In this document: piece by piece, positions 1-64,000 of the stretch
How the letters are laid out: every line of letters begins with the position of its first letter
How positions within the stretch are numbered: position 1 is the first letter of the stretch
Assembly (NCBI GenBank): GCA_045545475.1
Contig: JAZQAZ010000031.1
Location: 1-64,000, forward strand
Reading direction: 5' to 3'
Origin: Clostridia bacterium
GTDB lineage: Bacteria > Bacillota > Clostridia > CAKSNL01 > HGM11501
Length of the DNA: 64,000 nt
Program-made: the position numbers and the translations under genes
The notes under the pieces: model-generated
The model's database searches: none
What the model was told of the DNA's origin: nothing
The model's input: the letters and a program-made list of their open reading frames with translations, nothing else

Positions 1-1
1 A

Positions 2-41
2 GAAAAAGCGACAGTAATCGACAGATTTCTGTCGCTTTTTC
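2..41. terminator. Bidirectional intrinsic terminator-like hairpin
   Basis: GAAAAAGCGACAG(2-14)...CTGTCGCTTTTTC(29-41) inverted repeat with A/T tails; the upstream gene lies outside the window. Confidence 0.7.
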
Positions 42-43
42 AA

Positions 44-215
44 CGAAATAAATCCTTGCGGATTTGTGAAATGTGCTTCGCACGTGAAATACACCTTCGG
101 TGTATGAAATATTCGCTACGCGAATGTGGATTTATTTCATTTCACAGAAAACGAAGTTTTCTATTTCACAATTTACGAAGTAAATTATTTCACATCAACG
201 AAGTTGATATTTCAC
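44..215. repeat. Mirror-symmetric multi-hairpin repeat element (REP/MITE-like or structured ssDNA/ncRNA)
   Basis: Four (GT)GAAAT+hairpin units, then three ATTTCAC+hairpin units and a final ATTTCAC. Stems differ but pair perfectly; loops are TTC/TAC/TTGC on the left and GAA on the right. Confidence 0.85.
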
Positions 216-255
216 TAAAACCCCTTGCATCTATTTTGTAGCAGAAAGCCAAAGA

Positions 256-281
256 AAAAGCCACCTGCAAGGGTGGCTTTT
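256..281 (-). terminator. Intrinsic terminator downstream of CHAP gene
   Basis: AAAAGCCACC-TGCAAG-GGTGGCTTTT just past the stop at 286. Confidence 0.75.
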
Positions 282-285
282 GTTA

Positions 286-1593
286 TTATTCGTTTTTAAC
301 TGAAAAAAGATACCATGGACTCATTACACCGCTACCGGAATTGCTTACAGGAGTGATGGCGGCATAATATGTACCATCCGGGAGACTTAGCGTGTAATAT
401 GTCGACGATACAGCTAATGAATCAATTATCTTAGGATTTCCCTCAGTTGATTCCATAACGTCCAATAAATAGCTTTCGGTAAAAGGTGATGCTTCCCAGG
501 CAATGGTGGTTCCGGCATTTGTTGTTTCGATATTCCATATGCAAACACCTGATGTTGTTCCAAAAATAATAGGTTTTGAAAGTTCGCTGGATAAATCCGC
601 ATCTTCGGAGGTTATGTAAGCATAGTAAGTTTCACCTTCCGGAAGAAGAAAGGTTGCGGAAAGCGATTCCGTTCTTACCGGGGGTGCAGCGTCGTAAAAT
701 CCTTCTTTTGCATTTACTATGCGGCATACATAGCTTGTGGCACCTAAGGCTTTATTCCAGGAAACAGTAGTTTTTGTTCCGGAAGATTCGATTTTTACAT
801 CGGAAGGCGGTAATAATTCAGGCTCTCCGGCTATATATATGAACCCCAGGAAAGTATAGGCGGATGAAGCACTTAAATTAGGATCGCTTGCACTTCTTGT
901 TCTTGTTTTGAAATAAAAGGACTTCCAGCCGGATTCTGATGTTATTATGGTATCTCCGTCTACCGATTCAACAACAGCAACGTGACCGGCACCGCCTCTC
1001 TTGCTCCAAACGGCGATGGCTCCCGGAGCGGGAATGTCTCCGTACGGATAAAAACCGTTACGGCGATTGTAGTCATACCATTCTCCTGCATTACCCGAGG
1101 AGAGGTTTGGGGCTGTTCCCAGTATTTCATACGCTCTGCCGTAAGCGTAGCAAGTGCAGTTTCCGATGTTCTTTTCAGTCATACCGAAGCCGGAGTTATA
1201 AAATATATTCTTTGAAAAATAGTAGGGATTGTTTCTCTCTGGAGCAGATAATCTGGGAGTATAACTGCTTTCTTTATGCGATACATTAACGGGAGAAAAG
1301 CTCTCTTTTGTGTTATATAGAAAATAATCTTCACTGCCTGCTCTGTTTTTTACAAAGCATTTAAAGGTGTTTTCGTCGTGATATTCAAGACGTATGATAT
1401 CTCCTCGTTGCAAAATTATGGATGAGATTCTACTTTCAGTATCGTAATGATAAAGGTCTCCGTTTTCTGTATAATAAATATTATTTTCGTATATGATTTT
1501 ATAGTTATCTGTGTAAGCATCATGAGCGTATGATAAAACCAAAGATGCAATTAATGAAAAAATCAAAATTGCAGGCAATATTATCTTTTTCAT
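286..1593 (-). CDS. Secreted CHAP-domain peptidoglycan hydrolase with C-terminal fibronectin type III-like domains
   Basis: Signal peptide; GNCTCYAYGR (catalytic Cys), GNAGEW, GAIAVW..GHVAVVE (His), SESGW; two FN3-like segments (TVSWNKALGATSY; TIAWEASPFTESY). Confidence 0.85.
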   Translation of the reverse strand: MKKIILPAILIFSLIASLVLSYAHDAYTDNYKIIYENNIYYTENGDLYHYDTESRISSIILQRGDIIRLEYHDENTFKCFVKNRAGSEDYFLYNTKESFSPVNVSHKESSYTPRLSAPERNNPYYFSKNIFYNSGFGMTEKNIGNCTCYAYGRAYEILGTAPNLSSGNAGEWYDYNRRNGFYPYGDIPAPGAIAVWSKRGGAGHVAVVESVDGDTIITSESGWKSFYFKTRTRSASDPNLSASSAYTFLGFIYIAGEPELLPPSDVKIESSGTKTTVSWNKALGATSYVCRIVNAKEGFYDAAPPVRTESLSATFLLPEGETYYAYITSEDADLSSELSKPIIFGTTSGVCIWNIETTNAGTTIAWEASPFTESYLLDVMESTEGNPKIIDSLAVSSTYYTLSLPDGTYYAAITPVSNSGSGVMSPWYLFSVKNE

Positions 1594-1631
1594 TTCTCAT
1601 CACCTTTTCAAAATAATCAAAAAACAGAAAG

Positions 1632-1660
1632 ATTATATCATAGATTAAAATGAATTTCAA
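1632..1660 (-). promoter_or_regulatory. sigma-A promoter of CHAP gene
   Basis: Minus strand TTGAAA-N17-TATAAT with TG extended -10. Confidence 0.6.
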
Positions 1661-1709
1661 GGAAAAAAGTATTTTTTTGGAAAAAAGCTATATATTTTGC
1701 AATAGGGAA

Positions 1710-1738
1710 TTGAAAAAAACTTGGTTTAATGTTATAAT
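1710..1738 (+). promoter_or_regulatory. sigma-A promoter of HAD gene
   Basis: TTGAAA-N17-TATAAT with TG extended -10. Confidence 0.6.
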
Positions 1739-1771
1739 TAGAGCATATAACTTACTGAAAGGATGATTGAT

Positions 1772-2230
1772 GTGAAAGTTATATTTCTGGATATAGACGG
1801 AGTGTTGAATTCAGCCAGGTTTGACAGAGAAAAAGAAGATCCTGAGCAGAATATAGACGTATCACGCCTGGTATTTTTGAAAGAGCTTATTGATAAAACA
1901 GGAGCTTTGGTGGTTCTTTCAAGTACCTGGCGTAAAAACTGGGATAAAAAAGAGGGAGGAATCGGAGAAAAGGGAAAGAAAATGGTCGATACCTTCAAGA
2001 GCGAAGGAATAGAAATTTATGACAAAACCGGTTCGCTAAGTTACGTTGAGAGAAGCGAGGAAATTAAAATATGGCTATCCGAGCATCCGGATGTTGAAAA
2101 GTTTGTTATTTTCGATGATGAGTTTTTCCGCTGGGGAGATTTAAGTGATAATTTGGTTCATATAAAAAATGGCATCGGTAGAGGTCTTGACAGAGAGCAT
2201 ATTGAAAAGGCAATGGAGATTTTAAAATAA
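1772..2230 (+). CDS. HAD-superfamily protein, HAD_SAK_2 (Swiss-army-knife RNA-repair-like) type
   Basis: VIFLDIDGVLN, VVLSSTWR, R.EEI..WL, VIFDD, GL motifs; GTG start 1772 chosen from RBS GAAAGGA (track starts at 1763). Confidence 0.8.
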   Translation: MKVIFLDIDGVLNSARFDREKEDPEQNIDVSRLVFLKELIDKTGALVVLSSTWRKNWDKKEGGIGEKGKKMVDTFKSEGIEIYDKTGSLSYVERSEEIKIWLSEHPDVEKFVIFDDEFFRWGDLSDNLVHIKNGIGRGLDREHIEKAMEILK

Positions 2231-2264
2231 AAGAGCACCCTGATGAAAATCAGGGTGCTCTTTT
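2229..2264. terminator. Bidirectional terminator between convergent genes
   Basis: AAAAGAGCACCCTGAT-GAAA-ATCAGGGTGCTCTTTT perfect 16-bp stem. Confidence 0.85.
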
Positions 2265-2296
2265 CTCTATGAAGCTTGGTTTGCCAAGAAGAAAAT

Positions 2297-3589
2297 TTAT
2301 TTTTTGGAGCTCTGGTTAAGGGCTGCTTTAATGTAGCCTTCTTTTCTGGCACATTCGTCTGCCCACATATCTGCCATTTTTTCGTAAACGGATTTATCGA
2401 TTTCGGGAGTGCCCTTGGAGAAGGTGGGCAGAAGCATATCGCCTGCTGTCTTGGGATCGGTGCAGGCTGTGTCATTTCTCCACTTATCACGCTCGGATTT
2501 ATCCCTTAAATTGGGGATTTCCATGGGAATTCCTCCGTTTAATATTGAACGGTAAGCAAACATACCGGGAAGAAACATATCAAGTGCCTCGTATACATCA
2601 ATGATATCAGCCTTTTCATCTCCGAGAATTCTGTTTATAAAGTGGTACATGGAGTAAAAATCAGAGCCACCATGACCGAAGCCTGAAACATCGGCTTCTA
2701 TTTCATTTTTTGGTTCATAGGAGTCAAGCTTTGCAGTATGGTAGGCTCCTGATTCATCGTCTTTGTTTATATAGAGCTTATAGATGTGACCTGTTTCCGG
2801 TATTTCACGGCCGCATTCCATTCTGCCCTTCCCGCCATATACAGAATACCATATTGAATTTTTATAAAGACCGCCGTGAATACTTTTGACAAGTCCGCCG
2901 TTTTCCAAGGTTACCATTTCAATTCCGAACTGGCCTGCCTTGGAACCGCCTCTTAAATTACGTTCATTTTTTGTTCCTTCAAAGCCTGTTACTGAAACGG
3001 GGCGAAGTCCTGTCATATGGATGATTGGACCGAGAGAATGGGTGCAGTAGTAGGTTGAGTACATATTGTTTCTCCAGTGGTTCTCTTCACCGTATGTAAT
3101 ACTGTGCCATATGGGCTCGCAGTTATGTATATATTCACATTCGCCGTATTCAAATTCACCTATTTCGCCTTTTCTGTAAAGCTTTTTCATTTCGGTTGTG
3201 GCAGGCATATAGCAATAGTTTTCGCCGTAAGCATATACTACTTTGGTTTCTTCGCAAGTTTCAATGAGTTCAACGGCCTCTTTCATAGTCTGGCAGGGGA
3301 GCACCTCTGAAAAAACGTGAAGACCTTTTTTCATTGCTGTAATTGCAAAAGGAGCGTGCTCGTTTGCATAGTTTGCCAGTATAACGGCGTCCATATCATG
3401 ATTGATGAAATCTTCAAAACGCTCATAAAAGGTGATATTAAGTCCTTCCGCAGCACTTTTTTGTGCCTCCAGTATTTCTCTTGATTTATCGCAGATTGCA
3501 ACTACTTCTGCATGGTTCGAACGCTTGCAATAATTAATCATACTTGTTCCGCGGTATCCGCCGAGAACGCCAACTCTTACTTTTTTCAT
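2297..3589 (-). CDS. Gfo/Idh/MocA family oxidoreductase
   Basis: N-terminal Rossmann (VRVGVLGGYRG, VVAICD), HAPFAITAMKKGLHVFSEV, YAYGENY, GHGGSD. Confidence 0.85.
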   Translation of the reverse strand: MKKVRVGVLGGYRGTSMINYCKRSNHAEVVAICDKSREILEAQKSAAEGLNITFYERFEDFINHDMDAVILANYANEHAPFAITAMKKGLHVFSEVLPCQTMKEAVELIETCEETKVVYAYGENYCYMPATTEMKKLYRKGEIGEFEYGECEYIHNCEPIWHSITYGEENHWRNNMYSTYYCTHSLGPIIHMTGLRPVSVTGFEGTKNERNLRGGSKAGQFGIEMVTLENGGLVKSIHGGLYKNSIWYSVYGGKGRMECGREIPETGHIYKLYINKDDESGAYHTAKLDSYEPKNEIEADVSGFGHGGSDFYSMYHFINRILGDEKADIIDVYEALDMFLPGMFAYRSILNGGIPMEIPNLRDKSERDKWRNDTACTDPKTAGDMLLPTFSKGTPEIDKSVYEKMADMWADECARKEGYIKAALNQSSKK

Positions 3590-3629
3590 AATATCTCCTC
3601 CTTTTTTAATATTATATCATTTGTGAAAT

Positions 3630-3662
3630 AATAAAGCCATAGAATATATCTATGGCTTTATT
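3630..3662 (-). terminator. Intrinsic terminator after methyltransferase
   Basis: AATAAAGCCATAGA-ATATA-TCTATGGCTTTATT. Confidence 0.7.
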
Positions 3663-3695
3663 GAAAGTAGTTTGATTTGCCTGATGATTTACATT

Positions 3696-4844
3696 TTAAT
3701 CATTGCTGATTAAAAGCTTATAAAGTGTGGGGGAGAAGTTAAACTCCTTAATAAGGTTATTAACCTCTGAAAGCATCTTTTCCTTATGCTCTTTTGTGGT
3801 TGAACTTCGCTTTACAGCCCGGATAAGTATGTTTTTTGGAGTGTGTGAAAAGTCGGTAAATTCTAAAAGATTTGTTTTATAGCCCGAATATTCAAGTAAA
3901 TTTGCCCTTATGGCATCGGTCGCAAGGGCGGAAAAACGCTCCTTTATAATTCCGTAGCGGGTAAGGATGGGAAAATCATCCGTTTCAATCTGGGAATTAA
4001 GCTCGTGTTGACAACAGGGAACAGAGAAAATCATTTTAGCATTCCAGGAAATTGCATTGAAAAGTGCAAAGTCCGTCGCTGTGTCGCAGGCGTGGAGCGT
4101 CATTACGATATCCACGGAAAAGGGAGCTTTATAGCCGTTGATGTCACCAAGCTCAAAGCGGAGATTTTCATAGTTGTAACGCTTTGCCGCTTCGTTGCAT
4201 TTTTCTATGACATCCTTTTTAAGGTCGAGGCCGATGATATTTGCTTTTATTCCTTTTATGTAGGTAAGGTAGTAGTACACAATGAAGGTTAAATAGCTTT
4301 TTCCGCAACCGAAATCAATTATGTTGACGTTTTCGCTCTTTAAGTCCTTTATGGCATCATCAATTATTTCAAGATAGCGGTTAATCTGCTTGTACTTGTC
4401 GTACATTGAAGAAACCACTTTGCCTTCTTTTGTGAAAATGCCCATATCAACAAGGGGAAGAATGTCGGGCTTTGCCTCTAAGATATAGTTTTTACTGCGG
4501 TTATGGTTTTCGGAAACCGTGGGGGCTGCCTCGCTTAAAGCTTTTCTTTTGTAGGAAGCGTCGCCCTTTTTGGAAATCATAACCATATGCTCGAAATTTA
4601 AGTCCCAGGCATTTATCTGGCGGAAAGAGCAGTCGGTAAGGGCGAAAACCCTTTCAGCCAAAGCTTCCTTTTCTGCATTTTCGTGGAAAACCTGAGTTTT
4701 TGTGTATTTACTTATCTGATAGTTTTTGCTTTTTTTCTCTATGACAATTTTTATAAATTCGTTGCTTTTTGCCGAGGGCTTGCTTATTACAAGCTTTAAT
4801 ATGTCGCCTTCGGTAATTTTTATGATACAGTCTTTAAGTTCCAT
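3696..4844 (-). CDS. Class I SAM-dependent methyltransferase (Methyltransf_32-like)
   Basis: KYKQINRYLE, IIDFGCGKSYLTF, LHACDTATD, VPCCQHE, HTPKN. Confidence 0.85.
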   Translation of the reverse strand: MELKDCIIKITEGDILKLVISKPSAKSNEFIKIVIEKKSKNYQISKYTKTQVFHENAEKEALAERVFALTDCSFRQINAWDLNFEHMVMISKKGDASYKRKALSEAAPTVSENHNRSKNYILEAKPDILPLVDMGIFTKEGKVVSSMYDKYKQINRYLEIIDDAIKDLKSENVNIIDFGCGKSYLTFIVYYYLTYIKGIKANIIGLDLKKDVIEKCNEAAKRYNYENLRFELGDINGYKAPFSVDIVMTLHACDTATDFALFNAISWNAKMIFSVPCCQHELNSQIETDDFPILTRYGIIKERFSALATDAIRANLLEYSGYKTNLLEFTDFSHTPKNILIRAVKRSSTTKEHKEKMLSEVNNLIKEFNFSPTLYKLLISND

Positions 4845-4864
4845 TAAGACCTACACCGCTTTTC

Positions 4865-6118
4865 TTAAAATTCAATAATTCTCTTTTTGCCTTCTAAATA
4901 TGCCATCATATTAAGAGATAAGAAGTTCCAGTTCTGGAAGCCGGGGTTGTTTACACCTTCGCCTGTTTCAGGGTGATAGTATTCGTGAAGCTCTCCGCAT
5001 TTTTCAATGTCTTCGCCAAAGAGCATGATGGTCTTTTCCGCAAGAAGAGTTGCTTCTTTGTCAAAACCGTATTTTACAAGGCCTGAGAATACAAGGTAAT
5101 TTGAAATTCCCCAGATGGGTCCAAGCCAGCAGGAGGGGTTGCCTGATTTTACAATCTGATACATCTTTTCCTGCTTGCCGAGAGTTCTTACGCCGTAGGG
5201 GGCGTTGAAGGTTTTTTCGTTTGCAAAGTGGTTTTTAACCATTTCTTCTGCCTGTTCCTTTGTGGCAAGACCTGCCCAAAGGGGAAGGAAGTTTGACCAT
5301 ACGTCAATTCTCTGAATTAAGCAGGGCCAGTTTCTCGGTGCACCCTTATGTAAGCTTGATTCGGGGTTGACGGGAAGAAGGTTTAAGTCAACGCTGTAAA
5401 AGCTTCCGTCACGCTCATCCCAGGCGTATTCTTTAATTGCGGTGGCAAGCTTTTCAGCTTCGGTCTTATAAAAGTCTGCTCTGTCCATCTTGCCCATTTT
5501 TTCTGCAACATAGCTCATTGCAAGAAGCTCCTTATACATAAGGCAGTTAAAGTAAATGGAGCCGGAGCTCTTTTCGGGGCGGTAGAAGGTGGCAGGGTCG
5601 TTGTCAACGCCTATGGCAAGGTCGTCAAGCCAGAAGAAAAGGCCTGACTCTTCGTGATAGTAGTTTTTAAGAAATACTCCAATAAATTTTTCAAGCCTGT
5701 CATACTTGTCGGCAAACCAGCTTGTATCGTCATTGTTGCACTTCATTACGAATGCGAGATGCTGTAAGAGGCAGGGCTTATGCATATTGGTTTTGTAAAT
5801 ATTATCAATGGAAGGCATAGTACCCTTGGGAAGTACGACGATGGGGATTGCACCGTCCTTATCGGCGTGGTCTAAAAAGTTTAAAATACATCCTTTTTCG
5901 TATTCGAAAAATTCTTCGCCTTCGCCGGTGTCTTCAATAATCTGACGGATAGCGATATCAGTAAGCCAGCTGTCCCAGTCCCAGAGGCAGCTCTGATAGC
6001 TCTGACTTCCGGGAACAATGAATGGGTATTTTATGATTCCTGCGGGCTGGCGTGTCATATCCTTATAGTTTTTATAGCAATAGTCGCGGATTAATTTTTT
6101 AGCGGTTTCTAAATTCAT
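4865..6118 (-). CDS. (alpha/alpha)6-barrel glycoside hydrolase, trehalase/GH63 (MGH1)-like
   Basis: LWDWDSW, GVDNDP, WLGPIW, LHEYYHPETGEG, FQNWN motifs; no signal peptide. Confidence 0.8.
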   Translation of the reverse strand: MNLETAKKLIRDYCYKNYKDMTRQPAGIIKYPFIVPGSQSYQSCLWDWDSWLTDIAIRQIIEDTGEGEEFFEYEKGCILNFLDHADKDGAIPIVVLPKGTMPSIDNIYKTNMHKPCLLQHLAFVMKCNNDDTSWFADKYDRLEKFIGVFLKNYYHEESGLFFWLDDLAIGVDNDPATFYRPEKSSGSIYFNCLMYKELLAMSYVAEKMGKMDRADFYKTEAEKLATAIKEYAWDERDGSFYSVDLNLLPVNPESSLHKGAPRNWPCLIQRIDVWSNFLPLWAGLATKEQAEEMVKNHFANEKTFNAPYGVRTLGKQEKMYQIVKSGNPSCWLGPIWGISNYLVFSGLVKYGFDKEATLLAEKTIMLFGEDIEKCGELHEYYHPETGEGVNNPGFQNWNFLSLNMMAYLEGKKRIIEF

Positions 6119-6119
6119 T

Positions 6120-6974
6120 TTAATTCTCCTTCGTCATACAGTTTATTATATAGCCGGCGTTTAAGTAAAAGGCTTTTTCCGGCTGAATTTTCCTGGTTTC
6201 TTCTGTGTAGAAGTGTTCTTTTAAGATGGCGATAAGCTCGTCCTGAGTTTTACCGTCTGCCTTTGCTTTTTTTAGCATGGACTTGGTTTCTTCATGAGTT
6301 TTAAGGCTGTTTTCAAAAAATGCATCACATTCATTTTTGCCTTTAAGAAGCTCTCCATGAGAAAAAAGTATTGCCTCAGCACCGAGTGAAGCTGTCTTTT
6401 TTATGGATTCAATTGTGGCATCATAGCTTACAAGGCAGCAGGGAGTGATTATATCGCCCGCCAAAACGCCTATGGTTTCTGCGGCAATCAAAAGCTTTTC
6501 TTCCGGGGAATAATAGGAAAGGGAACATTTTGTGTGGCCGGGAGTTTCGACTGCACAAAGAGTAAAGTCGCCCATATCGATTGTATCGCCCTCTTTGACG
6601 GTTCTGTCTGCCCTTATTTCGCTCGTTAAATCCTCATATTCTGTAATATTGAATCTTTCGGCGGCGGAATCGCTCATTTCCTTTATGAGCTTAATTGCAC
6701 CGGGGCGGGTGAAAACGTATGCGGCATATTCTCCGGCAATAACTGAGCATTCAGGGAATGCACGCTTGAAATATGGGCTTCCTCCTGCATGGTCATAATG
6801 GGAATGGGTTAACAATATATAGTCGAGATTTCGGCCGTTAAGCTTGTCCTTTATATATTTTATAAAGCTTTCTGCACTGCAGGGAAAGCCTGAGTCAATC
6901 AATGCTGTATGGGTGGATGTGCTAAGAAGGAAAAATTCTCCTCCGCCCGAGCCTATTTTGTCAATTTTATACAT
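6120..6974 (-). CDS. MBL-fold metallo-hydrolase
   Basis: LIDSG, THSHYDHAGG, TPGHT; start moved to ATG 6974, adjacent to the upstream stop (track start 7100 overlaps the TPR gene). Confidence 0.85.
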   Translation of the reverse strand: MYKIDKIGSGGGEFFLLSTSTHTALIDSGFPCSAESFIKYIKDKLNGRNLDYILLTHSHYDHAGGSPYFKRAFPECSVIAGEYAAYVFTRPGAIKLIKEMSDSAAERFNITEYEDLTSEIRADRTVKEGDTIDMGDFTLCAVETPGHTKCSLSYYSPEEKLLIAAETIGVLAGDIITPCCLVSYDATIESIKKTASLGAEAILFSHGELLKGKNECDAFFENSLKTHEETKSMLKKAKADGKTQDELIAILKEHFYTEETRKIQPEKAFYLNAGYIINCMTKEN

Positions 6975-6975
6975 G

Positions 6976-7794
6976 TCATTCTCCCAATTCTTTAAGCTTT
7001 GCTTCAATCTCCTCTTTGGAAACTGCAGCAATGTGTGAAAATTTGTAAGTGAGTGCTTCTCTGAGCTGTTCCTTTGCCTTTTCTCTGTCACCTGAAGCAA
7101 TTAAAGTCAATGCGTGGTTATAATATACCACAGGGAAACGGGTTCCCTTTTCCATAATTTTATCGTACAAGGAAAGAGCCTCATCGGTTTCTCCCTTGTG
7201 ATAGTGGGAAAGAGCCATATTATCCATAATGGATATGTCGTCCTCGTTATATTCCATGGCCTCTTTGTTAAACTCATATGCTTCATCGTATTTCTTATTT
7301 TCCAGGAGTATAAAACCCACATGGCTGTAGGTTTGCGAATCTGCCCCGGAATTGTGAGCTTCCAAAAAGGCTTTTTCAGCTTCTTCGCCATTGCCTGTTT
7401 TCCACAGATAAAGCCCTTTGGTTGTGAGAAAATTTTTCTTCTGATAGGAGGTAAGGGCCTTTATTTCCCGGACTTTATTTAAGGCATTCAGACATTTTTC
7501 TTCATATCCGTAACGGAGAAAAACATAAGGTGCGTAAATTAAGTAGTCAATATTTAAGCCTTTTTTATTTATCGCCTTTTCGTAGAGGGTGATGCCTTCT
7601 TTAATATTTCCGTTTTTTATGGCCTTTGAACCTTTCATCATTAAAAGGTCCGCCCGCTTTATTACAGAAAGATAAATCAGGGCCAGGATAAGACCTAAAA
7701 TGCTCCCTAAAAGCTGCTGACCGTATTTACCTCCTGCGGTGCCACCTATCAAGACCAAAAGAATGGGAATGCCGAAATTTACAATAAGCTGCAT
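6976..7794 (-). CDS. Membrane-anchored tetratricopeptide-repeat protein
   Basis: Two N-terminal hydrophobic helices then multiple TPR-like motifs; ATG 7794 preceded by AAGGAGA. Confidence 0.8.
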   Translation of the reverse strand: MQLIVNFGIPILLVLIGGTAGGKYGQQLLGSILGLILALIYLSVIKRADLLMMKGSKAIKNGNIKEGITLYEKAINKKGLNIDYLIYAPYVFLRYGYEEKCLNALNKVREIKALTSYQKKNFLTTKGLYLWKTGNGEEAEKAFLEAHNSGADSQTYSHVGFILLENKKYDEAYEFNKEAMEYNEDDISIMDNMALSHYHKGETDEALSLYDKIMEKGTRFPVVYYNHALTLIASGDREKAKEQLREALTYKFSHIAAVSKEEIEAKLKELGE

Positions 7795-7922
7795 AATAGT
7801 TTTCTCCTTGAAAGTGTATTTTAATATCAGAGTATTAAAACTATTATACATTATTTTTTAAAAGATTACAATAGCATTTTGAGCCTTGCTATTGAAAAAA
7901 CAACCTTTTTATGGTAAAATGC

Positions 7923-8144
7923 TTATTGGATAAAAGTTTTTTCAAAAAAAGGCTTATCGGAAATAAAAAGGAACCCCAGCATGAGAAGGAGTTCTTTGTC
8001 CTCACAACCTTCACCGAGAAGAATCAAAACTATGCCGAGGATTATTAAATCGTCCTTTTTAAGGCCTGATAAAATATCGTTAAGATTCTTGCCAATGGAG
8101 GAAGCGGGCTGAGAAGTCCCCTCGCTGAAGTACCTTTTCGTCAA
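7923..8144 (-). CDS. Small hypothetical protein (clostridial, possibly sporulation)
   Basis: DDLIILGIVLILL..E..D.ELLLMLGFLF pattern; abuts upstream ORF. Confidence 0.65.
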   Translation of the reverse strand: MTKRYFSEGTSQPASSIGKNLNDILSGLKKDDLIILGIVLILLGEGCEDKELLLMLGFLFISDKPFFEKTFIQ

Positions 8145-8495
8145 TTAAAACAGCTCCTTTAATAAAGGCGTATCCTTTACCTTCAAAAATACCTTGTAGA
8201 TTTTAAGCATTTTCATCATGGAATCAAGGTTTTTATTTCTTGTTTCGGAAAGGTATGGCTTTAAGGATGAAAGAAGAACAATGTTGGGATCGTTTTCCTT
8301 CAAGGCGGAATCGTAAAGCTCTTTGATTTTTAAGATGCTGCCTATATCGGGAAATGCTTCTGTCTCACCTTCGGGTTTTACGTCTTCGCTTTTTCCGCCG
8401 GAAGAAAGAGACGCCATCAGTGAGCTTAGTTTATTCCCTGTTTCAGGGTCGCTGAGGAGGGAATTCAAGGCTTCATTTAAATCAAAGTCTGCCAA
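8145..8495 (-). CDS. Hypothetical protein (clostridial, possibly spore-associated)
   Basis: LNSLLSDPE...DPNIVLLSSLKPYLSETR pattern; TTG start directly after upstream TAA. Confidence 0.75.
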   Translation of the reverse strand: MADFDLNEALNSLLSDPETGNKLSSLMASLSSGGKSEDVKPEGETEAFPDIGSILKIKELYDSALKENDPNIVLLSSLKPYLSETRNKNLDSMMKMLKIYKVFLKVKDTPLLKELF

Positions 8496-8699
8496 TTAAA
8501 GCATCCCCTTGATTTTCGATAAAAGCGATGGATCCTTTAATGCCTTATCTATAACGGCACTTTTGTCGCTTTCACTCATTTCGCTTATTTTCTTTAAGAG
8601 CTTTGCACCTTCGTCGGTTTTGGTAAAGCTTTTTATCTTATTTAAAGCGGAGGAATCAAGGGATCCCAATAATTTTTCAAGCTCGGTCATAAAAGACAT
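8496..8699 (-). CDS. Small hypothetical protein
   Basis: First gene of a tightly abutting three-ORF unit; GAAAGGA RBS-like sequence near the start. Confidence 0.65.
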   Translation of the reverse strand: MSFMTELEKLLGSLDSSALNKIKSFTKTDEGAKLLKKISEMSESDKSAVIDKALKDPSLLSKIKGML

Positions 8700-8735
8700 C
8701 CTTTCTTGTTTTAATTTATGCAGATATCCCTTCTT

Positions 8736-8765
8736 ATATTATGCTTTTTATATAATTTTTGTTAC
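8736..8765 (-). promoter_or_regulatory. Putative sigma-K-type sporulation promoter
   Basis: Minus strand GTAAC-N17-CATAATAT; same layout as 38244-38273. Confidence 0.5.
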
Positions 8766-8777
8766 GGAGGTCTGGCG

Positions 8778-9248
8778 GTGGAAAGAATACTTGTAATATC
8801 CGACACTCACGGAAGAATTGACAATGCGGTGCGATTGATGGAAAATGTGCCGTTTGACAAAATCATTCATCTGGGAGATAATGTTAAAGATGCTTTGAGC
8901 CTCGGGCGGGCCTTTCCCGAAGCCGAACTTATATATGTAAGGGGAAATAATGATCCTTTCGGAACGGAAAACGAAAAAATTATAGAAATCGGAGATGTTA
9001 AAATATTGGCATGTCACGGACATACCTATTCTGTATCAACAGATCTTTTAAGGATAAGTCTTGCGGCCGTGGAAAAAGGTGCGAAAGTAGCACTTTTCGG
9101 ACACACCCACAGAAAAGAGGATACCGATTACAACGGGGTACGCCTTTTTAATCCCGGAAGTGCATCGCTTCCCAGAGACCGGAAGGCCTCCTGCGGTATA
9201 ATAGAAGCGGATGACACCTATTTCGGAATGGCACATTATGAATTTTAG
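8778..9248 (+). CDS. Metallophosphoesterase, YfcE/YsnB family
   Basis: ISDTHG, IHLGD, VRGNND, ACHGH, LFGHTH, NPGS; GTG start 8778 after GGAGG. Confidence 0.9.
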   Translation: MERILVISDTHGRIDNAVRLMENVPFDKIIHLGDNVKDALSLGRAFPEAELIYVRGNNDPFGTENEKIIEIGDVKILACHGHTYSVSTDLLRISLAAVEKGAKVALFGHTHRKEDTDYNGVRLFNPGSASLPRDRKASCGIIEADDTYFGMAHYEF

Positions 9249-9267
9249 ATAAATTAAAGGAGTGGAC

Positions 9268-9438
9268 ATGATGAATAAAAAAATCTCATTTCTTATTATA
9301 CTTGCACTTATAATATTATACTCTGCCGTAAGCTATACTTCCCTTCCGTTTAAGGGTATAATAAGTCTTCTGATAATATTGGGAATTGCTGTAGTGGTGG
9401 CAAAAACTCTTAAGAAGGATAAAAACAAGGAGGAATAA
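9268..9438 (+). CDS. 56-aa two-helix membrane protein (not in ORF track)
   Basis: AAAGGAG RBS; MMNKKISFLIILALIILYSAVSYTSLPFKGIISLLIILGIAVVVAKTLKKDKNKEE fills the gap and ends 2 nt before the FHA gene. Confidence 0.75.
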   Translation: MMNKKISFLIILALIILYSAVSYTSLPFKGIISLLIILGIAVVVAKTLKKDKNKEE

Positions 9439-9440
9439 AA

Positions 9441-9893
9441 ATGTTTGGAATATTATCTAAAATCATTTCGGCGATTTTTGTCCTGCTTATTTATTATTTT
9501 ATCTTCATTATCGTCAAAATGATTTATTCCGACATCAATGTAATGAAGCGAAAAAAGGCGGGACTTCCTGAATATGAGGCATATCTTAAGCCGATAAACC
9601 AGCCAAACGGAGTACATTTCGACTTGGCAGAGCGATATCCTTTATACGGAAATGAAACCATAGGCCGAAGCAAGGAATGTGAAATTTTCATAGAGGATAA
9701 CTTTATGTCGCATCAGCACAGCAGAATATTCAAGGAGGATGACGGATTCTTTTTAGAGGATCTCGGAAGTACAAACGGAACATTCTTAAACGGAAACGAA
9801 GTTACTGATGAAGCAATGGAGCTTCTCGACGGAGATAAACTTTGCATAGGTCAGGTCGAATTCATGTTCTTAAGACCGGAGGCTAAATCATGA
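9441..9893 (+). CDS. Membrane-anchored FHA domain protein (FhaB-like)
   Basis: N-terminal TM; TIGRS, MSHQHSRI, LEDLGSTNGTFLNG. Confidence 0.9.
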   Translation: MFGILSKIISAIFVLLIYYFIFIIVKMIYSDINVMKRKKAGLPEYEAYLKPINQPNGVHFDLAERYPLYGNETIGRSKECEIFIEDNFMSHQHSRIFKEDDGFFLEDLGSTNGTFLNGNEVTDEAMELLDGDKLCIGQVEFMFLRPEAKS

Positions 9894-11131
9894 AGGGGAA
9901 GGTGTACAGACAAACGACACCTTTGATTCTTTTGTGCTTCATGAATGTTTTGGGTTTTCTCATGCTGGCATTTATGAGGGACAATTTTTTCGAAGGAATA
10001 AAAACTCTTACCACAGGAGTTATTTTTGTGGCACTTATGGTTGTTTGCTATTGCCTTATAAAGCTTCTTAAAATGGGGGACCCTTATCTTCTGCTTCCGG
10101 TAACGGCACTTTTATCTGTGGGACTTTTAATGCTCACCAGAATAAATGAGTCTGTGGGAAAAAGGCAGATGATGTGGTTTTTTATTTCAGTTGCTGTTTA
10201 TTTTATATCATTTTTCCTTTATAAGGGTATAAAAAACAGGGACAGGCTTTTTCTGCTTTATGCAATAGTATCAATAGGACTTTTTGTTGCAACCATTGTT
10301 TTCGGAAGAACGGTAAACGGAGCTAAAAACTGGATTTATATAGGCTCTCAGGGCGTACAGCCATCAGAATTTATAAGAATACTTTTTGTTTTTGCCGTGT
10401 CATCCCTGTTATCGAAAAAGCCGGGCGGTAAAATTATGGCGACCGAATGGAAAAAAAGCTTGTTTATTATGTTTTATGTTTATATAAACCTTGGCTTTTT
10501 GGTGCTTCAGAGGGAATGGGGAATTGCCGTTTTGTTTTTCCTTATTTATTTTTCACTTTATTTTGTATTCGGAAAGCACAAAATTTTGCTTGTTGCAAAT
10601 TCTATAGTTGTGGCACTGGGTTGCTTTGCAGGCTATAAGCTTCTTTATCATATAGAAACCCGTGTTGCAATGTGGCTTAATCCTTTTTCCGACCCTTCGG
10701 GAAGAGGGTACCAGATAGTACAGTCTTTAATTGCCATAGCCTCCGGAGGATTTACCGGGCAAGGCCTGGGAAACGGAAGCCCCTATTATGTCCCGCTGGT
10801 TGAGTCGGACTTCATCTTTTCGGGAATATGCGAAGAATTCGGAATCCTTGGGGGAATCGGGGTTATCCTTTTGTATTTCATAATGGTTTACAGGGCCTTT
10901 AAGATATCCCTTTCCGTGCCCGATGGGTTTGATAAAAAGGTGGCCCTCGGCCTGTCTGCCATGTTTTCGTTTCAGATTTTCATAATCTTAGGTGGCGTAA
11001 TAAAGCTTATTCCGCTTACGGGTATTACTCTTCCCTTTATAAGCTACGGCGGTTCATCATTGGTTACAAGCTTTATGGCATTGGGGATTTTGCAGGCAAT
11101 AAGCGTAAAGGAGGGGGACAGCATTGAATAA
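9890..11131 (+). CDS. rodA: FtsW/RodA/SpoVE (SEDS) peptidoglycan glycosyltransferase
   Basis: NGAKNWI, QPSEF, GYQIVQSLIAIASGG, ESDFIFS.I.EEFG, PLTGITLPFISYGGSS; FHA-SEDS-PBP synteny. Confidence 0.85.
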   Translation: MKGKVYRQTTPLILLCFMNVLGFLMLAFMRDNFFEGIKTLTTGVIFVALMVVCYCLIKLLKMGDPYLLLPVTALLSVGLLMLTRINESVGKRQMMWFFISVAVYFISFFLYKGIKNRDRLFLLYAIVSIGLFVATIVFGRTVNGAKNWIYIGSQGVQPSEFIRILFVFAVSSLLSKKPGGKIMATEWKKSLFIMFYVYINLGFLVLQREWGIAVLFFLIYFSLYFVFGKHKILLVANSIVVALGCFAGYKLLYHIETRVAMWLNPFSDPSGRGYQIVQSLIAIASGGFTGQGLGNGSPYYVPLVESDFIFSGICEEFGILGGIGVILLYFIMVYRAFKISLSVPDGFDKKVALGLSAMFSFQIFIILGGVIKLIPLTGITLPFISYGGSSLVTSFMALGILQAISVKEGDSIE

Positions 11132-12512
11132 AAGAATAATTATGCTAATGACTTTTGTGGGCGTGCTTTTCATGTTTATGGCGGTCTACCTCTCCCTTTT
11201 TGGTGCATTTAAATCGGAAGAGCTTAAGAAAAGTGTATACAATCAGCGACTTTATGACAGAGAAAGTAAAATAGAAAGAGGAACCATATACGACAGAAAC
11301 GGTGTTGTTCTGGCACATACCGACCTTTCTGAAGGCAGCGAGAGAATATATCCTTACGGCGATTTGTATACTCACGTTATAGGATACAACTCCAAGATGT
11401 ACGGAAAAAGCAAGATAGAGCTTTCATTTAATGAGTATTTGTCGGGAGAGGGTGCCATGGGAACGGCAATGAATATTGCATCCGAAGCCTTTGGAGAAGA
11501 AAAAAAGGGAATGGACTTAACCCTGACAATAGACCATAAGCTTCAGAAATATTCTTCGGATGTTCTGGGTAATAAGAAAGGCTGCATAATTGTTATGGAC
11601 GCCGCTTCCGGCAAAATCCGTGCCATGGTTTCAAAACCAACTTTTAATCCGTCAGAGCCGCTTTTATCCGAGGAATGGGGCACTCTGACAGAAAGAGAAG
11701 ATTCTCCTTTTCTTGCCCGTGCAACAGGCGGACTTTACGCTCCGGGGTCCACATGGAAAATATTAAGCTCTGTATCTGTAATAAGAAGCGGTCTTGAAGA
11801 GGAAATCGTTAATGACGAAGGTAAAATAATAGTTGGCGGAAGAGAATATACAAATTCTAAAGAAAAGGCCTATGGAGAAATTACGCTTACGGAGGCATTT
11901 TATAATTCCAGCAACGTGTATTTTGCTAAAATGGGCAGCGAAATTGGGAAAAGCGGACTTTCGGTTTATGATGATTTCCTTCTTGGAAAAGATATAAACA
12001 CCGATATGGTGATTGCAGGCAGTACCCTTTCCGATAAAATATCCAAAATGAGTGATGCAGATATTGCATCCACTTCCATCGGGCAGGGAAAACTTCAGGT
12101 AACTCCTCTATACATGACAATGGTTGCATCAAGCGTGGCAAACGGCGGAAAAATGGTAAAGCCGTATATTGTGGAAAAAGCGGGAAGAGGAAACTTTACG
12201 GCATATGAGGCTAAAGATGAAGTGTTGACAAAGCCGTTAACGGAAGCCGAGGCGGAAAAAATTAAGGAAATGATGGCACTTTGCGTTAATAAAGGAACGG
12301 GAAGAAGTGCGGCAATTTCAGGACTTGATGTTTACGGAAAGACAGGAACGGCTCAAAATGAAACAGATAAGAGCCATGACTGGTTTGTTGGCTTTGCGGA
12401 AAATGATGAGGGAGAAAAATCAGTCATCTGCGTAATGCTTGAATATAACGGAGTGGGAAGCTCGGAGGCGGCGGCCATGGCAGGAAGAGTTTTTTCCTAC
12501 TGGCTTGGATAA
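11124..12512 (+). CDS. Class B penicillin-binding transpeptidase (PbpA-like)
   Basis: RGTIYDRNG, PGSTWK (SxxK), SSN (SxN), GKTGTA (KTG). Confidence 0.9.
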   Translation: MNKRIIMLMTFVGVLFMFMAVYLSLFGAFKSEELKKSVYNQRLYDRESKIERGTIYDRNGVVLAHTDLSEGSERIYPYGDLYTHVIGYNSKMYGKSKIELSFNEYLSGEGAMGTAMNIASEAFGEEKKGMDLTLTIDHKLQKYSSDVLGNKKGCIIVMDAASGKIRAMVSKPTFNPSEPLLSEEWGTLTEREDSPFLARATGGLYAPGSTWKILSSVSVIRSGLEEEIVNDEGKIIVGGREYTNSKEKAYGEITLTEAFYNSSNVYFAKMGSEIGKSGLSVYDDFLLGKDINTDMVIAGSTLSDKISKMSDADIASTSIGQGKLQVTPLYMTMVASSVANGGKMVKPYIVEKAGRGNFTAYEAKDEVLTKPLTEAEAEKIKEMMALCVNKGTGRSAAISGLDVYGKTGTAQNETDKSHDWFVGFAENDEGEKSVICVMLEYNGVGSSEAAAMAGRVFSYWLG

Positions 12513-12516
12513 AATT

Positions 12517-12551
12517 AAAAGTTGCGATTGGTTTTGCCAATCGCAACTTTT
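12517..12551. terminator. Bidirectional terminator
   Basis: AAAAGTTGCGATTGG-TTTTG-CCAATCGCAACTTTT. Confidence 0.85.
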
Positions 12552-14216
12552 TTACTCTGTTATTACGTTTTTACATTCTCTGAGGATTATGCCTGTTTCC
12601 CCCAGCTGTCTTAAAGTGGTATCTTCGGTTTTGACAAATTTGTTGTTTCTGAAAATTACATTTTCGCAGGATAAAAGGGACATATAACGCTTATCGTTTT
12701 CGCTGAAGGTGTTTCCTTCAATTACAATATTTTTGTGGTATGGAGCATCGTGCTTTTTAATCTGCGGGTCCGATATGATAACAGGCCCGCCGCAGTATGC
12801 GGCCTTTGAAAAGTCGTTGTTTCTTATTGTTACATCCGATACGGGACCACTTTCATACCAGCTGTTGGCGTCACCCGCCATATCAATGGCACTGCCCATG
12901 TTGTAGAAGGTGCAGTTTTCGATTAACGCTTCCCTGCTTGTGGCTATTAAAAAGCCTCTCGGTCTGTTAAAGCCGCAGCGGCAGTTTTCGATATGTACCT
13001 TTGGCATACGGCTGTGATTTTCAAACACGTTGCCTTCTTTCATATCAGGTGAAAGGGACTCATTTGTTTCAAGAATAAAATATTTTTCCGAAATTGTTCT
13101 GGAGGATTTAACTGTGTATTCGGCATAGGGCAGTAAACTTTCATTGTCACAAAGGCGGATATTGTCCCCTTTTTTAAATACGTTAATTCCGGCCTGCTGG
13201 AAGTGCCCGAAGGCGAGGAGTACGGAATTTTCAGAAAGCTTCTTAACTACGGGAGCGTAAATTCCGTGGATGTTGGCAGAGTCGTCCATCATGCTTTCAA
13301 AGCGACAGTTTTTGATATGGAGGAGGCCCGAGCAATTTACAAAGTGAGTGGCATCAGCATCGACGGAGAGCATCCTGCCTTCGCCCGGAAGTGCCTGTAC
13401 GTTATCTAAGGTGATGTTTTCTGACAAGCTTGCGATAATTCCCATTGAAAGAGTGTGCGTAAGAAGGATGTTACAGAGTGTTACATCTTTGCATTCGGTA
13501 ACGTAAATGCCGGGATACTTTCTGTCATTGTGGGTGCAAAGCCAGTAGCGTCCCACCTTGTGGTGATATTTGAAGTCGCCTTCAAGACGAAGCACATTTT
13601 TATCCGGTTTTGATGCCGTTAAGTAGCGGTGTAAAAATGCCATAAAGGTTTTGTCGGGAACACCTGAAACATTTGCAAAATAGGTGGGAGTGCCAAGGGC
13701 AGGCCCTTTTATCTCGGGGTCAAATTCATTTACAAGGAACTTATTTGCCACATTTTCCCATCCGTCTCCGTAAAAGCGGAGAGCGTTTTCGGCTATGTCA
13801 ACGTGGAAAATGTCATCGTCATATTGAAGATTTATAAAGTCTTCCCCGGCATCTATGATTTTCGCCTCAAAATACATTGGCTCAGAATAGTCGATAGAAA
13901 GATTTTTTACACTGACATTTGTGCAGTTATCAATTACAAAAGGAGACATTCTGCCGTGGAAAATAAGAGAAGCACCTTCGCCGTCAATTGTTACATTGTT
14001 CAAATTTTTAAGAAGAAAGGCGATAGGCTTTCTGCTCCAGTCATTATTGGGAACAAAGTATTCTGCACTTTCTGCAAAATCGGGATAAAAATGCAGCGTT
14101 CCTCCGCCAAGATGCAGCGTGTCTCCGTCATTAAGTGAGGATACTGCATTAAGAACAGATAAGGTCATATCATCTTTTTCTGTGGAAATAAGGAAATCTT
14201 TCAAGAAAATATTCAT
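12552..14216 (-). CDS. Right-handed beta-helix glycoside hydrolase, GH110 (alpha-galactosidase)-like
   Basis: TIDGEGASLIFHG, DADATHF, MMDDSANIHG, NRPRG, WYESGPVSDVTIRNN. Confidence 0.75.
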   Translation of the reverse strand: MNIFLKDFLISTEKDDMTLSVLNAVSSLNDGDTLHLGGGTLHFYPDFAESAEYFVPNNDWSRKPIAFLLKNLNNVTIDGEGASLIFHGRMSPFVIDNCTNVSVKNLSIDYSEPMYFEAKIIDAGEDFINLQYDDDIFHVDIAENALRFYGDGWENVANKFLVNEFDPEIKGPALGTPTYFANVSGVPDKTFMAFLHRYLTASKPDKNVLRLEGDFKYHHKVGRYWLCTHNDRKYPGIYVTECKDVTLCNILLTHTLSMGIIASLSENITLDNVQALPGEGRMLSVDADATHFVNCSGLLHIKNCRFESMMDDSANIHGIYAPVVKKLSENSVLLAFGHFQQAGINVFKKGDNIRLCDNESLLPYAEYTVKSSRTISEKYFILETNESLSPDMKEGNVFENHSRMPKVHIENCRCGFNRPRGFLIATSREALIENCTFYNMGSAIDMAGDANSWYESGPVSDVTIRNNDFSKAAYCGGPVIISDPQIKKHDAPYHKNIVIEGNTFSENDKRYMSLLSCENVIFRNNKFVKTEDTTLRQLGETGIILRECKNVITE

Positions 14217-14321
14217 GGTGGTACTCCTTTTGCGGTATTTCGTATGAAAATATATTACAACAAAAATTAAATAAAAACAACAGTTTTTTGAATTTTTTGA
14301 AATTTAAGGAATAAATTATGT

Positions 14322-14349
14322 TTGACTTAATAAATATATGTGGTATAAT
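14322..14349 (+). promoter_or_regulatory. sigma-A promoter of rnj
   Basis: TTGACT-N16-TATAAT with TG extended -10. Confidence 0.55.
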
Positions 14350-14395
14350 AATATATGGATTTGGTGTTCGGAAATATTAAAACGGAGGTGAAAAA

Positions 14396-16087
14396 GTGGC
14401 AAAAAAGCAAAAACTGAAGATTATTCCTCTGGGCGGCATGAATGAAATCGGTAAAAATCTCACCGTGTTTGAATACGGTGATGAAATAGTCGTTCTGGAC
14501 TGCGGAATGACTTTCCCCGACGAGGAAATGCTGGGAGTAGATTTGGTTATTCCCGACATGTCATATCTTGTCAATAACAGAGACAAGATTAAGGCTGTTC
14601 TTCTTACACACGGGCATGAAGACCATATAGGCGGTCTTCCTTATTTTTTGAGAGCTATGAGCAATGTTCCTATCTTCGGAAGTCGTATGACAATAGGGCT
14701 TGTGGAGCATAAGCTGAAGGAACACGGCATACTCTCAATTGCAAAACTGAATTCGGTAAAAGCGGGTGATTCCATAAAGCTCGGAAACAATTTCAGAGCT
14801 GAATTTATAAGGGTAAATCACTCCATTGCCGACTCTTTCGGTATTGCATTATATACTCCTGCAGGGGTAGTTGTGCATACGGGCGACTTTAAGATTGATA
14901 CCACACCCATCGACGGGGAAATGATTGATCTTGCACGCTTTGGTGCTCTGGGTGATTCCGGAGTACTGGCACTTCTTAGTGATTCCACCAATGTGGAGCG
15001 TCAGGGTTATACCATGTCCGAGCGTACGGTCGGACAGAAATTTGATGAGATTTTTGCATCTCACCCGAAGCAGAGAATAATCGTAGCGACGTTTGCATCC
15101 AATGTACACAGAGTACAGCAGATAATAGACGCCGCAATAAAAACAAGAAGAAAGGTGGCAATCTCAGGCCGAAGCATGCAAAATGTGGTGGAGGTTGCAA
15201 TCGAACACGGCTATATGCGTGTTCCTCAGGGTCTTATCATAAACATTGAGGACGTGCATAAGTACAAAAACCATCAGCTTGTAATAATAACGACAGGTAG
15301 TCAGGGCGAGCCTATGAGTGCTCTTACAAGAATGGCATTTTCTGACCATAAACAAGTGGAAATCGGTAACGGCGACTTAGTAATTATTTCAGCATCACCA
15401 ATTCCGGGCAACGAAAAAACGGTTTCCAAGGTTATAAATGAGCTTTTCAAAAAGGGTGCAGAGGTTATCTATAAGGCTTTAGCAGAGGTTCATGTATCTG
15501 GCCATGCCTGCCAGGAGGAACTTAAAATCATACTTGGCCTTGTAAGACCTAAGTATTTCATTCCTGCTCACGGTGAATACCGCCATCTTGCAACCAGTGC
15601 AAAGCTTGGCATAGCGTCGGGAGTAAAGGAGAAAAACACCTTTATAATGGGACTTGGCGATGTGCTTGAATTGAATCGTGAAAGTGCGGCAATCACAGGC
15701 ACTGTTACGGCAGGTGCACTGTTGATAGACGGCTATGGCGTGGGAGATGTAGGTAATGTTGTACTAAGGGACAGAAAGCATCTTTCTGAAGACGGCATTA
15801 TAGTTGTGGTTATGACCCTTGATAAACGAGGAAGAATAATCGCAGGCCCCGAGGTTGTATCCCGAGGATTTGTATATGTAAAGGAATCCGAGGAGCTTAT
15901 GGAGGGTATAAGAGCCGTTGCAACCTATGCTGTGGAAGAAACAGTCAGAAAGAACAAAAAGGTGGCAATCGACTGGATTGCAATAAAAAATGCGGTTAAG
16001 GGAGAAATTACAGACTTCCTTCACGAGGCAACCAAGCGTAAGCCCATGATTCTTCCGATTATTATGGAAGAGGGAAAAAATAAGTGA
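14396..16087 (+). CDS. rnj: Ribonuclease J
   Basis: PLGGMNEIGKN, THGHEDHIG, HTGDFK, GSQGEPMSAL, HVSGHA, HGEYRH. Confidence 0.97.
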   Translation: MAKKQKLKIIPLGGMNEIGKNLTVFEYGDEIVVLDCGMTFPDEEMLGVDLVIPDMSYLVNNRDKIKAVLLTHGHEDHIGGLPYFLRAMSNVPIFGSRMTIGLVEHKLKEHGILSIAKLNSVKAGDSIKLGNNFRAEFIRVNHSIADSFGIALYTPAGVVVHTGDFKIDTTPIDGEMIDLARFGALGDSGVLALLSDSTNVERQGYTMSERTVGQKFDEIFASHPKQRIIVATFASNVHRVQQIIDAAIKTRRKVAISGRSMQNVVEVAIEHGYMRVPQGLIINIEDVHKYKNHQLVIITTGSQGEPMSALTRMAFSDHKQVEIGNGDLVIISASPIPGNEKTVSKVINELFKKGAEVIYKALAEVHVSGHACQEELKIILGLVRPKYFIPAHGEYRHLATSAKLGIASGVKEKNTFIMGLGDVLELNRESAAITGTVTAGALLIDGYGVGDVGNVVLRDRKHLSEDGIIVVVMTLDKRGRIIAGPEVVSRGFVYVKESEELMEGIRAVATYAVEETVRKNKKVAIDWIAIKNAVKGEITDFLHEATKRKPMILPIIMEEGKNK

Positions 16088-16121
16088 AAAACGGAGTGAT
16101 TATCACTCCGTTTTTTCACTT
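16082..16121. terminator. Bidirectional terminator
   Basis: AAAAACGGAGTGAT-T-ATCACTCCGTTTTT. Confidence 0.8.
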
Positions 16122-16125
16122 ATTG

Positions 16126-17547
16126 CTATCTTGTTATTGTGATTTCCTGGGTTTCGCCGTTCCAGGAAACATTATATCCTAAATGCTCCGAAATAAAGCG
16201 TACCGGGATAAAGGTGCGGTTGTCCTTTATTCTGGGAGCAGAACGGAGGCTGTAGCGTTCCTGACCTCTGCGGACGGTGGTTACATAAACATTTCTGTTT
16301 TGTATCTGAAGATAAATTTCTGTTGAGTCTTTCTTTATTGTAATTCCCTGAACTTCTCCGTCCCAGATGATTTCAGCATCCATCAGCTCCAAAAGGCCTC
16401 TTAAAGGGATAAAGGTGGTTCCGTTTTCTATGTAGGGTGCGGTATCCATCTTTACTTCGCCGTCATTATGGACTATTGTATCCGAACCTATTTTCAGAGT
16501 ATAGAAGCGGCTTTCTTCTTCTAATCTTTTAAGATAAGCGGGATAATCCTGCAAAAATTCAAGTTCTGCACAGCTTCCTAAGTTTCCGGTGCCTGTTTTG
16601 AGAGAAAACTTGAAGAACTGAGCCGTTACTTTTTCCTCGAAAAGATAGGTGCTGCCACTTAAGTTTTTGGGAAGGAAGCTTAAGTCTTCCTTGATAAGTG
16701 TGAAGTTCACGCCGTCATTACTTGCATAAATGCTGAAGTTTTCCCAATAACCGTCAAAGCGGTCTGTCTGTCTCGGATAGTAGGTAAATCCGGAAAGCTC
16801 GTAAGAGTTTCCGAGGTCAATTAATAAATCGTAAGGAGCTTTCATATAGGTTTCTGCCTGCCAGTAGGAGGAAACGGAATCGTCAACGATGTTCATAACC
16901 TCATGCCCCTGCCATATGTCGCCGTCATAGGAAGCGGTTGCTTTCTCCTTGTTTATGGGGTAGTAGGCATTTTCCTTCATTTCCTTAAGGAACTCGTCAA
17001 AGGGCCGTGCATTTTCGCCCTCTTTGGGTTTTATTATGTCAAAGTCACACATGGAGCCGTGACCGCCGAGTGCATCAATGTATTCAATTTTTACTTCCTG
17101 TGCCATAACTACGGAGCCAAATTCCTCACGGCGGATAAGTCCGTTTACCTTATAGTTGTATTCGGACACGAATTTGTATTCTCCGTCAACTTTTATATAA
17201 AAGTTCATTTTGGTGGGCTGACCTGCAGGAGTTTTATCCTGACGCATTGTCATAATAAATCCGGATATGGGAAGCTCTTCTCCGAAGTTTACTTCAAGTA
17301 CATGGGGAAGAGGAGCAATCCATGATACACGGCTGTTTTCCCAACCGTAATCTGTGTGCCAGTAAGTTCCGGGATAGCCGTCAATCATACGCTTTGCGGG
17401 CCAGTTTTCGTGCTCGGAAGATGCTACTACGCTCCAAAGCGTCTTATCTCTGTAGGTGTCGGCATATTCGGGTTCTTCGTAATATGCAAATACAGGGAGG
17501 AGAGGAATAAGTGCGAGTATCAATATAAGAACTGTTAACTTTTTCAT
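16126..17547 (-). CDS. Secreted protein with two F5/8 type C (discoidin/CBM32-like) domains and C-terminal copper-amine-oxidase-N-terminal (stalk) domain
   Basis: Signal peptide; MIDGYPGTYWHT and IVDDSVSSYWQ..LLIDLG; PYIENGTTFIPLR, RTFIPVRFISEHLGYNVSW. Confidence 0.8.
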   Translation of the reverse strand: MKKLTVLILILALIPLLPVFAYYEEPEYADTYRDKTLWSVVASSEHENWPAKRMIDGYPGTYWHTDYGWENSRVSWIAPLPHVLEVNFGEELPISGFIMTMRQDKTPAGQPTKMNFYIKVDGEYKFVSEYNYKVNGLIRREEFGSVVMAQEVKIEYIDALGGHGSMCDFDIIKPKEGENARPFDEFLKEMKENAYYPINKEKATASYDGDIWQGHEVMNIVDDSVSSYWQAETYMKAPYDLLIDLGNSYELSGFTYYPRQTDRFDGYWENFSIYASNDGVNFTLIKEDLSFLPKNLSGSTYLFEEKVTAQFFKFSLKTGTGNLGSCAELEFLQDYPAYLKRLEEESRFYTLKIGSDTIVHNDGEVKMDTAPYIENGTTFIPLRGLLELMDAEIIWDGEVQGITIKKDSTEIYLQIQNRNVYVTTVRRGQERYSLRSAPRIKDNRTFIPVRFISEHLGYNVSWNGETQEITITR

Positions 17548-17559
17548 TTTTCTGCCTCC

Positions 17560-20277
17560 TTAATCTATATAATGAATTACGGATTTTGCCGTATCTTGCG
17601 CTGCGTTGCCCACAAGATAAGCACCGTTACCCAAAGAAATTACGGTTTTGCCCATGCAATCTGAGAGTATGCTTAAAGGAATATAAATATCACCGTTTGC
17701 AACAACTACCGGTGCAGTCAGTGTAAGAAGCTTTCCATTCTTTCTTGCCTCAAGTGTACCGATATATGTATAATACCAGTTGTTTTCAGCAAAATCGGTT
17801 AAATCCTCGTTAAGCTCGTAATTATAAAATCTTAAAATATTTGAATAGTGGTCGTATTCTGTTTTGCTTCTGCCCCAACCAACTATTTCCTCAAAGGCTT
17901 TTCTGGGAACATATAGCGTACCGTTCATTTCAAAGGGAGTAACGCTTGTATCCTTTTCGGAAACATTCATAATTCCGCCTGATACAATCATTTTTTCCTT
18001 TCCTGCCACTAAAACGGAACTGTTATCCAATGCACTTCTTTCATCCTTTGTAAGAGCAAGCTGAGGAAGCTCGGTGTAAAGATAGTTAAAGCGGCCTATG
18101 GGAGCGGTGTTAAGATTTGAGTAGAAATCGATTATCTCTGTATAGGTGCCGGAAAGCCATTTAAGCTCCATATCGATTTTCTCAGTTTCTCCGATTAATA
18201 CTCTGGGAAGCTTAATCTGTATTGAATCTCCCGATACGGCATATTCGTAGGTGCCTATTTCCGTATAGGTGATTTCTTCTCCGTTTTTGGTAAGTGATTC
18301 TGCTTTTCCGATAATTCTTCCAAGGACGTAGTCATAGCCGTCAACACCTGTTTTTGGATTTCTGTCGGAATTTATAAGAAGCTGAAGAGCTCCGTCTTCC
18401 AATGCTATAGCTTTATCTGCCTTTGCCATAAAGTAAAGGTTTTCGCCGTCCCTTGCGGCTTTTGAAGATATAACTCTGTTTGCAACCTTTATATCGTAAG
18501 TTTTAACTTCTCCGATGCGGCTGTCTGTGAAAGCATCTTTACCTGATCTGTCCTGTCCTTTATAATTTAAGAACTCGGGACCCACGTCTTCCCATTGAGA
18601 TACGTTAGCGTTTATATCTATGGTGATTTCTTCTGTGGCAACAGGAGCCGGACGAACACCTTTATACTTTCTTACAAGGTCACAAAGCATATTGTAGCAG
18701 TCATCTTTAAGCAGGCCCTTAACAGGCTCAAAGTCACGGCTGTGCTCAGAGTCGAAAGCGTCGGGGAAAGCCAGGTCAAAACCTGAGTAATTTCTGTGAA
18801 GCTCGGAACAAAATTCATTCCAGCCGTCAACATATATAAAGTGGGGGTCTCTTTCAAGAGCAAGATAAGCCTGCTCACGGAAGTAATAGGCTTCGCGAAC
18901 AGATTCTACGGTATAGTCATCTCCAAATGCACGGGAGTAGTTTCGGCCCTGTGCATATGGGTCATTCATGGTGTTATGATTTCCTGCATAGCCTACGTTT
19001 AAGGCAACGCCTACACAAGTAAACTCGGGTCTGGTATCATTTGTCTTATTACCTCTGCCGAGCTGGGGAAAATCTTCAATCCAACGCCAGGTTGAACTGT
19101 CCTTTTCGCCGACATTGTCATCCTCACGGAAAGAGAAAAAGTCACCTATTATTTCCATAAGCTCTCTGCCCTGAGGATCACCTGAAAATTGCTTTTTAAC
19201 TCCGTCAACATTGGGGATACCGAAAATAAGGGGTTTGTTATCCCAGTGGAACCATATGTCTGTCATGTCTTCCTGCTGAAAGCAGGTGTTGTATAAAGAC
19301 AGGAAAAGCTTTACAAGGTCGTAGTTTCCTGTCCAGCTTCCGCAAAATACGGAAATTTCGGGGATGTCAACTCCGTCTTTTTTTGCATCACGGAAAGCCT
19401 TGGCAAGGCTCATGAGCATACTTATTCTTGTGCTTCCTCCGTTTGAGTAGTCAAGGAAAATTGAGTCAACTCCTGCTGCTGAAAGCAGTTCAGCATGGCG
19501 ACGGTATACCCAGTAATCGTGGGAGGAATAAAAACCGTAAACCGGTTCGTCCCAATAGGTTTTTGTAAGGTTTGTCCAGGCAGAAGAACCTTCAATTGTC
19601 ATGGCGTCGGGATGCTCGGCCAACACTTCTGAAATTATGCAGGCGTTGGAGGTGGGGGCGATGTCTGTCCAGTTCCAGTACATCATACCCACATAGCGGT
19701 CGCCCTCTTTTACGGGACCGGCCTCACCGTATTCTGCAACCTTACGTCCGAAATCGTCGGTGGCAACCCATGTGTCTGTATAAAAGTCTTTTATGTAGCT
19801 GTCGTCAACCTGCTTATCATAAAGGTCCTCGACGTAAACATCCTTTGAAAGAGTGAAGCTCTTTATACGAAGATCTGTTGCATAACCATCCCAGTAAGTT
19901 CCGATAAAATACAAATCATGAACACCTGATATTCCGCCAAGGTATGCGGTGTATTTATCTTTAGGCTCGGAAATTACGATGAAGGCAACTTCCTGACCTG
20001 TCATGGGATCGTCCACACGGACACGTATGGTTTCGCCGCTTCCTCTTGTAAGATTAAGATATTCCATTTCAGCAGTTACGGAATTTATACCCGTAAGGTC
20101 AACGCCCTTGAAACAAATGTATTCGTTTCTGCCCCAGTGCTTTGCGGAAGTTCCTATTTCTATTCCTTCCTGGATGTCGGAATTAATGGGAAGAAGAACG
20201 ATATCCCCTTCTCCTGCAAAGACGGGCATTATACCGATAAGTGCCAGAATTAGCATAATGCAAAGTATTTTTTTCAT
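17560..20277 (-). CDS. Secreted GH99/GH71-like glycoside hydrolase with N-terminal CBM6-like module and C-terminal stalk domain
   Basis: GVHDLYF (CBM6-like); ATDDFGR, YWDEPVYGFY, RRHAELLSAAGVDSIFLD, GWNEF, SRDFEP; NGTLYVP, NGDIYIPL. Confidence 0.7.
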   Translation of the reverse strand: MKKILCIMLILALIGIMPVFAGEGDIVLLPINSDIQEGIEIGTSAKHWGRNEYICFKGVDLTGINSVTAEMEYLNLTRGSGETIRVRVDDPMTGQEVAFIVISEPKDKYTAYLGGISGVHDLYFIGTYWDGYATDLRIKSFTLSKDVYVEDLYDKQVDDSYIKDFYTDTWVATDDFGRKVAEYGEAGPVKEGDRYVGMMYWNWTDIAPTSNACIISEVLAEHPDAMTIEGSSAWTNLTKTYWDEPVYGFYSSHDYWVYRRHAELLSAAGVDSIFLDYSNGGSTRISMLMSLAKAFRDAKKDGVDIPEISVFCGSWTGNYDLVKLFLSLYNTCFQQEDMTDIWFHWDNKPLIFGIPNVDGVKKQFSGDPQGRELMEIIGDFFSFREDDNVGEKDSSTWRWIEDFPQLGRGNKTNDTRPEFTCVGVALNVGYAGNHNTMNDPYAQGRNYSRAFGDDYTVESVREAYYFREQAYLALERDPHFIYVDGWNEFCSELHRNYSGFDLAFPDAFDSEHSRDFEPVKGLLKDDCYNMLCDLVRKYKGVRPAPVATEEITIDINANVSQWEDVGPEFLNYKGQDRSGKDAFTDSRIGEVKTYDIKVANRVISSKAARDGENLYFMAKADKAIALEDGALQLLINSDRNPKTGVDGYDYVLGRIIGKAESLTKNGEEITYTEIGTYEYAVSGDSIQIKLPRVLIGETEKIDMELKWLSGTYTEIIDFYSNLNTAPIGRFNYLYTELPQLALTKDERSALDNSSVLVAGKEKMIVSGGIMNVSEKDTSVTPFEMNGTLYVPRKAFEEIVGWGRSKTEYDHYSNILRFYNYELNEDLTDFAENNWYYTYIGTLEARKNGKLLTLTAPVVVANGDIYIPLSILSDCMGKTVISLGNGAYLVGNAAQDTAKSVIHYID

Positions 20278-20398
20278 ACATCTAAGCCTCCTTTTTAAAC
20301 ATTATAGTATAAAATGTTATGTATGGCAAGGGAGAATTTGATAGTAAATTTGTATTTTTCGATAGTAAAATATAAAAAAGTAAGCTGTTTTGGGTAGC

Positions 20399-21283
20399 TT
20401 ACTTTTCTTTTCCGATATTAAGAATTATAACTGCACCTAAGATTAAAAGAATTCCCGTAACCGATAGAAAATCTGTTGGCTCACGAAGAATGAATATTCC
20501 GACGATGGATGCAACCATAGGTTCAACCGATGCCATAACCGCTGCTTTTCCCGCTTCTGTTTTCTTAAGTCCCAAGGTGTAAAATAAAAACGGAAGAAAT
20601 GCTGTAACGAGCCCTGTTGCGAAAAGCTCAAAAATTAAAGCAGGGATGCTTTCTGCGTTCTGAAACGCAGAAACAAATGTGGTGGGCGGTGCGAAAATGA
20701 ATGAGCCCAGTCCTGCAATTGTAAAGGCATACGCCGTTAAGGTTAAGGGGTGGTGCTTTTGGAGTGCATATTTTCCTAAGATTGAATAAAGAGCATAGGT
20801 TATTGCGGATAAGGCACCCATAAAAATTCCCATCGGGGTAACGTGGGCGTCCCCACTTGCGATACCCGATACAAGGACGCAACCTGAAAAGGCAAGGACT
20901 AAGGCAAGAGCCTTTTTAGCTGTAAATTTTTCTTTGAAAAGGAAAAGGGATGCCACCATTACGATGATGGGTGCGGTGTATAAAAGGATTGCGGCAACAG
21001 CCAATGATGAAAGGTTTATGGATTCGAAATATGTGGCACTCATTAAAAGTACGGAAAAAAGCCCGGTGGCAACCAGCAGTGGTAAGTCGCGGAGTTTTAT
21101 TTTAAGAAGGCTTTTATCTTTGATAAGGGTAAAAAGAATGAATAGTATTCCTGCGGAAAAAAGTCTTGCGGCAGATATCTGTATGGAAGTAAGGGCATAC
21201 ACCTCTCCCAGGTGGCGGACAAAAAGCCCCATTATACCCCAGAGGATGCCGGCTATTATTATGTAAAGGGATGAAAGCGTCAT
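20399..21283 (-). CDS. DMT/EamA family transporter
   Basis: ~10 TM, ILWG, AAILLYTAP, ASVEP duplicated EamA halves. Confidence 0.9.
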   Translation of the reverse strand: MTLSSLYIIIAGILWGIMGLFVRHLGEVYALTSIQISAARLFSAGILFILFTLIKDKSLLKIKLRDLPLLVATGLFSVLLMSATYFESINLSSLAVAAILLYTAPIIVMVASLFLFKEKFTAKKALALVLAFSGCVLVSGIASGDAHVTPMGIFMGALSAITYALYSILGKYALQKHHPLTLTAYAFTIAGLGSFIFAPPTTFVSAFQNAESIPALIFELFATGLVTAFLPFLFYTLGLKKTEAGKAAVMASVEPMVASIVGIFILREPTDFLSVTGILLILGAVIILNIGKEK

Positions 21284-21386
21284 AAAAATTCTCCTTTTAA
21301 TATTCTTATCTAAGTTTAAGTATTTACGGCCTTTTTGTCAACATATAAAACGACAAAAAACAAGGGGTTAAAAAGTAAAAAAACAG

Positions 21387-21415
21387 TTGAAATTTACATT
21401 TCTCTGATATATAAT
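21387..21415 (+). promoter_or_regulatory. sigma-A promoter
   Basis: TTGAAA-N17-TATAAT. Confidence 0.55.
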
Positions 21416-21448
21416 GAATTTGTATGTTTTGTGTTTTGAGGTGATTTT

Positions 21449-22219
21449 ATGAGTAATACAGAGCGTCCTCTTGACAATATGGTAACGAACGGCGGATTTA
21501 TGAGAATTTTCAAATCCATAACATGCGTCGGAGACAGCTTGTCTTCCGGTGAGTTTGAATCTTTGAAAGAGGATGGAACAAAAGGCTATTACGATATGTT
21601 TGAATATTCCTGGGGACAGATCATAGGAAGAACCATCGGAGCAACTGTGAACAGCTTTTCAAGAGGCGGCATGACGGCAAGGGAATATGTTGAAAGCTAT
21701 GCCGACTTAAAGGGTTTCTGGGATGAGGATAAAAAGAGTCAGGCGTATATTTTCGCCCTTGGCGTAAACGATACGGGTTCATGTGAAAAGGGAGAAATTT
21801 CCGATATATGCATGGAGGACTATACCAAAAACGGAAAAACTTTTGTGGGATATTATGCATCTATTATTCAGCGTTATAAGAAAATGCAACCCCGTGCAAA
21901 ATTCTTCCTTATGACAATGCCCCGTGACATAAGAATAGATAAACCGAGATACGAAAAGTTTCTTTCCTTTAACGAAGAAATAAGAAAAATGGCACAGCTT
22001 TTTGACAATACGTATCTGATAGACCTTGAAAAGTATGCTCCCGTTTATGACGAGGATTTCCGCGAGAATTATTTTATGGGCGGTCATCTGTCACCTGCGG
22101 GCTATGTGTGGACGGCGGATGTGGTTATGAGCTATATCGATTATATCATCCGTCACAATATGAAGGATTTTAAAGAAGTAGGCTTTATCGGAACAGATAT
22201 CCGGGGAGCCGGAATGTGA
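21449..22219 (+). CDS. SGNH/GDSL hydrolase
   Basis: GDSL block I, SRGG, LGVND, GGHLSPAGY. Confidence 0.85.
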   Translation: MSNTERPLDNMVTNGGFMRIFKSITCVGDSLSSGEFESLKEDGTKGYYDMFEYSWGQIIGRTIGATVNSFSRGGMTAREYVESYADLKGFWDEDKKSQAYIFALGVNDTGSCEKGEISDICMEDYTKNGKTFVGYYASIIQRYKKMQPRAKFFLMTMPRDIRIDKPRYEKFLSFNEEIRKMAQLFDNTYLIDLEKYAPVYDEDFRENYFMGGHLSPAGYVWTADVVMSYIDYIIRHNMKDFKEVGFIGTDIRGAGM

Positions 22220-22226
22220 GGTAATT

Positions 22227-23609
22227 ATGGAACAGAAATTTGATATTGCCATAATAGGCGGCGGAATAGGCGGCCTTATGGCGGCATATAAAATAAAAAA
22301 GGAAACCCCGGAAAAGTCGGTTATAATACTTGAGCGCGGCTTTGATCAGGAAAAGAGATTTTGCCCTGCAGGCAAAAACAAAAAGTGCGTTCACTGTAAG
22401 ATTTGCAGTATTTCGGGGGGCTATGCGGGTGCCGGTGCTTTTTCCGACGGTAAGTTCAATATCGGTACGGCTTACGGCGGTTCTATGGGCGAGGAGCTTG
22501 GTGAAGATACCGCAATGAAATATATAAATATGGTGGATAAGGTTCTGGAAAGCTTTTCCGAGGACTATCCTCCCTTATTTATGTCAAATGAAGAACTTAA
22601 GTTAAAGTGCCTTCAGAACAATTTAAGGCTTCTTGATATGAATGTAAGACACCTTGGCACCGACAAAAACTATAATACCATGCTTAATTTGATAAAGCAT
22701 CTTGCAGGGGTCGGCGTTGTTATGAAGTCCCGTGCAGAGTGCAAGGATATTACAAAGCTGGGCGACGAATTTTTCGTTGACTATGACCACAGCGGAGAAG
22801 CTATAAGAATTAAAGCCGATAAGGTTATAATAGCAACAGGCAGAAGCGGTGCAGCCTTCGTTAAGGCTATCTGCAAGAAGTTTGACGTAAAAATAGAGGC
22901 AAATTCCGTTGATATCGGAGTAAGAGTTGAAATGAAGGACGTTATCTGGAGGGAGTTTTCATCCAAGATTTATGAGCCTAAGATTTTGTACAGAACGGAG
23001 ACCTTTGAGGACAGAACAAGAATGTTCTGCTTTAATCAGGGCGGCTTGGTTTCTGCTGAGAACAACAACGGCATAATCACCGCTAACGGTCACTCTTATG
23101 CGGAACCTGAAAAGAAGACTGACAACTGTAACTTTGCAATTCTTTCGTCTATCCATTTCAAGGGTGACTTTGATAAGCCTACAGAATATGCGGAAAACAT
23201 CGCAAGAAACATGAACTTTGCAGGAGAAGGAAACATTATTGTTCAGCGTTTCGGAGACCTTAAGAGAGGCAGACGTACCAACGAACACCGCTTAGCCGCC
23301 AACAGCGTAATTCCCACAATGGCGGCGTTCCCGGGAGATTTGTCCATCGTGCTTCCTTACCGTGCCCTTACCAACATCATAGAGACCATTTATGCTCTTG
23401 ATAAAGTGGCTCCGGGCTGTGCGAATGACGATACTCTGTTATACGGATGCGAAAACAAGTATTATTCTATCCGTCCTGTTCATGACGGTAATTTCGCTAT
23501 TGCTGACGGAATGTATTTAATTGGCGACGGAAGCGGTATTACAAGAGGCCTTTCACAGAGCGGTGCTATGGGGCTTTACGTTGCGGATGCAATATCGGGC
23601 AATTTATAA
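22227..23609 (+). CDS. FAD-dependent oxidoreductase (COG2509-like)
   Basis: IIGGGIGG, GAGAFSDGK, RHLGTD, VDIGVRVE, NGHSY, GDGSGITRGL; CxxxxxCxxCxxC motif. Confidence 0.85.
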   Translation: MEQKFDIAIIGGGIGGLMAAYKIKKETPEKSVIILERGFDQEKRFCPAGKNKKCVHCKICSISGGYAGAGAFSDGKFNIGTAYGGSMGEELGEDTAMKYINMVDKVLESFSEDYPPLFMSNEELKLKCLQNNLRLLDMNVRHLGTDKNYNTMLNLIKHLAGVGVVMKSRAECKDITKLGDEFFVDYDHSGEAIRIKADKVIIATGRSGAAFVKAICKKFDVKIEANSVDIGVRVEMKDVIWREFSSKIYEPKILYRTETFEDRTRMFCFNQGGLVSAENNNGIITANGHSYAEPEKKTDNCNFAILSSIHFKGDFDKPTEYAENIARNMNFAGEGNIIVQRFGDLKRGRRTNEHRLAANSVIPTMAAFPGDLSIVLPYRALTNIIETIYALDKVAPGCANDDTLLYGCENKYYSIRPVHDGNFAIADGMYLIGDGSGITRGLSQSGAMGLYVADAISGNL

Positions 23610-23612
23610 TAA

Positions 23613-23638
23613 GAAGGTGCTACGCTGTAGCACCTTTT
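23613..23638 (+). terminator. Intrinsic terminator
   Basis: AAGGTGCTAC-GCT-GTAGCACCTTTT. Confidence 0.7.
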
Positions 23639-23731
23639 CTATTGAAATTGAAGGAAGTTTATGGTAGAATAACAAGTGATATAAAATAGCTTTATGATGC
23701 AGTAGCAATCAGATATAAAGGAAGCGATTAA

Positions 23732-24832
23732 ATGAAAATTGTACTTGAAAATTTAACAAAGCGTTTCCCGGGGAGAGGGAAAAAGGATAAGACCGTGACA
23801 GCCGTTGATAAGTTTAATTTTGAATTTAAAAACGGAAAGCTGACAGGACTTCTTGGCCCCTCCGGGTGCGGAAAAAGTACGGTGCTTAACATGATTTCGG
23901 GTCTTTTATCTCCCACTGAAGGAAAGATATACTTCGGAGAAGAAGATGTTACCTTGCTTTCTCCTGAACTCAGGGGCGTCGGGATGGTGTTTCAGAGCTA
24001 TGCCCTCTATCCTCATTTAACAGTTTTGGGGAATATAATTTTTCCTTTGCAGAACTTAAAGGGAAAAGCGAAAATGTCAAAAGAAGAAATGATTGCTGAG
24101 GCCGAGAAGGCAGCAAAGCTTGTGCAGATTGAAGGACTTCTTATGAGAAAACCTGCTGAGCTGTCAGGTGGACAGATGCAACGTGTTGCAATTGCAAGAG
24201 CACTTGTGAAGAAGCCTAAGGTATTGCTTCTTGATGAGCCGTTATCAAATCTGGACGCAAGGCTAAGACTGCAGACTCGTGAGGAAATCAGGCGTATACA
24301 AAAAGAAACCGGGATAACCACCGTATTTGTAACTCATGACCAGGAGGAGGCCATGAGTATCTGTGATGAGATTGTAGTTATGAAAGACGGGGTTATAAAC
24401 CAAATGGGTGCTCCTCAGGAGGTTTACGATAATCCGGAAAATATTTTTGTCTCAAAGTTTTTGGGAACTCCTCCCGTAAATGTATTTTCAGGAGAGGTAA
24501 AAGGGGGAAAGCTTTACATAGGAGATGAGGCTGTCATGGATGCACCCTTTAAGGATGCCCTCGTAAAAGTCGGAATCCGTCCCGAAGGCTTTGCGATTGA
24601 TGTTGACGGTGCATTTTCATTAAAACTTCATTCGATTGAAGTTATGGGCAGGGATAAAAGCTTTGTTATGTCCCACGAAAAGGCGGAAAACGGAGCTGTC
24701 CGTGTTATTGTTCCTTCAGAAAGCGTTTCGCAACAGGATGGAGAGAAAGTAAGTTTTTCATTGAAAAAAGAAAAAGTTTTTGTTTTTGATAAGGAAACAG
24801 GAGAAAGAATGAAGGTGCGTCATGAAGATTAA
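23732..24832 (+). CDS. ABC importer ATP-binding subunit (MalK/UgpC-like)
   Basis: GPSGCGKS, LSGGQMQR, LLLDEP, FVTHDQEEA. Confidence 0.93.
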   Translation: MKIVLENLTKRFPGRGKKDKTVTAVDKFNFEFKNGKLTGLLGPSGCGKSTVLNMISGLLSPTEGKIYFGEEDVTLLSPELRGVGMVFQSYALYPHLTVLGNIIFPLQNLKGKAKMSKEEMIAEAEKAAKLVQIEGLLMRKPAELSGGQMQRVAIARALVKKPKVLLLDEPLSNLDARLRLQTREEIRRIQKETGITTVFVTHDQEEAMSICDEIVVMKDGVINQMGAPQEVYDNPENIFVSKFLGTPPVNVFSGEVKGGKLYIGDEAVMDAPFKDALVKVGIRPEGFAIDVDGAFSLKLHSIEVMGRDKSFVMSHEKAENGAVRVIVPSESVSQQDGEKVSFSLKKEKVFVFDKETGERMKVRHED

Positions 24833-25709
24833 CAAAGCCTGGCTCTATCTTCTTCCTGCCATTGTATTTCTTGGTGTTTTTATGGTTTATCCCCTTATTG
24901 ACGTTTTTGTTTATTCTTTTGAAGAAGGGTATAATTCTGCATCGGGAACTTTTTTCGGAATCGGTGGCTATAATTATTCTTATGTGTTAAGAGATCCCTA
25001 CTTTTTGCAGGCACTTAAAAACACATTTTTGCTGGTTATAATAACGGTGCCGTTATCGACGGCAATAGCAATTTTAATTTCCGTAGGACTTAACGCTATA
25101 AATCCGTTGAGGAATTTTTTAAGATCGTTATATTTTCTGCCCTATGTTACCAATACGTTGGCAGTAGGATTGGTGTTTATGGTGCTTTTTAAGAAAACAC
25201 CATACTCAGAAGGACTTATAAATTTACTTCTCAGCCTGTTTAATGCCGGGCCCGTTGATTTTATGGAAGGCCCCTATTGGGCAAAGATGATGGTTTTATG
25301 CATCTATACAATATGGGTTGTAATGCCTTTTAAAATTTTGATTTTAACAAGTGCTCTTTCCTCTGTTCCGGAAAGCTGCTACAATGCGGCCAGGGTTGAC
25401 GGAACGGGAAAATGGAGGATTTTCACAAAAATCACACTGCCAATGATTTCGCCCACGGTATTTTATCTTGTTATAACAGGCTTTATCGGGGCATTTAAAT
25501 GTTATTCTGATGCGGTGGCTCTTTTCGGAACAAATCTTAATGCTTCGGGCATGAACACAATCGTAGGCTATATTTACGATATGCTCTACAGCGATGGGGG
25601 AGGTTATCCGTCTTATGCCTCGGCTGCGGCGATTATACTTTTTGTAATAGTGCTTACGGTAACGGTTATAAATCTTCTTGTTTCAAAAAAATACGTTCAC
25701 TATAATTGA
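24822..25709 (+). CDS. Carbohydrate ABC transporter permease (UgpA-like)
   Basis: 6 TM, AARVDG..W.IF.KITLP EAA loop. Confidence 0.9.
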   Translation: MKINKAWLYLLPAIVFLGVFMVYPLIDVFVYSFEEGYNSASGTFFGIGGYNYSYVLRDPYFLQALKNTFLLVIITVPLSTAIAILISVGLNAINPLRNFLRSLYFLPYVTNTLAVGLVFMVLFKKTPYSEGLINLLLSLFNAGPVDFMEGPYWAKMMVLCIYTIWVVMPFKILILTSALSSVPESCYNAARVDGTGKWRIFTKITLPMISPTVFYLVITGFIGAFKCYSDAVALFGTNLNASGMNTIVGYIYDMLYSDGGGYPSYASAAAIILFVIVLTVTVINLLVSKKYVHYN

Positions 25710-25717
25710 GGGTAGTC

Positions 25718-26590
25718 ATGAAAGAATTAAATTTTGAAAAAAGAGAAAAGCGGGAAAAATTAAAAAACGGGATTTTCAAAGGAGTTATTTATGCCTTTCT
25801 TTCATTTTGGGCATTATTTGTACTATTTCCGTTTTACTGGATGGTGCTTACATCTTTTAAAAGCTATGCCACTTACAATTCCGAGTTTATCCCAAAGTTT
25901 TATTTAACTTCTCCCACCTTTGAAAATTATATAGAGGCTTTTACCGCAGTACCGCTTTTTACATATTTTATGAATACGGTGATTTTTACGGTCATCACGG
26001 TTAGTCTTATGCTGCTTGTAACGGTTCCTGCATCATTTGCTTTTGCAAGGTTGGAATTTAAGGGAAAAAATTTGCTCTTTACCTTATTTTTATCCCTTAT
26101 GATGATACCGAATGAGCTTGTCATTATTACAAATTTTGTGACGGTTACAAACCTGGAGCTCAGAAACACATTTACAGGGCTCATTCTTCCGTCAGTGATG
26201 TCGGTTTTCTATGTTTATCTGCTTAAAGAAAGCTTCGGAAGCGTTCCTGATGAGCTTTACCGTGCAGCAAAGGTGGACGGAACAAGTGACTTTAAGTTTA
26301 TGATGAAAGTTATGGTTCCTATCTGCAAGCCCACTATCATCACTGTGACAATTCTTAAGGTTATTGAGTGCTGGAACTCCTTTGTATGGCCCAGACTTAT
26401 AACGGACGAGAGAGAATATTTCCTTGTTTCCAACGGAATTCAGGAAATACGTGAAGCGGGCTTCGGTCGTGAAAACATACCTGCCATGATGGCGGCGGTG
26501 GTCGTAATTTCCCTTCCGCTTATTCTGATTTTCATAATTTTCAGAAAGAAGATTATGGAGGGTGTGGCAAGAGGAGGCGTTAAAGGATGA
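25718..26590 (+). CDS. Carbohydrate ABC transporter permease (UgpE-like)
   Basis: FPFYWM, AFARLEFKGK, AAKVDG, WNSFVWP. Confidence 0.9.
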   Translation: MKELNFEKREKREKLKNGIFKGVIYAFLSFWALFVLFPFYWMVLTSFKSYATYNSEFIPKFYLTSPTFENYIEAFTAVPLFTYFMNTVIFTVITVSLMLLVTVPASFAFARLEFKGKNLLFTLFLSLMMIPNELVIITNFVTVTNLELRNTFTGLILPSVMSVFYVYLLKESFGSVPDELYRAAKVDGTSDFKFMMKVMVPICKPTIITVTILKVIECWNSFVWPRLITDEREYFLVSNGIQEIREAGFGRENIPAMMAAVVVISLPLILIFIIFRKKIMEGVARGGVKG

Positions 26591-28179
26591 AAAAAGTTTT
26601 TTGCATTATTCTTGCTATGAGCTTTATTCTGCCGATTTTTTCCGGTTGTCACGGCAAAAAGGAAAGCAGAAGCTTTTTTATTCCGGAAAGCTTTGATGAA
26701 ACGGAGAATTTTGAAATTACCTTCTGGGCTAAAAACGATACCAATAAAATACAGACGGCAATTTACGAAAAGGCGATTTCGGATTTTGAGGCACTTTATC
26801 CGAATATCAAAGTAAAAATGAAGCTTTATACCGATTACGGTAAAATATACAACGATGTTATAACTAACATCGCTACGGACACAACGCCTAATCTGTGCAT
26901 AACCTATCCCGACCATATAGCAACTTATATGTCGGGAGGGGATACGGTGGTTCCGTTAAATGAGCTTATGGAAGATGAAAGATTCGGCCTTTCAGGAAGT
27001 GAAGTTAAGTTTGACGCACCCAAGATAGAAGAAATTGTCCCTGAGTTTTTATCTGAATGTGCATTCGGGGATACTTACTACGCACTTCCCTTTATGCGAT
27101 CCGGCGAAGCTCTTTACATTAATAAAGATTATGTAGAGCGTCTTGGCTATGAAATTCCGGATAAAATTACATGGGATTTTATATGGGAGGTTTCCGACGC
27201 TGCGACGGAGAAAAACGAGGACGGAACATATAAGTTAAACGGGCAGAAGGTTATGATTCCCTTTATCTATAAGTCCACGGACAATATGATGATTCAATAC
27301 CTAAAGCAAAAAGAGGCACCGTATTCTGAGCCGAACGGAGAAATCAAAATATTCAACGAAGAGACTAAGGAGTTTTTGAAAGAAATTTCAAAGCATGTGG
27401 GAAACGGAGCGTTTTCCACATTCAAAATTTCCAGTTATCCAGGAAACTTCTTTAATGCTGGACAGTGTATTTTTGCCATTGATTCCACGGCAGGAGCAAC
27501 CTGGCTGGGAAGTGATGCACCGCTTTCCGACATTCATGAAAACAGCATAGTTGAATTTGAAACTGTCGTGAAAATGATTCCGCAGGTAAATCCGGATGAA
27601 CCTAAAGTTATTTCTCAGGGGCCGTCGGTGTGCGTGTTCAACAAGGAAAACCCTTCCGAGGTTTTAGCTTCCTGGCTCTTTCTTCAGTATCTTTTGACCA
27701 ATGAGGTGCAGATTGCCTACTCGAAAACAGAAGGATATGTTCCCGTCACAAAAAAGGCCAGGGACGATTTTGCCTACACAGAATATCTTTCACGACGGGG
27801 AGAGGATAACGACACATTTTACAGCGTAAAGATTGATGCATCAAAAATTGTGCTGGAAAATACAAAGCACAGCTTTGTAACTCCTGTTTTTAACGGATCG
27901 GCATCGCTTCGTAATGCGGCAGGTCAGCTTATTGAAGAAACGGCAAAATCTGTTAGAAGGAAAGAAACAGTGGACGATGAGTATTTTGAAGAGCTTTTCA
28001 GTGAAATGGAAAGTTTATACAGGCTTGATCAGACAGGAGGGGTTGGTGGCGGCAGGAAAAAGGAACTTTCGCCGTTACCGGCAGAATCGAAGATACTTCT
28101 TATATCCCTTGCACTTATCTGGGTGCTGATTGCTGTTTATACAATCGGGGAAAAAGTCAAAAGCAAGAAAAAATATTGA
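26587..28179 (+). CDS. Extracellular solute-binding lipoprotein with extra C-terminal TM helix
   Basis: Lipobox IFSGC; EITFW, YYALPFMRS, DSTAG, QGPS, SWLFLQYL, TEGYVP; C-terminal ILLISLALIWVLIAVYTI+KKK. Confidence 0.85.
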   Translation: MKKVFCIILAMSFILPIFSGCHGKKESRSFFIPESFDETENFEITFWAKNDTNKIQTAIYEKAISDFEALYPNIKVKMKLYTDYGKIYNDVITNIATDTTPNLCITYPDHIATYMSGGDTVVPLNELMEDERFGLSGSEVKFDAPKIEEIVPEFLSECAFGDTYYALPFMRSGEALYINKDYVERLGYEIPDKITWDFIWEVSDAATEKNEDGTYKLNGQKVMIPFIYKSTDNMMIQYLKQKEAPYSEPNGEIKIFNEETKEFLKEISKHVGNGAFSTFKISSYPGNFFNAGQCIFAIDSTAGATWLGSDAPLSDIHENSIVEFETVVKMIPQVNPDEPKVISQGPSVCVFNKENPSEVLASWLFLQYLLTNEVQIAYSKTEGYVPVTKKARDDFAYTEYLSRRGEDNDTFYSVKIDASKIVLENTKHSFVTPVFNGSASLRNAAGQLIEETAKSVRRKETVDDEYFEELFSEMESLYRLDQTGGVGGGRKKELSPLPAESKILLISLALIWVLIAVYTIGEKVKSKKKY

Positions 28180-28203
28180 CATATTTTTCTTTTGGAGTAT
28201 AAT
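28176..28203 (+). promoter_or_regulatory. sigma-A promoter of acidic lipoprotein
   Basis: TTGACA-N16-TATAAT. Confidence 0.65.
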
Positions 28204-28235
28204 ATTTAAAAATAAATAATAAAGGAGAAAAAATT

Positions 28236-28949
28236 ATGAAAAAGTTTTTAGCATTGGTACTGGCACTTCTTTTGGTATTCGCTATGGCAGGATGCACAGA
28301 AGAGGCAGCAAACGAAGAAGTTGTTGAAGAGGTGGTTGAAGAAGTTGCCGTAATGACATACGAGGAATTTGCAGCAGCCGAAATTGACACCGAGGTTACA
28401 GTTGAAACCTATGTTCAGGGCAAGCAGTCCTGGTGGGACAATAAGGGAACTTTCTATACTCAGAGCGAGGACGGAGCATACTTCCTTTATGAAATGCCCT
28501 GTACAGAAGAAGAATACAATCTTCTCACAGAAGGAACTAAAATCAGAGTAACAGGTTATAAGGCTCAGTGGGCAGGCGAAGTTGAAATTGTTGACGCAAC
28601 ATTTGAAATTCTTGAAGGTAACTTTGTTGCGGAAGCATTTGATGCTACAAGCCTCCTCGGAACAGAAGAGCTTATAAACCATCAGAACAAGAAGGCACTC
28701 TTTAAGGGTCTCACCGTTGAATCTGTAAATTACAAGAATGACGAGCCCGGTGATGACATTTATCTTACACTTACAGATGGAGAAGATGACTACAATTTCT
28801 GCGTTGAAGTTTACTTAACCGGCGTTGATACAGAGGTTTACACAACAGTTGGTGAGCTTGAAGCAGGCGACAAGGTTGACGTTGAAGCATTCCTTTACTG
28901 GTATGAAGGCGTAAATCCCCACATCACAGGAATTACAGTTATTGAATAA
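28236..28949 (+). CDS. Acidic lipoprotein with two probable OB-fold modules (ORF track lists the wrong strand; it is on +)
   Basis: ATGAAAAAGTTTTTA at 28236 on + after AAAGGAG; lipobox AMAGC; GTKIRVTGYK and GDKVDVEAFLYWY OB-like strands. Confidence 0.85.
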   Translation: MKKFLALVLALLLVFAMAGCTEEAANEEVVEEVVEEVAVMTYEEFAAAEIDTEVTVETYVQGKQSWWDNKGTFYTQSEDGAYFLYEMPCTEEEYNLLTEGTKIRVTGYKAQWAGEVEIVDATFEILEGNFVAEAFDATSLLGTEELINHQNKKALFKGLTVESVNYKNDEPGDDIYLTLTDGEDDYNFCVEVYLTGVDTEVYTTVGELEAGDKVDVEAFLYWYEGVNPHITGITVIE

Positions 28950-28951
28950 TA

Positions 28952-28985
28952 AAAAAAACAGCCTGAATATTCAGGCTGTTTTTTT
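28952..28985 (+). terminator. Intrinsic terminator
   Basis: AAAAAAACAGCCTGAA-TA-TTCAGGCTGTTTTTTT. Confidence 0.85.
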
Positions 28986-29000
28986 ACCCAATATTATGAC

Positions 29001-29029
29001 TTGACAAGTTATGAGAAATGTGGTATAAT
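29001..29029 (+). promoter_or_regulatory. Consensus sigma-A promoter
   Basis: TTGACA-N17-TATAAT with TG extended -10. Confidence 0.75.
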
Positions 29030-29109
29030 ATATATGCTTCACGGAAAGATCTGTGGGGTCTATTTTTCTGTTCATTAAATAGCTTAATAAGTTAGAAAGG
29101 AGAGGTGCT

Positions 29110-29298
29110 ATGGAAATGTTGGAACATCCCGATATTACAAGAATGATGCGATACGGAACGCTTGAAGAAACTGCAAGAAGAAAAAGACGCCCATGCTTTC
29201 TTAACGGATTCGTATACGGAGGAGACAGCGAGGACGAGGCAGGAGGGAATGACGATGACGAAGAGGAAGGCTTCAAAAGGCAGGCCTGCACTAATTAA
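29110..29298 (+). CDS. Small hypothetical protein (phage-like)
   Basis: RBS AAAGGAGAGGT; N-terminus EHPDITRMMRYG; acidic tail. Confidence 0.55.
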   Translation: MEMLEHPDITRMMRYGTLEETARRKRRPCFLNGFVYGGDSEDEAGGNDDDEEEGFKRQACTN

Positions 29299-29485
29299 GA
29301 GTATTGCGGGAAAAGCCATTAAAGAGCTTGAGAGGATTGCATTCAGCGAGGAGGAACCTATAAAAATAAGAATGGAAATACTTAAGTGGTTTACTGAGCT
29401 GGAAGTGGGAAAGCCTAAAGCTTCGGTGGATAATGAGGATAATGGCGATAAAGCCTTTGATATAAATGTTTATATCGAGGAATAG
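29249..29485 (+). CDS. Small hypothetical protein, terminase-small-subunit-like
   Basis: RBS AGGAGGG before ATG 29249; KELERIAFS...IRMEILKW..VGKP. Confidence 0.6.
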   Translation: MTMTKRKASKGRPALIKSIAGKAIKELERIAFSEEEPIKIRMEILKWFTELEVGKPKASVDNEDNGDKAFDINVYIEE

Positions 29486-29520
29486 AAAAAGACTGTGATT
29501 CAACGAATCACAGTCTTTTT
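29486..29520. terminator. Bidirectional terminator
   Basis: AAAAAGACTGTGATTC-AAC-GAATCACAGTCTTTTT. Confidence 0.85.
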
Positions 29521-29531
29521 ATTATATGATG

Positions 29532-32500
29532 TCAGGCGTTGAGATCACCTGTCTCTGGGTCAGTAGGATCGCCTGTCTCGGGATCTGTGGGATCACCTGT
29601 CTCGGAGTCAGTAGGATCGCCTGTCTCGGGGTCAGTAGGATCGCCGGCCTCGGGGTCAGTAGGATCACCTGTCTCGAGGTCTGTGGGATCGCCTGTCTCG
29701 GGATCTGTAGGATCGCCTGTCTCGGGATCTGCGAGATCCTCCTTAGGATAGTTTGTTTCAACGAATTCATCAATCGCATCCGTCGCATTTTGATATACTT
29801 CGTTTATATCTCCTATGGAAGAAACGGCATCAAGATTTACCTTATGTTCCTCTAAGAGAGCATCTAAATCAGTATCTTCAGAGAAATCGTATCCGGTATC
29901 TGATGATACTCCTGCGAGGTAATCATCAAGCTCAGCCTTTTTGTCTTCAACAACCTGAGAAAGTACAGCGTCATCAATGTTACTGTATGCACCCTCAATT
30001 ATTGTTTCTATTTCTGCCTTTGATACAGATGCATCAATTTGATCCAGCGCATCGGATACAAAACTTTCTGCGTCTTGATACTTGGTTACATCGATATAGT
30101 TTTCAACTTCGCTTTTGCTATCTTCTATATAGGAGTTTGTGGGGATGTCATCAGCCTTGGCCTTTGCATCCGCTAAAGCGTTTTCTATTTCGTTTTCGGA
30201 TGTAGATGCGGAGATGGCTTCTTTTCCTTCGGAAAGAATATCAGAGAAAATGTCTTCGTTAATTCCGAGAACAGTGCTGTAAAGAGAAACATCTATATCT
30301 TCAATATAATCTGTAAGCTCAGTCTTAGCTTCTGCTTTTACATCAGCCAAAGGATCGATTTCCGGTGTTTCAACACCCTCATAATTTTCGGGATCGCTCT
30401 GAGAACTTGTGCGGATCAGATATACAAATTTTACAACAGGCTCACCGGCTGAAACGCTTGCTGAGCCGTTGGAGGTGTAGATGAATAACTTATCTGCATC
30501 CGTGAAGCCGTACTTGTCTTCTGTGAAGAGGTTTTCTTTAAGATATCCCTTTGCAGATGTAGAAGAGGAATACATGGTTACCTTTTCTTCTTCTTCATCA
30601 TAAACGAAGAGCTTTGTGGCTGAAGCGAAATTGTGTTCTTCATTAAGGGATTCATCCATTTCTTCAAAGTAGTCTGTGCTGAGCATGGGATTTACAATTA
30701 CTGTACCGGTACCGGTGTTTTCGTATGAAACAGCTGTTCCGTAAATGGTACGGTATTCTGCATTTTCTGCTTTATTCTGTGTCCCTGTGGGATAGATATT
30801 AAAGCCCTTTATTCTTCTGTCGGAGGTCTCTGCCGTGTTATAGAATAAAGTATCGTCATCCACACGCTTATGGGGAAGGTTAGTAATATCCAAAGCGTGA
30901 TAGAAATCATACATGGATTTATCAAGTGTGGTTGAGAAAAGTATTACGTCTCCGACATTCAAGTCATCATATTTTTCTGCCGCAGGACTACCTTTTGCTA
31001 AAGCTATGGTGTTTTCGGTAGAGTTTGCAGCTGTGCGATATTTGATTTTAAGTACGTCGGGATCGTCATTATCCTCGTCTTCCGTTGCAGTAATCACGGC
31101 CATTGTGGAGAAAGATGTAACAACATCTTTTCCGTCACTTACATACTGAAGAAGGAACTCGGCATAGTTTCCGCTTACGTTATAGGCTTCTATATAATAT
31201 TTCATTCCGTGGTAGAAGCTTTTGTAATCAAATTTGCTTGCAGAATAATATTTAGTCTCACTTCTGTTTCCGGGAACGAAAACAAGAGTGGATTTACTGC
31301 TGTTATTGTAAAGCTTTACTCTTGTGGAATAAGTTGAAGATGCTTTATAAAATCCGGGTGAAGAAGAACTTGAATAATATACATGTCTGCCTTCGTCTTC
31401 TCCGTTGTCATCGTAAATGAAAGTGCTGCTTCTGAACAAGGTGTTGAAGCGTTCATCGCTTTCTGTAGAAAGGGTTCTTCCGTCAGAGTCTAAAACGGTG
31501 TCGATGGTAATGATTTGTCCGCCTGACATTTCATAACGGATAAATGATGAATGTGAGGTATTCTTGTTAAGAGGAGCTTCTTTTCCTTCGTTTATAAGTT
31601 CTGCAGCTTTTAAGAGTCTGTCCATTACTTCCTCGGGGTTGTTCTTTATGATAACGCCGTCGAATCTTACAGAGGAGTCAACCAGTATGGGGGAAGAAGT
31701 ATGTGAGCCAATGGTGGATTTTGAAGGATCGACCTGATACAACATCATTGCAACTTTGTCACCCTCTTCGGGAGTTTCGGATGCATCTATATACTGTTCG
31801 TCTCCGCTTCCGTCGGCATCCTTGTATGCGAGCATTGTGATGTAGCCATATTTGGAGTCTGCGGTGGAAATGATCTCTTCTATAGCGGCAACCTTACCGT
31901 CAGCGTTGAAATAAAGCTTTACATTGTCATACTCCTGGGGGATAAACTTGTCATCTTCGGAGTAATCCTCAAGATAATCAATGTAGTTGTAGTTAAGCTC
32001 GTAATCGACCTTTTTATCTGTGGATTTGTTTCTTATCTGAATCTTTTTTGTATCATCTGTATCAATAAACTTCACGAAGCTTCCGGTAACGGCAGTTGTT
32101 TCTGCGGGTGTTACTTCTGCGGTAAGGAAATCGTGATCGATGGATTCCTTATAATCAATTACGTCATATTCCTTGACGTTAGATACTTCCATACTTGAAA
32201 GTGTTTTGGAGTTTTTCAGAGACGATACTGTTCTGTCTATTTTTTTGGTCGTATCGCTGTAAAGAACGTTTAAATCTTCTGCTCCGAACTTGAATTTAAT
32301 TACACCCGAACTTGCTACTTTACCGTTTACAACGGCTGTTTTGTAGGATTCTACAAAAATTATATCATACTTTTTGTCGCCGTCATTGGAATAGAATGTG
32401 AAAGAACCAATTTCTGTATCTGTTATAAACGAGGAATCATATTCATAGTTTTCGGCATCTTCTGTGTTTATGGATTTATCGTTGTAGATGATATAAAGGC

Positions 32501-33641
32501 TTTCCGGATCGGCAAGAGTCAGTGTTTGCTTCTTTTCGTCGCTGTCGTAGTAGGTTACTATTGTTTCGCCGGTTTCGTCTGATGTAGACATATCAATGAA
32601 ATCATCCAAAGATACGGAAACAGCACGGTTCTTCTTTTCAATGATTGTTATGTCGGAAATATATTCTTTTCCGTCATCATCTTCCTTTATTGTTGCACGA
32701 ATGTGCTTTCCGAGATAGGAATCAATTTTTTTAGCATATTTTGATGCAACAGGCAAATCCTCTCTAACGGTCTCGTCTTCGCTGTTTTGGTATACGATGG
32801 CAAGTTCGTCGGAATAGAGGATGCTCTTTGTTGTATCAAGCATTGTGGTTTCTGTACCCCATACAACGCCGGTGATTTTGCGGGAGGACTCATCACGGCT
32901 ACCACCGCCGCCACCGCCGCCACCGCCACCGCCGCCGCCACTGCTGCCTCCGCTTCCGAAGCTTACGCCGGTGAATGTTGCATTTGTGTTATCTGTGGTT
33001 TTGTTATTGGGAGTTATTGAAAGTGCGTTATAAACGAATATTGCAGTTGTTCCTCTGGTTATGGGAGAACTTTGTCCGCTTGTGTGGGGAGAGTTTACAA
33101 AGAGTTTTTTCTGCATTGCAAGCTGAATATATCCGTCGGGATAAGAAAGATTTGTGTAGCCAAGGGCACACATAATCATTTTTACAGCCTGTTCGTATGT
33201 AACGGGAGCGTCGGGCATAAATGTTCCGTCGGGAAACCCTGCAATTATTCCCATATCTTTTGCGATTTTTATATAATTCTTTGCCCAGTGAGCACTTCCG
33301 CCGACGTTGTCAACATCCGGAAAACCGGAGTCCTGATTGGTTTCGGTTGTAGTGCCTAAAAAACAAACAATAATTTTTGCAAATTCTGCACGGGTCAAAG
33401 TCTGGTCGGCTTTATATGTCCCGTCGGGAAATCCTGTAATTATGGATTTATCAACCAGTGCTTCGATGGAAATACCCAGTGGAGTGGAGTAATCTATATC
33501 GGAGAATTCGGTTGAAACTTCGCCTGCGGTAGTGTCGGCAGATGAAGTGGTCTGAGCAGCTGCGTCTTCAGCATAACATACAGGTATTGTAAGCATGCAA
33601 AAAGCCAGAATAAGACACAGAGCTTTTTTTAGCATAGTCAT
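29532..33641 (-). CDS. S-layer homology (SLH) domain surface/S-layer protein
   Basis: Signal peptide; FSDI, GFPDGTY..LTRAEFA, FPDV..HWA, GFPDGTFMPD.PVT, PITRG; poly-Gly linker; helical repeats and DPETGDPT tail. Confidence 0.9.
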   Translation of the reverse strand: MTMLKKALCLILAFCMLTIPVCYAEDAAAQTTSSADTTAGEVSTEFSDIDYSTPLGISIEALVDKSIITGFPDGTYKADQTLTRAEFAKIIVCFLGTTTETNQDSGFPDVDNVGGSAHWAKNYIKIAKDMGIIAGFPDGTFMPDAPVTYEQAVKMIMCALGYTNLSYPDGYIQLAMQKKLFVNSPHTSGQSSPITRGTTAIFVYNALSITPNNKTTDNTNATFTGVSFGSGGSSGGGGGGGGGGGGGSRDESSRKITGVVWGTETTMLDTTKSILYSDELAIVYQNSEDETVREDLPVASKYAKKIDSYLGKHIRATIKEDDDGKEYISDITIIEKKNRAVSVSLDDFIDMSTSDETGETIVTYYDSDEKKQTLTLADPESLYIIYNDKSINTEDAENYEYDSSFITDTEIGSFTFYSNDGDKKYDIIFVESYKTAVVNGKVASSGVIKFKFGAEDLNVLYSDTTKKIDRTVSSLKNSKTLSSMEVSNVKEYDVIDYKESIDHDFLTAEVTPAETTAVTGSFVKFIDTDDTKKIQIRNKSTDKKVDYELNYNYIDYLEDYSEDDKFIPQEYDNVKLYFNADGKVAAIEEIISTADSKYGYITMLAYKDADGSGDEQYIDASETPEEGDKVAMMLYQVDPSKSTIGSHTSSPILVDSSVRFDGVIIKNNPEEVMDRLLKAAELINEGKEAPLNKNTSHSSFIRYEMSGGQIITIDTVLDSDGRTLSTESDERFNTLFRSSTFIYDDNGEDEGRHVYYSSSSSPGFYKASSTYSTRVKLYNNSSKSTLVFVPGNRSETKYYSASKFDYKSFYHGMKYYIEAYNVSGNYAEFLLQYVSDGKDVVTSFSTMAVITATEDEDNDDPDVLKIKYRTAANSTENTIALAKGSPAAEKYDDLNVGDVILFSTTLDKSMYDFYHALDITNLPHKRVDDDTLFYNTAETSDRRIKGFNIYPTGTQNKAENAEYRTIYGTAVSYENTGTGTVIVNPMLSTDYFEEMDESLNEEHNFASATKLFVYDEEEEKVTMYSSSTSAKGYLKENLFTEDKYGFTDADKLFIYTSNGSASVSAGEPVVKFVYLIRTSSQSDPENYEGVETPEIDPLADVKAEAKTELTDYIEDIDVSLYSTVLGINEDIFSDILSEGKEAISASTSENEIENALADAKAKADDIPTNSYIEDSKSEVENYIDVTKYQDAESFVSDALDQIDASVSKAEIETIIEGAYSNIDDAVLSQVVEDKKAELDDYLAGVSSDTGYDFSEDTDLDALLEEHKVNLDAVSSIGDINEVYQNATDAIDEFVETNYPKEDLADPETGDPTDPETGDPTDLETGDPTDPEAGDPTDPETGDPTDSETGDPTDPETGDPTDPETGDLNA
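29538..29729 (-). repeat. 24-bp coding tandem repeat, 8 copies (DPETGDPT)
   Basis: Units DPETGDPT x2, DLETGDPT, DPEAGDPT, DPETGDPT, DSETGDPT, DPETGDPT, DPETGDLN. Confidence 0.95.
32901..32939 (-). repeat. Trinucleotide run encoding 13 glycines
   Basis: (ACC/GCC)13 on + strand directly after the SLH region. Confidence 0.9.
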
Positions 33642-33724
33642 AAATGTACCTCCTTGATGAAATATTTATCCAGTATATTTCTATTTTACCATAAAAGGCA
33701 AGGCAAGTCAAAGGAATTTTATAG

Positions 33725-34534
33725 TTAGTCTGATACTTTTTGCCTGTTTGCTTTTATGTTTTTTATAAGCATTGTGATGCCGACTATAAACAGAACCAGA
33801 GATAGTGCCTGGCTGGTTCTTATCTCCGTCCCCGGGATATAGAGACTGTCGGTTCTGAGACCTTCGATGAAGAATCGCACAAGGCCGTACCAGGTAAGAT
33901 AGAAGTAAAGGCAAAAGCCGTCGTATTTTATTTTTTTTGATAAGAAGTGGAGAACTGTAAATCCTACTATATTAAGGACGGATTCGTACAAAAAGGTGGG
34001 GTGGAACGGGCCACTTCCGTTTATGCACATTCCCAGTAAAAAACCATCGGAACAAACAGAGCCGTGAGCTTCTCCGTTAACAAAGTTTCCCCAGCGTCCT
34101 ACAGCCTGTCCTATAAAAAGGCCCATGGAAACAAGATCAAGATAGTGAAGAACAGAAAGCTTTTTTGTGCGGCAGTAAATTATTATAACGGCCATTGCTC
34201 CTATTATGCCGCCGTAAATTGCAAGTCCGCCTTCCCATATTTTGAAAATATCCGAAAGGTCCTCTTTATAGCTGTCAAATGAAAAAATAACATAGTAAAG
34301 TCTTGCACATATTATTGCGGTCGGGAGAGCATATAGAACCATATCGAGGATGGGTTCTGTGCTTTTTCCGGCCCTTTTTTCCTTGATGTTTATGTAGAGC
34401 CATGCCAGGAAAAATCCAAGGCATATGATGACGGCATAATAATATATGCCGCCACCAAGGGCATCAAATTCGACTAATCTGCGATTTAGATTAAGGTCAA
34501 TTCCCAGATTCGGAAACTCTATATGAGTCTTCAT
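33725..34534 (-). CDS. lgt: Prolipoprotein diacylglyceryl transferase
   Basis: ARLYYV, IWEGGLAIYGG, GQAVGRWGNFVNGE, HPTFLYES, RFFIEGLR. Confidence 0.96.
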   Translation of the reverse strand: MKTHIEFPNLGIDLNLNRRLVEFDALGGGIYYYAVIICLGFFLAWLYINIKEKRAGKSTEPILDMVLYALPTAIICARLYYVIFSFDSYKEDLSDIFKIWEGGLAIYGGIIGAMAVIIIYCRTKKLSVLHYLDLVSMGLFIGQAVGRWGNFVNGEAHGSVCSDGFLLGMCINGSGPFHPTFLYESVLNIVGFTVLHFLSKKIKYDGFCLYFYLTWYGLVRFFIEGLRTDSLYIPGTEIRTSQALSLVLFIVGITMLIKNIKANRQKVSD

Positions 34535-34536
34535 AT

Positions 34537-35829
34537 TTAAGCCTCCTTTTTAGGATAAATAGCAGAAAGGACACACCTTTCGGGGTCAAGCTGATTGAGT
34601 CTTTCGCTGATTCCCTCATATGTTGCATTTCCTACAAATGAAGGATAGGTTAAAAGGTCAGCATCCTTTGTGGCAAATCGGCAAAAAGCATTGGAAAAGC
34701 TTTCCTGCCTGTCAAATAAAGAAACAGATTTTCCGTAGCAAACACGTTTGGCTCGCTCAAAGGCTGCCTTATCTATACCCTCTTTCTTTAATAGATTAAC
34801 TTCATCGCAAATGGCCTTGTATACGGCATCGGGGTCACGGCTTTCTCCCGAAAAAGCTGAAAAAGCATAGGTAAGCTCGCCTTCGTATGATGCATCAAAT
34901 CCGTCACTTATGAGATTTTGTTCGTATAAGCTGTTATAAAGACGGCTGCCTCTGCCTGCGAGAACTTCAAGAAGAATGGACATTTCGGCATCGGTTTTAA
35001 CATAGTCATCGCCTTTGCCGGGAAGAGTGGTATCTTTGAATGCCACCACAAACTGAGGTGTTCCTATATCGTAATAGTCTTTGATTTCTTTTTTGGCAAT
35101 ATGAGGGGGTTCTTCCGGGAAATGATTTATTATTTCTCCCGGATTGCTGTCTGCTGAAATCAAACGCTCAACATACTCTCCGACTTTGGTGGGGTTAACG
35201 GCACCTGTTGTAAAGAGTACCATGTTTGAAGGATGATAAAATGTGTTATAGCATTTATAAAGCTTTTCCTTTGTGATTTCGGAAATGGACTCAACCGTAC
35301 CTGCAATGTCGATATTAACGGGATTTACATTATACATGGCACGAAGTGCATTAAAATATACGTTCCAGTCAGGCTCGTCCTCATACATTCTGATTTCCTG
35401 TCCTATTATGCCCTGTTCCTTTTCAACTGTCTCGTCTGTGTAGTAAGGATGCATGGTATAGTCAAGTAAAGATTCTAAATTTTCGTAGAAGTTGGATGCA
35501 GCAGAAAAAAGATATGCAGTCATGGTAAATCCGGTAAATGCATTGGCGTTTGCCCCGTAGGCGGAAAATTTGTCAAAAACATTGCTTCCGTCCTCCTGGT
35601 CAAACATTTTATGCTCCAGATAATGAGCAATACCGTCGGGGATTTTTGTAGGTTCTGTGTCCCCGGGAGCGGTAAAATGATTGTTAACAGAACCATATCT
35701 GGTGGCAAGAATTGCATAGCTTTTTGTAAAACCTGTTTTGGGAAGGACATAAACCTTAAGGCCGCTTTTATGCTCACCGACATATAAGGTTTCCTTCATA
35801 TCGGAGTAATATTTTTCTGTAAAATACAT
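34537..35829 (-). CDS. ymfH: M16 family zinc peptidase (YmfH-like)
   Basis: PDGIAHYLEHKMF (HxxEH), NAFT, EKEQGIIGQEI. Confidence 0.88.
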   Translation of the reverse strand: MYFTEKYYSDMKETLYVGEHKSGLKVYVLPKTGFTKSYAILATRYGSVNNHFTAPGDTEPTKIPDGIAHYLEHKMFDQEDGSNVFDKFSAYGANANAFTGFTMTAYLFSAASNFYENLESLLDYTMHPYYTDETVEKEQGIIGQEIRMYEDEPDWNVYFNALRAMYNVNPVNIDIAGTVESISEITKEKLYKCYNTFYHPSNMVLFTTGAVNPTKVGEYVERLISADSNPGEIINHFPEEPPHIAKKEIKDYYDIGTPQFVVAFKDTTLPGKGDDYVKTDAEMSILLEVLAGRGSRLYNSLYEQNLISDGFDASYEGELTYAFSAFSGESRDPDAVYKAICDEVNLLKKEGIDKAAFERAKRVCYGKSVSLFDRQESFSNAFCRFATKDADLLTYPSFVGNATYEGISERLNQLDPERCVLSAIYPKKEA

Positions 35830-37082
35830 TATCTGTCAGCTCCTTTCAGGAAATAAATTGTCTTGGGAGCTATGCTTTTTCCTACTCTGACAACATCATC
35901 AACGGTAACTTTGTCAATTTTTTCTGCCAGAACTTCTCTTGAAAAGGTAATGTTCTGTGAAATGGAAGAAAGGTAGAAAGATGCAATCGCTCCAACGGAA
36001 TCTCCTGTTGCCTTAAGTGCATTAATAAGGGCTTTTTTTGAAACAGAAAGCTCGGTATCTGTTATATCCCCTGTGGTCATTGATTTATGCTGAAGGAAAA
36101 TTTCATCCCTGGCTTTTTCGAAATTTTTACTTTCAATGCCACTGGACACGATGATTATTCCTTTTGAGCGTTCGTAGGAACTTCCGGCATAATAAGCAAG
36201 AGAAAGCTTTTCCCTGACATTCATAAAAAGCTTGGAATGTGCACCGCCGCCAAAAATGGAGTTATAAACCATTAATGCCGGATAATCCTCGCTTGAAGCT
36301 GAAGGAACCGGTGTTGTGAAGCCTATACAAAGTTTGCCCTGGGAAACTTCCATGTTTTCCGTAACTGTGAATACATCATCGGGAACGGAGGGCTGAGTTA
36401 CAGGATAGTTACCGTCTCTTTCCGGCAGGCGTAAAAGGCAGGATGAAATGATTTTTGAGGCAGCATCTTCATCAAAGTTTCCTACTATAAGAATATCTAT
36501 TGGGGAGGTTTTGATTATATCAAGATAACGCTTTTCAAGATCGTCTGAGTTTATTTCATCTAGTTTGTCAGCATATCCGTTTTCGGGTACGGCATAGGGC
36601 GTGTTTTTATTCATTTCCTCTTTACACCTTGAAACAGAATAATGTCTTTTGTCATTCTTTTCGCTTTCTATAATGTCTCGAAGATGCTTTTTTTCGCTGC
36701 TTAAATATTCTTCGTTAAAGGGCAGAATGGGGTTAAGAGCTATGTCGGAAAGGAGATTTATTCCTCCGCTGAAACATTCTCCAAAAGGTGCAAAGCTGTC
36801 AGAAACTCCGCTTATCGAAAGGGAAAGAAGCTGGCTTTCTCCTTTTTTCTGAACGAAGGCGGATAAAGATGCACCCATAAGCATATCAAGCTTTTCCGAA
36901 ATTGCCGATTTTGAGGGATAGTTTTTGCTTCCTCTTTTAAGTATAAGAGGAATAAGTGCGTGCTCGGTGGCAGTGTCGGCATTAAGTGGGGTATGAAAAT
37001 GAATGCCTGCATAATATGTCTTAAACTTTTTTTCGGGAAAAAGATAGAGGTTTATCCCGTTTTTAATTTCAATTTTTGTCAT
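35829..37082 (-). CDS. ymfF: M16 family peptidase-like non-catalytic partner (YmfF-like)
   Basis: KFKT, QGKL, GGGAHSKLFMNVREKLSLAYY; lacks HxxEH; coupled to YmfH. Confidence 0.85.
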   Translation of the reverse strand: MTKIEIKNGINLYLFPEKKFKTYYAGIHFHTPLNADTATEHALIPLILKRGSKNYPSKSAISEKLDMLMGASLSAFVQKKGESQLLSLSISGVSDSFAPFGECFSGGINLLSDIALNPILPFNEEYLSSEKKHLRDIIESEKNDKRHYSVSRCKEEMNKNTPYAVPENGYADKLDEINSDDLEKRYLDIIKTSPIDILIVGNFDEDAASKIISSCLLRLPERDGNYPVTQPSVPDDVFTVTENMEVSQGKLCIGFTTPVPSASSEDYPALMVYNSIFGGGAHSKLFMNVREKLSLAYYAGSSYERSKGIIIVSSGIESKNFEKARDEIFLQHKSMTTGDITDTELSVSKKALINALKATGDSVGAIASFYLSSISQNITFSREVLAEKIDKVTVDDVVRVGKSIAPKTIYFLKGADR

Positions 37083-37097
37083 AGAGTAGTCCTTTCT

Positions 37098-38207
37098 TTA
37101 TCGCTGGCTTTCTCCGAGGCTTATGGCAAGGTCTGCCACATCGGAAGCGGAATTTGGATGAGCGTAGTGCTTTGCGAGTTCCTTCATGGAAGAAAGTATA
37201 TTGCGGTTTTTGTTAAGACGGTATACTGCTTCTTCTAAGGGAAGGGAGCGGCTTACAGCAACTGCAAGGCCCGAGTTGAGCAGAAATTCTCTGTTTCTGG
37301 TTTCCTGACCGGGGATTGGCTCAACTAAAATCATGGGGAGGTGCTTTGAAAGGCTTTCGGAAACAGAAAGTCCGCCTGGCTTTGTTATTATGAAGTCTGA
37401 AGCATCCATCATAATGTTTATATTGTCCACAAAACCATATGTATATACTTTATGTGAATACACACCGGAAGAAATTTCCTCGAAATTATTTTTGTTGTTT
37501 CCGCAGACACAAAGTATCTGAAAATCACCTTTGAGGGCGTCGATTTTCCTGATGAGTTCAGGCACATTGCCGAATCCCATGCTGCCGGTCATGAAAAGGA
37601 TGGTGTTTTTGTCTTCTATACCAAGAATATTTCTGGCTTCCCGACAAGGAATAATCTCCGAAAACTTTTCCGAAATCGGAATGCCTAAAGGGAAAACTTT
37701 TTCTTCGGGTATATTTTTCTTCTGGCACTGATAGCCCAACAGTTCACTGGGAACCACATATGCATCAAGGTTGCTCTTTTGCCAATAGGGGTGAACTGTG
37801 AAGTCGGTTATAATGCCTATTGTGGGAATATCACTGATTTTTTTGTGTTTCTTCGCAGACGTAAGCATTATCGCAGGGAAAACATGGGTGCAGATAAGGC
37901 AGTCGGGAGCGAAGTTATTTATATAATCGGAAACCTTTTTATACATGAGTTTCTGAGCTTCTTTGGTAAGACCTGAGCCAATTCCGTGTTCGTCAGCCAT
38001 GCGGTAAAATTTCCCGTAAAGCTCGGGAATGTGCTTGGTGGACAAAAGATACCCTTTGTCAATTGTTTCGCCCAGGGGAGAGAAAGCAAATTTATAAACA
38101 TCCAATGTTTCTGCGGTATGTCCTTTTTTAACTAGGGCATCTGACAAAGCCTTTGCACATTTATGATGTCCTTGTCCTGCGGTGACAGATAGAATTAAAA
38201 ATCTCAT
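37098..38207 (-). CDS. MGDG-synthase/UgtP-like GT28 diacylglycerol glycosyltransferase
   Basis: TAGQGH, ICTH, ITDFTVHPYW, GIP, ITKPGGLSVSE, PIPGQE. Confidence 0.88.
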   Translation of the reverse strand: MRFLILSVTAGQGHHKCAKALSDALVKKGHTAETLDVYKFAFSPLGETIDKGYLLSTKHIPELYGKFYRMADEHGIGSGLTKEAQKLMYKKVSDYINNFAPDCLICTHVFPAIMLTSAKKHKKISDIPTIGIITDFTVHPYWQKSNLDAYVVPSELLGYQCQKKNIPEEKVFPLGIPISEKFSEIIPCREARNILGIEDKNTILFMTGSMGFGNVPELIRKIDALKGDFQILCVCGNNKNNFEEISSGVYSHKVYTYGFVDNINIMMDASDFIITKPGGLSVSESLSKHLPMILVEPIPGQETRNREFLLNSGLAVAVSRSLPLEEAVYRLNKNRNILSSMKELAKHYAHPNSASDVADLAISLGESQR

Positions 38208-38243
38208 GATTTTATCCTTTCTCAAAATTAAATAAAATTATAT

Positions 38244-38273
38244 GTAACCAAAAATCGGCATTTCACATATTAT
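38244..38273 (+). promoter_or_regulatory. Putative sigma-K-type sporulation promoter
   Basis: GTAAC-N17-CATATTAT upstream of two small hydrophobic ORFs. Confidence 0.5.
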
Positions 38274-38336
38274 GTCATGGGAGCTTAAATAAAGCTCCTT
38301 AAGAGGAATATCCTCTTAAATAAAAGGAGGATTTTT

Positions 38337-38432
38337 ATGTTTTGCTCAAATAATAACAGCGGATCATGGGTTATTATAATCCTTATTATAATCCTTTTAT
38401 CCGGCACCGGCACATACGGCGGCTGTAACTGA
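38337..38432 (+). CDS. 31-aa YjcZ/SscA-like small spore protein (not in ORF track)
   Basis: RBS AAAAGGAGG; MFCSNNNSGSWVIIILIIILLSGTGTYGGCN. Confidence 0.7.
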   Translation: MFCSNNNSGSWVIIILIIILLSGTGTYGGCN

Positions 38433-38521
38433 TTATAAGGCACCTGCCCGCTTTTTTGCGGGCAGGGAACGAAAAAATCTTCCCTGAAGCAATTGTTTCT
38501 TATTTTGAAAGGAGTTTTATT

Positions 38522-38653
38522 ATGTTTGGTTCAAACAACTGCGGATGTCTCTGGATTATTGTTCTTATACTTATTTTCTGTTGCTGCGGCACAGGCTGCA
38601 ATACAGGAACAAATAACGGTGGCAACGACTGCAATTGCGGTTGCATCTGCTGA
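38522..38653 (+). CDS. 43-aa Cys-rich small spore-protein-like peptide
   Basis: RBS GAAAGGAG; MFGSNNCGCLWIIVLILIFCCCGTGCNTGTNNGGNDCNCGCIC; paralogous to 38337 ORF. Confidence 0.75.
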   Translation: MFGSNNCGCLWIIVLILIFCCCGTGCNTGTNNGGNDCNCGCIC

Positions 38654-38690
38654 GAGAAAAATATGGCAAGGCCGCTTATGCGGTCTTGTT

Positions 38691-39281
38691 TTATTTTAAA
38701 ATGCCACGTTGTTTAAGCTTATCGCACAGAGCAAAGAGAGCGTTTGCTCTGTGGCTGATTTTGTTTTTTTCTTCCAAGGAAAGCTCCGAAAAAGTTTTGC
38801 CGAGAGAGGGAACGTAGAAAACCGGGTCATATCCAAAACCACCGTTGCCTTTTTTTTCGTCAATTATTTCGCCGGAACATTCACCTTCGGCGATTACAAT
38901 ATCATCTTCTGAGAAAGCGAGGGCGATTACGGATACAAACTTTGCTTTTTTATTTTCTTTTCCGGAAAGCTCTGAGTGAAGCTTTCCGATTAACTCGTCC
39001 TGAGTTGCACCTTCTCCTGCCCAGCGTGCAGAATATATTCCAGGAGCATCGGAAAGTGCCTCAACGCAAAGGCCGGAATCATCTCCGATGGAGGGCATTT
39101 TTGTGATTCTATAGGTTTCGAGTGCTTTTTTGACTGCGTTTTCCGTAAAGGTGGTTCCGTCCTCTTCAACTTCAATTTCAAAGCCTGCTTCTTTTAAGGT
39201 TAATACCTCGAAATCGGAGCTTAAAAGGGCGGATAATTCTTTTACTTTTCCCTGGTTGTTTGTGGCCATTATAAGACGCAT
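38691..39281 (-). CDS. rdgB: Non-canonical purine NTP pyrophosphatase (RdgB/HAM1)
   Basis: ATNNQGK, EEDGTTFTENA, DDSGL, PGIYSARW, GFGYDPVF, KNKISHR. Confidence 0.95.
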   Translation of the reverse strand: MRLIMATNNQGKVKELSALLSSDFEVLTLKEAGFEIEVEEDGTTFTENAVKKALETYRITKMPSIGDDSGLCVEALSDAPGIYSARWAGEGATQDELIGKLHSELSGKENKKAKFVSVIALAFSEDDIVIAEGECSGEIIDEKKGNGGFGYDPVFYVPSLGKTFSELSLEEKNKISHRANALFALCDKLKQRGILK

Positions 39282-39296
39282 GGTATCATCCTTTCA

Positions 39297-40034
39297 TCAT
39301 TTTAAAAGTGCCAGTTCGTTTTCTTTAAGCACGGCCTTTTGAGCATCGAAAAGGCGGGCTATGGATGCTGCTCCGAGTTCGAAAAGCTCGTCAAGCTCAG
39401 CTTTTTTATATGTGCCATGCTCTGCGGCTCCCTGGATTTCAACGATATTGAAGTCTCCGTCGAGGATTAAGTTCATGTCAACGTCTGCACGGCAATCTTC
39501 CTCATAGCAAAGGTCTGTCATTATTTCTCCGCCAACCTTACCGAGGCTTACTGCGGCAATCTGCGTTTTTACGGGATTTTCGGTTATAAGTCCTTCATCC
39601 ATAAGCTTTGCTACGGCAATTAAGGTTGCAACAAAAGCACCTGTAATAGATGCGGTTCTTGTTCCGCCGTCCGCCTGGATTACGTCACAGTCAATCTGAA
39701 TTGTACGTTCGCCTAATTTATCCATATCAAAGCCTGCTCTTATGCAGCGGCCGATAAGACGTTGTATTTCAGCACTGCGGCCGTTTAATTTAAGTTTTTG
39801 TATATCACGACTGTTACGTTCCGCCGTTGCTCCGGGGAGCATGGAATATTCTGCCGTTATAAAGCCTGAACCTGTATCCTTTTTGAAAGGCGGAACCTTT
39901 TCGTCAACGGATGCGGTAACTATTACCTTGGTTTCTCCAGTTTCTATTAAAACGCTGCCTTTGGCATATTTTGTAAAATCTCTTGTAATTTTAACATTTC
40001 TTGTTTCGTTTAAGCTTCTTCCGTCTGTTCTCAT
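39297..40034 (-). CDS. rph: Ribonuclease PH
   Basis: MRTDGR, TAEYSMLP, EIQRLIGR, DCDVIQADGGTRTASITGA, DLCYEED, EIQG. Confidence 0.96.
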   Translation of the reverse strand: MRTDGRSLNETRNVKITRDFTKYAKGSVLIETGETKVIVTASVDEKVPPFKKDTGSGFITAEYSMLPGATAERNSRDIQKLKLNGRSAEIQRLIGRCIRAGFDMDKLGERTIQIDCDVIQADGGTRTASITGAFVATLIAVAKLMDEGLITENPVKTQIAAVSLGKVGGEIMTDLCYEEDCRADVDMNLILDGDFNIVEIQGAAEHGTYKKAELDELFELGAASIARLFDAQKAVLKENELALLK

Positions 40035-40161
40035 AGTTAACCTCCTTGGTGTTTATATATATTATTGGTATCCTACAGTATATCATAAAAATGTCAAAAA
40101 GAAAAGCCTTTTTTGTTATCATAGTGATACTTTTTTGTGAATATTATGTGAAGAAAGGGGG

Positions 40162-42699
40162 ATGATCTCATTGATGTACCACAGCATGAAAAAAGAGGAT
40201 GTTTTAAAAAAGCTTTCAACTGGTTTTTCCGGACTTACAGATGAAGAGTGCGGGAAAAGACTTATATCTTACGGCAAGAATGTTATTGCGGGGAAAAAGA
40301 AAAAAGGAATAATCAGGCGTTTTTTATCGCAGTTTGCTGATTTTTCCATAATGGCACTGATTATTGCTTCGGTTCTTTCCTATGGGGTATCACTTCTGGG
40401 AGGAGAAAACGATTTTACCGAACCTTTGATAATTCTTTCCATTGTCATAGTTAATGCAATTATCGGAATTGTGCAAGAAAGCCGTGCCGATGCGGCAATA
40501 GAAGCCCTTAAAAGCATGATTGTGCCAAAGTGTACGGTTTTAAGAAACGGCATTAAGCAAACTGTGGATTCATCTCTTCTTGTTCCGGGCGATATAATAT
40601 ATCTGAAGGCAGGAGATAAAGCTACAGCGGATGCAAGGATACTTTCTTCATCTGCTTTTTCGTTGGACGAATCGGCTCTCACCGGAGAATCCTTGCCGGT
40701 TGAAAAGGGGGACTCGGTTTTAAGAGAAGATACGCCTCTTTCCGAGCGGACAAACTGCATTTATTCTTCCGCTCTTGTCAGTAGCGGACACGCCATGTGT
40801 GTGGTCACGGAAACGGGAATGAACACCGCTGTGGGGCATCTTGCAACGATGATAAATGAAGAAAAGGAAGAAAAAACTCCGCTGGCTGAAAAGCTTTCAA
40901 AATCAGGTAAAGTAATGGCTCTTTCGGCCCTTTTTTGCTGCGTTCTTCTCTTTTTCATCGGAATAGTTAAAAGGTATGATCCGCTCTTTATGTTTATGAC
41001 GGCGGTGTCGCTGGCTGTGGCGGCGATTCCCGAAGGGCTTTCTGCCATAGTTACCGTTATGCTGGCACTTTCTGTATCGAAAATGGCAAAAAAGAAGGCG
41101 GTGGTAAGGAATTTATCAGCCGTAGAAACTTTGGGAAGTGCAACTTGCATATGCTCGGACAAAACGGGAACATTAACAGAAAATAAGATGACTGTAAGGG
41201 AAATTACCGGAGATAAAGATTTGGTATTGAAACTTATGGCCATCTGTTCTGACGGAGAGGGAAATCCTACTGAAAAGGCAATAATTGAAGCCTGCAAGGA
41301 AGATAAAAAAATTCTTGACGAAAATTATGACAGAGTGGACGAAATACCGTTTTCTTCAAAAAGAAAAAGAATGGTTACGGTAAACAGACTGCCTTCGGGA
41401 TTAATGACACTGGTGAAAGGTGCATTTGATATTATTCTGCCCTTTTGCAGTAATATTTACGAAAACGGAAAAGTGAGAAGCATGTCTCCAAAGGATAGAG
41501 AAAAACTCAGAAAAAGCTGCGAGGATTTGGCTAAAAAAGGAAGACGGGTAATTGCTGTTGCGGCCAAGAAAACGTCCTCCCCCGACAAGAGCGAAGATAA
41601 TCTTACGTTCATCGGCATGGTGGCACTTTCCGATCCTTTGCGGAAGGAGGCATATGGTGCGGTAAGGCTTTGCAGGAAGGCCGGAATAAGAGTTATTATG
41701 ATAACAGGAGACCATAAGAGTACGGCTATGGCCGTTGCTGAGGAACTTTCCATTGCAAAGGGCGGAGTTCTCACAGGGGAAGAAATTGATGATTTAAGCG
41801 AGGAGGAGTTTATGCGAGCCCTGTCCAAAGTATCTGTTTTTGCAAGAGTATTGCCCGAGCATAAGGTAAAGATAGTCAGGGCACTTAAGAGGCAGGGACA
41901 CATTGTGGCGATGACAGGTGACGGAGTGAACGATGCTCCGGCCTTATCGTCGGCGGATATTGGCTGTGCCATGGGTAAAAGCGGAACGGAAGTTGCAAGA
42001 TCATCTGCCGATATGGTTTTAACTGATGATAATTTTGCAACTATAGTTGAAGCGGTAAGCGAGGGAAGAATTCTTTTTGATAATATAAAAAACGCAATAC
42101 ATTTTCTTCTGTCTTCAAATATCGGAGAGGTATTTCTGATGATGGCGGGATTTTTAATGGGAAAGGGAGCTATTCTTTATCCCGTGGAGCTTTTGTGGGT
42201 TAACTTAATAACCGATTCGCTTCCTGCAATCTCTTTGGGAATGGATAAAGGCGACGGAGAGATAATGAAGAGAAAACCCAGAAATCCGCAAAAAGGTTTC
42301 TTTGCGGACGGATTGTTCGGGCAGATTATTTTGGAAGGATTGCTTATAGGCGTTACGGCTTATGCGGCATTTGTTTACGGCTCGACAAGAGTTGGCGGAG
42401 GAGAAGCACTCGGACGCAGCATGGCGTTTTGTACCCTAAGCATTTCTCAGCTGATTCACGCCTTTTCCGTGAGAAGCGAAAGAAGCGTATTTTCTTCGGG
42501 AAGAAAGAAAAATGTATGGCTTATTGCGTCCTTTTTTATAGGTGTTTTCCTGCAATATCTCTCCTGCAGTGTTCCTTTTATGTGCAGGATTTTCAAAACG
42601 GTGAGTTTGTCTTTTCAGCATGCTTTGACAACCTTGCTTTTTGCACTTGTGCCTCTTGTGGCATCGGAGGTTTCAAAGTTGACAAAGAAGGATTTTTGA
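40162..42699 (+). CDS. Cation (probably Ca2+)-transporting P-type ATPase, type IIA (YloB-like)
   Basis: LTGES, AAIPEGL, CSDKTGTLT, KGA, MITGD, MTGDGVNDAPAL, LWVNLITD; start may be 40171/40174. Confidence 0.92.
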   Translation: MISLMYHSMKKEDVLKKLSTGFSGLTDEECGKRLISYGKNVIAGKKKKGIIRRFLSQFADFSIMALIIASVLSYGVSLLGGENDFTEPLIILSIVIVNAIIGIVQESRADAAIEALKSMIVPKCTVLRNGIKQTVDSSLLVPGDIIYLKAGDKATADARILSSSAFSLDESALTGESLPVEKGDSVLREDTPLSERTNCIYSSALVSSGHAMCVVTETGMNTAVGHLATMINEEKEEKTPLAEKLSKSGKVMALSALFCCVLLFFIGIVKRYDPLFMFMTAVSLAVAAIPEGLSAIVTVMLALSVSKMAKKKAVVRNLSAVETLGSATCICSDKTGTLTENKMTVREITGDKDLVLKLMAICSDGEGNPTEKAIIEACKEDKKILDENYDRVDEIPFSSKRKRMVTVNRLPSGLMTLVKGAFDIILPFCSNIYENGKVRSMSPKDREKLRKSCEDLAKKGRRVIAVAAKKTSSPDKSEDNLTFIGMVALSDPLRKEAYGAVRLCRKAGIRVIMITGDHKSTAMAVAEELSIAKGGVLTGEEIDDLSEEEFMRALSKVSVFARVLPEHKVKIVRALKRQGHIVAMTGDGVNDAPALSSADIGCAMGKSGTEVARSSADMVLTDDNFATIVEAVSEGRILFDNIKNAIHFLLSSNIGEVFLMMAGFLMGKGAILYPVELLWVNLITDSLPAISLGMDKGDGEIMKRKPRNPQKGFFADGLFGQIILEGLLIGVTAYAAFVYGSTRVGGGEALGRSMAFCTLSISQLIHAFSVRSERSVFSSGRKKNVWLIASFFIGVFLQYLSCSVPFMCRIFKTVSLSFQHALTTLLFALVPLVASEVSKLTKKDF

Positions 42700-42707
42700 T
42701 ATATAAT
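42679..42707 (+). promoter_or_regulatory. sigma-A promoter of manA operon, overlapping ATPase 3' end
   Basis: TTGACA-N17-TATAAT. Confidence 0.7.
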
Positions 42708-42730
42708 TATTCAATACTGAGGTGATGCAA

Positions 42731-43636
42731 ATGAAAAAAATTTATAAACTTACGCCCGCATTTAAGGACGTCCTTTGGGGAGGAAAAAGTCTTAAGGATT
42801 TATACGGGAAAAATATTCCCACAGAAACTACAGGAGAGTCCTTTGAGGCTTCTGTGGTTAAGGGTTTTTGCAGTAAAACTGAGGAGGGGGATTTTAATCT
42901 TCTCACAGAAAATCCCGAAATGACAGGAAAGGGCGGCTTTAATCTTTTGTTTAAGCTTATTGATGCAAGGGAAAAGCTCTCTGTCCAGGTTCATCCCGAT
43001 AAGGCTGCTGCGGAATTTTTAGGTGGCGGAGAAAGTAAAACCGAATGCTGGTATGTACTCTCGGCAAAGGAGGGGGCTTTCCTTTACCTTGGATTTAAAG
43101 AAGGGGTTACTTCTGCGGAATTTAAGTCTGCATGCTATGATGGCGGAATGGAAAAACTCTTATCAAAGGTTCCCGTTAAAAAGGGTGACTTTTTCTTTGT
43201 TCCCGCTAAAACCGTTCATGCCATAGGCGAAGGAATAGTAATTGCAGAGCTTCAGCAGTCAAGCGATACCACTTTCCGTGTGTATGACTATGAAAGACGG
43301 GATAAAAACGGTAATTTAAGAGAAATACACAGGGAAGAAGCCATTGCCACAGCTGAGGTTTTGCCTTATAAAAATGTGGAAAGAGAAAAGCTTTCGGATA
43401 AAAGAACACGTCTTTGCAAATGCGAGCATTTCCGCCTTGTTAAAGTTGTCGGAAGCGAAGAAAAGGAAACAACAACCGACCGCTATGCACTTATATTTTT
43501 CGAGGAAGGCTCTGCAGAAATCAGCTATAATGGAGGAACTGTTGAGGCAAAGGCGGGAGATACCTTCTTTGTTCCTGCCGGCATCGGAGAATTTAATGTG
43601 GAAGGAAACTTCACTTATTTATATATGACAGAATGA
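42731..43636 (+). CDS. manA: Mannose-6-phosphate isomerase, class I
   Basis: LWGG, LFKLIDAREKLSVQVHP, KTECWY, VHAIG, ELQQSSDTTFRVYD. Confidence 0.9.
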   Translation: MKKIYKLTPAFKDVLWGGKSLKDLYGKNIPTETTGESFEASVVKGFCSKTEEGDFNLLTENPEMTGKGGFNLLFKLIDAREKLSVQVHPDKAAAEFLGGGESKTECWYVLSAKEGAFLYLGFKEGVTSAEFKSACYDGGMEKLLSKVPVKKGDFFFVPAKTVHAIGEGIVIAELQQSSDTTFRVYDYERRDKNGNLREIHREEAIATAEVLPYKNVEREKLSDKRTRLCKCEHFRLVKVVGSEEKETTTDRYALIFFEEGSAEISYNGGTVEAKAGDTFFVPAGIGEFNVEGNFTYLYMTE

Positions 43637-43646
43637 GGAGAAACTT

Positions 43647-44303
43647 ATGAAAGCAGTAATTTTTGACCTTGACGGAACGCTTCTTAATACCATTGACACC
43701 ATTGCGTACTATGCGAATAAAGCGTTAGCTGATTTTGGATTTTCCACATTCCCAGTTGACCGCTATAAATATTTTGCAGGGAACGGTGCAGTTAAGCTTA
43801 TAAGACGGGCACTTGAAGCAACCGGCGGATATACAGAGGAAGATTTTGACAAGGTTTTTAAATACTACAACGAAATATACAACGCAGATAGCTTATATCT
43901 TACACGTCCCTATGACGGAATCGTGGAAATGCTTAAAAAGCTTAAAGATGCAGGAATCAAAACCGGTGTTATCTCAAATAAGCCGGACTTTGCAACGGTT
44001 GACGTTGTAAAGAAAGTGCTTGGTGATGAACTTATCGACATCTGCCACGGAGCAAGAGACGCTTTTCCCTTAAAGCCTGATCCCGCTTCTGCCCTGGATA
44101 TTTTAGGGGAACTTAAAGGAGATAAGGCAAACTCCGCTTTTGTTGGGGATACTTCCGTTGATATTGAAACCGGAAAAGCGGCGTCTTTACATACAATCGG
44201 AGTTAAATGGGGATTCAGAACAGAGGATGAGCTTAAAGGAGCCGGGGCGGAATTTATCATATCCCATCCAAAAGAGCTTTTTGATATAATCATTAGTTTA
44301 TAG
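43647..44303 (+). CDS. HAD family hydrolase (phosphoglycolate phosphatase-like)
   Basis: FDLDGTL, ISNK, KPDP, FVGDTSVD, WGFR. Confidence 0.9.
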   Translation: MKAVIFDLDGTLLNTIDTIAYYANKALADFGFSTFPVDRYKYFAGNGAVKLIRRALEATGGYTEEDFDKVFKYYNEIYNADSLYLTRPYDGIVEMLKKLKDAGIKTGVISNKPDFATVDVVKKVLGDELIDICHGARDAFPLKPDPASALDILGELKGDKANSAFVGDTSVDIETGKAASLHTIGVKWGFRTEDELKGAGAEFIISHPKELFDIIISL

Positions 44304-44311
44304 GTGATACC

Positions 44312-45538
44312 ATGAAATTTGCAAAAGAGGCACTTTTTCCTGAAAATCCGAAATGGGAAAATGCCGTAAAGAGGGAAAATTCAATATATAACAGAAGTGC
44401 CGATGTAAGAACGGAGTTCGGGCGTGACTACACAAGAATTATACACTCCATGGCATACCGCAGATTGAAGCATAAAACTCAGGTGTTCTTTTCACCGAAA
44501 AGTGACCACATCTGCACAAGAATTGAGCATGTGGGACATGTGGAATCCGTCAGCTATACGATAGGAAGTCATCTCGGACTTAATACGGAACTGACCCGTG
44601 CTATATCCATGGGACACGATTTGGGACATGCACCCTTCGGCCATTCGGGAGAAGGGGTTCTTCACAGAATTGCAGTAAATAATGAGGTAAAAGAAGGCTT
44701 CTGGCACGAACGAAACAGCCTTCACCTTGTGGATGATCTGGAGCTTCTGGAAGACGACAAGAGCCGACGTAAAAACATGAATCTTACTTATGCCGTAAGA
44801 GACGGAATAATTGCCCATTGCGGAGAGGTGGACGAGAATAATCTTTTTCCCAGGGATGAAGCTGTTGACCTTAAGACGTTCAAAAAAGCATCAGATTTTT
44901 CCCCATATACTTGGGAAGGCTGTGTTGTAAAGCTGGCAGATAAAATATCATATCTCGGAAGAGACCTGGAGGATGCACTCATTCTTAAAATTTTAACCCG
45001 CGAGCAGTTAGCGGAGCTGGTTAAAATTTTGAAAGAAGACAAGCGTTTATCCGGTATGAGCATTGAACATATAAATAACACTGTTTTAATAAGTGAGTTT
45101 ATTTCCGATGTGTGCAAAAACAGCAATTTGGAAGACGGAATATGCTTGTCCGAGCAGCGTGTTCATTTAATGAAGCTTATAAAAGAGTTTAATTACCAGC
45201 ACATTTACGGACACTATCGTCTTGCAGGCTATAAGGAGTTTGCCGAGGTTGCGTTAAATAAAATTTTTGACACGCTCTACATGGCGTACAGCGGTGAAAA
45301 AACACCTGATGAGATAAAGAAGGCTTCCACATATTATCCTTTTATGAAAAGCTTTTTGCATTGGATAGAGCAATATTGGGAGCTTTCGGGAGACTTTGAC
45401 GAATCAAAACTCAAAAACAAGAAAATTTACAATATTTCTGAAAATAAAGTGGATTATGCAAGAGCAATAATTGATTACATTTCGGGAATGAGCGACACCT
45501 ATGCCGAGCAGGTTTACAGAACAATCATAAATTTCTGA
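44312..45538 (+). CDS. dgt: HD-domain deoxyguanosinetriphosphate triphosphohydrolase-like protein
   Basis: RDYTRIIHS.AYRRLKHKTQVF, GHDLGHAPFGHSGE, ADKISY, DYISGMSD. Confidence 0.88.
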   Translation: MKFAKEALFPENPKWENAVKRENSIYNRSADVRTEFGRDYTRIIHSMAYRRLKHKTQVFFSPKSDHICTRIEHVGHVESVSYTIGSHLGLNTELTRAISMGHDLGHAPFGHSGEGVLHRIAVNNEVKEGFWHERNSLHLVDDLELLEDDKSRRKNMNLTYAVRDGIIAHCGEVDENNLFPRDEAVDLKTFKKASDFSPYTWEGCVVKLADKISYLGRDLEDALILKILTREQLAELVKILKEDKRLSGMSIEHINNTVLISEFISDVCKNSNLEDGICLSEQRVHLMKLIKEFNYQHIYGHYRLAGYKEFAEVALNKIFDTLYMAYSGEKTPDEIKKASTYYPFMKSFLHWIEQYWELSGDFDESKLKNKKIYNISENKVDYARAIIDYISGMSDTYAEQVYRTIINF

Positions 45539-45545
45539 GGTACAT

Positions 45546-46121
45546 ATGCTTAAGATAGAAAGAACAATTATAGTTGAAGGAAATTACGATAAAATAAAAC
45601 TGGGAAACATTGTGGATGCTCATATTATTGCTACAAACGGTTTTAGGATTTTCCGTGATAAGGCAATGAAGGATATGATTTCGGCACTCTGTAAAAAAAC
45701 AGGAATAATTATTTTAACCGATTCTGACAGGGCAGGCTTTGTGATAAGAAACCACATAAAAAGCTTCTGCCATGAAGGAGAGATTATAAACGTCTATATC
45801 CCTGACGTTAAAGGAAAGGAAAAGCGGAAGGCGGAACCGTCAAAGGAAGGACTTTTGGGCGTAGAGGGGATGGAAGATGAGGTTTTGTTAAAACTGCTCT
45901 CGGAGGCTGATGTAAAGCGTGAAAAAAAGAGCGAGGTTTCCTATTATGAATTTTATTCCGATGGTTTTGCCGGCGGTATGGGAAGTGCTTCCTTAAGGGA
46001 AAAATTCTTAAAAGAAGTAAACCTTCCGAAAAGGCTGTCAGCAAAGGAAATGCTTAATGTAATAAACCGACTTTTAACTCCGGAGGAGTACAGAAAAATA
46101 AGAGAAAAAATAAAAGCTTGA
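45546..46121 (+). CDS. rnmV: Ribonuclease M5 (TOPRIM domain)
   Basis: IIVEGNYD, IIILTDSDRAG..IR, LGVE, C-terminal helical domain. Confidence 0.85.
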   Translation: MLKIERTIIVEGNYDKIKLGNIVDAHIIATNGFRIFRDKAMKDMISALCKKTGIIILTDSDRAGFVIRNHIKSFCHEGEIINVYIPDVKGKEKRKAEPSKEGLLGVEGMEDEVLLKLLSEADVKREKKSEVSYYEFYSDGFAGGMGSASLREKFLKEVNLPKRLSAKEMLNVINRLLTPEEYRKIREKIKA

Positions 46122-46145
46122 GTTTTCCTCTCAAGCTTTTATTTT
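46107..46145. terminator. Bidirectional terminator
   Basis: AAAATAAAAGCTTGAG-TTTTCCT-CTCAAGCTTTTATTTT. Confidence 0.75.
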
Positions 46146-48341
46146 TTAAACCAGTTTATCGCAAAGTGCGGAATATCTCTTTTTTTCCGAGTTGTTTCTT
46201 ACCATTTCCTCGCAGGCTTCCATCATTCCCACAAGGACAACCAGGGTTTTGGCTCGGGTTACGGCTGTGTAGAATAAATTCCTTGTCATAAGCTGGGGTG
46301 CACATTTATAAACAGGCATTATGACGCACTCAAATTCGCTGCCCTGGCTTTTATGCACGGTTACTGCATAGGCAAGAGTGATATGAGTCATCTGTTCATA
46401 TGTATAGTGGGCTTCACGTCCATCATCAAATCGGATTTTAACTGCTTTGTTGAATTTGTTTATGCTTTCGATTATTCCCATATCGCCGTTGAAGATGCCG
46501 CTTCCTTTTTCACTGTTTTTTGTCCACTCGATGTTATAATCGTTTTCCGTCTGCATAACTTTGTCGCCTTCACGGAAAATAATATCCGCCATTCTCAATT
46601 CGGCCTTGTTTTTATCGGGTGGATTAAGGGATTCCTGTAAAGATGAATTAAGGGCAAAGGTGCCGATTAAGGATTTTTTTATGGGTGTAACCACCTGAAT
46701 ATCGGTCATGGGATTAAAGTTATATTTTCTCGGCAGACGGTTTTTACAAAGGTCTGTTATAGTGTCGGTTATAGCCTGGGCATTTTGCCTCACCACAAGG
46801 AAAAAGTCATTATCGGATTTGTTGTAGGTTGGCATTTCTCCGTTATTGATTCTGTGGGCATTGGTTACTATCATGCTTTCCGCTGCCTGACGGTAGATGT
46901 AGGTAAGGTGAAGGGTTTCAACAGCCTCGCTTTGAATAATATCCTTAAGGACGCTGCCGGCACCTACAGAGGGGAGCTGATCGGCATCGCCGAGAAGTAT
47001 AAGTCCCGTGCCGGGAGCCAGAGCTTTGGTAAGGCTGTGCATTAAAAGCGTGTCCACCATGCTGACCTCGTCCACAATTAAAAAGTCAGTATCCAGCGGA
47101 TTATTTTCATCGTGGGAAAAGTAGGGGACATCCCCCTTTGAATATTCAATTTCAAGGAGACGGTGCAGAGTTTTGGCTTCACAGAGGCAGGCGTCTGACA
47201 TTCTTTTTGCCGCACGGCCCGTGGGGGCGGCAAGGCAATAACTTTGTCCTATTGCATTGAGGCAATGAATGATGGTTCTGATTATGGTTGTTTTACCTGT
47301 ACCTGGACCGCCGGTAATTACGGTGACTCCGCCGAAGATGGCTTTTTTAACCGCATATTTTTGTTCTTCCGAAAGAATAATTCCGCTTTTTTTCTCCGAA
47401 TTTCTTATATGGGCATCCAGGGATGAAAGCTCGTTTTCCAATGGATCTCTGCGAAGATGTGAAAGCTTTTTTGAAATTTCTCTTTCGGCATGATAATACA
47501 TGGCAAGCTGAAAACATTTACCTTCATCGTAGGATTCGAAAGCATAAAGTTCCCTTTCACGAAGAAGAGCGGTGTATTGGTTCAGCACAAGCTCCTCATC
47601 TACGTTTAGTAATCCGGATGCATATTCCGTAAGCTGAGTTTCAGGAAGATATGTATGGCCGAGCGTTGCTGCAACGGTGGATAAAACGTGGCGTATACCG
47701 CTTTTTATTCTGTCGGGAGATGATGTTTCGCCCTGCATTGCCATAGCAATTTTGTCGGCTGCTTCAAAACCAATTCCGTGAACCTTGTCACAAAGTACAT
47801 AAGGGTTTTGCTTTATCTCGTTTACGGCATTACTACCCAGTGTTGTGTGAGCACGCATTGCAAATTCAACGCTTACACCATAGTTTTGCAAAAACATAAT
47901 TGTGTTCTGAACAGTTCTTTTTTCTATATATGATGCTTGGATTGCAAAAGCTTTGTCCTTTGTTATGCCCTTAATCTTTGATAGCTTAACGGGGTCTGAT
48001 TCTATGATTTTTAATGTGTCGCTTCCAAATTCATCAACGATTTTACGGGCGGTGGCTTCGCCCACGCCCTTTATTATTCCGGAGGAAAGGTATAAAAGGA
48101 TGGCACCTGCTTCCTTCGGCATAAGACGTTCAAACATGGTGACGGAAAACTGCTCTCCGTAGGAAGGATTGTTTACCCAAGAGCCGGTAAGACGAACCTG
48201 TTCGCCGCACGCAAGTGAAGGCATACAGCCTACGGCACAGATTAAAGCGTTGTCGCTGGAAATGTCGCAGACGGTATACCCGTTGTTCTGATTTTGATAT
48301 GTTATGTGTTCAACTGTTCCTTCAAGTATCTCTGTCGACAA
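46146..48341 (-). CDS. recD2: ATP-dependent RecD2-like DNA helicase
   Basis: N-terminal OB/HhH, GGPGTGKT, APTGRAAKR, VDEVSM, GDADQLPSVG, YAVTVHKSQGSE, YTAVTRAK. Confidence 0.95.
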   Translation of the reverse strand: MSTEILEGTVEHITYQNQNNGYTVCDISSDNALICAVGCMPSLACGEQVRLTGSWVNNPSYGEQFSVTMFERLMPKEAGAILLYLSSGIIKGVGEATARKIVDEFGSDTLKIIESDPVKLSKIKGITKDKAFAIQASYIEKRTVQNTIMFLQNYGVSVEFAMRAHTTLGSNAVNEIKQNPYVLCDKVHGIGFEAADKIAMAMQGETSSPDRIKSGIRHVLSTVAATLGHTYLPETQLTEYASGLLNVDEELVLNQYTALLRERELYAFESYDEGKCFQLAMYYHAEREISKKLSHLRRDPLENELSSLDAHIRNSEKKSGIILSEEQKYAVKKAIFGGVTVITGGPGTGKTTIIRTIIHCLNAIGQSYCLAAPTGRAAKRMSDACLCEAKTLHRLLEIEYSKGDVPYFSHDENNPLDTDFLIVDEVSMVDTLLMHSLTKALAPGTGLILLGDADQLPSVGAGSVLKDIIQSEAVETLHLTYIYRQAAESMIVTNAHRINNGEMPTYNKSDNDFFLVVRQNAQAITDTITDLCKNRLPRKYNFNPMTDIQVVTPIKKSLIGTFALNSSLQESLNPPDKNKAELRMADIIFREGDKVMQTENDYNIEWTKNSEKGSGIFNGDMGIIESINKFNKAVKIRFDDGREAHYTYEQMTHITLAYAVTVHKSQGSEFECVIMPVYKCAPQLMTRNLFYTAVTRAKTLVVLVGMMEACEEMVRNNSEKKRYSALCDKLV

Positions 48342-48591
48342 CTGTAAGTACCTCCCTTATAAGATAGTGTTTTTCAAGATATTTAAAATATTTTTCATCG
48401 TATGTGTTGGTAACAATATAAACCGAATTGGATTTTGCATTTTCCGATGCAGCTAAAAGATGTGCAATGTTTTCTGGCGAAAGAGCAGTTATTATAATGC
48501 TACACTTTGGCTTTTCACGTATTGCCCAAAGTAGGACAAACATTGATAAAAATACAAAAACTGAAATTAACGAAATGATAACAGGAAACAT
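48322..48591 (-). CDS. Small membrane-anchored hypothetical protein
   Basis: RBS AAAGGAGG; N-terminal TM; overlaps recD2 start. Confidence 0.65.
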   Translation of the reverse strand: MFPVIISLISVFVFLSMFVLLWAIREKPKCSIIITALSPENIAHLLAASENAKSNSVYIVTNTYDEKYFKYLEKHYLIREVLTVVDRDT

Positions 48592-48636
48592 AAAATCCTC
48601 CTTTTTACCATGGTATGAAAAAAGAGGATTTTGGTG

Positions 48637-49137
48637 TTAAAATAAGGAGAATAAAAACTTTACTGCCTGAGAACCCAAAGTCATGATAATTCCGGCACTT
48701 ACGACACCTGCTGCTATTGCAGGGAAGCTATGCTTTATTCTCATATCAAGGAAGGAGGCCACCAGTGCCCCTGTCCATGCCCCTGTTCCGGGGAGAGGAA
48801 TTGCGACGAATATGAAAAGCCCTAATTTTTCATATTTCGTGATTTTATCCTTGTTTTTCTCAACCTTTTCTTCAAGCTTGTTTGCAAGAGGGGAGAATAA
48901 ACGGGTTTTCTTAAGCCATCTTACAATCGGTCTTGCGAAAAGAATGATAAAAGGAACTGGAACAAGGTTTCCGATTATGGAAACAACTAAAATCCACAGT
49001 GTATCAAGACCGAGAGCTGTGCCTACAGGAACAGCTCCGCGAAGCTCCACAATGGGAATCATGGAAATCAAAAATGTCATTATGTATTTCATGCCTTCGG
49101 AAAGGTTTGTAAATTGTTCTATGAAAAATTCTGTCAA
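48637..49137 (-). CDS. COG2426 / 'small multidrug export' family membrane protein
   Basis: SMIPIVELRGAVP, GNLVPVP, FVAIPLPGTGAWTG; TTG start 49137 after AAAGGAG. Confidence 0.88.
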   Translation of the reverse strand: MTEFFIEQFTNLSEGMKYIMTFLISMIPIVELRGAVPVGTALGLDTLWILVVSIIGNLVPVPFIILFARPIVRWLKKTRLFSPLANKLEEKVEKNKDKITKYEKLGLFIFVAIPLPGTGAWTGALVASFLDMRIKHSFPAIAAGVVSAGIIMTLGSQAVKFLFSLF

Positions 49138-49292
49138 CTTTGGACACTCCTTTTTGACTATTATATTAATCATACCTTAAATAAAGAATAATGTCAACGA
49201 AAATTTTATTTATAAAATTTATTTAATATACTTGATTTTTTATTTGAAATAGTGTATTATTAATTAGTTAGTATATAAAAGGAGTGAAGAAC

Positions 49293-50030
49293 ATGTCAGG
49301 CCATTCCAAATGGAATAACATTAAAAGAAAAAAAGAAAAGACAGACGGCGAGAGAGCGAAGATTTTCACAAAGCTCGGTCGTGAAATTGCCGTAATCGTT
49401 AAGATGGGCGGTCCAGACCCTAACGCAAATGCAAGACTTAAGGATATTATTGCGAAAGCAAAGTCCAACAATATGCCCAATGACAATATTCAGCGTTGTA
49501 TTAAGAAGGCAGCAGGCGAGGGCGAAGCAGATAATTACGAGGATATCACATATGAAGGCTACGGACCCAACGGTATTGCGGTAATGGTAAAGGCACTTAC
49601 CGATAACCGTAACCGTACGGCAGCCAATATGCGTCACTATTTCGATAAGTATGGCGGAAATTTAGGTACAAACGGCTGTGCTTCCATTATGTTTGAGAGA
49701 AAGGGCATAATCCTTGTTGAAAAAGAAAATGTTGCAGACGAGGACGAGCTTACAATGACAGCACTTGAATCAGGTGCACTTGATATTTCAGATAATGAAG
49801 ATTGCTTTGAAATTATAACAGAGCCTGCCGACGTATGGAACGTATCAGAGGCACTTACAAATGCAGGTGTTACAGTTTCGGATACCGAAGATACCTATGC
49901 TCCCATAACAACTGTTGAGCTTACAGATCCCGACCAGATTAAGAATATGACAAAGCTGGTTGAGATGCTGGAAGATGATGACGATGTTCAGGACGTTTAC
50001 CATAACTGGGACGAGCCCGACGAAGAGTAA
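49293..50030 (+). CDS. yebC: YebC/PmpR family protein
   Basis: MSGHSKWNNIK, YEGYGP, TDNRNRT, LEDDDDVQDVYHN. Confidence 0.95.
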   Translation: MSGHSKWNNIKRKKEKTDGERAKIFTKLGREIAVIVKMGGPDPNANARLKDIIAKAKSNNMPNDNIQRCIKKAAGEGEADNYEDITYEGYGPNGIAVMVKALTDNRNRTAANMRHYFDKYGGNLGTNGCASIMFERKGIILVEKENVADEDELTMTALESGALDISDNEDCFEIITEPADVWNVSEALTNAGVTVSDTEDTYAPITTVELTDPDQIKNMTKLVEMLEDDDDVQDVYHNWDEPDEE

Positions 50031-50038
50031 TTAAAATG

Positions 50039-50071
50039 AAAATGCTTCAGGCAAAGCCTGAAGCATTTTTT
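50039..50071. terminator. Bidirectional terminator, copy 1 of identical 33-bp hairpin
   Basis: AAAATGCTTCAGG-CAAAG-CCTGAAGCATTTTTT. Confidence 0.85.
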
Positions 50072-51963
50072 TAGTCTTCTTCTTCGTATTCTATACGGAA
50101 AGTTTTTACTATGGATTCAAATTCCTTTTCAATCTGCTCTGTATGTGAAAGTTCATCCGTTGCGGTGAAAATTATAAATGTAACGCCGTCCTTGTGTACG
50201 GTATAGCCTGTTGTATACAGAGTAGAATCATCGGATTCTGTTACATAGGAATAAGTGAAGTATTTGTTTCCGTTGAATTTTATGCTCTTAACATTTTCTG
50301 TAATTGTAACGCCTTCTTCTGCGGAAAGTTCACGTACAGCTTTTCTTGTAAGTGATTCAAGCTGACTGTCGGTAAGTCTGCCGTCTCCTGTGCTGCCAAC
50401 TATTGAAATTATTGCATCGCAGTATGCATGAGAGTAAATTGCACCTGAGATTGAAGGACTGATTACAGCATTCCAGATAGCGGGGATCTGCATGGACCAG
50501 TAGGAGTTTTTAACGGGGATGATGATGCCGGGGTCATTCTCATTTCTTAAAAGAGTACCGGTTGCATTTGCATCAAGTTCTTCGGCTTTGAGTGTGGCAA
50601 GGATTGCATCCACATCAAGCACTGCATCTTCGTCACGGTAGAAGCAGAAGTTGTATACATATTCGCCTTTGTCAAAGAATACATCTGTGGTTAAAGAATT
50701 ATCGCTTTTTGTTCCTTTGATTTCGTGTGTATAAATGTAGCATACGGTTCCGTTAATTTCTTTTTCGCTTACCGAAGAAACTGTTGAAAATTCCTTGTTG
50801 TAATATTTGGCTCTTGTTTCGCAGTCATTTTCTGCAAGCGTTTTAGCGTTTGCCTTGTCTGTTTTGGAGCTTATGAAAAGATTTACATATGAGTAGGGGT
50901 CATCATCTGTTTTAGTTAAAGCGTAGAAGAAACGTTCGTTTACGGAGCTTTCTTCCACAGAATAGTTGGCGGGAAGGCTTAAGCTGAACTTTAAGTCCTC
51001 GTCTGTATACTTTCTCATGCCGTCTTTAACTTCTGATAAATCATATACAGCATCGGTAAGTTCTTCGGCCTTGAAGGAATCAAGAATTGAAAGGATGCTT
51101 TCCTTTGCTGTTGCGTCGTTTCCGGTAACCTCAGTGAAAAAGCTGTAAACAAAATCTTCGGTACTGTATCTTCTTGCATCTATAAAGCTTTCGGAGTCCT
51201 TAACCTGTATGATGTAATAGGTGTTACCGTTTTCGTCTTTAAGAAGATCTGCACGAACTAAAGCACCCATGCTTGAAGCACTGCTCTTTATATCGATGAA
51301 ATCGCTTTCAATAGAAAAGTCTTCCGGATTGTCATATATATCAAGTTCAACCTCAGTGGTGTCGCCTGAGAATACAAGTTCTCTTCCGTCAAAGCTCTTA
51401 TAAGAGAGAGTGAGGTTTTTGGGAGTATTCATTGTCCAGCCGTAATATGAATCGCCGATTTTTTCTTTCTGTGTAAGTACAGAAACAGTTGTTCCGAAAT
51501 CATCGGCACTCTTGGTTACGGTAATGGCTCCTTCGTTGTAGCCTACCTCGGCACCAAAGGTTTCGGAGATAAAGCGGAGGGGAACCATGGTAACGCCTGA
51601 TGCTGAAAGAGTGGGAGCTACCGGTAATTCTTCTGTGTGGTCATTAACCTTTGCGATGCGGTTATCTATCTGAAGAATAATGGTTACGTCGGGATAATTT
51701 AAGGTTATGGTTTTTGTTTCGCCTTCCCATAAAACCTCGGCTCCGAAAGCCTCGGTTATAACCCTTAAAGGTACAAGTGTTGTACCTTCTCCTGCGATAT
51801 AAGGAGTTTCGACAGTAACTTCTTTTCCGTTGATTAAAAGAGTGGAATCTCCAACTTTAAAGGAAATCTCAATCTTTGAAGTATCTTTTTCTTCCTCGGC
51901 AAAAGAGGCGATGAGAGAAAAGGACATGGCGAGACATAAGAGTAAAGCAAGTATCTTTTTCAT
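50071..51963 (-). CDS. Secreted protein with N-terminal stalk (copper-amine-oxidase-N) domain and three PsbP-like repeats
   Basis: TTLVPLRVITEAFGAEV.W, TMVPLRFISETFGA; repeats such as FSLSLPANY...ILATLK. Confidence 0.75.
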   Translation of the reverse strand: MKKILALLLCLAMSFSLIASFAEEEKDTSKIEISFKVGDSTLLINGKEVTVETPYIAGEGTTLVPLRVITEAFGAEVLWEGETKTITLNYPDVTIILQIDNRIAKVNDHTEELPVAPTLSASGVTMVPLRFISETFGAEVGYNEGAITVTKSADDFGTTVSVLTQKEKIGDSYYGWTMNTPKNLTLSYKSFDGRELVFSGDTTEVELDIYDNPEDFSIESDFIDIKSSASSMGALVRADLLKDENGNTYYIIQVKDSESFIDARRYSTEDFVYSFFTEVTGNDATAKESILSILDSFKAEELTDAVYDLSEVKDGMRKYTDEDLKFSLSLPANYSVEESSVNERFFYALTKTDDDPYSYVNLFISSKTDKANAKTLAENDCETRAKYYNKEFSTVSSVSEKEINGTVCYIYTHEIKGTKSDNSLTTDVFFDKGEYVYNFCFYRDEDAVLDVDAILATLKAEELDANATGTLLRNENDPGIIIPVKNSYWSMQIPAIWNAVISPSISGAIYSHAYCDAIISIVGSTGDGRLTDSQLESLTRKAVRELSAEEGVTITENVKSIKFNGNKYFTYSYVTESDDSTLYTTGYTVHKDGVTFIIFTATDELSHTEQIEKEFESIVKTFRIEYEEED

Positions 51964-51978
51964 TTTATTTTTCCTTTC

Positions 51979-53079
51979 TTATTTTAATATATAAGGAACG
52001 GTTACGCTGAAAGTTTCACCGTTTCTTTTAATGGTTAAAACGATGTTTCCGTCTTTGGCTGTATCACGGAGTGCTGTGTTATAGTCAGTGATACTGTGAA
52101 CGGATACGCCGTTTACGGAAATTAATTCATCACCCTTTACGATCGATGCGTTGGAGGATGAAACAACGGTTATGCCTTTGGATGTGGGAAGACCTACACT
52201 TGCTTCCCATGAATTTTCAAGAGAAATTCCTATATCGGGGCGAAGAACCCTGCCGTTTTGCTCAAACTGAGAAAGTACGAAATTTATGGTATCCAGCGGA
52301 ATTGAGAAGGCGAGTCCTTCTATACCGAGTCCCACAAATTTTGAAGAATTGATACCCACAAGCTTTCCTTCCGAGTTAATTAAAGGACCGCCTGAATTAC
52401 CGCCGTTTATTGCTGCATCGGTCTGAAGAAGAGGATAATATGAATCTGTAGCAGCAACATTAACAGCACTTACTATTCCTTTTGTAACAGTGTTTCTCAT
52501 GGAAAGAGAAAGGGGAGTGCCTATGGCATAAACTGTCATTCCCGGAATAACAGTAGACGCATCACCGAAGCTTAAAGGCTTTAAGCCAAGTTTGTTTATT
52601 TTTACAACAGCAAGGTCTGCAATGGCATCTATGTACTGTACTTTGGCGGCGTAGTTACTTCCGTCGTGAAGAATTACGGTAAGATTTTCCATATCCTCAA
52701 CAACATGGGCATTGGTTAAAATGATTCCGGCAGACTTTATAACAACGCCTGTTCCGTGGGACATAAGGCCGAAATGGTTTTTGGCATTTCCGGTAATTGC
52801 AACAACGCTTTTACTTGCTTCGTTAATAGCGTCGGTAACGGTACTTTCGCTGTCGGCAGAATTTACAATGGCACTTTTAGTGTCGCCGTCCCAGGCAACT
52901 TCGGCCCCCATGGACTCCGATACTGCACGAAGAGGTACATATGTTACTCCGTCAATCAGGAGGGCGGGTGTGTCAAGCTTTTGGCCGTCCACAATTACCG
53001 AAACGGCATCGTTTGCCGTAACTGTTATGAATGAAACTAATAGTATAGAAATCAGCAGTATGTAAAGTGACTTTTTCAT
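51979..53079 (-). CDS. HtrA/DegP-like serine protease with N-terminal stalk domain and PDZ
   Basis: TNAHVV, DLAVVK, QTDAAINGGNSGGPL; C-terminal PDZ; TYVPLRAVSESMGAEVAW. Confidence 0.9.
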   Translation of the reverse strand: MKKSLYILLISILLVSFITVTANDAVSVIVDGQKLDTPALLIDGVTYVPLRAVSESMGAEVAWDGDTKSAIVNSADSESTVTDAINEASKSVVAITGNAKNHFGLMSHGTGVVIKSAGIILTNAHVVEDMENLTVILHDGSNYAAKVQYIDAIADLAVVKINKLGLKPLSFGDASTVIPGMTVYAIGTPLSLSMRNTVTKGIVSAVNVAATDSYYPLLQTDAAINGGNSGGPLINSEGKLVGINSSKFVGLGIEGLAFSIPLDTINFVLSQFEQNGRVLRPDIGISLENSWEASVGLPTSKGITVVSSSNASIVKGDELISVNGVSVHSITDYNTALRDTAKDGNIVLTIKRNGETFSVTVPYILK

Positions 53080-53108
53080 AAAAAACTCCTTAATATTATA
53101 ATAAACTT

Positions 53109-53137
53109 ATTATATCACATATTCAAAGTGCCGTCAA
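53109..53137 (-). promoter_or_regulatory. sigma-A promoter of HtrA-like gene
   Basis: Minus strand TTGACG-N17-TATAAT with TG extended -10. Confidence 0.6.
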
Positions 53138-53265
53138 TAAATATATGTTTACATACTAACACAATTTTAGCGGAAAGTCAAGCCCTGACGAATATAAAAT
53201 GAATATAAATATAATATACATTAATGGATATAAAAATATTATAATTATATCAAGAGGTGATGTTA

Positions 53266-53448
53266 ATGTCTAAGGGGAGTATAAAGATAAATAAAAAAGG
53301 CGATGACGGATATAAAGTAATCTCTGTACGGATAAAAGAGGGGACACTTAAAAAGATAGATGATTTGTCTACAGAAAGCAACCGTTCAAGGAATGAGCTT
53401 ATAAATATTTTGCTGGAAAGCTCCGTTGATGATGTGGAAATAAATTGA
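53266..53448 (+). CDS. Ribbon-helix-helix (CopG-like) protein
   Basis: VISVRIKEGTLKKIDDLSTESNRSRNELINILL; RBS GAGGTG. Confidence 0.85.
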   Translation: MSKGSIKINKKGDDGYKVISVRIKEGTLKKIDDLSTESNRSRNELINILLESSVDDVEIN

Positions 53449-53481
53449 AAAATGCTTCAGGCAAAGCCTGAAGCATTTTTT
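53449..53481. terminator. Bidirectional terminator, copy 2 of identical 33-bp hairpin
   Basis: Sequence identical to 50039-50071. Confidence 0.85.
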
Positions 53482-55249
53482 ATTCGTACTGTGAGTTGTA
53501 CATTGATGCATAAATTCCGCCCTTTTCAAGCAGCTCTTTATGCGTGCCGTGTTCTTTTATTTCACCGTCATTTATAACAAGTATGACGTCGGCGTTTTCG
53601 ACAGTTGAAAGACGGTGTGCTATTACAAAGCAGGTTTTACCTTTCATAAGGGCGGTCATGGCAGCCTGGATTTCCTTTTCGGTGCGGGTGTCAACGTTGC
53701 TTGTGGCTTCATCAAGAATAAGCATTTTGGAGTCAAGAAGCATTGCTCTTGCAATTGTGAGCAGTTGCTTTTGCCCCTGAGAAATGTTTATTCCGTCCTC
53801 TGAAAGATAGGTGTCATAGCCATCGGGAAGTGCCATTATGTAGTTGTGGATTTTAGCAGCTTTTGCACACCTTACCACATCCTTGCGTGTGGCGTTTTTG
53901 TTTCCGTAGGCAATGTTTTCATAAATTGTTCCGCCAAAGAGCCATGTGTCCTGAAGCACCATGGCGTAGGATGAACGCAGTGAATCTCTGGTTATGTCAA
54001 GGTATGGCGTGCCGTCAAGAGTTATTTCACCTGTTACAGGATCGTAAAACCTCATTAAAAGATTTATTATAGTGGTTTTACCTGCACCTGTAGGTCCCAC
54101 AATTGCAATGAGCGAGCCTTTATCTGCTTTGAGATTGACATTTTTTAATACAGTTTTTACACCGTCATATGAAAAATTTACATCTTTCAATTCCACATTA
54201 CCGCAGACGTTTTCCATAGACTTAGCACCGGATAAATCGGCAGGTTCGCTTTCTTCATCGATAAGGCGAAAAACACGTTCCGCAGCCGCTAAGGATGACT
54301 GAAGCTCACTTAAAATGTTGGCAATTTCGTTTATGGGGCCGGAAAATTTTCTTGAATACAAAACAAAGGTGGATAAATTACCCGGTGTAAGCTTGCCTTT
54401 TAAGAAAAGTATCGCCCCAAACATACTTATAAGAGCCAGAGACAGATTGTTTACAAAGTTTACAGAAGGCCCCATGGTGCTTCCGTGATACTCTGCTTCA
54501 TAGTGGGCACTTACCGCATCAGTGTTTTTATCGTCGAAACGGTCAATCATGACTTCTTCCGAATTATATGCCTTAATGGATTTTTGCCCCGTTATGATTT
54601 CTTCGGCATATCCGTTAAGCTCTCCCAGCTTTGCACTTCTCTTCTTAAATAAGGGACGTACCTTTTTTGCTTTGTATCTTGTCATAAGAAGGGAAATGGG
54701 AATGGTTATCGCAAATACCAAAACCAAAACCGGAGAAATTTTTATCATCATGAAAAGTGAGCCGAGGATTGTTATGGCACTTGTTGATATCTGAACAAAA
54801 TCGTGGGATAGGGATGAGTTTATTGTGTCAATGTCGTAAGACATTCGGCTTACTATATCTCCTGTCTGATGGCGGTCAAAAAAGCTTACAGGCATAGAAA
54901 GGAGCTTGTCCGATAAATCCTTCCTCATTTTGTAAATTATTTTCTGGCTTAAATTCACCATTAACACAGAAAGGGCATAGGAAAGAAGCGCAGAAAGTGC
55001 GTACATTATAATCATTAATGTGCAGTAGTAAAATACCTTTGGAAAATCCGCTTCGCCCTTTGAAAGGCCGATTGCATCGATGGCGTTACCGGAAAGACGG
55101 GGACCTACAAGGGAAAAAACATTGCTTGTTACGGTTAAAAGAATTGAACCAAGGAGCATTAATTTATGCTGCATAAGATATTTTCCGAGCCTTAGCAAGG
55201 TTTTCTTTTTATCCTGTACCTGATTTTTTTCGTTTCTTTCCTTACTCAA
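53480..55249 (-). CDS. ABC exporter, fused permease/ATPase (heterodimer subunit 2)
   Basis: 6 TM; GPTGAGKT, ISQGQKQ, LILDEATS, IAHRLST; TTG start 55249. Confidence 0.92.
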   Translation of the reverse strand: MSKERNEKNQVQDKKKTLLRLGKYLMQHKLMLLGSILLTVTSNVFSLVGPRLSGNAIDAIGLSKGEADFPKVFYYCTLMIIMYALSALLSYALSVLMVNLSQKIIYKMRKDLSDKLLSMPVSFFDRHQTGDIVSRMSYDIDTINSSLSHDFVQISTSAITILGSLFMMIKISPVLVLVFAITIPISLLMTRYKAKKVRPLFKKRSAKLGELNGYAEEIITGQKSIKAYNSEEVMIDRFDDKNTDAVSAHYEAEYHGSTMGPSVNFVNNLSLALISMFGAILFLKGKLTPGNLSTFVLYSRKFSGPINEIANILSELQSSLAAAERVFRLIDEESEPADLSGAKSMENVCGNVELKDVNFSYDGVKTVLKNVNLKADKGSLIAIVGPTGAGKTTIINLLMRFYDPVTGEITLDGTPYLDITRDSLRSSYAMVLQDTWLFGGTIYENIAYGNKNATRKDVVRCAKAAKIHNYIMALPDGYDTYLSEDGINISQGQKQLLTIARAMLLDSKMLILDEATSNVDTRTEKEIQAAMTALMKGKTCFVIAHRLSTVENADVILVINDGEIKEHGTHKELLEKGGIYASMYNSQYE

Positions 55250-56957
55250 AGTGACCGCCTCCCATCTGTGTTTCGGCAATTTCTCTGTAGGCGGGACAAT
55301 TTGCCATTAAGTCTTCGTGCGTGCCGCTTCCTATAATTTCGCCTTCGTCAAGCATTAATATTAGGTCAGCGTGCTTTATGGAGCTTATTCGCTGTGCAAT
55401 TATTATGGACGTGGTATCTTTGAAGTTTTCCTTTATATTGCGTCGGAGTGCAGCATCTGTCCTGTAATCAAGAGCACTTGATGAGTCGTCCAGAATTAAA
55501 ATGTCATTGTCTCCGGCAAAGGCACGGGCAAGAAGAACTCGTTGCTTCTGACCGCCGGAAAGATTTGCACCCTTTCCTGTCAGCATATGACAGAATTTGT
55601 CAGGCAGGGAGTCAATAAATTCAAAGGCACAGGCGTGCTTTGCGGCGTTTTCTATTTGCTCATCTGTCAGATTTCTTCCGAAATCAATATTGTTTTTTAT
55701 GGTATCAGCAAAAAGCACATCGCCCTGAAAAACCGTACCAAACATTCTGTGAAGCTTTTCGTGGGGGATTGAACGCACCGATTTGCCGTTTATGTAAATC
55801 CTTCCGGTATCTGTATCGTAAAGGCGCATAAGAAGATTTATGATGGTGCTTTTTCCGCTTCCGGTGGCACCGATGATTCCGAGGGTTTCTCCTTTCTTTA
55901 AGGAGAAACTTATATTTTTTATGTTGTCTCTTTTCTTGTTATACGAAAAGGTCACATTGTCAAAAACGATATGGGCATCTGTTTTGACTGGGTCATCATC
56001 TATTATGGGAAGATTTCCCGGGGACGACAAAACATCACCGATTCGCTTTGCGGAGGCACTTCCCTTAGATGTCATAACAAATATTCTTGTAATGGACATC
56101 ATTGCGTTTAAGATAATGGTGAAATAGGACAAAAAAGCAATAATTTTACCTGTTTCGGAAACACCTGCATTGACACGGTAAGCACCGACCAGGATAACCA
56201 AAGTAAGTCCCGTATTAAGGTAGATGTTCATAACAGGGTTTGTGAGAGCCATGGTGAGGCCTGCTCTCTTTTCGTTTTTCACAACATTGTGGTTTGCTTC
56301 ATCGAAGCGTTCTTTTTCGTAATCAACTTTAGAAAGAGCTTTTATTACCCTTATTCCGCTGGCATGTTCTCTTACGGCCCTTATCATATTGTCAACGGAG
56401 GACTGAAGGGAAGAATAAAGCGGAACACCTTTTTTTGAAATTGTCCATACGGAATATCCCATAAAGGGGAGAAGACATAAAAGAACGAGTGCTAAAACAG
56501 GCTCCAGAGAAAAAGCTATTAAGAGACCGCCTATAAGAAGGATAGGGGCTCTTACACCCATTCGCTGCATCATTCCTATCATGTGGTGTAAATGATAAGT
56601 ATCGCTGGTAAGTCTAGTTTCGAGGGAGGGTATGGTGAATGAATCTATCTCTGAGGAAGAAAGGTATGAAATTTTGGTAAACAAATCGTGGCGGATTGCT
56701 TTAGTAGTATTTTTTGCAACCTTTGCAGCCATGCGGTTTGCGACTACGTTTCCGATTAAAGCAATGGCAGAAACAATAATCATGACTCCACCCCAGAAAT
56801 AAACCTCGTTTATGTTTCCTGTCGGGACAACATTATCTATAATATGGGCAAGAATATATGGGAGAAAAAGGTCCATGATAGTGCCGATGAATTTAATGGT
56901 AAGACCGATGATTATGGCAAAAAGCTGAGGTTTTATATATGGATAAATCTTTTTCAC
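55242..56957 (-). CDS. ABC exporter, fused permease/ATPase (heterodimer subunit 1, degenerate site)
   Basis: GATGSGKS, LSGGQKQR, LILDDSSSALD, IAQRIS. Confidence 0.92.
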   Translation of the reverse strand: MKKIYPYIKPQLFAIIIGLTIKFIGTIMDLFLPYILAHIIDNVVPTGNINEVYFWGGVMIIVSAIALIGNVVANRMAAKVAKNTTKAIRHDLFTKISYLSSSEIDSFTIPSLETRLTSDTYHLHHMIGMMQRMGVRAPILLIGGLLIAFSLEPVLALVLLCLLPFMGYSVWTISKKGVPLYSSLQSSVDNMIRAVREHASGIRVIKALSKVDYEKERFDEANHNVVKNEKRAGLTMALTNPVMNIYLNTGLTLVILVGAYRVNAGVSETGKIIAFLSYFTIILNAMMSITRIFVMTSKGSASAKRIGDVLSSPGNLPIIDDDPVKTDAHIVFDNVTFSYNKKRDNIKNISFSLKKGETLGIIGATGSGKSTIINLLMRLYDTDTGRIYINGKSVRSIPHEKLHRMFGTVFQGDVLFADTIKNNIDFGRNLTDEQIENAAKHACAFEFIDSLPDKFCHMLTGKGANLSGGQKQRVLLARAFAGDNDILILDDSSSALDYRTDAALRRNIKENFKDTTSIIIAQRISSIKHADLILMLDEGEIIGSGTHEDLMANCPAYREIAETQMGGGHFE

Positions 56958-57003
56958 AAAAACACCTCCTTATTATATATGATACACCTTTAAATTTTTG
57001 GTG

Positions 57004-57040
57004 TCAATAAAAAAAGAGGCCTAGCCTCTTTTTTTATTGA
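57004..57040 (-). terminator. Perfect 17-bp inverted repeat overlapping the Nudix stop codon
   Basis: TCAATAAAAAAAGAGGC-CTA-GCCTCTTTTTTTATTGA. Confidence 0.75.
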
Positions 57041-57914
57041 ACAAGTACATGAAAAATGCACTTTGTGTAAAACCATCTTTTATTTCTCCGTTTATGATTT
57101 TTTGGGAAAGCTCGTTATCCGTTAGTGTGATATAGCCTTTTATTCCTTCCTCATCGGTGTTTACTTCATTTATTTCCTTTCTTAGATGTGCAAGGTAAAT
57201 GGAAACTATTGCGGAGGAAAGCCCTGAATCTGGATATGTATCTCCGAGGCGGGAAATAGCTTCAACATAAGTATCGGAGAAACCCGGCTTTTTTGAAAGT
57301 TCTTCGGAAAGCTCCTTAAGTGCATTTTCGTTCTCGGTGCATCCGTTCTCTAAAAATCCTCTCGGAAATTCAAAGGATTCCTTTCTTATGGGATGACGCA
57401 TATTTTTAATGAGAATGAATTTGTCCTCTCCTGTTTCGGAAGTATATACAGGAACGATAACGGTTCCGCCGCATTCTTTGGGATAAACTATTCTCGAATA
57501 GGTGTAGGGTTTCTCTCCTTCGATAAGGTCTGAAACGACCACATAGAAGGGAGAGTTGTCAAACATAACCCCGACTTTGAAATTACGGTCCTCTTTGTCC
57601 TTGTTATCCTCCTGGAAAGAGAGAATTTTTTTTAGATCTCTGCATATGGGAAACTTTCCATCAAGTGGTGAAAAAAGCCAGGGTTTTTCTTCCATTAGGC
57701 GGAAATATTTTTCGGTACGTTCTTTAAGTTCGGGGTCAAGGAAAAGGGGATATTCAACTAATTTTTTGTCAAGCCATTCCTTAATCCACATCCATTTTTC
57801 GTGAATTTCTGCGTATAGGGGAGGTTTTGCATCGCTTTTGGGATCGTAGGCATTAAACACATCTTCGGGGACACAGCGGGACATAATATATCTTTTTAAG
57901 TATCTATATTCCAT
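57021..57914 (-). CDS. Nudix hydrolase (ADP-ribose pyrophosphatase-like) with ~140-aa N-terminal extension
   Basis: RHPI...EFPRGFLENGCTENENALKELSEEL Nudix box, YPDSGL, GEIKDGFT. Confidence 0.85.
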   Translation of the reverse strand: MEYRYLKRYIMSRCVPEDVFNAYDPKSDAKPPLYAEIHEKWMWIKEWLDKKLVEYPLFLDPELKERTEKYFRLMEEKPWLFSPLDGKFPICRDLKKILSFQEDNKDKEDRNFKVGVMFDNSPFYVVVSDLIEGEKPYTYSRIVYPKECGGTVIVPVYTSETGEDKFILIKNMRHPIRKESFEFPRGFLENGCTENENALKELSEELSKKPGFSDTYVEAISRLGDTYPDSGLSSAIVSIYLAHLRKEINEVNTDEEGIKGYITLTDNELSQKIINGEIKDGFTQSAFFMYLFNKKRG

Positions 57915-57915
57915 G

Positions 57916-60900
57916 TTATACTCTCCTTTTACGCTCTAAGTGCAAAGTACTGTCTGATGTGTCTTTATCGGAATTGGCAACGGAAAGATTTTCGCCTGAT
58001 GTTATCTGAAGCTTTGCTTCATCAAGCACCAATGCACCTTCTTTTCCTATACTGTATGATAAAGAGGAATTTGAAAGGGTATACGCCACTTTATCGGGAA
58101 GAAAGGTGTCTTTTGTTTCCTTTATATTTCTTTCCATAAATGAAAGATAGGAGAAAAGTGCTTCAAAGTCTATGGTTTCGCCTGTTTCGTCCACTCGGAG
58201 AATATCGTTATATTTAGTTTCGCTCTCCGACGATATTGACTTTAAGGACTCGCCTTCGGGAGCCAGGAGCTTACTTTCACTGCGGTATGTATAATGGATG
58301 AAGGGAGATACGCGGGAGCCTAAAACAGTGTTCTGACATTCTGTTAAAATGTCAGCCATAAGAGCTGAGGTTTGAGTATTGTCCGGTGATGAAAAGGATA
58401 AAAGGAAGTTTTTGTCCGCTGCTGAAAGGCTTAAGCCTTTTAAGTTGCCCTTTTCGATTCGGTCTGTATAAAGCTTGTAATGGCTTCGCTCGTAGTTTTC
58501 TGGCATATGAGTTCTTATTATATTGTGTATGCGGGAAAGTGAAGAGAATTTCGCAAGGCTTTTCCTTTTTTCAAAAAAGCCATCCATCTGCTCAGAGAAG
58601 CTTAAGCTTTTGCCGAGAGGTCTTTGGTAATTATAATATCTCGAAGCGGTAGGAAGATTTTCATCAAGTAGGGTAATGCGGTCTTTATAGAGAGAAAGGC
58701 TCTCTCTTAAGGCTGTGGGAAGAGCGGATATATCCTTGTTTCCTAAGATATAATCCATTGCAAGCAGTCTTTTTTCCATTATGGCAGCAGCTTTTTTGCT
58801 GTCAGAGTTTTCTCCGTAATAGTTAAGCTCGGGGAGAGAACTAAATATAAAACTCTGCTTCTTAAAGCTTGATGCTACATACTCCTTAAGTGATTTTATA
58901 TTGCCGTAAAGAGAAAGGGAAACGTAGCCCTTCTGAAGTAAGGTGAGAAAACCGGGAGAGTCTGAAAGACGTAAAAGCTCCGGATTATCTGCAAGCTGAT
59001 TTGCAGTTAATTTAATGGTGTTGCCGCTTAAAACTGATTTCATAAGTAGCGGCTGTATATCTTCGGAAGTAAGATTCTTTCTTACGGTAAGCTCGCTGTC
59101 AAAATCCGTCACATAGAAGGGGCGGAGAAATTGTCCATGCTCTCTTTTGTGGGGAATCCACGTATGTGCACTTTTTCTGACATCTTCGGGTATTTCGTCA
59201 AGCTTAAGTCTTGATGAATATTCTTTGAGAATAGAATAGTCCAGCGTAAACGGGATTCTAATGCTTTCGTCGGAAGAAAGAACTTTAAGTATCGGAGAAG
59301 AAGGGGAATAGAATGTATCGCTGCAAAATTCAACCGCCTCAGAATAGCATCTTTTGGATATTGTAAATTCTGCACATTCTATGTTGGGTGTACTTTCTAA
59401 AAGCTCTTCCGCTTCATTCAGACACTTTGATGCGGGAATTACGGCATCACTTAAAAGCATAGTGGCAGAATGTTCCGTATGTCTTACAAGTGCAAGATTT
59501 GCATAGCCTTCCGCACAAAGTGATGAGGCATCGGCGGCTGTGAAAATATCGCTTAAAGAGAGGGCGATTCCCTTTGCATCCTTTGAAAGCTTTAATGATG
59601 TGGTTATGTAGTATTCCGCAACATCATAATTTTCCGCAGCTAGTGCCGAAGATGCTACGCCGAGAGCGTCCTCCGAAGCTGACAGCTTGATTTTTGCCAG
59701 CAAAATATTTTCTTTTCTTTTGTTAAATGTAAGGTTCTTTCTATCTGCATCCTTTATTTTATCAAAAAAGTCCGGAATGGAACCTATAGCTCTGCTTGCC
59801 GTAACGGGGCGTGCCGAAAGGAGCTTTGCGAGGCGGAACTCGCTTTCAAAACGTTCCTTTGTGCCTGTCAAAAGAAGTCTTGAGGATACCCAATGGGCTA
59901 TGGTAAGCACTTTTGTGAGAACAGTTTCCAGCTTTAAATTCTTCTTATCCTGAGCATCTTCATCTCCCAATGAGGCAAGGAGGGTTACAAGCTCCTTAGG
60001 GAAGGTAAAAAGCCCTTTATCTATGTGGTGTAAATGGTTTTTGTAAAGAGCCTTAAGTTCTTTTTGCTGTGATGCATAAATTTCACTTAAAAATCTGTGC
60101 ATCACAGCTTCAAGATCAGGGTGCTCTGAAATTTTTTTCAGAAGATTTATTCCTTCCTTTGTTTCGGGAAGACCGCTGTCGTAGCCGCCTGCGGTTACAA
60201 GCCGTGTGTATTTTGAACCCGGAACAACGAAGGGATATAAAAGACCGCTGTAAATAAGACGCTTAATATATACAGATTCAAGAAGCCCAGCATCTTCAAG
60301 AATTTCAACAGTGAGGCTTCCGGAAAACGGAGCAAGCAGTGTATAAAGAAGTAAGTCTTCCCGGCTGTCTGATTTTATGTTAATGCGATTTCCTGAAAAG
60401 CCGTGTCCCTGATTGTCAAGGGCGATTATGGCAAGTCGTGCAATAAGATTTGCATAATGATTGGACAAATCGGTTTTGTTGAAAGTGGCCAATGTGTCGC
60501 TTGATGCACCTGCAAGCTGACGCAACAGATGATGAACAGCACTTTCGTTAAAGCCCTCTTTATCGCTGAAGGTCTTGATAAGCTCCTTACCGACCTTTGT
60601 CATATTTTCGTGCATATATGTGATTTTTGAATTATACAGAAGTTCGTAGGGAGAGAGGATGAGAAGAACTTCTGAAAGCCTTTTTAATACAGAATCAAAT
60701 TTTTTCAGGAGGTTGGAAAGCATAATATGACGGTAAAGCTTATATCTGCTGCTTTTTTCGGGACGTAGGTGATCAACGGCGGTATCCTCCGGAACAGAAG
60801 ATACATCCTCAAGTAAAAGAGCGGATAATATAAGCTGATAGGCGTTTTTGTCTGTTGATTCTCGTACACGGTGAATAGCAGAAATCAACCGGTACAGCGA

Positions 60901-61221
60901 AAGCCCGTCTCCGCATTTTGCGAAAGAAGGCGAAATTTCTTCTTCGACGGAAAGACGATAATAAATACACTTATTAAGTATACTCATATATTTTGCTTCA
61001 AGGTCTAAGTTGATAGAAGCGTGATATAAGTCGGAAAGTGATTCTTCGGGTAGGACTACGTTACTTTTACCGTATTTTTTGATATATCCTGCAAGCGGAT
61101 GGTAGTCTTCGTCTGTTGCCCTTTTTACATATTCTTCTTTATCTCTTTTGTTTTTTGGTGTTGGCTGTTTATCAAGCCATTCTCCGAATTTTCTTATATT
61201 TTCTTCTCTGTCGATTGCCAT
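57916..61221 (-). CDS. Large hypothetical protein (wHTH- and TPR-like segments, unknown C-terminal domain)
   Basis: 1101-aa uninterrupted ORF, RBS AAGGAGGA, own promoter, stop 1 nt before Nudix start. Confidence 0.85.
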   Translation of the reverse strand: MAIDREENIRKFGEWLDKQPTPKNKRDKEEYVKRATDEDYHPLAGYIKKYGKSNVVLPEESLSDLYHASINLDLEAKYMSILNKCIYYRLSVEEEISPSFAKCGDGLSLYRLISAIHRVRESTDKNAYQLILSALLLEDVSSVPEDTAVDHLRPEKSSRYKLYRHIMLSNLLKKFDSVLKRLSEVLLILSPYELLYNSKITYMHENMTKVGKELIKTFSDKEGFNESAVHHLLRQLAGASSDTLATFNKTDLSNHYANLIARLAIIALDNQGHGFSGNRINIKSDSREDLLLYTLLAPFSGSLTVEILEDAGLLESVYIKRLIYSGLLYPFVVPGSKYTRLVTAGGYDSGLPETKEGINLLKKISEHPDLEAVMHRFLSEIYASQQKELKALYKNHLHHIDKGLFTFPKELVTLLASLGDEDAQDKKNLKLETVLTKVLTIAHWVSSRLLLTGTKERFESEFRLAKLLSARPVTASRAIGSIPDFFDKIKDADRKNLTFNKRKENILLAKIKLSASEDALGVASSALAAENYDVAEYYITTSLKLSKDAKGIALSLSDIFTAADASSLCAEGYANLALVRHTEHSATMLLSDAVIPASKCLNEAEELLESTPNIECAEFTISKRCYSEAVEFCSDTFYSPSSPILKVLSSDESIRIPFTLDYSILKEYSSRLKLDEIPEDVRKSAHTWIPHKREHGQFLRPFYVTDFDSELTVRKNLTSEDIQPLLMKSVLSGNTIKLTANQLADNPELLRLSDSPGFLTLLQKGYVSLSLYGNIKSLKEYVASSFKKQSFIFSSLPELNYYGENSDSKKAAAIMEKRLLAMDYILGNKDISALPTALRESLSLYKDRITLLDENLPTASRYYNYQRPLGKSLSFSEQMDGFFEKRKSLAKFSSLSRIHNIIRTHMPENYERSHYKLYTDRIEKGNLKGLSLSAADKNFLLSFSSPDNTQTSALMADILTECQNTVLGSRVSPFIHYTYRSESKLLAPEGESLKSISSESETKYNDILRVDETGETIDFEALFSYLSFMERNIKETKDTFLPDKVAYTLSNSSLSYSIGKEGALVLDEAKLQITSGENLSVANSDKDTSDSTLHLERKRRV

Positions 61222-61248
61222 AATTATTCCTCCTTGAATGGTAATTTA

Positions 61249-61277
61249 ATTATAATAAAGTGTTCTTTATCTGTCAA
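61249..61277 (-). promoter_or_regulatory. Consensus sigma-A promoter with palindromic spacer
   Basis: Minus strand TTGACA-N17-TATAAT; spacer contains ATAAAG-TGTT-CTTTAT. Confidence 0.7.
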
Positions 61278-61366
61278 TATTTTTACCACAGAAAGAGAAA
61301 TAAGAGAAGTTATCGAAAAAATCACCTCTGAAACGTCGGCGGTTTGATGTATTTATAGCCAAAAAT

Positions 61367-61396
61367 AAAAGCAGATTGTTTTTACAATCTGCTTTT
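61367..61396 (-). terminator. Terminator after DeoR gene
   Basis: AAAAGCAGATTGT-TTTT-ACAATCTGCTTTT. Confidence 0.8.
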
Positions 61397-61402
61397 GATT
61401 TA

Positions 61403-62164
61403 TTATACTTCTGTAACCTTAACATCTAAGTCTGCCAGTAACTTGGATATTTCTTCGTCTAAGGGTTTTTCTGTTATAAAATGGTCGATTTCCGAAAAGT
61501 CAGCCAGCTTTGCAAAGCCGATTCTTCCGATTTTCGACTTATCGCAAAGATAAAACTTGCGGTCGGAATTTTTAATCATACATTTCTTTATGCCACATTC
61601 AGCTTCGTTACTGTCAAGGATGCCGCCGTTTTTGGTTACGCCGCGGCTGGAGAAGAACACCTTTGTGGCAAAGAAGTTTTCTTCAATATAGTTCGATGCA
61701 AGCGTTCCCACGAAGGACTGGTTACTGCTGGTAAAACCTCCGACGCCGATCACCTTGATGTTGGGGTTTCCTGCAAGCTCTGTTATAACTCTCATAGAGT
61801 TTGTAACGATTGTTACGTCCTTCATATTTTTAAGCTCACGCGCCATATAGAAGGTGGTGGTGGAAGCGTCTAAAAATATGGTATCACCGGGAACAACGTG
61901 ACTTGCAGCTTCTTTTGCAAGGCGTTCCTTTGCCTCGGTATTTAAGTATTTTCTCTTTTCCAGAGACATTTCACGGTTGCTTTCGTCAATGGGAATCGCA
62001 CCGCCGTGAGTTCTTACCAATGCTTCCTGCTTTTCAAGCTTTTCAAGGTCACGACGTACCGTTTCCTCCGTAACACCAAGCTCCTGGCTTAATTTGCTTA
62101 CCCATACGGAGCCCTCAAGTCTCAATGTTTCCAGAATGTGTTTCTGTCTTTCTACAGCAAACAT
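61403..62164 (-). CDS. DeoR/GlpR family transcriptional regulator
   Basis: ERQ..I, GVTEETVRRDLEKLE, RTHGGA, IFLDASTT, VTNS. Confidence 0.95.
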   Translation of the reverse strand: MFAVERQKHILETLRLEGSVWVSKLSQELGVTEETVRRDLEKLEKQEALVRTHGGAIPIDESNREMSLEKRKYLNTEAKERLAKEAASHVVPGDTIFLDASTTTFYMARELKNMKDVTIVTNSMRVITELAGNPNIKVIGVGGFTSSNQSFVGTLASNYIEENFFATKVFFSSRGVTKNGGILDSNEAECGIKKCMIKNSDRKFYLCDKSKIGRIGFAKLADFSEIDHFITEKPLDEEISKLLADLDVKVTEV

Positions 62165-62184
62165 TTTTATTTCTCCTCTTCAAA

Positions 62185-62219
62185 AAAACTGCTGCACATA
62201 GTTTTTATGCAGCAGTTTT
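62185..62219 (-). terminator. Hairpin between pduL and deoR
   Basis: AAAACTGCTGCA...TGCAGCAGTTTT. Confidence 0.65.
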
Positions 62220-62223
62220 AATG

Positions 62224-62868
62224 TTATTTCTTTATGATTTTTACAAGGTCACCGTTTTTGATACCTGCGGAGTTTGCATCGTCGGTATCAATGTGCATTT
62301 CAACGTTGAAATCGTCTCTTACTCTTACCTGAACATCATAAAAGAGTGTGGGTTTTACGCTTTCAACAGATACATCTACATAATCGCCGTCCTTGATTCC
62401 GTGACGAGTAGCGTATTCTGGTGTCAGATGGATGTGGCGGTTAGCAATGATTACGCCCTGCTTTAAGTAGATAGTACCCTTGGGGCCTACAACCACAAGC
62501 TTTTCTGATCCTTCAATTTTACCTGAAGGTCTTACCGGGGGGCTTACTTTAAGTATGAACGTATCTGTTCTTGAAATTTCAACCTGTGTGTCCTTTCTTA
62601 CGGGACCAAGTACTCTTACCTTTTCGATGGACTTTAAGGAAGGACCAACGAGTGTAACACACTCTTCAGCGGCATATTCTCTTCCCATAAGGGTTTTCTT
62701 CTTGGTAAGCTCATAGCCTTTGCCGAAGAGAATATCAAGGTCTTCTCTGGATAAGTGAATGTGGCGCTGTGAAACACCAACCTTGATTTCGCCGTCCTGA
62801 TCTTTTTTATATTCGGATAAGATTTTGGCAACTGCTGCGCCTATTTTATCAGCATCATACATAGTCAT
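62224..62868 (-). CDS. pduL: Phosphate propanoyltransferase (phosphotransacylase) PduL
   Basis: VGVSQRHIHLS, VRVLGPVR..TQVEISRTD, ANRHIH, MHIDTDDANSA; short N-terminal helix like an encapsulation peptide. Confidence 0.93.
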   Translation of the reverse strand: MTMYDADKIGAAVAKILSEYKKDQDGEIKVGVSQRHIHLSREDLDILFGKGYELTKKKTLMGREYAAEECVTLVGPSLKSIEKVRVLGPVRKDTQVEISRTDTFILKVSPPVRPSGKIEGSEKLVVVGPKGTIYLKQGVIIANRHIHLTPEYATRHGIKDGDYVDVSVESVKPTLFYDVQVRVRDDFNVEMHIDTDDANSAGIKNGDLVKIIKK

Positions 62869-62878
62869 TCACCTTGCC

Positions 62879-63532
62879 TTACTCTTCATCAAGTATTGTT
62901 GTATCGAAATACTTCATAAGCTCGGGGTGGGGGCTGGGGATGCATTCAGAGCCGAATACTTCACCCAAGGGAGCGCATTCCTCTGCACCGTGATCAAGAG
63001 AAGCCTTAACTGCAGATACGTTACCTGCCACAACAAGTGTAACAAGTCTTCCGCCGAGACGCTCTTCCTTGTGAAGAAGTCTTACACTTGCAGCCTTGAG
63101 CATAGCATCTAAGCCTACAACTGCGGCGGTGAAGCCCGAAACCTCGAAGATACCGAGAGCCTTGCCGAAGGAAACATCACTTGCGGGAACGTCCTTCATG
63201 CTCTTTGGGAATTTCTTATTGAATTTATCTCTGTTAAAATCAAGTAAATATGCCATCTTTTCAGCCTGCTCGTCAGGGCGGGCGATAACGTGGGAAACAA
63301 TAAATCTTCCCTTGGACTTGGCATATTCTTCACCTGCTTCAACAGCTGCCTTAACTGCCGCAACGCTACCTTCAACCTTTACACCCATAATGAGGGGAGC
63401 AGGAATTTTGGGAGCGAAAGGACGATTTCTGTCAAAGGCGATAAGCTTGACATCTGCTGCCTTTACCATTACATCAGCGGCACAGAGGGCTGTTGTCAGG
63501 CTGTATACTTCTATCATGCCGAATGCATTCAT
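62879..63532 (-). CDS. Tandem-domain bacterial microcompartment shell protein
   Basis: Two BMC domains: AFGMIEV..AADVMVKAADV..GSVAAVKAAV..IARP and ALGIFEV..DAMLKAASV..GNVSAVKA..IPSPH. Confidence 0.9.
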   Translation of the reverse strand: MNAFGMIEVYSLTTALCAADVMVKAADVKLIAFDRNRPFAPKIPAPLIMGVKVEGSVAAVKAAVEAGEEYAKSKGRFIVSHVIARPDEQAEKMAYLLDFNRDKFNKKFPKSMKDVPASDVSFGKALGIFEVSGFTAAVVGLDAMLKAASVRLLHKEERLGGRLVTLVVAGNVSAVKASLDHGAEECAPLGEVFGSECIPSPHPELMKYFDTTILDEE

Positions 63533-63551
63533 TTATCTCAATCCTCTCAAA

Positions 63552-64000
63552 TTAAACAATATGGAAGCCGTCAACAAGTACGCAACGTCTGCTTCTTGTG
63601 AAGGAGTGTGCTGCGGTTAAGCCTTCTCCTGTGGGACCTGCGATGGTGAAGGTGGTATAACCCTCGCCGCCTGCGCCGATTCCGGCATAGGAGGGAGCGT
63701 TCTTAACGAAGATTGTTGTTTCAACTTCGCGTGCAAATCTTGTAAGATGGTCAACGTTCTTGGAGTGGATGTGAGCAGAGTGGCGGTTGCCGTGTTCTGC
63801 CTGTACTGCAAGAGTGATTGCCTCATCAATATCGTCAACTCTTACGATTGCGAGGATGGGCATCATCATTTCAACCTGAACGAAGGGATGGTTTGCATCA
63901 GTTTCGCAGATGATGAGCTTTGTGCCTGCGGGAGCATCAATTCCGAGAGCGGCAAGGAACTTAACAGCGTCCTTTCCAACCCACTTCTTATTGATGTCGT
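63552..64000 (-). CDS. BMC-associated CoA-acylating aldehyde dehydrogenase (EutE/PduP-like), 5'-truncated by window edge
   Basis: Frame open to window end (NKKWVGKDA...HPFVQVEMMMPIL), EHGNRHSA, GGEGYTTFTIAGPTGEG, FTRSRRC. Confidence 0.92.
   Translation of the reverse strand, partial: DINKKWVGKDAVKFLAALGIDAPAGTKLIICETDANHPFVQVEMMMPILAIVRVDDIDEAITLAVQAEHGNRHSAHIHSKNVDHLTRFAREVETTIFVKNAPSYAGIGAGGEGYTTFTIAGPTGEGLTAAHSFTRSRRCVLVDGFHIV

Follow-up and report, generated by a model that had tools for sequence, protein, structure and literature searches.

The closest described relative of the element analysed here is Gut-1 (Rfam RF01706), which the list of Weinberg et al. 2010 (Genome Biol 11:R31, PMC2864571) gives as a likely non-coding RNA and labels 'human gut only'. 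Today Gut-1 is placed in Clostridia genome bins that come from the guts of many animals, and in the literature searched it is mentioned only in its 2010 naming paper and in a structure-prediction benchmark. Here we describe a copy at the start of a 64,000-nt stretch of DNA from a Clostridia bacterium (the window, meaning the whole stretch analysed). With Gut-1 this copy shares a full-length match above the cut-off in its first half (half A), three hairpins joined by GUGAAAU spacers and an occurrence in gut bacteria. However, whereas the Rfam model covers 77 positions (hairpins h1-h3), the element here adds a fourth hairpin, a closing helix (P1), a complementary second half (half B), a terminator-like hairpin of its own and a tail ending in CCA, and its docking sites are tRNA ends; other spacer motifs occur in related copies, and the Gut-1 model scores these poorly or misses them. 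What lies beyond the Rfam model is a mobile cassette, one two-part element and a link to a protein family.

Other systems share some of these features. Like the REP, BIME and REPIN sequences that accompany RAYT enzymes, the element consists of extragenic palindromic units in inverted pairs, with a conserved short motif beside a variable stem, past terminators between convergent genes and in a genome with RAYT-like genes; unlike them, it has no GTAG-type motif, few and diverse copies, RAYT-like genes not flanked by units, strict docking at tRNA CCA ends and linkage to a four-helix-bundle gene. Palindrome-associated elements derived from IS200/IS605 insert in one orientation 3' of a short target without long duplication, as the cassette appears to do, and likewise have hairpins near their ends, but neither TnpA nor TnpB lies in or beside the cassette here, and the seven-hairpin internal array is without counterpart there. 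Integron attC cassettes are also small and promoterless, stack in tandem at one docking point and carry a recombination site conserved in folded structure and not in sequence, whereas here docking takes place at the CCA end of a tRNA and the array is found at the cassette's 5' end; a likeness between the spacer GTGAAAT and the attC core GTTRRRY was dropped, as no integron integrase was seen. Systems of the PF05635/TIGR02436 type (23S rRNA intervening sequences, and Avd, the nucleic-acid-binding cofactor of diversity-generating retroelements) also place small four-helix-bundle genes in stable-RNA operons beside structured RNA, but the site here is a tRNA 3' flank and not a 23S rRNA helix, and no reverse transcriptase is nearby. 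In contrast to type III toxin-antitoxin (ToxIN-like) systems, in which near-identical tandem RNA repeats precede a gene for an endoribonuclease toxin, the units here differ in stem, and the downstream gene, where present, belongs to PF05635.

A Gut-1 array inserted at a tRNA end

Seven mini-hairpins stand in mirror arrangement at window 44-215 (+), in a layout that matches the preliminary description base for base. The spacer L0, CGAAAT (44-49), is followed by half A (50-125), in which h1 (AAATCC/ttgc/GGATTT, 50-65), h2 (GTGC/ttc/GCAC, 73-83), h3 (ACACC/ttc/GGTGT, 91-103) and h4 (ATTCGC/tac/GCGAAT, 111-125) are separated by GTGAAAT (66-72), GTGAAAT (84-90) and ATGAAAT (104-110). Next comes GGATTTATTTC (128-138), the reverse complement of 45-55 and the 3' strand of the long-range helix P1, whose 5' strand (44-55) is made of L0 and the 5' arm of h1. 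Half B (139-215) consists of four ATTTCAC spacers (139-145, 163-169, 187-193 and 209-215) and h5 (146-162), h6 (170-186) and h7 (194-208). As had been claimed, all seven stems are perfectly Watson-Crick, the half B linkers are the reverse complement of those in half A when read in the sequence, and C-GAA-G loops close all three right-half hairpins (h5, h6 and h7). The element is also non-coding; the sole open reading frame across it (56-241, 61 aa) lacks a Pfam match, and terminator-like hairpins at 19-34 (+) and 256-281 (both strands) flank it. Its extent, in contrast, had been set too short at 44-215, the actual span being 2 to about 251. The RNA fold of 1-225 reaches -72.2 kcal/mol against -39.7 +/- 3.6 for shuffles (z -9.1, 0/200 as good), and the DNA fold of 41-220 has a z of -6.5 (0/200 shuffles as good).

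The motif itself is not novel, as the preliminary description had allowed should an Rfam family be matched: window 41-115 (+), which takes in h1-h3, is Gut-1 at 79.5 bits (E 1.5e-16, model positions 1-77 of 77; Rfam gathering score 50 bits), and both the sequence and the model alignment contain three hairpins joined by the conserved GUGAAAU spacers. The seven-hairpin element is a copy of this already catalogued motif. On the opposite strand, 217-134 (-), the reverse complement of half B, gives a weak match of 50.7 bits, because palindromic stems and complementary spacers read alike on that strand. This genome holds copies at about 11 loci, in at least four spacer classes and with unlike stems, and orthologous copies are kept across three species at a Thr-Tyr locus. 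Two weak Gut-1 matches (C2 and C20:129586, E 0.1-0.5) were set aside because they look like coding sequence. A genome-wide scan for the architecture alone (at least three copies of a 6-mer followed by at least three copies of its reverse complement) found 9 places, comprising 8 arrays and one false match to a collagen-like coding repeat (C20:201-459), and none in a block-shuffled genome. For a second kind of tRNA-flank module, no Rfam family was found.

Window 2-251 is an insertion of about 250 nt placed exactly after the CCA of tRNA-Arg(CCU). The suggested check for a preceding tRNA gene came out positive: tRNA-Arg(cct) ends (ARAGORN, Rfam) at window base 1 (+), the A of its CCA. The remainder of the gene is found on contig C48, which ends in a 141-base repeat of window 1-141, and this contig end inside the array accounts for the breakage of these gut bacterial assemblies at tRNA loci. 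In the coordinates of L002, the tRNA lies at 1385-1461 and Gut-1 at 1501-1575 (ARAGORN, Rfam). The cassette opens with a terminator-like hairpin (2-41, +), in which AAAAAGCGACAG (3-14) pairs with CTGTCGCTTTTT (29-40) ahead of CAA and within which the terminator-like site at 19-34 was flagged. It closes with a tail (216-251, +) comprising TAAAA, a GCATCTA box (227-233) and a 3' end, ...GAAAGCCA, that recreates CCA; a hairpin lies near each cassette end (2-41 and about 226-243). The GCATCTA box stands 12-16 nt past the last spacer in 10/50 elements, where chance would give 0.08. Outside the cassette are the original two-way terminator of tRNA-Arg and the convergent gene (256-281, both strands) and that gene itself, which encodes a CHAP domain (286-1593, -).

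The earlier view of a non-autonomous inserted element is upheld by an orthologous empty site in the relative G004, whose tRNA-Arg(cct) is 99% identical. There a terminator, AAAAAAGCCACC...GGTGG, directly follows the tRNA CCA and is itself followed by the orthologous gene, and window 2 to about 250 is therefore extra DNA. Between the G004 flank (5-697) and window 255-945, identity is 70% across 700 nt (E 1.7e-87), the boundary being set by blastn and pairwise alignment with the tRNA as anchor; a DNA search for the orthologous flank in 5 relatives found nothing useful. The 2-41 hairpin is absent from the empty site and accompanies the array, with one compensatory G-C to A-T change, to a tRNA-Pro(tgg) locus in another species (G010), where the cassette is identical to window 2-221 at 207/220 positions (94%).

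Docking at tRNA ends extends well beyond these loci. Insertion occurs exactly 3' of GCCA, apparently in fixed orientation and free of any longer duplication, and GCCA also forms the end of the cassette. The tRNA-Arg locus of G002 has a cassette from a different spacer class behind a 21-nt copy of the tRNA 3' end, and on contig C37 of G002 another cassette starts directly past a ...GCCA tail of this kind. Five of the eight Rfam-detected loci in this genome start 33-44 nt past a tRNA, and a sixth starts past an 18-nt copy of the tRNA-Trp 3' end. A same-strand tRNA ends 33-47 nt upstream of 16/35 elements elsewhere (with the window copy) and of 10/22 in a second set, counted after low-complexity P1 matches (L005 minus strand 2141 and L023 2609) and a Microcoleus match (L115) had been dropped. 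The junction falls at the last base of tRNAs for Arg, Pro, Tyr, Lys, Cys, Leu, Glu, Gln, Asn, Thr, Ala, Gly, Trp and Met. Islets mobilised by tyrosine integrases share insertion at tRNA 3' ends and, at loci such as the two with 21-nt and 18-nt copies, a far-side copy of the tRNA end, but the cassette here is only 250 nt, is integrase-free, has only GCCA as its repeat in the window and uses many different tRNAs. The insert contains no open reading frame with a family match, hence no integrase gene, and a link to the five tyrosine recombinase (Phage_integrase) genes of this genome was rejected, as none adjoins an array.

Complementary halves and their predicted folds

In all 23 cleanly parsed elements, the only parses used, which span four spacer classes, the spacers of half A and half B are reverse complements of each other; overall, the complementarity extends across at least eight classes. 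The same result could arise from shared ancestry or from the recognition of a single motif on double-stranded DNA. The two halves are also bridged by P1, whose arms in the window (42-55 and 128-141, 14 nt) are 93% complementary. Its three-way signature occurs 37 times in 75 loci and 0 times in shuffled loci, and 10 of 11 pairs show changes on both sides among 50 sequences preselected by an exact 10-nt P1 match. Because these 50 were chosen in that way, the 96.5% paired figure for P1 is circular, and its valid controls are the 0 matches in shuffled loci and the variety of arm sequences.

In a predicted fold of the lowest-energy type, the four GUGAAAU-type spacers of half A would pair with the four AUUUCAC spacers of half B to form a ladder of four rungs, from which h1-h3 and h5-h7 would protrude at three fully paired four-way junctions while h4 caps the end. 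Alternatively, P1 (45-55 with 128-138) may close half A at the cost of h1, the 5' arm of h1 pairing either with its own 3' arm or with the 3' strand of P1. For window 41-220 the computed energies are -28.4 kcal/mol with hairpins only, -35.9 with P1 and hairpins, -43.0 for the ladder and -48.1 for the minimum free energy fold. Across copies, 85.0% of rung cells are paired, compared with 78.3% in shuffles (0/500 reach the observed value) and 26-53% when the rungs are slid, and 17/26 rung pairs show changes on both sides. Because all spacers within an element are alike, a one-rung shift of register gives just as good a fit.

The claim that structure rather than stem sequence is conserved stands, and a whole hairpin was found swapped between orthologous copies. 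Among 784 stem positions, 718 are Watson-Crick, 5 G-U, 18 A-C and 43 other; such near-pure Watson-Crick stems are unusual for RNA and fit selection on DNA or on both strands. A test of strand by wobble pairs was abandoned as the counts contradict each other, with 10 G-U against 2 A-C in P1 (+ strand), 22 against 48 in the rungs and 5 against 18 in the hairpins (GAAAT sense).

Association with PF05635 genes and direction of reading

The recurrent physical partner of the arrays is a four-helix-bundle gene, not a transposase. Each of the four PF05635 genes of this genome has an array immediately upstream; these arrays belong to three spacer classes, and in G005 (C2), G011 (C10), G012 (C16) and G000 (C18) only a ribosome-binding site separates the array from the open reading frame. 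By its name, PF05635 (also TIGR02436) is the 23S-rRNA-intervening-sequence protein family, whose four-helix-bundle members we take to be Avd-like. In relatives, a strict detector places an array upstream of 14/32 PF05635 loci, or 17 with three further loci. The family occurs in 27/31 Gut-1-positive and 24/119 Gut-1-negative genomes, an association overstated by the non-independence of kin; the 24 latter genomes could hold arrays of other spacer classes that the Rfam model misses. Viewed from the arrays, the gene is adjacent in only 12/75 loci, and the window copy carries no cargo gene. A link to diversity-generating retroelements was rejected, there being no nearby reverse transcriptase and no template/variable repeat pair: the only RVT_1 gene lies on contig C10 of this genome, which has neither an array nor a PF05635 gene.

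The TGAAAT-class arrays of the genome scan all place the GTGAAAT-type half before the ATTTCAC-type half, and the reverse order has 0 instances. In several copies a TATAAT box immediately precedes the first hairpin, and in one a terminator lies past the array; with the box abutting that hairpin, a transcript would probably start inside it. Neither strand of window 1-400 showed a promoter-like site, and read-through into the window copy may be low, its own hairpin resembling a strong terminator. In a single metatranscriptome run (X1, contigs only), 9% of sampled words were present; the contigs cover only 30-73 and about 162-193 and continue into unlike sequence, and therefore derive from relatives' copies and are uninformative on expression here.

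Candidate explanations for the cassette

We give about an even chance to the reading that window 2-251 is a cargo-less, integrase-free mobile cassette that docks at tRNA ends in gut Clostridia, and that its array acts as one folded strand, probably as an RNA leader. It builds on Gut-1 membership, the insertion, docking at tRNA ends, gene linkage and spacer complementarity, which are supported directly, and from there we infer an acting strand, a ladder fold and binding of a protein. The cassette, lying exactly past the tRNA-Arg(CCU) CCA and ahead of the original terminator of that tRNA, would comprise a terminator-like hairpin (2-41), the two-part array (44-215) and the GCCA-ending tail (216-251). 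The likeliest form of the array would be an RNA in the sense of the tRNA gene, produced when transcription reads through the hairpin of the cassette, and in fuller copies this RNA would be the leader of the downstream gene, whose PF05635 product probably binds the spacers or rungs. From the window copy this gene has been lost, or it was never there, and the copy may therefore be inert or served in trans by two paralogues (C47 and C48) that share its spacer class.

Mobility could instead rest on a RAYT-like HUH enzyme acting in trans on single-stranded DNA, which would cut and paste a REP/REPIN or IS200/IS605-derived element 3' of the tetranucleotide NCCA, the hairpins being its recognition structures. 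The genome does hold RAYT-like genes (about 170 aa) that carry HUH and Tyr motifs and match Pfam Y1_Tnp, but their 58-69 bits on NCBIfam REP_Tyr_transpos fall below the cut-off of 80 bits. Apparently oriented insertion exactly 3' of GCCA without longer duplication, the GCCA cassette end, a hairpin near each end, stems that are Watson-Crick on both strands and the single-stranded DNA fold (z -6.5) would all suit such an enzyme. The suggested co-occurrence appears positive though partial: across a class-level sample of 150 genomes, 16 have both features, 9 a RAYT-like gene only, 15 Gut-1 only and 110 neither, and all 11 RAYT-positive genomes among 41 relatives are also Gut-1-positive; yet a RAYT-like gene is found in only 16 of the 31 Gut-1-positive genomes, with no match to such a protein in the other 15. 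Classical RAYTs are flanked by their REPs, whereas no array units occur within 400 nt of the three RAYT-like genes inspected here, and the spacing of about 1.5 kb between such a gene and an array in G003 and G049 is no more than chance expects. Nor is there a burst of near-identical copies per genome as in REP/REPIN families, but about 11 diverse ones; orthologous copies persist across three species at the Thr-Tyr locus, and many copies sit behind promoters as gene leaders. We consider this enzyme an unlikely though serious candidate, and of the REP/REPIN/MITE-like interpretation in the preliminary description, the non-autonomous insertion is retained on the strength of the empty site while a REP/RAYT or IS200 TnpA link appears doubtful.

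The remaining alternatives dispense with a folded leader. The array could be a set of double-stranded sites at which a sequence-specific protein, possibly a class-matched four-helix-bundle protein acting in docking, recombination or cassette repression, binds a 7-bp motif present in four direct and four inverted copies. This would account for the seven or eight spacers of an element having the same motif, which differs between classes, a uniformity that pairing alone does not need, and for the operator-like first hairpin of promoter-linked copies, a spacer-like inverted repeat at the TATAAT box; it leaves unexplained the perfect intervening hairpins with compensatory stem replacement and the covarying P1, and we think it improbable. 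Taken literally, the Rfam matches would denote two facing small-RNA genes (41-115, + and 217-134, -), since both strands exceed the gathering score and Gut-1 appears as a likely non-coding RNA in the list of Weinberg et al. 2010 (PMC2864571). Such a pair is very hard to reconcile with the absence of a promoter-like site on either strand of 1-400, with a half B likeness of only 50.7 bits that palindromic stems and complementary spacers explain, with promoters, terminators and downstream genes of other copies that all follow the half A direction, and with halves that never occur in opposite order. It is equally far-fetched to see in the array a passive insulator whose extra hairpins strengthen the termination that separates a highly transcribed tRNA gene from its neighbours: the element is indeed flanked by a tRNA and a convergent gene and comes with a terminator of its own, but the G004 empty site does with one two-way terminator, the array hairpins lack U tracts, and many copies stand behind promoters, ahead of a gene that needs expression.

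Within the reading as a mobile tRNA-docking cassette, movement may proceed through an RNA intermediate that uses the CCA 3' end of mature tRNA, a proposal we regard as a long shot. The junction boundary exists in mature tRNA and is unmarked in DNA, and the cassette end, a small hairpin with ...GCCA behind which new cassettes stack, resembles a tRNA 3' half. The cassette RNA would be copied by a reverse transcriptase provided in trans, which would switch from this template to the tRNA CCA end, with the Avd-like four-helix-bundle protein, seated on the four-way-junction ladder, as its putative cofactor. Neurospora retroplasmids offer a precedent for template-switch junctions at CCA ends. If true, it would add a new class of retro-mobile gene cassette in bacteria.

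Since its naming in 2010, Gut-1 has remained an orphan motif. Our analysis indicates that the motif as catalogued makes up no more than the first third of a larger element with two parts, and that this element is the head of a small mobile cassette docking exactly at tRNA 3' ends. Furthermore, its tie to the PF05635 family makes two unexplained features approachable together by concrete experiments.

Structure and identity of the two-part array

On inspection of the sequence, the hairpins, loops and spacers given in the preliminary description were all reproduced as written. On the plus strand, half A (44-125) carries four mini-hairpins (h1, 50-65; h2, 73-83; h3, 91-103; h4, 111-125) with the spacers CGAAAT, GTGAAAT, GTGAAAT and ATGAAAT, followed by a central segment, GGATTTATTTC (128-138), that is the reverse complement of 45-55, while half B (139-215) carries three further hairpins (h5, 146-162; h6, 170-186; h7, 194-208), each with a C-GAA-G loop, and four ATTTCAC spacers. 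Such an array is far from what chance would give: the z-score is -9.1 for the RNA fold of 1-225, where none of 200 shuffles folds equally well, and -6.5 for the DNA fold of 41-220. No protein-coding content was found across the element, terminator-like hairpins stand on either side, and the array is real, strongly selected and correctly described at the outset.

By the preliminary description's own criterion, under which a match to a described family ends any claim to novelty, the motif is not new. An Rfam scan (cut-off 50 bits) identified 41-115 on the plus strand as Gut-1 (RF01706) at 79.5 bits and 217-134 on the minus strand as Gut-1 at 50.7 bits, and the array therefore belongs to a catalogued family. 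Weinberg et al. 2010 (PMC2864571) class Gut-1 as probably a non-coding RNA rather than a cis-regulatory one, mark it "human gut only" and leave the particulars to a supplement. Apart from that paper, our literature search returned for Gut-1 only a 2026 structure-prediction benchmark, and it found no paper on a tRNA-docked cassette combining a two-part array with a four-helix-bundle protein. Gut-1 is catalogued as a motif, and the element extends beyond the Rfam model. As a separate observation, h4 with the following GGATTTATTT (109-127, plus strand) was itself flagged as terminator-like, and a transcript stopping there would be a half-A-only RNA, near the Rfam model; the U-rich run behind h4 is not kept in other spacer classes.

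Eight spacer classes were distinguished (half A/half B: GTGAAAT/ATTTCAC, ATGAAAT/ATTTCAT, GTGATAT/ATATCAC, GCGATAT/ATATCGC, GTGAAGT/ACTTCAC, GCTAAAT/ATTTAGC, ATGATG/CATCAT and ATGAATT/AATTCAT), and in all 23 cleanly parsed elements the spacers of the two halves are reverse complements of each other. In a 50-sequence alignment, the four spacer-spacer helices have 85.0% paired cells, a level reached by none of 500 shuffles, versus 78.3% when shuffled and 26-53% in slid controls; changes on both sides were seen in 17 of 26 spacer-spacer pairs. For 41-220, predicted energies are -28.4 kcal/mol for the seven hairpins alone, -35.9 kcal/mol when P1, a long-range helix between 45-55 and 128-138, is added, -43.0 kcal/mol for a full ladder in which half A spacers pair with half B spacers as four rungs, and -48.1 kcal/mol for the minimum free energy structure, a ladder-like variant. 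Only the loops and 126-138, from h4 to the first half B spacer, are unpaired in the ladder, and with every other base paired its three junctions would be perfect four-way junctions. Since the spacers within one element are alike, the register of the ladder cannot be told, and one factor recognising one motif would yield the same spacer pattern as rungs.

P1-type pairing recurs, in that a central stretch lying 78-89 nt downstream complements the first spacer and the 5' arm of h1. Its three-way signature was counted 37 times (two being low-complexity false hits) across 75 loci and never in shuffled loci, with varied arm sequences (AAATCC, TTTGCC, TTGTTCC, TCGCC, CCGTC and others). Changes on both sides were found in 10 of 11 P1 pairs among 50 distinct elements, a set picked on P1 pairing itself, so that its percentage paired is circular.

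Copies and insertion behind tRNA genes

In the genome of the window (2.74 Mb, 50 contigs, 40.8% G+C), Rfam detects eight Gut-1 loci, the window included, and three more have other spacer motifs. A scan for the layout (three copies of a motif followed by three of its complement) returned nine places, eight of them arrays, and none in the shuffled genome; the ninth, C20:100-560, is a collagen-like Gly-X-Y coding repeat (GGGTCC... units) and was rejected as a false positive. In every complete locus the GTGAAAT-type half comes first and the half with complementary spacers second, never the reverse. Bases 1-141 of the window are also the last 141 bases of another contig (C48:54471-54611), so the assembly breaks within the array, and several further arrays are no more than 3 kb from the end of their contig (C4, C8, C9, C18, C41, C42), which makes the copy numbers minimum values.

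The preliminary description had advised looking for a tRNA gene just left of the window and comparing orthologous empty sites, and both were found. A tRNA-Arg(cct) ends at the window's first base, and in a relative (G004) the same tRNA, at 99% identity, has its CCA directly abutting a two-way terminator and then the orthologue of the window's CHAP-domain gene, the flank (G004 5-697 versus window 255-945) aligning at 70% identity (E 1.7e-87). Window bases 2 to ~250 are therefore extra DNA, starting immediately behind CCA and ending in ...GAAAGCC(A), and on this sequence comparison the element was inserted at the end of a tRNA gene. In another relative, G010, a cassette behind tRNA-Pro(tgg) is identical to that of the window at 207 of 220 positions; between the two copies one hairpin is exchanged, and the first hairpin shows one compensatory change. 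Behind the same tRNA-Arg in G002 come, in order, the native terminator, a further small module, 21 nt repeated from the tRNA 3' end and a GTGATAT-class cassette, and at tRNA-Trp in the window's genome an 18-nt tRNA end copy lies ahead of the cassette. Cassettes also stack, one in G002 (C37) beginning right behind another's ...GCCA tail. The tail is marked by a GCATCTA box in 10 of 50 elements, where chance predicts 0.08, and cargo-bearing cassettes have a similar box behind the cargo.

Docking at tRNA genes is general among the elements. Five of the eight Rfam-detected loci in the window's genome begin 33-44 nt after a tRNA, which accounts for five of the 24 operon ends (tRNA or tmRNA) identified, and a same-strand tRNA ends 33-47 nt upstream in 16 of 35 elements of relatives (window counted in) and in 10 of 22 elements of named genome bins. 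The other elements are found at the end of a contig or follow either a G+C-rich hairpin or a promoter.

Hairpins appear to be replaced as complete units and not to change one base pair at a time, since orthologous copies at one locus differ in a single whole hairpin. At a Thr-Tyr tRNA locus with identical flanks in three genomes (L003 in G000, the window's genome; L034 in G010; L035 in G002), two species have TTGATGC...GCATCAA as h5 and the third has AGAAACC...GGTTTCT, and h7 is likewise swapped between the window and G010. At L020 (G011:C10, ~1400-2100) the whole two-part array is repeated three times in tandem with a 230-nt period behind a tRNA-Cys 3' end fragment, the repeat junction lying inside the first hairpin and not at CCA.

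A second tRNA-flank module was observed behind the native terminator at seven of the 24 tRNA operon ends of the window's genome (C2:91186, C4:1079, C4:20229, C20:13876, C34:58042, C40:59441 and C47:10989), at L272 (150-326) and, in relatives, at L256 and L020. It opens with the reverse complement of a tRNA T-arm (GGAyTTGAAC...) and contains two hairpins. At three sites (tRNA-Trp in G000, tRNA-Arg in G002, a tRNA-Cys-like end in G011) its last 18-21 nt directly repeat the tRNA 3' end, and the array cassette docks behind this repeat. The module matched no Rfam family at E up to 0.01.

Distribution and candidate mobility partners

Gut-1 was found in 17 of 41 genomes, comprising that of the window, 12 of 13 others of its family and four of 27 from other families, and in 31 of 151 genomes of an even sample of the class. 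Record titles name bins of Clostridia, Eubacteriales, Ruminococcaceae, Oscillospiraceae, Acutalibacteraceae, Christensenellaceae and Faecousia from human and animal guts; lone matches in unrelated phyla look like chance.

The main rival explanation is that an HUH (RAYT-like) transposase moves the cassette, a REP-like reading that the preliminary description had offered beside that of a structured non-coding RNA. RAYT-like genes are present in the window's genome, and their occurrence is positively associated with Gut-1: among the 41 relatives, the 11 genomes that have one are all Gut-1-positive, and such genes were found in 16 genomes with Gut-1 and not in 15, compared with nine and 110 where Gut-1 was not found. 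Against the idea, none of three RAYT-like genes inspected in the window's genome is flanked by arrays, and half of the Gut-1 carriers gave no RAYT-like match. The oriented insertion 3' of GCCA nevertheless fits an HUH mechanism, so the transposase is kept as the main rival. Links to a reverse transcriptase and to an integrase found no positional support. At tRNA-Glu(ttc) in the window's genome (C34:27446-29156), a cassette-type first hairpin (CCAGGAAAAAG...TTTTTCAA) occurs without an array, and the same tRNA pair in G003 (L025, G003:C114) has a GTGATAT-class array; a RAYT-like gene ~1.2 kb from this pair is intact in G003, and in the window's genome two TAA codons break it.

A probable four-helix-bundle partner and the acting form

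The neighbour that recurs beside the arrays is a gene of the four-helix-bundle family PF05635 / TIGR02436; on C48 and C47 it comes directly behind the array and encodes a protein of 115-116 aa. The window's genome has exactly four PF05635 genes, each lying behind an array (in two cases of the GTGAAAT class, in the others GCTAAAT and ATGATG), and in relatives a strict detector places an array upstream of 14 of 32 PF05635 loci, or 17 with three more loci seen, two of the 32 having upstream sequence too short to judge. Among 150 genomes, PF05635 was present in 27 and not found in four with Gut-1, and present in 24 and not found in 95 where Gut-1 was not found, counts that overstate the association because kin are not independent. 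Furthermore, GCTAAAT-class modules are nearly identical in two families (G009, G039), which points to transfer between them. In the window's genome, one cassette of this class (C18:2286-2610) has a second small ORF, which may be variable cargo, behind the four-helix-bundle gene and ahead of a GGCATCTAAAA tail box.

In favour of an RNA read on the tRNA strand, several copies have a TATAAT box right ahead of the first hairpin, one has a terminator behind the array, and at four loci only a ribosome-binding site separates the array from the four-helix-bundle ORF, so that transcription must cross the array. Counted in favour of a DNA or both-strand role are the movement of the element as a unit, its near-pure Watson-Crick stems (718 Watson-Crick, 5 G-U, 18 A-C and 43 other positions) and a DNA fold predicting the same ladder as the RNA fold; strand tests on wobble pairs contradict one another, and the single RNA run covered yielded contigs with no more than short conserved stretches of the element. 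We consider it about an even chance that the acting form is a folded single strand, most likely plus-strand RNA. As a system, the window element, with just 70 bases between the array and the stop of a convergent gene, is a cargo-less tRNA-docked cassette, and the two-part array probably partners a four-helix-bundle protein.
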